A DNA stretch of 64,000 bases from the human T2T-CHM13v2.0 reference genome, Homo sapiens: contig CP068257.2 of the NCBI GenBank assembly GCA_009914755.4, forward strand, positions 34,848,001 to 34,912,000. Direction: 5' to 3'. Below the pieces are notes generated by a model. It was given only the letters and a program-made list of their open reading frames with translations, searched no databases and had not been told where the DNA came from. Below are positions 1 through 64,000 of this stretch, piece by piece; positions within the stretch are counted from its first letter, which is position 1, and each line of letters begins with the position of its first letter. Made by a program: the position numbers and the translations under genes.

Positions 1-739
1 ACGTGTGCTATAAGGATTTGCTAATTTAAGAAGTGAGTGTTAATGAGCCCCCAACTCCCAGACACAAGCTCCCCAACCTGCTTTCCTTCTTCCTTACCAG
101 CAGCTGCTACTGGCATTAGGTAATAATTCAACTTCCCCGCAACTACTTTTCACTTTGGGGCCTTTCAAGGGAAAAACAACTTTAACTGAACGCATCTCCC
201 TGGAAGCCACATAAAATTCCTCCGTGATGCTCCGGAAGCGCCCTGCCCTGCAGGGCTGTTTGTATAGGAAGGAACTAGCCCAAGCCTGGCCTCCCAGGGG
301 GAGCAGCCCATGCAGGGCTGAACTGGTGTTCACCTGTGGGCTACCATTTTCCTGCAGCCACGTGTGTGCATGTGGGAAGATTTGCTAGAGAGATACGGAT
401 CCAAAACAAATAGGGTTCCAAGCATCAAGCTCTAGAAAGCCCTCGACAGGCTGAGTAGTGGTGGGAAGGCAGAATCTAACAAGATGTGTTAGAGGATCAG
501 TACTGGGTCCTGCATTTGGGTTCACAAAACCCCAAAAGTACAATCCTGGGTGGGGAGTATGTGGCTTAGCTGCACCTGAGAGCAGGATTTAGGGCTGAGT
601 TTCCCAACGACAGCATCTTGGAATGCTGCATTTGCAGGATGTCTTGTGTGGAGGACACAAATGTCAAATATGTTTAAGAAAACCTGCGTGACTGTAGGAC
701 TTCTCATAGCTGGAAACGTGTCAATGTGCATCGTGACTC

Positions 740-885
740 TCCCAGGAAATGTCTCATGGGCAGCATCCGCTAAACTTATTTGACTAGAGACACCCCCCTG
801 CACCCCCTTTACCAAAGAACAATTTGCAATGAAATCACTTTGGCACAATAACTTGGACTTGGCAATGGTGAGATAGAGTGGGTTG
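740..885 (+). repeat. Arm A of a ~150 bp inverted repeat; its partner lies at 2134-2290
   Basis: Its reverse-complement is ~85-90% identical to 2134-2290 (motifs ...gcagcatccgctaaacttatttgactagagacacc... and ctttaccaaagaa..aaatcactttggcaca..acttggac..aatggtgagatag). It ends exactly where the MaLR LTR begins. Confidence 0.7.
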
Positions 886-1262
886 CTGTATTAGTTTGTT
901 CTCATGCTGCTATGAAGAACTGCCCGAGACGGGTAATTTATAAAGGAAAGAGGTTTAATTGACTCACAGTTCCGCAGGACTGGGGAGGCCTCAGGAAACT
1001 TACAATCCTGGCAGAAGGTGAAGCAAACACATCCTCTTTACATGGCAGCAGGAAGGAGAAGAATGAGGGCTGAGCCGAGGGTGAGGCCCCTTATAAAACC
1101 ATCAGATCTCATGAGAACTTACTCACTATCATGAGAATAGCATGGTGGAAACCACCGACATGATTCAATTACCTCCCACTGAGTCCCTCCCCACGACACG
1201 TGGGGATTATGGGAACTACAATTCAAGATGAGATTTGGATGGGGACACAGACAAACCATATC
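886..1262 (-). mobile_element. ERVL-MaLR LTR (THE1/MST family), reverse orientation
   Basis: Starts ctgtattagtttgttctca...gggtaatttataaaggaaagaggtttaat and ends ...gagatttggatggggacacagacaaaccatatca. This is the reverse complement of the THE1/MST LTR consensus (tgatatggtttgg...taatacag). Confidence 0.8.
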
Positions 1263-1760
1263 ATTCTGCCCTGGCCCCTCTCAAATCTCATGTCCTCACA
1301 TTTCAAAACACAATCATGTCCTTCCAACAGTCCCCCAAGGACTTAACTCATTCCAGCATTAACTCAAAAGTCCAAGTCCAAAGTCTCGTTTGAGACAAGG
1401 CAAGTCCCTTCTGCCTATGAATCTACAACATCAAAAGCAAATTAGTTACTTCCTAGATAGAATGGGGGTACAGGCATTAGGTAAATACCCCTATTCCAAA
1501 TGAGAGAAATTGACCAAAACAAAGAGGCTACAGGCCCCATGCAAGTTCGAAATCCAATAGGGCAGTCATTAAACCTTAGAGTTTTGGTCGACTTCATCCC
1601 CAGCAGAGAGAGTATCAGAAAACGACAGAGCGGTAAAGAATTTTGAAAATCTGTGAAAGGCAATTGTGAAATGCTAGAGCTGCTATAGGCCCTTCCAACT
1701 GGCTCTGGTTTCAGGATCACCAGCTCTGAAGGGAGGGGGTTTTTCTGTGTGTGTCCATAT
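1263..1760 (-). mobile_element. MaLR internal region (THE1-int/MST-int-like) next to the LTR; it may extend to ~2133
   Basis: Motifs tctcaaatctcatgtcctcacatttcaaaacacaatcatg...aactcaaaagtccaagtccaaagtctc...caaaagcaaattagttacttcctagata are typical of reverse-complemented THE1/MST internal sequence. Confidence 0.55.
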
Positions 1761-2133
1761 AAACTTTTATGTTGTCTCCCTCTGTTTTCTCTGAGCTATG
1801 TTTTTCTTTAAAAAAGCAGGGTTCTGGAGCACACAGTAGGGTGCCCTCATTTTGCTCACCTCCTGGCCCACCTGGACCCCAGCTGCGTCAACTTTGGCTC
1901 CAAATTAATCATCATTTCAACAGCAGTGGCCATGGGGATCGCCTGGCCAGGACTGAGGGGTGGACGTGTTGTTTACCAGCCTGCGTCTTGACTGCCTGGG
2001 GTCCCTCCCTGGGCATGTCTGTTTCATCCTTCACTTTGTCCTATCTTCAGAAGTCCTTTCTCTAGTTCTTCAGGGTGTGTGCTGGGGCCTCTGTCAGTCC
2101 AGGCTTCTTGGAGGGGTGCGGGGGTGGGACGAG

Positions 2134-2290
2134 GCCACCCTATCTCACCATTGGTCCAAGTGACTGTGCCAAAGTGATTTTACTGCAAGTTCTTCTTTGG
2201 TAAAGGCGGTGGTGGGGGGTGTCTCTAGTCAAATAAGTTTAATGGATGCTGCATATGAGACCAGGCTTCTTGGAGGGGTGCAGGGATGGG
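2134..2290 (-). repeat. Arm B of the inverted repeat (partner of 740-885). It includes a short local direct duplication of ccaggcttcttggaggggtgc at 2098 and 2262
   Basis: Reverse-complement alignment to 740-885; see arm A. Confidence 0.7.
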
Positions 2291-2895
2291 ATGGGTGGGG
2301 TGTTTGAGTCCCTTACTCTCCTTAACCCTCAGCAGTCTCACCTGCTACTGTCACCTCATCCCTTGCAAAATCAGCCCCTGTGATGAAAGCTTTCCTATGG
2401 ACACACATTGCTCCGTGGCCCTTGTCTACCCACCTTGGTGAAAGAAATGTCAGCCCCAGATGGGAGGGGTGGAGGACATCAGCGGGGAGCTGGGGCACAA
2501 GCCAGGTGTGTGGTGGAAGTTTCTTTACCCAGAACTGCCCTGAGCCCTACTGTGCAGGTAGAGAATTGGAGGATGTGGCCACCAGTGCCTTTTGCCTGCC
2601 ATGTGGTCTGAATGGCTCTCGAGATGTTTGGGAACGAGCCATTATATATGTTTGCCCTCAAATGCTCTGACATGATGTTGGGTCCATTATAGAAACAGCG
2701 TAAAACTTGATTTGCTTTCTGTAAACTTATTAGAGAAAAATGAAGTGCCACCTTCAAATGAACATAGTCATTGGCCCTTCAACGTTGATGTTCAGCCACT
2801 TCAGAAAATGTCTGGTTCAAAAACCTGAATGTCCTCACTGTCACCCCAACCAAATGGCCTCTTCATTACTGTTTAGCTATTTCATAAATGCTTTA

Positions 2896-3185
2896 GGCTG
2901 GAGATGGTGGCTCACACTTGTAATCCCAGCATTTTGGGAGGCTGAGGTGGGCAGATCACCTGAGGTCGGGAGTTTGAGACCAGCCTGGCCAACATGATGA
3001 AACCCCGTCTCTACTAAAAATACAAAAATTAGCCGGGTGTGGTGATGCATGCCTGTAATCCCAGCTACTTGGAGGCTGAGGGAGGAGAATCGCTTGAAGG
3101 TTGCAGTGAGCTAAGATTGCACCACTGTACTCTAGCCTGGGTGACAGAGTGAGACTCTGTCTCAAACAAAAGAAAATAAACAAAA
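2896..3185 (+). mobile_element. Alu SINE
   Basis: ggctggagatggtggctcacacttgtaatcccagcattttgggaggctgagg ... A-rich tail. Confidence 0.9.
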
Positions 3186-3259
3186 TCATAAATGCTTGAA
3201 TTTAGGAACTAAAAATAAACTCAGGGGAGATTTGGATTCATTTAGATAAGACATATTAG

Positions 3260-3742
<483 letters not shown>

Positions 3743-4744
3743 TAGGGATACTTTAGAGGGGCTATTTTTAGCACATCTTCTTACAGAAATATGTAAGAAT
3801 GATGAGAAAGCGATCAAGCAATACCTTGGAAAAACCACTTCATATTCATTTCACATGGGCTATACTGTGGGGTGTTGGCTCTAAAAATAATATTTTCTTC
3901 ATTACTATTCCAAACTTTCTGTAACTTTCCTTGGGTTATTTTTCAGACTGGCAGGCATCTAGATTTTAAATGTGTGAGGACTTTCTATACCATCCGCATA
4001 GAGTCTTTGATGCACTCTTTCCATGAGAGGCAGAGACGGGATACTTACGTGACTACGACTTATTACTATCATGATAGTTACTGCTTGCTATTGTTATTTA
4101 GGAAAACCAATGTGAAGTATCTTACTCAAAATCACACGGAAATGACACGTTCCATGAATTCCTCCTGTCTCTTTTGGATGAAGAAATAAAAATCTATTTT
4201 TTTATAACAAGAACTGATTCGAAGAAAAGTTTATGTGAATACAAATGAAAACCATGGATGCAGTTAAATGCTAACAGAGGCTATTTTCAACTCAGTAAGA
4301 TTGAATGACCTATTGATTTACCGAAAACTACAAACTTAAGTCACCATGACCACAAAAATTAAAACCCTTTCTGGAGGCATTATCTCTCTCATTTCAACTC
4401 ACCAAATTTCATTAGAATTCATTTAAAATGCAGTAGATCAACATTTAGAAATGAAATGAGTTTCATTTACTTAAATACATGAGTGCCTTTTCAGAGCGAT
4501 TTTTCCCGACAAGACAGTCAGGCAGGTTTGCTATGTTGCTGTTTTTGTTGTTGTTGTTTTTCATTTTTCAAGGTGCAGGTCATTAAAAACTTGTCATCTG
4601 AGATTAAAAAAAATACTAGAAAAGTAAAACAAAACAAAAACAAAAACAACAACAAAAAAACAATACCCCAAAAAACCCAGGTGGACATACAAACATTTCC
4701 TCAAGCCTTAGCTGATTGTTGGATGACTTATGGTTAAGTGTTCT

Positions 4745-5944
<1,200 letters not shown>

Positions 5945-6694
5945 TCAAGTGCAAACACAATCTATAGTAAGTAAGCCATATAGTAATCAAATGACTCAGC
6001 TTCTCCAGGCTTAAAAAGTGTGTGAATTCACTTAGCTCACAGAGAGTTTGGGGGGGCTCATGTCTCCAGCTTGTGTGCAATTGGCTGGGGTATAATTGGT
6101 GACTGACCTTTTCAGGCTGGGTGTCTGGTTTTCTTAAGTCAACATGTCTTGATTTCATAGAGCATAAAAGCCCCAAATTTGGGGCAGAGTCCAGATTTGA
6201 ATAAGGTGACTCAGAAGCCTGCTGAAGCTTTACCTTGGAAATCCAGCAGAGCCCACTAGGCTCCGCCTTTAGTCAGGACTTACAGCAAAATAGAAAAAGA
6301 AAGCAAACCCCAAACAAGCAATAGGACATTGTCACACCTGGCTGAAAACCTTCATGAATTAGACAACTATTCTGTGAATTTCGTAAGCCTCTGAAAATTA
6401 TTTACTTGAGAATTGAACTGGGGATAAACTGCAGTGGTTAAAATGTGTCAAATGAAAACATAAGGCTAAGATTTTCTAATGGTAAGGAAAATACTATTAA
6501 ACATGAGGTTTAAAACTCATTCTCTGTAAATTTAGCCTTTGAAGCCCAGGTGCTCCAAAGCAGTTAGTTGTTAATGATAAGAGTAAAAACAGTCATAGTT
6601 AAAGTTCCAGAGTGTTTATGATATGCCAAACATGTGCTAAGTGCTTCTGTGGGCATGCAATGAACTCTTAAACAAATCGCAATGCGCATTTTGC

Positions 6695-6790
6695 CATCTT
6701 TATTTACAGATAGGGAAACTGAAGTGTAGAAAGGTTACATAACTTGTCCAAGGTTACGTCTGGGCTGAATTAGGGAGACCAAACAGGAGG
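6695..6790 (+). mobile_element. MIR SINE fragment
   Basis: tttacagatagggaaactgaagtgtagaaaggttacataacttgtccaaggttac matches the MIR core (ttacagatgaggaaactgaggc.cagagaggttaagtgacttgcccaaggtcac). Confidence 0.6.
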
Positions 6791-7230
6791 TTCTTGTGAT
6801 CTTTCAGGTAAGAGATGCCAGGAGGCCGAGCCAAGGTGGTGGAAATAAAGGTGGGTGCCAGGAAGAGGTCAGTTTCTATATTCAGGTGAGGCTAGCGGGA
6901 TGTGCTGATGGTTTAGCTGCGGGGTGTGAGACACAGGTGCCTAAGGTTATTGTCTTGGGCAACTGGAGGAATGGAGTTGCCACTTATTGAGAGCTTGAAG
7001 AGGGTTGGAGATCTGGGTTTGGAGGATGTGATGATCAATTTTTTGTGTCAACTTGGCTGGGCCATGGGGTGCCCAGATATATGATTGAACACTATTCTTC
7101 ATGTTTCTGTGAAGTTAGTCCTTGGACAAGGTTAACATTGAAAGCAGATTGCCCTCCATAGTGTGGGTGGGCCACACCCAGTCAGGTGAAGGCCAGACTG
7201 GAACCAGAAAAAACTGGTGTCTCCATCAGC

Positions 7231-7567
7231 TCAGGCTGCCACAACAAAATACCACAGACTTGCTGGATTAAGCCACAGAAATTAATTTTCTCACAATTCC
7301 GGAGGCTGGAAAGTCCAAGACCAAGGTTCTGGCTGCTTGGGTTCCTGGTGGAAATTCACCTGACGTCTTCTTTGCATGCAGGCAGAGGAAATCTTTCTCT
7401 CTTTCCCTTCTTTTTAGAGCACGAATCTCATTGTGAGGGCACCCACCCTCATGACCTCATTGAACCCTAATGACCTCCCAAATGTCCCGTCTCCAAATAC
7501 TATCACATCGGGGCTTAGGGCTCCAACATAGGAATTTTGGGAGAATGCAAATGTTTAGTCCATAACA
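7231..7567 (-). mobile_element. MLT1-type MaLR LTR fragment nested in the outer LTR
   Basis: ggctgccacaacaaaataccacagacttgctggattaagccacagaaattaattttctcacaattccggaggctggaaagtccaagaccaagg is the reverse complement of the MLT1 3' end. Confidence 0.7.
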
Positions 7568-7726
7568 TGCAGCTTCACCTGAGCAAGAAACTCTCTCCAA
7601 CAGACTGTGTTTGACCTTTATTTCCAACATCAGCCCTTCTCAGCTCTATAGCAGGCTGCCTTCCAACTGAAACTGCAGTGTCCGTGATCCTGGGTCTCCA
7701 AACTGCTAGCCCACCCTGCAGAATTT

Positions 7727-7988
7727 CATTTTATAGATGGGCTCTTGCTATATTGCCCAGGCTGGTCTTGATCTCTCAGGCTCAAGTGATCCTCCCACCT
7801 CAGCTTCCTGAGTAGCTGGGACTACAGGCATGTGCCATCACACTTGGCTAATTTCTAAAAATGTTTTATAGAGATGGAGGTCCCACTATGTTGCCCAGCC
7901 TGGTCTTGAACTCCTGGGCTTAAGCAATCCTCCAACCTTGGCCTCCCAAGGCTGTTGGAATTACAGGTGTGAGCCACTGTGCCTGGCC
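7727..7988 (-). mobile_element. Alu SINE (older, AluJ-like) with target-site duplication (TSD) ccaccctgcaga(a/t)tt
   Basis: Alu body ...gcccaggctggtcttga...gtgagccactgtgcctggcc. Flanked by ccaccctgcagaattt at 7711 and ccaccctgcagatttt at 7989. Confidence 0.85.
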
Positions 7989-10019
7989 CACCCTGCAGAT
8001 TTTGGACTTGCCAGCCTTGAGAATCATGCAAGCCAATTCCTTAGAATAAATAGATCTCTTTCTATATAAATGCATATTCGATTGGCTCTGTTTCTCTGGA
8101 GAACTCTGACTGATACAGAGGATGAAGGGCAGAAGAGAGGAATTTTCTTTTGGACTTGTTCAGTTTGAGATGTCTGTGCCTACCCACCTGGGGATAACCA
8201 TGGTTGCATATGTAAGTGCAGGGTTCAGGGAGGGACTGAACTGGAGAAGTCTGTTTGTGTCACCACCGCATGGAGATGGGATTAAAATATGGGATGGAGT
8301 CTCTTAGGAGGGAACGTTAGATAGAGAGGAGCAGGGGCTCCAGGGCTGATTCTAGGAACCCTCCAACATCAGGGGAGGGATGAGGATAGAGGTAGGAAGA
8401 GGAGCCAGCCACGGGCTGTAGGAATGGGCGATAGTGAACGGTCAACCCAGAGGAGACTGGTGAGGGAGGACAGAGCTCCATGTTGGAGAGAGCAATCTAC
8501 TCTGTCAAGTCAAGTAATCTGATAAATCAAGTCATCTGAGCACTGAGAAGTGGTCACTGGATTAGCAACATGAAGGAAATTGGAGACCTTGATAAGCTCA
8601 GTTTCGGCGGAGTTGATTGGAGTGGGTTCAAGAGAGAATAGGGACAGAGGGACAGGAGGGAATGAGCCCAGAGAATTCTTTCAGGAACTTGGACCCTCCA
8701 GGGGAATCAGGAAATGAGGCAACAGTTTTAGGATGGGTTCCAGGGCCCATAGACCTCAGGATATCTGTCAACTCAGCCAGGAAAAAAAGTGACATCTTCT
8801 ATTTCATCTACCTCTCACTGACAATTAGCATTTCCTTCAATCCTGAATGTAGGCAGCCACCTACAGCAATATGACCAGTGCCTGTGCCTTAATCAGCAAT
8901 AGAGACCATGATATTTTGCATCGCATTACAGGCGTTGCAGATACCTGCAAAGGACATTTATCACTCTAACAATTTCAAATGATACTTATAAGATGCTTGC
9001 TAGACCTCATGATGTAATGCATTAATAAGGAAGGTCGTCCATTACTAGGAACAGAATTGCACTAAAATATTTTGATAACTATGTTTTACTATAATTCACT
9101 TCCTTTATAATCCTGCATGTTATGTGTTATATTACACATTTAAAAGTATTGTGCTGAGAAGAATACATCAGCTTCGCCAGATTGCCAAAGGAATCCCAGG
9201 CAATCCCCATCCCGCCACCCAGAACAACACCGATAACAAAAAACTAAACCAAAAGAGTTAGAAACCTCTGCCAGTGGGATGTGTAGGCAAGAGAGGACCC
9301 TTGTTTTGCTGTTGTTTTGAAGATGAGAGGCATGGAAGCATGTTTGCATGCCTGAGGAAATGGTTCAGCGAGGAGGGAAACATCTGTAGGGGCAGTAGGG
9401 ATCCTGTGTGCACATGGAGAGACCAGCTCTGACCAGCATGCAGAGAACTCACTCCAGAACGGGAGGGGAGGCGGGAGCAGGAGGCTGGGGGAGATGTCAG
9501 TGGGCAATAACGCATGTTCTGAGTTTGCTCCAAGTTTCTCAGGGAAATAAGAAGCAACATGATGTCTTGAGACAGGAGATGGGGGAGGAGGTGCGGGAGG
9601 CTTGAGCACAGAGGAGGAGACCATGGTCATCCAGGAGAATGACCGCAGGCCTGGACCAAGTCAAGGGGTCAAGTGCTAGTCAGTGCCGGGTGCAGGTGGG
9701 GCAAGTGGTCCTGCGGGTACCATAGACTATCACGCCGGACAGCCTTTCCCAGCACCATCAACTGCACTGCGAGGGTCCCAAGTGGACAAAGGGCTGGACT
9801 GGACCTGGTGGGGATTTTCCTAGGGGAAAATGATGAAGGCAGACAGCCAAGGGAAATATGCGTGCACACAAAGGTGTGAACATCATGGCGGGCCGTGGCG
9901 TCAAAGCTGGGATGGAGGGACATTGAGGACAATAGAGAAGGTCTGTTCATCGTGGAGAAGTCACCTGGATCAGTGGCTCTCCACCCTCCTGCTGTAGCCG
10001 CAGCCCTTGGAGAGCTTTA

Positions 10020-10140
10020 AAAAGATCCGGATGCCCTGGCTACCTCCAGAGATTCTGATTCGCTGACTGGGGTGGGGTCCATGCATGGGAATTTTCGAGC
10101 TCCTCTCCCCCACCCGGTGATTCTGATGTGCAGGCAGGTT
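10020..10140. repeat. Ancient interspersed repeat (MER5-like hAT-type?); a related copy is at ~33640-33760
   Basis: ctccagagattctgattcgctgactggggtggggtccatgcatgggaattttcgagctcc...ggtgattctgatgtgcaggcaggtttgagaaccaatgg resembles the common 'gattctgattcagtaggtctggggtgggg...gagaaccactg' repeat. Confidence 0.35.
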
Positions 10141-10165
10141 TGAGAACCAATGGCTTATTTATTTC

Positions 10166-10317
10166 ATTAAAAATTATTTTTCACTCTGTTGGCCAGGCTG
10201 GAGTGCAGTGGCACAATCACGGCTCCCTGCGGCCTTGACCTCCTGAGCTCAAGTGATCCTCCCGCCTCAGCCTTCCGAGTAGCTGGAACTTCAGGTGTGA
10301 GCCACTGCACCCAGCCC
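10166..10317 (-). mobile_element. Partial Alu
   Basis: tttttcactctgttggccaggctggagtgcagtggcacaatcacggctccctgc...gtgtgagccactgcacccagcc. Confidence 0.75.
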
Positions 10318-10337
10318 CGCTGGCTTCATTGATTTAA

Positions 10338-10575
10338 CTTTTTTTATTTTATTTTATTTTATTTTTTTGAGACAGAGTCTTGCTCTGTCACCCAGGCTGG
10401 AGCACAGTAGGATTACAGGTGCACGCCACCACACCCAGCTAATTTTTGTATTTTTAGTAGAGACGGGGTTTCACTCCGTCTAGGCTGGTCTCAAACTCCC
10501 GACTTCAAATGATCTGCCCTCCTCGGCATCCCAAAGTGCTGGGATTACAGGCATGAGCCACCACCGTACCTGGCC
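10338..10575 (-). mobile_element. Alu SINE with an internal deletion
   Basis: (ttta)n tttgagacagagtcttgctctgtcacccaggctggagcacagtagg...gcatgagccaccaccgtacctggcc. Confidence 0.85.
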
Positions 10576-11055
10576 TGATGTAACTTTTAAAGGTCCTATT
10601 AGGAGCTTTAAAGAGTCCAAAACGGTTTAACAGAGAGTCATAGTTCAGATGTCTGTTCTGCTGGGCCTGCCTGCTGAGTGCAGGCTCTCTTTGGGATCTC
10701 CTGAGATGGAGACAGGTGTCTCTGGCCTGTCCCTGGAATATTGTCTCACCTACCCATAAGGCTAGGCTCTCCCACTCCCTTCGCTTGAAATCCTCTTCTC
10801 CAGCTACAATCTTACCTTCCCTCCTGTGGCCCTGCACCCTTGCCTTCTGCCATCTAGAAAAAGTGGTTGGGGGGGTGGTTCTTTATTTATCTTGCTGCCT
10901 TCTGGCTCTTACCTTCCCAGAGCCCCACGGAAGCCTGTTCTTACAACCTGGGTCCTCTTCCTGGGACCCCAGCCCACTGTGGGCACTGAGCCTCCCTCAT
11001 TGTTAATCTTGGCCAAGAAGTTACCCCACAGGCATTTATATTTTAATGGATGACT

Positions 11056-11351
11056 ATTTTTTTTTTTTTTTGAGTCAGAGTCTCACTTTGTCACCCAGGC
11101 CGGAGCGCGGTGGTGCGATCTCAGCTCACTGCAACCTCCGCCTCCCAGGTTCAAGTGATTCTCCTGCCTCAGCCTCCTGAGTAGCTGGGATTACAGGCGC
11201 CTGCTACCATGTCTGGCTAATTTTTGTATTTTTAGTAGAGACCAGGTTTCACCATGTTGGTCAGGCTGGTCTCGAACTCCTGACCTCATGATCCACCCGC
11301 CTTGGACTCCCAAAGTGCTGGGATTGTAGGCGTGAGCCACTGCCCTCGGCC
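11056..11351 (-). mobile_element. Alu SINE with TSD atggatgac
   Basis: Poly-T, then gagtcagagtctcactttgtcacccaggccggagcgcggtggtgcgatc...ggcgtgagccactgccctcggcc. Flanks are atggatgact and atggatgacc. Confidence 0.9.
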
Positions 11352-13254
11352 CATGGATGACCTTTGAAAACAAATCTCCTCCTGGCCCAGGCCCCAAAGC
11401 ATACACTCACAGTGGTGAGAATGATTGGGTGAGTCTTCCAGAAAAGCCTGTGATAGTTTGATATAAAGACATTTAGAATTAATTGGGTCAGGTATGAGAT
11501 TTCAGATTGCAGAAATCCTTGTGTAAGCAAAGGCCTTGCAGCTAAAGTAGTGCATGGCAGGTGTGGCTTAGCCTTTAGACATACACACAGTGGCCAGATT
11601 GTGCATTTGCTCTGAAGAGTACCAGGCCCTGTAGGTTACCTTTGCCTGCTCTCAGGACTTGCTAGATAATTTGCAGAACCCAGTGCAAAATGAAAATACA
11701 GAACCCCTTGTTCAGAAATTATTAAGAATGTCAAGATGGCGTCTGCAGAACATCAAGCCAAGTGCAAGCCTGTCTGAGCACGGGGCTCCCTGTAACTGCA
11801 CAGATCATGTGCCTGTGAAGCTGTCCCTGCCTGCTATGGACATGCTGGGAACTGGACATTGGGATTTTCCCCCCTTAAAACAATGAGTGCATTGAGTTAG
11901 AATGTTGAAAGGAACAGAGACGCTCTTGCAGTGTTCTGTAGAATCGAAAATATGGTTTCATATGTTTACTTTACCTTCATTTAAGTGTAGCCCTGATGCC
12001 TCTGCGAATATCTGCCATGGAAGAGCCTTTTAAAAACAAAGCTCTTGCTGGTCTCCAGTGCCCAAGAGTGGCCGCCAGTGGAAACAGACCTGGTGTTCTA
12101 AATCTCAGTTTTTGTTTCTTTCTTCTTCCAAGAAAGCTGTAGATGAGCATGTGCACTTCCAGGCCTAGAAGGGAACAGCTGCCTCTGGGTGGCTCGCCTC
12201 TTTGCACAAGGGGCTCAGCTCAGAGCTTCCCCTAAGCCTGGCAGGTCCCCCCGACACTTCTCTTGGGAATGAAGTGGACAAAGTGAGTGAATGAGCCTCA
12301 GCTTCTCCTGTCTTTTTATAGAGTCACCCGACAGGGAGAGATAAAGGAGGTGGTAGCAGCTTAGGCCCAGGAGCCCTCTCAGCAAATGGCCCAGAGTAGA
12401 AAATTCCCCACACTATGTTGCTGTTGGTCACCCGGTGAAAAGTCCCTGGCCCTGGCAGCCACTTGTCCTGCAAATGGTGCGAGTGAAGAATCCACAGATT
12501 AGCTGGAAGGAGGAACGTTTGAGTTTGAAAACGCCAAGAATCATTCCTGAACTGGCAAGGCTGGCCACCTGCGTTTTAAAAACACATTGGCACTAGCCTT
12601 GAAAACAGACTTTTAGACTTCTTACTCTGCGTAATGAAAGATCTTTTCTGATATATAGGCAACAGAATGATTTTTTTAAAAACAATAATGGACATATTCC
12701 ATTTTATTGATCTTTACCTAAAAACTAAAAACTAACTGGAAAACAGGAAATATTTAATAGTGACATTTTCATAGCACCAAAGGAAGAATCTACGTGTCTT
12801 CCTTTTTATAGATTTTTCTGTAGATGTCTTAAGAAGCATTGAACCCTTTATACAGATGGGTAAATAAAACACAGTAAGCTTGAGATATGCAAATCAGATT
12901 GGAGCCAGATAAGGATGGGGGCTGGCGCTGGCTTCAATTCTGACTAATCTTGGGCAAGCTGCTCAGCCTATTACTCACTGTCTACACAGGAATGACTGTC
13001 TACATAGGAATAGCTCCTCTGCAGAGACATCTAGAAGATGCTGAGATAATATATGTAAAAACTGACAAGCCCTTTGGGACAGATACCAGCAAATGCAAGG
13101 CGTATGCTATGGAAGTTTTATCATCCTAACAGATAAGCCCGTCCCCAACTCCAGTGAGTGACTGAGAGACACGGGCATGAACGCTGAGCTCAGATGACAG
13201 CATCTTTTCACAGCAGACCTGGGCCCAGCCCCTGGAAGCACACGATGATGAACT

Positions 13255-13400
13255 GTCCTCTGGTTTCCCAAGACTTCAAAAATGAAACCCAGTGATCAAG
13301 AGATGTTTGGCTTTGAACACTGCGGGAATTAAAGCCAGCACCCAGTTAAAGCCAGTGAGGACAGCACTCCAAGGTTTGGGGACGGTCTCAGGACACTAAT
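13255..13400 (+). repeat. Copy 1 of a diverged low-copy direct repeat (partner at 15115-15270)
   Basis: gatcaagagatgtttggctttgaacactgcgggaat...gccagcacccag...ctccaaggtttggggacggtctcaggacactaatcctggttccttttctattttg is ~80% identical to the partner, with indels. Confidence 0.6.
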
Positions 13401-15114
13401 CCTGGTTCCTTTTCTATTTTGCCTGGGTCCCTCCTGCCCATCCTGGGAAGCCGTGGCAGCTGTTGGGGATGTGGGGCCCCAGGTAACTGAAGGATTAACT
13501 CACGTCTCAAATTGCATGGCATTTCTCCTCTTCAGCACCATTTTTTACCCTCATTGAGAGAGATCTATCACTTCCCCCCCTCTCCTGCCATGCCAATATG
13601 TGTCTGTGTTGGAGGGCAGGGGTGTATTTAGGGAGCAGGAGAATGTTCCCAAGTCTGGAAACTCGGAACAGTCTGCCTGGCCCTCTTTGCAGAAAAACGA
13701 GGGAGTCCCAGCAGACAGAAGGGGGCAGTGGCGCTGAGCTCCCCGAGCTGAGCTGTGGCCTCAAAACACTGAACAGATTCAGTCCTTCCTCCCAAACAGG
13801 CCTGGTAAGCGATGAAAAGAGTTCTGCCCAAACACTCAGGAACTGGATTATTGTCGTTCCTGGCTCATTAGGAGCCTGGCTGCCCTCATGCCAGCTGCGT
13901 GGGGTCCTCTGGAGGCCACCCAGACCAGCCTGCAGCTTCCTTTCCTGTAGGGGCCAGCACGGTCCCTTCCTCTGGAGAACGCTCGGACCCCTGGCTGCAT
14001 GCACATCTAACCGGCAGGGCCTAAGGGCTTCCAAAACAGATGACTGTCAACCCCAGCCCGCCCACCCCACATCCACAGCTTCACCCCAAACTCACATGCA
14101 GAAAACCTCGAGTCTCATCTTCCTGTTCAGGTCCCTTGCCAGCCGGAGCCGCTCTGGAGCCTGGCTGGACTCCAGCTCCCATGTGCAAGAGGACTCAGCC
14201 GGGACGCTGCCACCCTCCTGCCTTCCCTCTTCTGCCAACCAGACGCTTCCAGGACGGAGTATTTGAGAGAAAATTGTCTAGACAATTACAGTGTTCCTTA
14301 GAATGGCCTGCGTGGGCACACGTGCCACTTGGTTAGCTAGCATGAGAGGAGGTGGCTTGGCCAGAGCAGACATTCAAGACCAACCAGAAATGTCATTTCT
14401 GCACTGTGGAAAAAAAATGCACGATACACCTGAACCTGGGCATCTCCTTCCTAACACGCGCTCAGGATCAAGCCTCCCCTTCCCAGCCTGGCAGGGTTGC
14501 AGGGCGTCCATAGTCCAGCCTACGCCTGCCCAGGCTCTCGGCTCCGGGTCCATTGGCTGTTCACACTCACTTCCCTGTGTCCTGGAACTGCCTGATTGTT
14601 GTAGATTACTAAAAATCCACAGCTCATTCCCTCCTGCGCCCTGACCACCTGCCCACAGCGACTGTGTCCTCCTCTGAGCCACCACCTGGCGGTTGTCCTC
14701 ACACTGCTTTGGACTTTTCTGCTATTGAGTAACTCAGCTTCTCAGCCTTTAGGCTGCTATGGGCCCTAGATGCATGCTGGTCGATTCTGATCAACGAGCA
14801 ACTGCTTTTGTTTGTTTGCTTTTTTCTACAGCTGCAGCTGTGGGTGATTCGGATGGTCTGTTGGTGGAATGTGGAGCTGGACGGGTCAAGGAGCACAGTG
14901 TGGAAAGAGGGACAATTTGCTACAAGTTGGAGATAAGAGACATGGCATACTGTGAAACCAGTGCTGACGGAAGAAGGTGACTTTCTTGGAAGGTCAAGAC
15001 ACTTGCTTGACAGCGATGTCCAGGAGGGCTAGGGAGAGTTCTGCTGGAAGTGAAGGCAGCACCTGAGGGTGGCTGAGGGAACTGGTCAGGGCTGGGAACG
15101 CCTCCAGCCCTTTG

Positions 15115-15270
15115 AGGAATGATTCGCTGATTAAGAGATGTTTGGCCTTGAAAATTGCAAGAATGAAATCTCTTGGTGGGAATGTGTAGCCAAAAGCCAG
15201 CACCCTGAGTGGCTCCAAGGTTTGGGGACCCTCTCAAGGCACAAATCCCAGTTCCTTTTCAATTTTGAAA
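15115..15270 (+). repeat. Copy 2 of the diverged direct repeat
   Basis: gattaagagatgtttggccttgaaaattgcaagaat...gccagcaccctgag...ctccaaggtttggggaccctctcaaggcacaaatcccagttccttttcaattttg. Confidence 0.6.
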
Positions 15271-16916
15271 ATCGTTGTGGGCGATTCTGGAATTGAGAAG
15301 TGTGCTGAGAGCCATGGATTTAACATGACAAGAATTTCCGCCCCTTCGTCACTGAGCACACCGCAAATGCTCCAGGGCCAGGGACTTACTTGGGCTTCTG
15401 CGTGTCTTCCACAGTGTGCATCAATCCGCCGGGCTCTGGTTGGTGTTTAAAAAAAAAGATGCAGCGAAGGAATCTGGTGTGGACAAACGCCCTGGGCATG
15501 GACCAAAAGCCTGGCCCTTGTGTCCCTGGCAATGGGACGGTGAAGGACAGAAAGACAGCACATCCAGTAGTGTCAGGAGCTTGGAGCAGGCATTCGGAAG
15601 CATCTGTTAAATGTTATTGATGGAGGATTGACATAACCCACATCTGCATAGCTTTTTTGGTCTGTTTTTGGAAGTGAACAGTCACAAACAAAAACAACTT
15701 TGGTTCAGGTCATTTATAGGCCCAGATCCTCTATCCTTAGAGGTTTCCCACCAGATATACTATTTCACTATCTATGCCAGGAAAGTTACGTAAAACCACG
15801 CAGAATTTTACCTGACAACGAAATAGACCTTTTCGTTAGATCCTCCACCCCACCTAAAGCAGTTACACAGGCTGAAATGAAACTGTTAAAGGAATGAACT
15901 AACTTGGAGATAGAATCATCGCCTTTGCTGAACACCATTTTAAGAATATTGGAATATATAGGGGTACCAGCATAATAGTAAAATGTGCCCATATTATCTA
16001 TAATTTTATGCTGGGCACTTTTTAGAAATTATTTTTTATAACTTTGTCTTTGAGATGATTTGGCTACAAGTTCATTACATTTAGTTTACAACTGGCTTTG
16101 ATTTCTTGGCATTCGTTGTGTATTATTAGGAAACCCCGCAGAGAGAAAATGTAAACTCCAAATTGCTTTAAAATATTATGATAGTTTTTAGGGATATTAC
16201 ACTGTGACAGTGAATGAAATGGACGTAACGTTCTGTTTTGTAGATATTTTGTGAAATCTTTATTAGTCTTGATTTTCTTTGGAACAAGTCATTCCTGTTC
16301 TGGGCTGAAGCCTGAAAATTCCCTGACCTGTGACCCTGGCCCAAGGCTCCTCTTGGATAAAACAGTGTTTCCTGGACCAGAGGGCAAAGTCACAGAAACA
16401 TGATGTGACGAAATCTAAATAGAAAGGTATTGATTTGTTCTTCGTTCATCAAATAGTTATTGGACTCCAGCACGTATGAGTAGCAGGGAGCCTGGCTAGC
16501 ACTACACCTTCCCCTCCTGCCTCTCAGGGTCAGGGCCACAGGCACACACAGAGCGAGGGAAAATGAGGGGGTAGAGAGGCTGGTCCCGAGTCTCCAGCCC
16601 TTCTCTCCCAATCCTCTCCCTGAGTGGGCAGGGAACTCTTCTCTTGGCTCCTCCAACTTCCATCAACGTCTGCCCTTGGGTCTGGTTTTAAACTCTAAGG
16701 TGTAAATGACTCATAATGGCTCAACATTTTGTCCCTCCCAAGAGGTATTTTTAAGTCTAAGGAATAAAGATTTAATAGTAAAACTTCGAATGCCAATCAG
16801 GGGTAAGTGAGGATTTGGAAGAGGAAGGTCTTGAGCATTTTCCTAACACTGCTAAAATCATCCCATTGAGTTAGGGCAGCAACTATCCTGATGGGCTGGG
16901 TATGATGGAAGTTAGT

Positions 16917-17070
16917 CAATGTTTCAATAGATGGATGGATGGATGGATGGATGGATGGATGGATAGACTGACGGATGGATGGATGGATGGATGGATGGAT
17001 GGATGGATAGACGGATGGATGGATGGATGGATGGATGGATGGATGGATGGATAGATGGATGGATACATAG
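16917..17070. repeat. (GGAT)n tetranucleotide microsatellite, ~35 units with GACT/GACG/AGAC interruptions
   Basis: Direct read: gatggatggatgg...atagactgacggatgg...atagacggatgg... Confidence 0.95.
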
Positions 17071-17589
17071 ATCACCTTTATTCTGATCTCAACTGGTCTT
17101 TGAAGCTTGATTCATTTTTTGATTTCTCACGGAGCCAGACTAGGGTCTGACACATTAGGAAGCTGGCAAAAGTTTGTTGACTAAACAAATTAATGAAGGG
17201 AAAATTATGTATGCAGAGATGCCTGGGGTTTGGGTTACCGTTTTGGGTCCCCTTTGATTTGAGCGACACACATGCTGACAACTTGAGTCTGAAGTTAGTG
17301 GATCCTTAGCTAACTTGCTAGAGTAAAGGTTGTGGTAAAACTTGACCTTGCTCTATTCATCAACAGCATATCCTGTGAAAGTCACGACGCTTCCATGAAA
17401 ACCTTGGTGCTAGGCCTGTGATATCTTTGCAGAGGTCTGACCTAAGGAGACTGCTTGTGTCAATAGTAACAACAATCACAATTGTCCTGAACACAAAGGC
17501 AGCATTCTTTGTGTGCTAGCTGTGGTTTTAAGCATATTACGTCTATTTACTAATTTAATCCTGAAACAGCCTTTGCTTTAGGTACTCCT

Positions 17590-17745
17590 ATTAACCTCAT
17601 TTTATGGATGGGAAAATAGACTGTGAGAAGTGAAGTCACCCGCCCAAGGTCATACACCTGTAAGTGGTGGAGGCAGGGTTTGAACCGAGCACACTGGCCT
17701 CACTTCGTGGGCTCCTACCACTACGCTGCCTCATGTTACTACCCT
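17590..17745 (+). mobile_element. MIR SINE fragment
   Basis: ttttatggatgggaaaatagactgtgagaagtgaagtcacccgcccaaggtcatacacctgtaagtggtggaggcagggtttgaaccgagcacactg matches the MIR core and 3' region. Confidence 0.65.
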
Positions 17746-18959
17746 GTATCCACCTCCAGAATGAGTTGGCAGCTGCAAGTTCTCCCCAAGGCCCCACTGC
17801 AGCCCTTGCATCTCAGCATCAGCTCCTTGCACGGCCAGGTGGTGTTGTTTCTGACTCGGGGTCTGCATCTCTCTCTGCGCCGCTGGGTTCAGGAGGCCCT
17901 GAGGAGCGAGCCCGGTCCAGTGCTAGCTTCGCAGCTCACAGCCCTTGGGCAAATGTTACAACTGGAGGGCTGCACAAATGCATCATGTGGTTTCAAACCA
18001 TGCGTCTCTCTGAGCAGGAATTGCTGGAATGGGCCTCAGAAAGTTCCTGACCCTTTGTCTGGGGTCACAGGGTCTGTGTCCAGTGAGGCCTAGAGGCCAC
18101 GTGAGGTCCAGAGAGAGAAGCACAAGGCAGCTGCTGAGGCCTCATAGGAACCATGCGGTGAAGGAACCAGGGTTTCTTCTTTCTCCATGGCAACTAGGAG
18201 TGCAGGTCAGCCTCGGAAAAGGATCCTCCATCTTTGGTTAAAAGAACGGTGAGCCCAGGTTTGGTAATGATGTAGCTGTGTGAGTTGATGGATGCAAAGT
18301 GCCCGGCGTGGTGCCTTATCCATCGTAGGTATTGCCGAAGGAGAGCTTTTGTCACCCCTTCCTGGAGAGGGGTGTTGTGGTTTGTGGGTTGAGACCTTTT
18401 GGATTCCTGGCATTGACAATGGCACTATTTGGGGTGGGGACCTTCTTGTTGGAGGAGTCTCCTTCCCTCCCTGCTGGTGATATAGGCAGGAAAAGAAGCC
18501 AAGAACTAGGCCAATTGCAATAAAGAAAGAAAGAAGCACCTTCTGAGCCTCTCTTGCCCTGTAAGGAGCCAAGGGGGACAGGGCCAGATACGGACCCACT
18601 GCAGGGATGGGCAGTCTCCGCCCTTCACTGAGGAGGATGCAGGACTTATGGCCCCACTGGGCGGCAGGGACACAGGAACCTAGACTGTCCATGCTCAGAC
18701 ACGGTCTGGATTTAGAACCGTAGGCCTTGGGGCCGTTTTCAAAAAATAGACCCTTTCCTTAGGAAAATCCCACAAAACTGCCCCAAAGACGAGTGAGGTA
18801 GGAAGAGCATGAGGCTCGGATTCTATTTACGCATGCATGTCCATTAGATTCTGGATTCAAAAGCCCCATGTTCTTGGGTTTAAGATTGTACTTTCTGACG
18901 TGAACAGTGAATTGCAAATTCAGACTTAAGAGATGGTTACTTTTCCACCAAGAGAACAG

Positions 18960-19750
<791 letters not shown>

Positions 19751-19811
19751 AGCCATATGTGTTCTTTACAGTTGCCACTATTTCTATGACTTGGAGTGAG
19801 ACTGTGATTTT

Positions 19812-20109
19812 GTTTTTCTTTTTTTTTTGATGGCGTCTTAGTCTGTCACCTAGTCTGGAGTGCAGTGGCGTGATTTTTGGCTCACTGCACTCTTTGCCTC
19901 CCAGGTTCAAGCGATTCTCTTGCCTCAGCCTCCCAAGTAGCTGGGATTACAGGCATGCACCACCATGTCTGGCTAATTTTTGTATTTTTAGTAGAGACAG
20001 GGTTTCACCATGTTGGCCAGGCAGGTCTTGAACTCCTGATCTCAAGTGATCCACCCGCCTCAGCATCCCAAAGTGTTGATATTACAGGCGTGAGCCACTG
20101 TGCCTGGCC
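19812..20109 (-). mobile_element. Alu SINE
   Basis: Poly-T, then gatggcgtcttagtctgtcacctagtctggagtgcagtggcgtgat...ggcgtgagccactgtgcctggcc. Confidence 0.9.
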
Positions 20110-20454
20110 AAGGCTCTGATTTTCGTTAGGATCAGACGGATCACTTCTGTCACCAGCGATACCTGAGTACAGGTTAATCAATACAGCAAGATGTTGCACT
20201 AGTGATCGCAGCAGTCAAGTTCATTTCCAAATACAGAGCGAAAGCAAGGTGCCTTCCCAATCCTCTGCTCTGTCCTGTTTTCTGTCTCGGGACACCCTGT
20301 CATCCTCAGACAAGTGACAATGAAGAGACAGTAAAGGCAAACCAAGTCACTGTCCAAAAATTGCACCACCTACCTTGGAGAGCCTCTCATTTCCCATCAG
20401 ATATGAATGAAAGATCAGATATAAACCTGATGGGAAATGAGAGGTTCCATTTCC

Positions 20455-22030
<1,576 letters not shown>

Positions 22031-22817
22031 CCCATTTCTTGAAATAATCCTTCATGTATAACTTAGGTTAATAGTGCCTCATAGTCTACTTAGAAAGAAT
22101 CAGATAGAATTTTCTTTAGTAAGGAAATTTCCAAATAGAGAATAGAAAAGTTAATTGATGGCAATGTATTTAATAGCGAGGATCAGTGAGGAAATGAATT
22201 AAAGAGGTTCCTTTTACACTTTTCTTCTCTGAAGCTAGGTACACCTTAGTTCATGTTGCAGCTTCTTTGGTGCTGTCAGATCATAGTTGGTATGAAATGG
22301 GAAGTTTCTGAAAGTCAGATGACACATTTGTGAAATGCAACCTCACTGTTATCTACCCGGCACCCATCATTTAGCTGACAACAATCTCAGCAACAGGCAT
22401 TTCAATGTGGTCCTGCGTTTGCTAATTGCTGGTGTGTACTCAGGACACCGGAAGATTTAACCTTTTGGATGAGACAGATACCAGTAACTTCCCAGCTGAG
22501 CTTCCCAGGAATGAACTGATGAGAAGTGACATCCAAAAAACTGTCTCTTAAAATATAAAGAGATCAAAAGCATGAAGTAGAGACTCAAACAGGTGTGTGC
22601 ACACTCACCTTCATAGCAGCATTATTTGCAATAGTCAAAAGGTGGCAGCAGGCCAGGCGTGCACTGAGAGACGAATGGATAAACAAAATATGCTGTAACC
22701 ACACAATGCAACATCCAGCCAGAAAAAGGAAGTTCTGACACATGCTCCAACACGGCTGAACCTTGAGGATGTTATGTTAAGTGAAATATGCCCATTGCAA
22801 AAAGACAAATACTGTGA

Positions 22818-23174
<357 letters not shown>

Positions 23175-23449
23175 TGTGATTCCACTTTTATGAGATACCT
23201 AGTATAGTCAAATTAATAGAGACAGAAGGTAGAATTGCGGGTGCCAGGGGCTGAGGGCGGGGGGGTGGGGAGTTACAGTTTAATGGGTACAGACTTTCAG
23301 TCTGGGAGGAGGAGAAAGCTCTGGAGAGGGATGGTGGTGGATGGCTGCATGATATGCGTGTACTTAATGTCACAGAACTAGGTACTTCAAATGGCTGAAA
23401 TAGCACATTTTACGTTATGTGTGTTTTACTACAATAAAAAATACAGAAA

Positions 23450-23745
<296 letters not shown>

Positions 23746-23815
23746 TATATATATATATATATATGGAGAGAGAGAGAGAGAGAAAGAGAATGGGGGGCGG
23801 GAGAGAGAGAGAGAG
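23746..23815. repeat. (TA)n / (GA)n compound microsatellite following the Alu A-tail
   Basis: atatatatatatatatatat ggagagagagagagagagaaagag ... gggagagagagagagag. Confidence 0.9.
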
Positions 23816-24805
23816 AACATCCAAAACTGATATTAGCCATTCTGAATTGGACTGTCCCATCAAATGTGGTCTTGCAGCTGTCCACTTGTTTAGGAGTAAG
23901 GAGTTTTATTGGAATGAATGTTCTCAGATATTAATCAACACAGTACCTCCCTCCCTTCTCAGTTCCAGCTGATGCTGAGACACCAATGGCAAATCTTGAT
24001 CCATGCCCACCCCAGGAGGATGAGCGACAGTCAGGATTTTGGGCCACAACACATGCAGCTTCCTGCAGTGTCCTCTTCTCCAGGGTGTGCTGTGGGAAGG
24101 CCTCACCAGCTTGGGCAGGGGCTCAGCTCTCACGGGATGAGGCAGCTGAGTAGCTGACGGCAGGGCCTGGTGGGGGGCCGGGGACGACGGCAGAGTCATC
24201 CACTGCCACTCTGGACAAAGGCCAAACCTGTCCTGGATGCCACCTAGTTGCTGCCCTCTTAACCTGACCCTCTGGCCTGCCTCAGACCTTATAATTTCCT
24301 AAGCACGTCTGCATAGACTGTTATTTAGTCTTGCCAATGACCGCGAGGGAGCTGTTATCACTGCCAGGCATCATGTCCAGTCCTCACGGCTGGCCATAAG
24401 AAGATCCGGGCCTCACCTGGGCCTCCCATCCAAGCCCCAAGTTCTTTCCTCCCCCAGTAGCCAGCCAGAGCCACCAACCCTCCCTCAAGCCATGAGAGGA
24501 AGCAGCTGTGATGAGCACTGAGCCCTCAACCAGGAGCCGTTGAATGAACAGGTGTGAATCTCAAACACAATTTTCTGCAAGGTCTTCTCCACTCCCAGGC
24601 CCAGCTGTATCTCTTACGGCTGAGGGATCAGGATGACTTTGCTGCGGCCTCGCTGGAAGCATCTCTCTAGATTGCCACGGACCAGGCAGTCTAGAGATGA
24701 GGAAGTCAGAGGCTCCACAGACACTCAGATATCATCAGATCCCCTCCCAAAGGGAGAAGAATGCTCTGTTTTATTTTATTCTATTTAACTTTGTTAATTT
24801 AATTT

Positions 24806-24953
24806 TTAGAGGCAGGATCTTGCCCTGTTGCCCAAGCTGGAGTGCAATGGCTCAACCGTGGGTCACCGCAGCCTTGAGCTCCTGGGCTTAAGAGATCCTC
24901 CTGCCTCAGCCTCCCAAAGAGCTGGGACTACAGGTGCGAACCACCATGTCTGC
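24806..24953 (-). mobile_element. Partial Alu
   Basis: ggcaggatcttgccctgttgcccaagctggagtgcaatggctcaaccgtgggtcaccgcagccttgagctcctgggcttaagagatcctcctgcctcagcctcccaaagagctgggactacaggtgcgaaccaccatg. Confidence 0.8.
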
Positions 24954-24961
24954 TAGTTCAA

Positions 24962-25382
<421 letters not shown>

Positions 25383-25540
25383 TTTCTCTGACTGTTCAGT
25401 TTGATACACGTGGAACCAGGTTTGCTTGCACCCTCCTCACCGCTTCTGCTTTCTGCTCCTCCCAAACACATGAACATATTCAGATATGCATCAACGTGCA
25501 CATATGCCAACACGTGTGGGCACACACATGCAAATGCACA

Positions 25541-25567
25541 GACACACACACACACACACACACACAC
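25541..25567. repeat. (CA)n microsatellite, ~13 units
   Basis: gacacacacacacacacacacacacacccc. Confidence 0.9.
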
Positions 25568-26501
25568 CCCTGGACACACACACATTGTTTTCTCAAAATG
25601 ACTTTTGGCAGCAGCAAAGCCAAACCTTTCCAAAGGCCGAAGAAAGGCCTTCATTTGCATCACGTTAACTTGGGGGGCTGCATCTCCTCCCCTGTTTTTA
25701 GTACAAAACATGAGTCAACGGTTCAACCCTCACCCCAGCAAACTAATTAGGGTCAATGTGATTAAAGGGCTCAGCTCTGGTGCAGGAACTAGGATCCCCA
25801 GATATCCTGAAGAACTTCACTCACAGTCTCTTTCCTAAGGTTTGTGCCCTAAAACAAGGCACTGACTCACTGTGTTCAGCTCTTAATAACCTCAAGAACC
25901 TCCCTTCCCAGCTGGGCGCCTCTTCCATAAAGGGGTTACCAGAAAACAAGAAGCAACACACAAAGCTTTCAAAAGCGAAACGGCGAGGAATGTAGTGCGT
26001 GTCAGCGAGTCAACGAAAATAAGAAAGGGACCTGATGTCAAGCTTGACACGATCATTTTAATTTCCGCGTACTTTTTGGGTCTTTTCATGTTGGCTTCAT
26101 GGAAATTTATGTTTGCTGAGAAGACTGTATTTGCTACAGGATCTCGCTGTGTTCATTTAGCCTGGTAATAAAAACCATCTGCCTGAAATCCTTTTTGGAA
26201 CAAGGAGGGGTATAAGCAAATAAGCAAATGGTCATAAAAGATCTGGAGAAGGGTGGGGCTGTGTCAGGAAAGTGGGGAGCCTGGAGTACATGCCTCGGGA
26301 GTGGCGACTGTAGGAGGCCGGGGACTACTGAAGGTCATGTGTGAGGCTGTACAGCTTTCCCAGTAAATATGGTGCATGTTGGGAGGACAGGTGCATGTGG
26401 ACAGGCCGCCTCTCTTCCCAAGCACCCGCTCTGGGCTGGGGTCTCACCACTGGAGTAAGAACAGTATCATGATGCATTAAGTGAGGAGTCCTTGACGTGG
26501 G

Positions 26502-27180
<679 letters not shown>

Positions 27181-28740
27181 GAGGAAGCTCTCTGAGTCCC
27201 CCTCTCTGCCTGGGAGCTCTGAGCCACTGTGTCTTTGTGGGGAGAGACGAGTCAGACAAGATCGCAAAGAAGCATCTCAAACTCTTGGCCTTTAAATCAG
27301 GCATTGAAGACCATGAGCAGGACAGAACCAACCCTGAGAGGATACTGTTGAGCACGTGTTTTGTTTACCGGTTTGTTTTTCTGCCCGCCCCCGGGGAGGA
27401 GGTCAAGCCTCCTGGACTCAAGGAAATAAAAGGGCAGCCTCCTGGAGAGCAGCTGTGAGGGGCTGTGAGAGGGGCCTTCGTCCTGTCCTGGTCTCTGGGT
27501 CCACCCCACAGTTGGGGGTGTCACCACAGGAGTCCTGAGCTGGGGTCTGTGAGTAGAGAGGGCTGCTCTTCTGCCTTCCCCGGGAGGCAGGGCACGGAGG
27601 AGAAATGGCAAGACACATTAAGCTTTCTTAATGTGGGTTCTAGTAACATAGGTTTTTATGTTCTCAGCAAGACAGGGTTCTTGTAAGCCAGGCATTGGTA
27701 AGAGATAATCTTCAAGGTTCCTTTAGCTCTGATTACCATATAAAGACCTGGGCCTGCAGGTCTGATCTTTGAGGTTCTTATAATCCAGAAAACTCAGGAC
27801 ACTGCATGCCAGTGTCAGCTTCAAGGAGCAAGGGAAGCTCAGTTCTTCCAGTCCTGGGGCACGAGGAGGAGGAGGGAGGGCGAGGAAGGGAAGCCTAGCG
27901 GCCGCACACTTGTCATAGTCTCTCTCACAGCTAACATTGTGGAGCGGGAGCCTCTGCAAAATGGGCTTTTTTTCTGCCCCCTGCTTGGAATCATTGGAGG
28001 AGGCCCCATTTCAGAATGGGAGTGTGGGTGGGTACTGAAGGAACACACGTGGCTGGAGGAAGGTGGGATGGATGAGCACACGCTGGGATTCCTCACAGCC
28101 TTCATCTCCTCCATGGTGTGGAGGGGACCCAGGATCCTCATGTGTTCCCAAAGCAGGTATAGAGTGGTTGGGCACCAAGTCCTGGCTGGGAGCCAGTGGA
28201 TGCCAAGAGCCCACTTTTGCCAGGATGGGTTGGGAATCCCACTAGATCTTGGGGGGATCACCATGGTGGACTTGCTCACACGTGAGAGCCCCCAAGAGCA
28301 GGACCTCAGGATCTTCTGCGGGGACATCAACTGGATTCGCAAAGAGCCCACCCGTGCTGGGTGGACACCTGCTGGGCAGCAGAGGCTGATGTCGGACTAG
28401 CCTCTGGCACAGACCGGGAGACCATCTTCTCTCCCAGCGGGGGACTGTGAGATTTCCTGCACACTGGTCGCCATGTAGGATATGACGCCAGGGAAGAGAG
28501 AAACAGGACTGACGAGAGTGGTATCTACAAACAAATATTTATCTAATAAGGCCCATTTCAATCAAAGAAGCTTGTTTCAAACAGACAGGGCTGAGAGGAT
28601 ATTCCTAACAAATTAAAGTCCCCTGGGCTGGCCGTGGGAGAGGGTCTCACGAGGAGGAGAACTAAAGAAGCTCTGTGGTCCCTGCACACTGGCATGTTCG
28701 AGAGAATCTGAACTGTTACTGCCTTGGCATGAAAAGATGA

Positions 28741-29115
28741 TTGTTAGGGGCTGAACTGTGTCCCCTCCCAAATTTATATGTTGAAGTCCTGGCCCCCAGT
28801 GCCTTAGAATGTGGCTGTACTTGGAGATGGAGTGTACAAAGAGGCGATTCAGTTAAAATGAGTTCGTACGGGTGGGCCCTGACCCAATCTGACTGGTGTC
28901 CTCCCAGGAAGGGGAGACGAGTTCACAGGCACATGCAGGGGGATGACCCTGGGATGGCACAGGGACAAGACAGCATCTATAAGCCAGGGAGGGGGCCTCA
29001 GGAGAAACCCACCCTGTGGGTGCCTTGATCTCGGACTTCCAGCCTCCAGAACTGTGAGACAATAAATGCCTGTTGTTTAAGCCGCCCTGTCTGTGGAGCT
29101 TTGTTACAACATTCT
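28741..29115 (+). mobile_element. MLT1-type MaLR LTR, near full length
   Basis: Starts tgttaggggctgaactgtgtcccctcccaaatttatatgttgaagtcctggcccccagtgccttagaatgtggctgtacttggagatgg...tgggccctgacccaatctgactggtgtcctc... and ends gccttgatctcggacttccagcctccagaactgtgagacaataaatgcctgttgtttaagccgccctgtctgtggagctttgttacaacattc. Confidence 0.8.
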
Positions 29116-29301
29116 TGGCAGATGAATACAATGATTCTGCTCAACGACCACAGGTCTTCCTGTGCATCCCCGTAGACATCTGTATCCAGACGAGGACCAC
29201 ACAGGAGGCCTGGATGTTCCCAAACTTCCCTCAGATGCCTGCTGTTACCTGAGTTCCCTGGGTGGAGGAACAAATCCCCACACACAGAAAGGGGAACCAG
29301 A

Positions 29302-29669
<368 letters not shown>

Positions 29670-29964
29670 TCAAGTTTAAGAACTCCATTATGGGGTGGGA
29701 TGAAGGCTTGGGACAGAAATCATATTCAGTTATGGAAAAGGGAATCTGAAATTTTTTGCTACCCATTTGAGTTTTGAAGTCTCAGGAAATCACACTGACT
29801 TCATCAAAAAAGCAGGTGCTGCCATGCACATTCGATCAATGCAGATGCTGATGTTTACAATGAGCAGTTGCAGCTTCCCTCCTGACAGCCTGGAGCTTGG
29901 GGCTAGAGCCCCTGGCCCACAGGCTAAGAAGCAAGGGTGATTTTACAACCCATGCACTGAGTTA

Positions 29965-30378
29965 GAGAGTGTTCTTACCCCACGAAGTTCTTGTCCACTC
30001 AGAACCTCAGAACGTGACCTTATTTGGAAGTAGGGCTGTAGGTGTAATGAGTTAAGATGAGGTCACAGTGGATTAGGGTGGGCCCTACACCAATGCCACT
30101 GGTGTCCTTATAAGAGCAGAGGAGACACAGGGGGAAGAGGGCTATGTGAAGACTGAGGCGGAGATTGCAGCTGTAGGGCAGGGAATGCTGGGGATGGCCA
30201 GGCCCCACTGGAAGTTGGAAGGGGCAAGGAAGCCTTCTTTTCTAGAGCTTCAGAGACAGCATGGTCCTCTTGGCACTTTGATTTCAGAATTCTGGCTTCC
30301 AGAACTGGGAGTAAATTTCGGTTGTTTTAAGCCATCGAATTTGAAGTACTTTGTTACAGCTGCCCTAGGATGCTAATA
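29965..30378 (+). mobile_element. MLT1A-like MaLR LTR
   Basis: cagaacctcagaacgtgaccttatttggaagtagggctgtaggtgtaatgagttaagatgaggtcacagtggattagggtgggccctacaccaatgccactggtgtccttataagagcagaggagacacagg...gaagccttcttttctagagcttcagagacagcatggtcctcttggcactttgatttcagaattctggcttccagaactgggagtaaatttcggttgttttaagccatcgaatttgaagtactttgttacagctgcc. Confidence 0.8.
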
Positions 30379-30404
30379 TACTGTGTTATAAAAATCAGGG
30401 TTTC

Positions 30405-30713
<309 letters not shown>

Positions 30714-30912
30714 GTCAGGGTTTCTAGAGCCTGTGCTCTATCTGAAATGATTTAGAAGCCTTTCTTCTAGGGACGAATCCCTCCAAATTTAGAACCAGGC
30801 AGGAGATTTAGGCACAAGAGCATCCCCTGCTCCCCCTTCCTAGTCTAAATCAGATGACATGGACCCCTGAGAGCGAATGCTTGCAAATCACTCAGGATAC
30901 CCGCCCAGCCAA

Positions 30913-31547
30913 TGGAGAAGAAAGCAGAGGAAGGAAGGAAAGAAGGGTGGAAGGAAGGAAGGGAGGAGGGGAGGAAGGGAGGGAGGAAGGGAGGAAGGAA
31001 GGGAGGGAGGAAGGGAGGAAGGGAGGGAGGGAGGGAGGGAGGAAGGGAGGGAGGAAGGGAGGGAGGGAGGAAGGGAGGGAGGGAGGAAGGGAGGGAGGAA
31101 GGGAGGGAGGGAGGGAGGGAGGAAGGGAGGGAGGGAGGGAGGGAGGGAGGGAGGAAGGGAGGGAGGTAGGGAGGGAGGGAGGGAGGGAGGGAGGGAGGGA
31201 GGAAGGGAGGGAGGGAGGGAGGAAGGGAGGGAGGGAGGAAAGAAGGGAGGAAGGAAGGGAGGGAGGGAGGAAGGGAGGGAGGGAGGGAGGAAGGGAGGGA
31301 GGGAGGAAGGAAGGGAGGGAGGGAGGAAGGGAGGGAGGGAGGGAGGAAGGGAGGGAGGAAGGGAGGGAGGGAGGAAGGGAGGTAGGGAGGGAGGGAGGGA
31401 GGGAGGGAGGGAGGAAGGGAGGGAGGGAGGGAGGAAGGGAGGGAGGAAGGAAGGGAGGGAGGGAGGGAGGGAGGAAGGGAGGGAGGAAGGGAGGGAGGGA
31501 GGGAGGGAGGAAGGGAGGGAGGGAGGGAGGGAGGAAGGGAGGGAGGC
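30913..31547. repeat. Very long (GGAA)n/(GGGA)n polypurine/polypyrimidine microsatellite, ~630 bp with occasional GGTA/AGAA variants
   Basis: Direct read: gaaggaaggaaagaagggtggaaggaaggaagggaggaggggaggaagggagggaggaagggagg... Uninterrupted purines on the plus strand, ending ...gggaggcaggcggcaggcacacgcacac. Confidence 0.97.
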
Positions 31548-32124
31548 AGGCGGCAGGCACACGCACACAGGCTCTCTTTGCTTTCCAACAGGAAGGGGCT
31601 CAGGGTCTGTTTTCTTTTCCCTTCCTTTCAGATGGATCTTTCATATCTCCAATAACTCTTATCTTTCAGCAAACTCCAACAGGCCCCAAACGAGCTGAGA
31701 AAATATCCAACTTCAAAGGTTTTGCACAAATCATCTTAAAGGCCTGACCTAAGCCCGGAAAGCCGGAACGAAGCCCAGAAATCAGTCCTCATTTCATCGC
31801 CGTTTAGCCAAGACACCTTTCCCGTCCACAGATCACATCTGCCCCCTTCTGCCCCCGCCCAGGTCCCAACCACCTTGAGACACCTGCGTGATCCATCCTC
31901 AAAGCAATGAGTTAGGAGCCGCACTCCTGGTCCTTGGCCGGTGGCTTCAGTGTTATTCCGGGGGGCTGGGTGGGGGCACCTGTGGGGACTGCCCCGTGAG
32001 GCTGTGGTTTAATTTCCTTTGCTACTTTCCTTAGCTCTTCAGTCTCAGTCTCAGCCACTGAAATGTGTCTTGGCCACTGGTGGTACAGCACAGGGTGACA
32101 CTGTTGTCAGCGAGAGGAAGATGC

Positions 32125-32418
32125 TTTTTTTTTTTTTGAGATGGAGTTTTGCTCTGTTGCCCAGGCTGGAGTGCAGTGGTGCAATCTTGGCTCACTGCAA
32201 CCTCCACCGCCCGGGGTTCAAGCGATTCTCCTGTCTCAGCCTCATGAGTAGCTGGGATTACAGGCACCCACCACCATGCCCAGCTAATTTTTGTATTCTT
32301 AGTAGAGATGGGGTTTTGCCATATTGGCCAGGCTGGTGTCGAACTCCTGACCTCAGGCGGTCCACCTGCCTTGGCCTCCCAAAGTGCTGGGATTATAGAC
32401 ATGAGCCACTGCGCCCAG
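32125..32418 (-). mobile_element. Alu SINE with TSD aggaagatgc
   Basis: Poly-T, then gagatggagttttgctctgttgcccaggctggagtgcagtggtgcaatc...gacatgagccactgcgcccag. Flanks are gagaggaagatgc and acaggaagatgcg. Confidence 0.92.
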
Positions 32419-33343
32419 ACAGGAAGATGCGTTTGTGAGCCGGGACAATTGTGAGTGGAAAGAGAAGAAAAAAAGTAAAATAATAATACTAATAATGCCT
32501 TTTCTCTGGTCCTGGAAGATCTATATGAACTTGTATTTTACATCTCTTGTCTGGATTTAGCTGTGAAAGACCAGTAGACCAACTGGTGGGAAAAATACTT
32601 GCACGGCAGCAGGTTGTTTGAATAAAATAGGAGATTTCCAGTCTCAGATTGGATACATGCACTTAATATCAGCAGACTTGTTGTGAGTATAAGCCTCTAT
32701 AAACTGAGCACTGTTGCAGGCGATGGGGACGTGGAACTGGTAGGACCGATGGCTAAGCTCTCTTCCCCTCCACCCTGGAAAAAATGAACATAGGATCTGG
32801 CTGTGGCAGACAGCAGCCTACAGAAAGGTGGGGGCACCTCTCAGCTGGCCTTCAGCTCCAATACAGACACGGGAAAACCAGTCTCAGTTCAGGTCTGGGC
32901 CCCACTGGCTGCGTCTGCCTGGACACCATCAGCCCTGCACGAAGGTGGCCGCTGAGGGGCCCTCATGGGGGCTGAAATTCAACCAAGGCTTGATTCCTGC
33001 CTGAGGTGCCAGGAACCTGTCCCTTTCTTCTAGGTGGTTCGCTCAGCAAGGGTACTTTTTGTAATTCAGCCACCCAGATGGGAGTGTCCTCTTGCACTCC
33101 ATCCATCTGGATGAAGCACCTTTATTTTCTAATTTGGCCAGTTTCAGGGCACATGACAATCACCGATATGACAGAAGGGTAACCTTTCTGGGGTTGCATC
33201 TTAGGAAATTTCATTGAAGGAGGAGTAGAGAGATGATATCATTGACCACAGGACTCAAGAAATAAGCCCAGAGCACACATCGGTTTTGTGGGGGCAATGA
33301 ACCCCGCAACTGCGGGAAACTGACCTTCAGCACTTTGATGTGA

Positions 33344-33505
<162 letters not shown>

Positions 33506-34287
33506 TGAAACCTGCATACACACAGCCTTTTTGTTTTATGGGCTGGGTTCCTACAGAGAGTTATGAATGGAGGATTGAGTGCATTTAGGCTATTAGTAGA
33601 AAGTGATCAAGATTAGAATAGAGTGGCTTATCTGTGTTTAGAGTCTCTAAAGTTGTTGCAGGGGGCTTGTTGCAATGTCCGTACCAGGGCCCCAACCCAG
33701 ACCTACCGAATCAGAATTTCAGGAGGGGAGGTTAGGAATCTGTGGTTTTATGTCAGCCCCTGTTCCAGTCCACGTGACTCTTATGCATCATGATGTTGAG
33801 ATTCACTGATTTAGACACGCAGACAATAAATACTGATTCTTGGACTACAGAGCCAAAGACAAATCGAGTGACGTATTCTAGCTCATGGAGCCAGCTGGGC
33901 AAAGCCAGCAGGGATTTATTGCTCCTTAGATGATCAAAGCTGCCCCCAGGGCTGCTGTCATCTCCTGATGACGAGCAACATTTTCACAACATCAGGGGGT
34001 TGGTGGAGAAAATCGGGGGGTCTCCGGAGCAACCCCGGGAGCAGTACTGGGCCCAGAAGCCCGCCCCAGCCGCGCACACAGAGTCTACCTGTCTTCCAAT
34101 GCGAGTCCCGCGAGGTGAAGAATTAGAGCATGTTGTTCATTATAATGTTTGCTTTGCTTTTGGAAACACCCTGGGGCAACTCAGGCAAGGTTTTCAATGT
34201 GGTGTTTGACTTGGCTTAGCTGCAAAGTTCCCCCTTTTTGGTCTGTTTATGGCAAGTTAGCACACGGTCCCATATCCAGGAGCCTAA

Positions 34288-34866
<579 letters not shown>

Positions 34867-35449
34867 TAGCTCCCTCTTTCTTACATATTTTCTTTTCTTT
34901 TTACAAAGTCAACCCACTTTCAGTAGGAAGTTGCCGATTCTTTCTCATGTTTACTTTTGAGTTTCAAATAGACACCGCCTTATCTTTTAATAAGACTTGC
35001 TATCACTGTGCCAGCCACTCCATTTACATCATTTCATTTCATCTGCACAGAACTCTACGCAGGGGGTATGATTAGATCGCATTTAATGATGAGAAAGCAA
35101 ACTCGGAGAGCTTAAATCAGCGGCCCAAGGTAGCCCAGCTAACACCCGGGGGGTGCGGCTCAGCCGCAGGTCTTCTCAGCGATGTGGTTGCTGTCTGCCT
35201 GGCTAATGGCCTGCCACATCCTGAACCCTTCAATGTCACCCTCATCTTTCCTTCTCTGCCTTAGAAGAGAAAAGGATGATGGCTTATCTGAGGGCTGAAA
35301 GATTTCATCCACATCAAGCCCCATTTGCATGAAATGTATCTGCCCAGTTTATATCAGCAACATGAAGAGCAAAGAAAACTGCCTGTTTATATTGCCACAT
35401 CTGCAGGGCATTGAAATACATTATTAATGGGAGTTTCAGTCAATATCTC

Positions 35450-35451
<2 letters not shown>

Positions 35452-35484
<33 letters not shown>
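35452..35484. repeat. (T)33 homopolymer
   Basis: Direct read; no recognisable SINE body adjoins it. Confidence 0.95.
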
Positions 35485-35488
<4 letters not shown>

Positions 35489-37173
35489 AAGTGAAACCAT
35501 GATTGGGTTACATTAGTGTGAGTTGTAGAAACCAGGTTAAATCTGACCTTTGGGACATGGAGACGGTCATCTGACCCAGGGCGGGTCACATTCAAAGAGC
35601 ACAGACAAGGTCCCCCTGAAGTCAGTGGGACATTTGGGCCTGAGACTATGAAACTGAACTAGAACTTATGGGCTTTAGGGAACAAGCCCAAAAGCTCCTA
35701 AATTTCCTCCTTGAAGATCTCCTCGCTACTGTTTTTCTTCTAGATATTCTGCTGCTTTGACAGGTACGCCACCCCCTGTCTCCAAACTCACACGTTCAAC
35801 CCAGTGATGGGTGGAGACTGGGAGGCTCTGTTAGTCTCTCTTTTCAGTAGCCTGGCCCTAAATTAAAGGGCCCATGGTTTTCTCTAGTTGAACACACCCC
35901 AGGCTCCCAGCCAGCCCCTGGCCCTCGAGAGGGGTTGTTTTTGATGGCAGGAGGGAGATAAAAGTGAATGTATTTTAGGATCTTGTTACTAGGCCACAAG
36001 GAAACACTGGATGGAAAGTCTTATGAATTTGAAAAGACCTTTTTTTTTTTTTTTAAATCAAATCCAAGGAACCCAAAAGGCGTTAAGCTATTGTTTAAAC
36101 ATAGACCCAGTGCCCAAACCCTGCACACTAGTTTGTAGAGGTTGGAAGAGGCAGGATGGAAGGGGTTAATGGTGCTATTCTTTCTTGAATATTCTGTAAC
36201 ACACCACAATGAGCCAAAAGCAGTCACAGGGAACCGTCATGAGGAGTAGCATGTTTTTACCTATGTTAACTCCAACATCCGCAATAGCTGAACCTTAGAA
36301 TTATTATCCGAATTGTGCATACCAGGAAACAACAGATTTGATGAGTTTAATAACTTGTCCAACATTACAAAGTTAGCAAGAGGTAGGGTCCAGAAATGAA
36401 CAGGGTCCTTTCTTCTGCAGGCTGGCTCCCATGAAATACTATTCTTATGCCTGTTGAGGTCTGATGTGGTATCACATTATACTACTGGACCAGCTAGGGG
36501 GTCAAGAGCATTATGCCATCTCTGTAGTATGCTTAGGGGTCAGTCCTGAAATGAGCAGAGTTCACTTTCAGCCATGAAAAGGATATTCCGAGGAACTGAT
36601 ATCTTAGATTGCTTTCTTTTAGTGCATAGACATCACTTGAGAGGCTTCATGTTACTGAGACATCTTGTAAACTTTACAGCTACTGTTTTACACTTCATCA
36701 GCATTCCTGATCTTATTATGGTGTTCACTTCAAATAATGTTGGGTGTGTAAGAATCAAATGCAAATTGTACAGTATTTGACACGGATGTCTTTAGGAGCC
36801 AATATTTCCTTAAATATCATGGTTTCAGTGTTATCCACTAATGCTTTAATAGATAGGGTTTCTTTGCATTCATAAATGGTAATAAAGATACGAGTTGTCT
36901 ACTATAAAACCAAACACTTATATTTCCCAACTACTAAAACATCTATGTAATCTTGAATCCATCTGACCTAAAGGAAGGAAAATGTTCTCAACCCAGGCTA
37001 CACATTAGAACACTTGGGAAGCTTTGAAAAATTCTTAATGAATGGGCCCCACTCCTAGACCAATTAATTCAGATCTCTGAGAAGTGTGGTCTGAGAACTG
37101 ATGGTTTAGAAAACTGTACAGACAGTTCTAACATGCAGCCAGCTTGAGAACTACTGGGTTTAGACAAGAATGG

Positions 37174-37812
<639 letters not shown>

Positions 37813-38169
37813 AGCCAAGAATGGATTTTTAAATTAATGGAGTTAGGTCTGATTAATATCAATGCATTAATGTATAAATGTCTACATTATGCATTACAAT
37901 AAACAGTTTTGAATATAACACAACTAAAATATATGCAATGAATACAATACATACAGTAAGTCATTAGCTTCCAGGTATAAGTAGATGCTCAATAAATATT
38001 ACTGAGTTACTGAATGAATGGCATCCTACAAAGTTTTATATGAAAAATTATATTTTGATGAAATTAAGATGCCATCAATTGTAAGATGTAGTATCACTGA
38101 TAAAGAAAATAGATTCATTAAATTATGACATGCTATCTAGTATGTCACACCCTAACTTCAAAAATGTTA

Positions 38170-38463
<294 letters not shown>

Positions 38464-40314
38464 TACAATATTTTGAAATTACTGTATTCTCTTTTTCTGC
38501 TTAGTCTAGGCCAACTGTTATACCATTAACTTCCACTAGATGCCGCTGTGACCTGCTACTTCAGGTTCCGAAAGGCAATCTGAAAGCCAATTTTCTCCAA
38601 GGATTTAAAATTGAAATAATTCACCCCCTTTAAAGACAAAAGATATTTTAACCACCTCATATTTTAGGGGGTTGTGGCTCATTCTTTCTTTGTGTTAAGA
38701 CCTATCTGAAGTATCTCATGAAGTGTACAATTATTTAAAAAGGAAACTGAAAAGTTTTAATGGCTTGATAGAAAACAATTGCTTCCCTTTTATCCACATC
38801 CCCAAATTTCACATTTTGCGTGTAACTCATGACTAGTCTGCAGTGGGTTATAGAGAAGAGATGGTAACACTGATAGGAAGGCTGATGTTGACTTCAATGA
38901 AATAAGAAGTAAAACTTGAAGGAAAGAGTATGACATCTTCTGATTTGAAGACAGCAGATCATGGTACCCTGTACCCATGAGTCACTGCTCCCAGAGATAG
39001 GAAAAGCTGGGTGGAAAAGAAAATTTGGGCTGATAGGACTGGGTCCTGAGCTTGAAGCCAAGCCCAGTGTTAACCCTGGGCATTGACCCAGGCCCTCCCT
39101 GACTGAAAATCTGGAAGATTTTCCCTGCTGGGTGAGAATCACTTTTTCAGCAAAACAATACAAGCTTTAGGGCCAAAAGGAAGCCCATGAAGCTTCCAGA
39201 GACGTGCTTAGAGCAATGCTGCTCAAATTCTTACCAATCTCCACTATATGAGAACAGAAATGGACAGTAAGTATCTCAAAACTTGTATAACAAATTTAAA
39301 CAGGTTTACGTCTGCTAAATCTAATAAAAAGAAATCAGGATTGTATTTCATATGTCTTTGTTTCATATTTCATTTTTCCAGTAATTCAATTCTTTTAGTA
39401 TTTTACAAAAGTATTGGTCCATAATAGATTGGAATTTTTAAAAAAATAGCCCTTCAGCCCAGATAGCTTTTGAAGCACTGCAGACAGCCCACCCCAAGCT
39501 GCTGGAGGAGGCAATTCCAGGACGATGAAGCCATCATACTCCTGAATAATGTTCTAGTAGACCAAACAGCTAAGAAAGGGCTGAAGAACAGGAGCACTTA
39601 GATGATAAAGGACAGGATGACTGGAGAGCTAAAAAGAAATCCTAAGAACAGAACACCTCGGGGAGTCCCAGCCTCTGAACCCACAGTCAGCAGCTCACCA
39701 GAACCTAACATTTCTGCAAAGGCTCAGAGATTCCACCATTGCCACTCCCAGCAGTTCGCCTGCCCAATGTAGACAATCAGCCTAGCACTGACTTTGGGAC
39801 AAGAGGATCTCAGGTGGTTACAGTGAAAAGAAAATGCAAAACCACTCAGGATTGCCCAAGTCTGACATATTTAGGTTCAGAAGAGAAACACACAGAGAGG
39901 TCCATTGTTAACCCCTTCCTGGTTTGATCCACCCAAAGCCAGCCGGCTTGGATGGAGGGGAGGCGTAAGGCACTGTGGACTTCCATTTATGGGTAACTGC
40001 GAGCTGGCTTTTGTCTTCTCTGAAAAATGCCCTGTTACACTAGCATACTGTCAGTGTCTTTTTTGGATAGCCATTTGGTAATATCTATCAAAATGTAAAC
40101 AGTGAATACTCTTCAACTCAGCTATTTCTCTGCTAGAAATTCATCCCCCAGTTATACTCCTAAAGTAAGCAAAGACATAAATAATACAGGATTCAATACT
40201 CTCTGGCTCTTTCTGAGAGAATAAAACTGGATAAAATGTAAATGTCCTTTATAAGAGATTAGTTACATAACTACGGTACAGCCACACAGATTAGTATGCA
40301 CCATTAAAAGATTA

Positions 40315-40735
<421 letters not shown>

Positions 40736-40952
40736 ACAAATGCATTTCTGTCATGCAGAGAGACCTTCTGAGGGCTGCACAAAAAGCCGTTCACAGCGAT
40801 CACCTCTGGGGGGTGGAGCCAAGGGTCAAGGTCGGGGAGGACTTTCATTTTTAACTTCACACTCTTGTATGTGGTCTGACGTTTTAAAAAGCAAAATTGT
40901 ATCAATTTAATAGGGAGCAAGGTATCTATTGCAGAGTATCAAGAGTTACAAG

Positions 40953-41253
<301 letters not shown>

Positions 41254-41585
41254 GCACTACAGGAAATGGCAGCAAATATCAGTCAGCCAAAGACACAACC
41301 TGACACAAGCGGCTGCACAAAATAGTAGTTGCCCTTAAGCTCAAGGGACATCAACAAGGAAAAAACACACAACTCCCAGTGTTCTCTCAACCCATGGCTG
41401 TGTATATCTTTTAGTGATGAGCCTTGGGGACCCCATAAAACCCAGAGGAACATGTGGCAGAGGACCCAAGGCTTCCAGGGATTGTGGCCATCACCAGGTG
41501 AGAAAGCCCAGAGACAACCGCTTGAGTGTTTAATTACTATGTGAAAATGGAATGAGAGGGAAGGAAATTGGGTTTGGTTACTTCA

Positions 41586-41963
<378 letters not shown>

Positions 41964-43705
41964 TTACAAACGGGACACACACATTTCCTGTTTAATTCCA
42001 CCCTGCACAGTGCTGATTCACTATGATACCATTGGTCTCAGAAATACTTTTCTTAAAAGTTGTATATAATTACCACATATATACACATAAATAAAAATAT
42101 ACACACATATATGTGTATACATGCACACACACATACATATCACACTCTGTGCTCTCAGCCAGGGAGAGCTGGGGAAGGAGATTGTCTTTGGAGTCCTTAG
42201 CACATTACACTATATTACAAATGCTCTTGGCCGAAGAGTATTCTCAGTGCTGTCCTGAGTTGTGTTCTGCAAAATGCACTGTTTATTCCACTGTGATCTT
42301 CCTTTCTGCCACTCATTTCATGTTCTAGGGAACAGTTTTGACTCACAGTTATGGGTAAAAGGTGTTTGAGTGATTGTTCTAGACTCACCCTAAAGAGACC
42401 AAGGAAGAATATTATGCCAAGTGTCAAAAAGCTACTTTCCAGGCAGCTCAAGTTGCCTTCATGGAAATGATGAAGGAAGCAGAGGGTGAAGTTTAAGGAC
42501 AGGTGGAAATCCTTCACAATCCTATCGGGCATCATTAACAGCACTGTAAGGCTGGGAGAGATGACCAAGGGGATTTGAAAACAGCATTAGGGTAGGAAGC
42601 CGGAATTAAGCTTATAAAGACCCATAGAGCACGCAGTCCTTCTATGTCATGGCCTATCTGACAGATGCGTTGGGGGGCCCCGGAGAGCCAGGAGTAGTGG
42701 GCAGAGGGCAAGCAAGCACAGAGCCATCCTCTACAGTGGTCAGAGGGCAAGCAAGCACAGAGCCACCCTCTACAAGGACACCGGAGCACTGAGGCCATTG
42801 CTCTTGGGAAGAAACCACCGAGGTTTCTGTTAGCCAGGGTGGGCCAGCTGAATGTCTGCAACATCACTGAAAACAGTCACAAGTTGGAGAGACAATGGTC
42901 TTTTTAGCACTCCCCTTGGGGGAAGCAGTGTGGGAGATGGAAGGTTCTGGAGTAAGGGGTTATGCCTCGAGGGGCTGGCTTCAGGACATTGTCCTGTGGG
43001 TTGGTAGGCGTCCTTAATTGTGGGGCTTTTGTTTTGCTGAGAGGAGGCTGCAAGTTTGAGGCAAAAAATGAATTCTCTGGAGGTAAAGAAGCCGCTGAGG
43101 CTGCTCCCCGCTGGCCCTTTCTTCCTGCTGGGCCTTTCCTTTATTTATTTAGAGTACTCAGCCTTTCCTCTAGGTAAATATTGAAAGAATATATAAAAAC
43201 CAATAGTTTAAACAGTGTCAAATTATTATCCTGTCTCCACCTGGCCCTGGGCATGGCTGCGGTGTGTATTGTGCTAGGTTCTGACTCTCTTTGGTTGAGC
43301 AGGAGGCGGCCCTAGCGCCACAGGTGGAGATGGCTGCCCACCTGCTGTGAAGGCACTTACGGTGTCCGCCATCTTGGGAGCAGCTCAGACCGGAAACCAC
43401 AGGCTGGAGAACGCAACTGGGAATGGAAAGCAGGAGTGGCTCTTTGTGTTGCTTTGGGCTGAATTAGGAGAAGGGTAGATGTTTGGAGGTGGTGTTGGCT
43501 GCAGGGAAGAAGGAGTTAGAATGGGATGAAAATTTTTGGCCCAGAGAAGGGGAGCAGTGGTTGTTGGCTGAGGCATTTATTGAAGGATTCCCATGGAGAA
43601 GATACATATGGTTGGGGGCAGAGTCCCTGTTGAGAGGGAGTGCTGCCGGTTCCATACAGAAATTCCTTCTCCCTGACAACCGCAGATGTCTTAGCAGCAT
43701 TGCTT

Positions 43706-44011
<306 letters not shown>

Positions 44012-47000
44012 CAGCAGCATTGCTTTTAGACTGACAGCTTAGAAACCAAAAGTCTGTTTACTGGCCACCTACACAACCTGTCAATCCCTAAACAACCTGA
44101 AGGTTTAGTGCCCTACCATAGACACCCTGTAACCCATTAAGAGGTCCAGCCTTTGCTACAGCAAATGGTGTAAACTCCCACGGCCCAGTTATGTCCAGGG
44201 CTCAGTTGGGTTTTTGGCCTCTTTATCCTCAAATGGGGAAAGCATAGCTCTGGGCCAGTCAAGCGCTGAGCTGATCCAAGACATTCTTCCACCCGCCAGA
44301 CTGGAAATACCGGAAAAGCGGTGGCAGCTGCCCTCAGAGGCAGTGTCAGTATTTTCTTTCCTTTTGGCCAGTTCCGTTTTGACTAGAAACTGGAATCATA
44401 ATTATAATGCTACATGTTTACAGATTTTAAGTAATTGATCCCTTGGAGTCCTCTTTTGGGGGAAAAGCATTCTACCCACCTCATACATCAGGAAAACAAG
44501 AGGCCATATGGTTTGGCTGGGCTGGGTGGTCTCTGGTGTCAGTAGGAGAGTGGAGACTGCGGCTTCAACAGTTCTTGACTTCTTGGCTTGTGTCCAGATC
44601 TCTGGGCCTTGCAGCCCCTAGAAAGGTGACACATGAGAAACCGAAGTGGACCAGACCATAAACTCTCAGGAGCAGTTACCTCTAGAGAGGAGGGCAGGCC
44701 TCGTGGCCCTGCCTGTGCCTGTTTCTCTTGGAGGGACAGGTTGGAGAGGAGGAAAACCCCTTACTACAGGAGTGTTTCACCTACCTTTAATTACCAGTTA
44801 AAACAAAACATTCTGTAATGAAAATTCCCCTTGAAAGAAACTCCAAGTTGCTGTGAAGGTTTCATCTTTCCCTTTTGAATCCCAAGGTCTGCAGCCATGT
44901 AATCCAATGTTGGTCTGGAAAAATATCTGGCTACAGAAAAACCCACATGGGGTGTTGGGGACGCCAGTAAAGGGCAGGAGGTTGGATCTTGTACAGTAGC
45001 CCTTAGCAAAATCCTTCAGGTCAAGCCCTGGTCTACTTATTAAGAACCCTCTTAACCCTTTTAATAAGAGGTAGATATGTTTTCTTCTGATTCTACCTTC
45101 TCTATTGCCAGCAATGTTTGTCCTCAATAAATTAATGTGAGTTGGTGGTGGATGTAGAAAAGGGGAGAAGGGAAACCTAGTTCTCCGATGGTTATGGCTA
45201 TTTCAAGATAAGGGAAGTGGCAGAAACACGGAGGGAGGCAGGCCGGGGAGCCTCCAACCCCAACAGGTGAAGACACACATAGAGGCATGCAAGTCAGCAA
45301 ACAAATTCAGGCTGGGTTCCCAGAGGGAAATGTTTGTGTTTTTTTCTAAGTGAGCAGGTGTAGTTAAGCACACCCTTTTCACGGTGCGTTGAAGCAGATT
45401 TCCAGCCCTGTTTGGAAGCACAACGTTGCCATCTCAATGGGTTGTCCTTCTGAACCCATAATAGCTGTTTACTTAGACCAGATCCTGTATTGCCTTGTGT
45501 CATTGTCCAATTTTCCTATGTGGATTTTACCAATTCAGTTGTAGATGTCTTAGTAACAGGGACCAGAATTTTTCCATAATCAATAGTAGTTTAAATGATT
45601 GAACAAAAAGTTTCCTCTTGTGTGCAATCAGCTGAGGAACGTAAACTAATTTCAGTCTCATTCCTAGTGCCTGATTTTTCTTCCATCATTCTAGGTTTCC
45701 TGTCTGGCCCACACTTCGAGAGTCCTCCCTGCTGCAGGGAGCACATCTGTGAGCCATGTGTTTCCTTTCTTTCCTCCTGTACAATGGTAATTTTTTTCTT
45801 AGCTACTACAGGAAGCCCAGCAGATTCAGATGTACAAGAAGCCACACCAAGACCTAAGATGATATTCACTGATGTTATCAGCAGGTTGATGCCAACATCT
45901 GCCTAGAGAGTGGTTACCCTGAGAAGTTTACCCCAGTTCTAAGTTTGGTTGGTCTGTTCTGAGGTGATAGCCTCGTACTGAAGTAATTTCTCCCCACCAA
46001 AGGGTCTAGAATAGGTTTATTTGTAATCTATTTTATGTAGCTGTGACTGCCTCAAGACACCTCAAAGGGTTATTAAGAGTGTGTGTCTAGGCATGTGGGT
46101 AACTGTTCCAGCTCAACAGCCTGTGAATACCATTAGTAGCCCTTGAAATGGATCTCCAGGAAGTGCTGACTGTTAATGACTCTGCCCTGATGCTCCTATG
46201 TGAGCAGAACAAAGAGATAATGTCTAAGTTTGCAGGTAGCTGAGCGCTCTAAATTGATGACTAGCTCAGGGAGAGGGAGGTGCTGTGCCATCCTAAGCCT
46301 AGAAGACATCGCCAAAGGAACAGTGGGAGATTAACAACTCTCCCATGTTAGGAGGGTGACTTGCCAAACTGATGGAAGAGTGACAAACTGATAGACTGTG
46401 GTGCTGTGTCCCTTCTACGAGCTGAGGGAGGGCTTCACCTGAGGCAGTCAGAAGTGCTAAGAGAAGATTTATGTGGTAAGGGAGAGGGAATCTTTCCAAC
46501 AATAGCTATTAATTGACTTTCATTTTGTAGAAGAATATTGTATTAAGTGTTTGGAGATAGGAAAAGTATGGCATGCTCTCAGGATGTTTATAATTTACTT
46601 GGGGAGATAAGGCACATGATTGAAAAGCTAGTAAAATACAAGACAATAGAATATCCACTCTCCGGAATAATATTCAGCCATTAACATGGATGAATTGGAT
46701 CCGTATGTACTCAGACTTGTGCAGGAAAAGGTCAGTAGCAGAACAAGACACCATCTATGTAAAAATTAAAGCAAAGCACACAGATGTGTGTGGACATATA
46801 TGTGTATGCATGTGAACATATCTGTGTATGCCTGTGAACATATGTGTGTATGCACACGGCTGAAGGGGGACTGGAGGAAAGCACGTGGAAAAAGAGCCAG
46901 AGGTTCCTCCTGGGGAGGGAAGTGAGACTGGGGAGGACAGAGAAGGGCACCTTTCATATTTTTACCACACATACTTTTGTATTGAATACATTATTTAGAA

Positions 47001-47940
47001 CAAGAAAGTCTTTCTATATTTCTTATGTAAAAAAGGAAAAGAATGAAAAACATAGCAACAAAGCAAGTACATGATTGATGCCAAGGGGTAACCCTAAAGG
47101 TAAAAGTGGTGGCGTAGTCTGCCCATCACCTCACAAACTCTGCTGCCGCTCCTCTTCCTCCTTGTTTACAGAATCCCATTTTTGCTCAGGAATCTACCTG
47201 CCTGTGTCTCACGAGATATCTGGAAAAACATAAAATCATGGTGGTCCCATCCCATCCCATCCCTCTGCAGTGATTTGTGGCACTTGGTCATGTGATGCCA
47301 TCAGGGCCAATGAGATTGGAGGAACTGTCCAGGGGGCTGCTGAGTAAAGCTTCTTTGCTCTTAAAAAGAAGAACAAAGAAGCCAAAGGACCACTTTTTCC
47401 TTCAACAGGATAGCACCGTTTCTGGATGTGATGACTGGCAATGTGGCAGCCATTTGAGCCTTAGGGAGCTATCCTGGGGACCAAGCCAAACTCTGAGGAT
47501 GTTGGTAGAAAGATGGAAAAGCCTGAATCCTTGAAGATATTGTTGAGCCACTGAATCAACCTACCCTGGAGCTGTCCTAGCTCAGGACTTCAGCTCCAGT
47601 GACAGAAGACATTTTTCTTTTTGTTAAAGCCAGCTGAGGTGGGGATATCTATTACCTTCCAACTCACATGCCAGTCACAGGAAGCCCTGTTTGTGAGGCT
47701 TCAAGCCCCTTGGGTGCATTTGAGGGGAAGTTTGAGTCCTCAGGGACATGCCCTCTGGGGACAAGAATGAGAAGGGGTCATAAGCCCTCTGTGGCTGGGG
47801 AGGCAGAGAAGTCATCCTGAGCTAGGGTCACTCTTTGCCCTGGCACCTCAGTGGGTGAGAGGAACTGCCAGGGTGAGGTAGGGAGATATATTTAATACAA
47901 GCAGCCCCTCAGTCTGGCCCCTGGGATATTTGATACGAGT

Positions 47941-48282
<342 letters not shown>

Positions 48283-63693: not shown

Positions 63694-64000
63694 CAAAAAA
63701 CCCATAGATTAATATGTGTCCTTTGAATCAGTCTCTTCCTTAGTAACTTGCTTCAGGATCCAAGGAGTGAACCACTATGGAAATTTTTCTGTAATAATTT
63801 CCCTTAATCCTTATTTAGATTTGTAAGTCTAAACACTTACCATTATCTGACACATGAAGTATGAGCTATGGACGTTGTCTCATAATCTTTTCCTTATTCC
63901 CTATTTATATTTATTTGTTAGTCTAAAAATTAATTGTTACCTGACATATAAAATAAATGTCATGAAAGCAACTGTTTTATGCAGAACAACGTAGTGCTGT

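What the first reader, a model, noticed from the sequence alone, without database searches (positions are those of the whole stretch)
30913..31547. A ~630 bp uninterrupted polypurine (GGAA/GGGA)n tract, a candidate H-DNA/G4-forming, hypervariable element and potential ETS/EWS-FLI1-type GGAA-microsatellite site
This is the largest low-complexity block in the window: about 150 tetramers, with purines only on the plus strand. It produces the spurious 297/273/247-aa ORFs in the supplied track on both strands. It is not attached to any Alu tail; the nearest Alu poly-A is 200 bp upstream. Established knowledge: long polypurine-polypyrimidine mirror repeats adopt triplex (H-DNA) structures, and the GGGA-rich stretches can form G-quadruplexes. 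They are replication-slippage hot spots and are typically highly length-polymorphic. GGAA microsatellites with at least 4 repeats are bound by ETS factors, and in Ewing sarcoma by EWS-FLI1, where they act as neo-enhancers. A more CpG-rich unique segment (31740-31990) lies immediately downstream. I cannot tell from sequence alone whether this tract has enhancer activity.
Basis: partly seen in the sequence, partly recalled or inferred. Interest (0 to 1): 0.5.

Follow-up and report, generated by a model that had tools for sequence, protein, structure and literature searches.

The report
Long interrupted AGGG simple repeat
This is an ordinary, unusually long (about 620 bp) human tetranucleotide simple repeat made mostly of GGGA units with scattered GGAA units; it can probably fold into unusual DNA shapes, but it lacks the run of consecutive GGAA units that an Ewing-sarcoma-type enhancer needs.

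Summary
It holds 107 GGGA units and only 38 GGAA units, so it is an (AGGG)n microsatellite with AGGA-type interruptions. A long-read survey lists AGGG among the ten commonest human tetramer motifs, with AGGA as its commonest interruption. The tract is not uninterrupted: three T's split it into purine runs of 218, 215 and 163 bp. The longest perfect GGAA run is 3 units. EWS-FLI1 needs at least 4 consecutive units, and chromatin opening rises sharply only above about 11, so the GGAA-microsatellite reading fails on its defining feature. A true (GGAA)14 lies elsewhere, at 22822-22879 on the minus strand. The G4 and H-DNA potential is supported by sequence: 109 G3 tracts, 24 canonical G4 motifs, 99.5% purine and imperfect mirror symmetry. 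The 297/273/247-aa ORFs are repeat read-through. The tract is not the tail of the upstream Alu. Length polymorphism, protein occupancy and gene context could not be tested; five searches for other copies of the locus found nothing. Verdict: a known kind of simple repeat, structure-prone, of low interest.

The parts
30926..31546 (+). Compound (AGGG)n microsatellite with AGGA (GGAA-phase) interruptions. It is 621 bp and about 150 units, all in one 4-nt register, with the purines on the + strand.
   Evidence: TRF places it at 30928-31550. Unit census: GGGA x107, GGAA x38.
30914..30960 (+). Degenerate, more A-rich 5' edge of the tract, with GAA, GAAA, GGAAA and GGAA units. It holds the only two (GGAA)3 runs, at 30929-30940 and 30949-30960.
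   Evidence: The G fraction is 0.55 in the first 80 bp, against 0.64-0.71 further in.
30948..30948 (+). T interruption (GGGT).
31167..31167 (+). T interruption (GGTA), followed by the longest pure run, (GGGA)8, at 31169-31200.
31383..31383 (+). T interruption (GGTA) at the same unit position as 31167, followed by (GGGA)7.
30936..31235 (+). First of two internal blocks of about 300 bp. It starts with AGGAAAGAAGGG.
   Evidence: It aligns to 31236-31527 at 93% identity with two 4-nt gaps. The score is 194, against 162 +/- 8.4 for unit-shuffled controls (0 of 200 reach it). This is suggestive only.
31236..31527 (+). Second internal block of about 300 bp. It starts with the same AGGAAAGAAGGG motif.
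31547..31572 (+). 3' boundary of the tract: a short GGCAGGCGGCAGGCACACGCACACAG transition into unique sequence.
30405..30713 (+). Upstream Alu with its poly-A tail. It is a separate insertion flanked by the target-site duplication TCAGGGTTTCT and is not the source of the tract.
31740..31990 (.). Single-copy downstream segment, mildly enriched in CpG but not a CpG island. It contains two CCGGAA ETS-type cores at 31755-31760 and 31763-31768.

Best explanation
The feature is a long compound tetranucleotide microsatellite, (AGGG)n on the + strand and (CCCT)n on the - strand, with AGGA-type interruptions.

Origin (inferred): it is most likely a neutral product of replication slippage in a purine-rich seed, with G/A transitions converting units. 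There was probably also one larger unequal exchange that roughly doubled a block of about 300 bp.

Function (inferred): it has no sequence-specific biological role. Its effects are physical. When the strands separate during replication or transcription, the purine strand cannot form hairpins and is free to fold into tandem G-quadruplexes. The duplex can fold back into intramolecular triplexes (H-DNA). If the tract is transcribed with the purine strand as non-template, it favours R-loops.

Expected consequences (inferred): orientation-dependent slowing of polymerases and moderate length instability. It is not an EWS-FLI1-type GGAA microsatellite.

Shown here: anatomy, motif content, non-chance status and independence from the upstream Alu. 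Inferred: actual structure formation, fork or polymerase stalling, and polymorphism.
For: - Unit census: 107 GGGA against 38 GGAA, all in a single 4-nt register. TRF's best consensus is (AGGG)n.
- AGGG is among the ten most frequent human tetramer motifs, and AGGA is its commonest interruption, found in 40% of alleles (PMC13082088).
- The tract holds 109 G3 tracts, 24 non-overlapping canonical G4 motifs and 13 non-overlapping (GGGA)3GGG.
- ViennaRNA folding with G4 enabled tiles each 120-nt sample with 6-7 quadruplexes. Watson-Crick folding energy is 0.0 for both strands.
- Purine content is 99.5%. There are 30 mirror centres with perfect arms of at least 10 nt. Mirror identity is 0.94 at 50-nt arms and 0.91 at 100-nt arms.
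- GGGA repeats are a top motif in G4 ChIP-seq peaks (PMC9757062).
- (GGGA)n blocks T7 transcription when it is the non-template strand, 7-fold more than GGGT repeats and 3-fold more than GGGC repeats. The authors attribute this to R-loops (PMC3561996).
- (AAGGG)n forms H-DNA and G4 and stalls replication forks. Overlap with in-vivo S1-END-seq peaks rises to about 90% for very long homopurine tracts (PMC11077069).
- Half-versus-half alignment of the tract exceeds all 200 unit-shuffled controls.
- No coding, RNA-family or CpG-island signal lies on or next to the tract.
Against: - No experimental or population data for this locus could be reached, so structure formation and instability are extrapolated from other repeats.
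- Purity is low for a structure-former. The longest pure run is 8 units and perfect mirror arms reach only 16 nt. Interrupted homopurine repeats are reported to be less prone to in-vivo H-DNA (PMC11667243).
- AAGGG repeats showed no BG4-ChIP overlap in human cells, so G4 formation in chromatin is uncertain.
- ViennaRNA's G4 energies are not DNA-calibrated.
- The block-duplication signal is modest, and the two GGTA variants do not align with each other in that arrangement.
- The density of MAZ-type GGGAGGG cores (74) leaves protein-mediated function open.
Confidence: 0.85

Rival explanations
1. One reading: the tract is a GGAA microsatellite that ETS factors bind, and that EWS-FLI1 binds in Ewing sarcoma, turning it into a neo-enhancer.
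For: The tract holds 40 GGAA cores, all in 4-nt phase. A CpG-richer unique segment with two CCGGAA cores lies 200 bp downstream.
Against: - The longest consecutive GGAA run is 3 units, and there are zero (GGAA)4.
- EWS/FLI needs at least 4 consecutive GGAA units. Enrichment is greatest at 8-14 consecutive units (PMC3899989).
- Maximum consecutive length, not total GGAA count, predicts accessibility and binding, with a hinge near 11 (PMC13082088).
- 26 of the 32 GGAA runs are single units separated by GGGA units, which lack the GGAA core.
Confidence: 0.04
2. The tract is a functional protein-binding platform. It would act as a dense array of MAZ-type GGGAGGG sites or AHR/KLF6 non-consensus XRE (GGGA repeat) sites. 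If it is transcribed in the + direction, it would be an hnRNP H/F GGGA-binding sponge. In these roles it would act as an insulator, a pause element or a regulatory element.
For: - There are 74 GGGAGGG cores in the tract, against 12 on the rest of the + strand, and 8 runs of at least 5 GGGA units.
- The MAZ (GGGAGGG) and hnRNP H (GGGA) motifs are documented in PMC2275096.
- The AHR NC-XRE is a GGGA repeat, present as 5 copies in the mouse Serpine1 promoter (bioRxiv 10.1101/2023.05.01.538985).
Against: - Motif density is an automatic by-product of the repeat unit.
- There is no promoter context. The window has no CpG island, and no exon or RNA gene was found near the tract.
- Known NC-XRE and MAZ elements are short and promoter-proximal.
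- No occupancy data could be reached.
Confidence: 0.08
3. An explanation of origin that is compatible with the main one: the tract descends from the A-rich 3' tail of an old retroelement. A-to-G changes and slippage would have converted it through (AAAG)n and (AAGG)n to (AGGG)n.
For: - Both other purine or pyrimidine tracts in the window sit directly on Alu tails: (TTCC)14 at 22822-22879 and (AAAG)n/(GA)n at 57866-57961.
- The tract's 5' edge is more A-rich and degenerate.
- The CANVAS AAGGG repeat arose in an AluSx3 poly(A) tail (PMC11667243).
Against: - The upstream Alu is 212 bp away and has its own target-site duplication.
- The 211-bp left flank is single-copy in the window and was not recognisable as a repeat element.
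- No transposon library was available to test for an older element.
Confidence: 0.3

Closest known systems
(AGGG)n/(CCCT)n human tetranucleotide microsatellites with AGGA interruptions
   Same: The unit, the phase and the characteristic interruption are the same. The motif is one of the ten most frequent tetramer motifs in T2T-CHM13, and AGGA is its commonest interruption (PMC13082088).
   Different: This tract is much longer than typical, at about 150 units. Reference loci in that survey span 4-228 total units. It is heavily interrupted, with a maximum of 8 consecutive units against a record pure allele of 29.
EWS-FLI1-responsive GGAA microsatellites (for example NR0B1 and the 6p25 locus)
   Same: Both are purine-only, 4-nt-phased repeats that contain GGAA cores.
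   Different: This tract lacks the defining consecutive GGAA run (3 units, against at least 4 required and about 11 or more for strong activity). GGAA is the minority unit. A true example, (GGAA)14, lies at 22822-22879 in the same window.
CANVAS RFC1 (AAGGG)n repeat
   Same: Both are homopurine repeats with G3 tracts that can form both H-DNA and G4. The CANVAS repeat stalls polymerases and replication forks in an orientation-dependent way.
   Different: The CANVAS repeat is a pentamer, pure, and expanded to hundreds or thousands of units within an Alu tail in a known intron, and it is pathogenic when biallelic. This tract is a tetramer, is interrupted and has no known gene context.
PKD1 intron 21 polypurine-polypyrimidine tract
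   Same: Both are long, asymmetric purine/pyrimidine tracts of hundreds of bp to kb that contain multiple mirror repeats. The PKD1 tract forms H-DNA and stalls replication in vitro and in vivo (PMC11667243).
   Different: The PKD1 tract is 2.5 kb, is not a simple tetramer array, and has 23 perfect mirror repeats. Here the perfect mirror arms reach at most 16 nt.
AHR non-consensus XRE (GGGA repeats) and MAZ GGGAGGG sites
   Same: The core sequence is identical.
   Different: Those are short (3-5 units) promoter-proximal elements. Here there are more than 100 units with no promoter context.

Membership tests
EWS-FLI1-type GGAA microsatellite | At least 4 consecutive GGAA units, the minimum for binding and activation (PMC3899989). 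| tested here: not met
   The longest run is 3 units (30929-30940 and 30949-30960). There are zero GGAAGGAAGGAAGGAA matches.
EWS-FLI1-type GGAA microsatellite | A long maximum consecutive run: about 11 or more for the sharp rise in accessibility, with enrichment greatest at 8-14 (PMC13082088, PMC3899989). | tested here: not met
   The GGAA run-length distribution is 26 runs of 1 unit, 4 of 2 and 2 of 3.
EWS-FLI1-type GGAA microsatellite | EWS-FLI1 occupancy with an open-chromatin or H3K27ac signature in Ewing sarcoma cells. | not testable with these tools
   No ChIP or ATAC data are accessible.
(AGGG)n tetranucleotide microsatellite | A head-to-tail tandem array of a 4-nt unit with AGGG dominant. 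| tested here: met
   TRF periods 16 and 20 have the consensus (AGGG)n at 89% match. 107 of about 155 units are GGGA, and all units are in register.
(AGGG)n tetranucleotide microsatellite | The typical single-base variant interruption, AGGA. | tested here: met
   There are 38 GGAA-phase units, equivalent to AGGA. This matches Table 1 of PMC13082088.
(AGGG)n tetranucleotide microsatellite | Length polymorphism between haplotypes. | not testable with these tools
   Five attempts to find other copies of the locus returned nothing.
H-DNA-forming homopurine-homopyrimidine mirror repeat | One strand is (nearly) all purine. | tested here: met
   618 of 621 bases are purine. The pure runs are 218, 215 and 163 bp.
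H-DNA-forming homopurine-homopyrimidine mirror repeat | Mirror symmetry of the purine strand. | tested here: inconclusive
   Short motifs qualify: 30 centres have perfect arms of at least 10 nt, the maximum arm is 16 nt, and these cover 34% of the tract. Long-range symmetry is imperfect: 0.94 identity at 50-nt arms, 0.91 at 100 nt and 0.86-0.89 at 150-300 nt. Purity is reported to matter in vivo (PMC11667243).
H-DNA-forming homopurine-homopyrimidine mirror repeat | S1/P1 nuclease or chemical-probing sensitivity. | not testable with these tools
   This needs experiment or S1-END-seq tracks.
G-quadruplex-forming sequence | At least 4 G3+ tracts separated by loops of 1-7 nt. | tested here: met
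   The tract has 109 G3 tracts, 24 non-overlapping canonical motifs and 13 non-overlapping (GGGA)3GGG. Predicted G4 tiling is shown.
G-quadruplex-forming sequence | Demonstrated folding (G4-seq, BG4 or CD/NMR). | not testable with these tools
   There is only literature on GGGA repeats in general (PMC9757062, PMC3561996). AAGGG repeats lacked BG4 overlap (PMC11077069).
Retroelement poly(A)-tail-derived microsatellite | The repeat directly abuts the 3' end of a retroelement, inside that element's target-site duplication. | tested here: not met
   The nearest Alu ends 212 bp upstream and its TSD (TCAGGGTTTCT) closes before the tract. An older, unrecognised element could not be tested.
MAZ / AHR NC-XRE regulatory element | GGGAGGG or tandem GGGA motifs. 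| tested here: met
   There are 74 GGGAGGG cores and 8 runs of at least 5 GGGA units.
MAZ / AHR NC-XRE regulatory element | Promoter-proximal position and factor occupancy. | not testable with these tools
   The window has no CpG island and no exon was found nearby. No annotation or ChIP data are available.

The most novel reading that the evidence does not exclude
Despite its ordinary composition, this exceptionally long G4- and MAZ-motif array could act as a structural genome element. It might be an orientation-dependent replication or transcription barrier, or a boundary bound by MAZ or by G4-binding proteins, and it might influence the neighbouring CpG-richer segment at 31740-31990. Its length variation between people would then modulate that effect.
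Probability: 0.06. Interest if true: 0.55.

Novelty: already known. Interest (0 to 1): 0.15.

Why it matters
It matters little for biology. It is one long instance of a common class of human simple repeat. In practice, such tracts cause spurious ORF calls, as seen here. From general knowledge, they are also expected to cause polymerase, PCR and sequencing drop-outs and to be plausible sites of fork slowing and indels. The useful correction is that total GGAA content is not the criterion for Ewing-sarcoma neo-enhancers; consecutive GGAA length is. On that criterion the candidate in this window is the (GGAA)14 at 22822-22879, not this tract.

Tried and rejected
1. Finding other haplotypes or species to test length polymorphism. 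All five attempts returned nothing:
- exact look-up of the 297-aa read-through ORF;
- protein search with the unique 73-aa right-flank translation;
- exact-DNA scans of metagenome contigs with the right flank and the left flank;
- exact-DNA scan of prokaryotic genome contigs with the left flank.
These collections evidently do not hold this human locus.

2. Locus and gene identification.
- Rfam at gathering thresholds gave 0 hits over the whole window.
- Codon-usage ranking of open frames, a Pfam scan and a PDB-sequence scan of non-repeat ORFs from about 23-32 kb found no exon near the tract. They found only a PSMD4 processed pseudogene about 9 kb away.

3. A simple higher-order period. In-register autocorrelation is flat at 0.88-0.91 and shows no dominant lag. 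The 216-bp spacing of the two GGTA variants is not a global period.

4. Alu-tail origin from the adjacent Alu. I rejected this because of that Alu's target-site duplication.

5. One literature query failed on syntax.

Full report
OBSERVATION

The sequence at 30913-31547 contains a long tandem purine tract. Tandem Repeats Finder places it at 30928-31550. The best-scoring descriptions are periods 16 and 20 with consensus (AGGG)n, at 89% matches and score 899. GC skew and AT skew are about 1.0 across it.

It is the largest simple repeat in the window; the next largest is a 135-bp (GATG)34. It is far beyond chance. In 100 first-order Markov simulations of the window, the longest homopurine or homopyrimidine run averaged 20 nt and never exceeded 28, against 218 observed.

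Their products are GREGG... and LPPS... repeats, so they are read-through of a stop-free repeat.

The upstream Alu (30405-30713) ends 212 bp before the tract. It is bracketed by its own target-site duplication, TCAGGGTTTCT, so the tract is not that Alu's tail.

The downstream segment 31740-31990 has 11 CpG in 251 bp. That is in the top 0.5% of the window, but its o/e of 0.50 is below CpG-island criteria. No 1-kb bin of the window qualifies as a CpG island.

CORRECTIONS TO THE OBSERVATION

The tract is not uninterrupted and not purines only. T's at 30948, 31167 and 31383 divide it into purine runs of 218, 215 and 163 bp.

More importantly, it is not a GGAA repeat. Parsed into units, it holds 107 GGGA, 38 GGAA and about ten other units, all in one 4-nt register. 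GGGA runs reach 8 units (31169-31200). GGAA occurs as 26 single units, 4 doublets and only 2 triplets, both in the degenerate A-richer 5' edge. There is no (GGAA)4 anywhere in the tract.

WHAT IT IS

The architecture is AGGG units interrupted by the single-base variant AGGA. A 2026 long-read survey of human tetrameric microsatellites describes exactly this. AGGG is among the ten most frequent tetramer motifs in T2T-CHM13, and AGGA is its most common interruption, present in 40% of alleles (PMC13082088).

At about 150 units, this locus is at the long end of the reference range reported there (4-228 total units). It is heavily interrupted.

The two halves of the tract (30936-31235 and 31236-31527) both begin with AGGAAAGAAGGG. 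They align at 93% identity with only two 4-nt gaps. The alignment score is 194, against 162 +/- 8.4 for unit-shuffled controls, and none of 200 controls reaches it. This suggests growth partly by a block duplication of about 300 bp as well as by unit slippage. I treat it as suggestive only, because the two GGTA variants do not align with each other in that arrangement and simple autocorrelation shows no dominant higher-order period.

The two other purine or pyrimidine tracts in the window both sit directly on Alu tails. That is the usual birthplace of such repeats. For this tract a retroelement-tail origin can be neither shown nor excluded, because the left flank is single-copy in the window and no transposon library was available.

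SURROUNDINGS

The window is Alu-dense: roughly 30 of the 40 intra-window repeat blocks have Alu-like size and copy number. It is CpG-depleted (o/e 0.25) and has no Rfam family hit.

Codon-usage ranking plus Pfam and PDB-sequence scans found no exon near the tract. The only clear protein signal is a frameshifted, intronless copy of PSMD4/Rpn10 at about 20665-22027 on the minus strand. Its match to human PSMD4 has E = 1.4e-56 and is about 92% identical over 108 aa. It is a processed pseudogene.

A gene list in PMC12779367 places PSMD4P1 at 21q22.13. From memory, at least one other PSMD4 pseudogene exists, so this placement of the window is only tentative.

Whether the tract is transcribed, and in which direction, could not be determined.

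MECHANISM

The structural potential is shown by the sequence:
- The tract has 109 G3 tracts, 24 non-overlapping canonical G4 motifs (of 28 on the whole + strand) and 13 non-overlapping (GGGA)3GGG.
- As a single strand, the purine strand has zero Watson-Crick folding energy. With G4 folding enabled it is tiled by a quadruplex about every 16-20 nt. The energies are not DNA-calibrated, so only the pattern is meaningful.
- For H-DNA, the homopurine requirement is met. Mirror symmetry is imperfect: perfect arms reach at most 16 nt, 30 centres have arms of at least 10 nt and these cover 34% of the tract. Mirror identity is 0.94 at 50-nt arms, 0.91 at 100 nt and 0.86-0.89 at 150-300 nt.

The rest is inferred from the literature:
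- GGGA repeats are a top motif in G4 ChIP-seq peaks (PMC9757062).
- (GGGA)n blocks transcription strongly when it is the non-template strand, 7-fold more than GGGT and 3-fold more than GGGC repeats. The authors attribute this to R-loops (PMC3561996).
- The related (AAGGG)n repeat forms H-DNA with Mg2+ and G4 with K+, and it stalls replication forks in yeast and human cells.
- Overlap of homopurine repeats with in-vivo S1-END-seq peaks rises to about 90% for very long tracts (PMC11077069).

There are also cautions. [quoted passage not shown] AAGGG repeats showed no BG4-ChIP overlap.

My committed reading is this. The tract is a neutral simple repeat with no sequence-specific function. Its main effect is as a physical impediment to replication, and to transcription if it is transcribed, in an orientation-dependent way. 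It is probably a moderately length-variable site.

THE EWS-FLI1 / ETS IDEA

The defining criterion is a run of consecutive GGAA units. At least 4 are needed for binding and activation, and enrichment is greatest at 8-14 (PMC3899989). Long-read data show that the maximum consecutive length, not the total GGAA count, predicts accessibility and EWS-FLI1 binding, with a sharp rise above about 11 units (PMC13082088).

This tract reaches 3, so it fails the test.

The same window holds a perfect (TTCC)14, that is (GGAA)14 on the minus strand, at 22822-22879. It abuts the tail of an antisense Alu and passes the sequence criterion.

OTHER READINGS

The tract automatically contains 74 MAZ-type GGGAGGG cores, 8 runs of at least 5 GGGA units (the AHR non-consensus XRE motif) and 30 GAGGAAG junctions (motifs from PMC2275096 and bioRxiv 10.1101/2023.05.01.538985). 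Without promoter context or occupancy data, these are by-products of the unit sequence. A protein-platform function remains a low-probability possibility.

WHAT COULD NOT BE TESTED

Chromatin and factor occupancy, actual non-B structure formation and gene context could not be tested either. Five searches for other copies of the locus returned nothing.

VERDICT

The feature is a known kind of simple repeat, notable only for its length. Interest is low (0.15).

Noticed in passing
window 22822-22879 (pyrimidine run 22818-22895), minus-strand GGAA: A perfect (TTCC)14, that is (GGAA)14, abuts the poly-T end of an antisense Alu that starts near 22896. It meets the consecutive-GGAA criterion for EWS-FLI1-responsive microsatellites (at least 4 units, and above the hinge near 11). 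The tract in the finding does not.
   Followed up: partly
window about 20665-22027, minus strand: A processed pseudogene of proteasome subunit PSMD4/Rpn10. VWA-domain and UIM-region segments are spread over shifting frames with no introns. The match to human PSMD4 has E = 1.4e-56 and is about 92% identical over 108 aa. It is possibly PSMD4P1 (21q22.13 according to a gene list in PMC12779367), but that identity is unconfirmed.
   Followed up: partly
window 16930-17064: A (GATG)n microsatellite of 33.8 copies at 91% match. It is the second-largest simple repeat in the window.
   Followed up: no
window 57866-57961: A 96-bp pure purine tract, (AAAG)n with an internal (GA)n, directly continues the poly-A tail of a sense Alu. 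It illustrates the tail-to-microsatellite route.
   Followed up: partly
window 31755-31768: Two closely spaced CCGGAA cores (ETS-type, CpG-containing) lie in the CpG-richer unique segment 200 bp downstream of the tract. They are closer to canonical ETS sites than anything inside the tract. Their significance is unknown.
   Followed up: no
window 30936-31235 and 31236-31527: The tract appears to consist of two blocks of about 300 bp that share the start motif AGGAAAGAAGGG. They are 93% identical, and their alignment score exceeds all 200 unit-shuffled controls. The same rare GGTA variant occurs at 31167 and 31383, each followed by a (GGGA)7-8 run, but these two sites do not align in the two-block arrangement. 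More than one duplication event may be involved.
   Followed up: partly
whole window: Alu density is very high: 40 intra-window repeat blocks of at least 100 bp cover 22% of the window, and most have Alu-like size and copy number. There is no CpG island and no Rfam hit in 64 kb. This is consistent with intronic or intergenic DNA in a gene-rich, Alu-rich region.
   Followed up: partly
window 42696-42774: A 39-bp unit is repeated twice at 95% match (AGTGGGCAGAGGGCAAGCAAGCACAGAGCCACCCTCTAC). I did not examine it.
   Followed up: no
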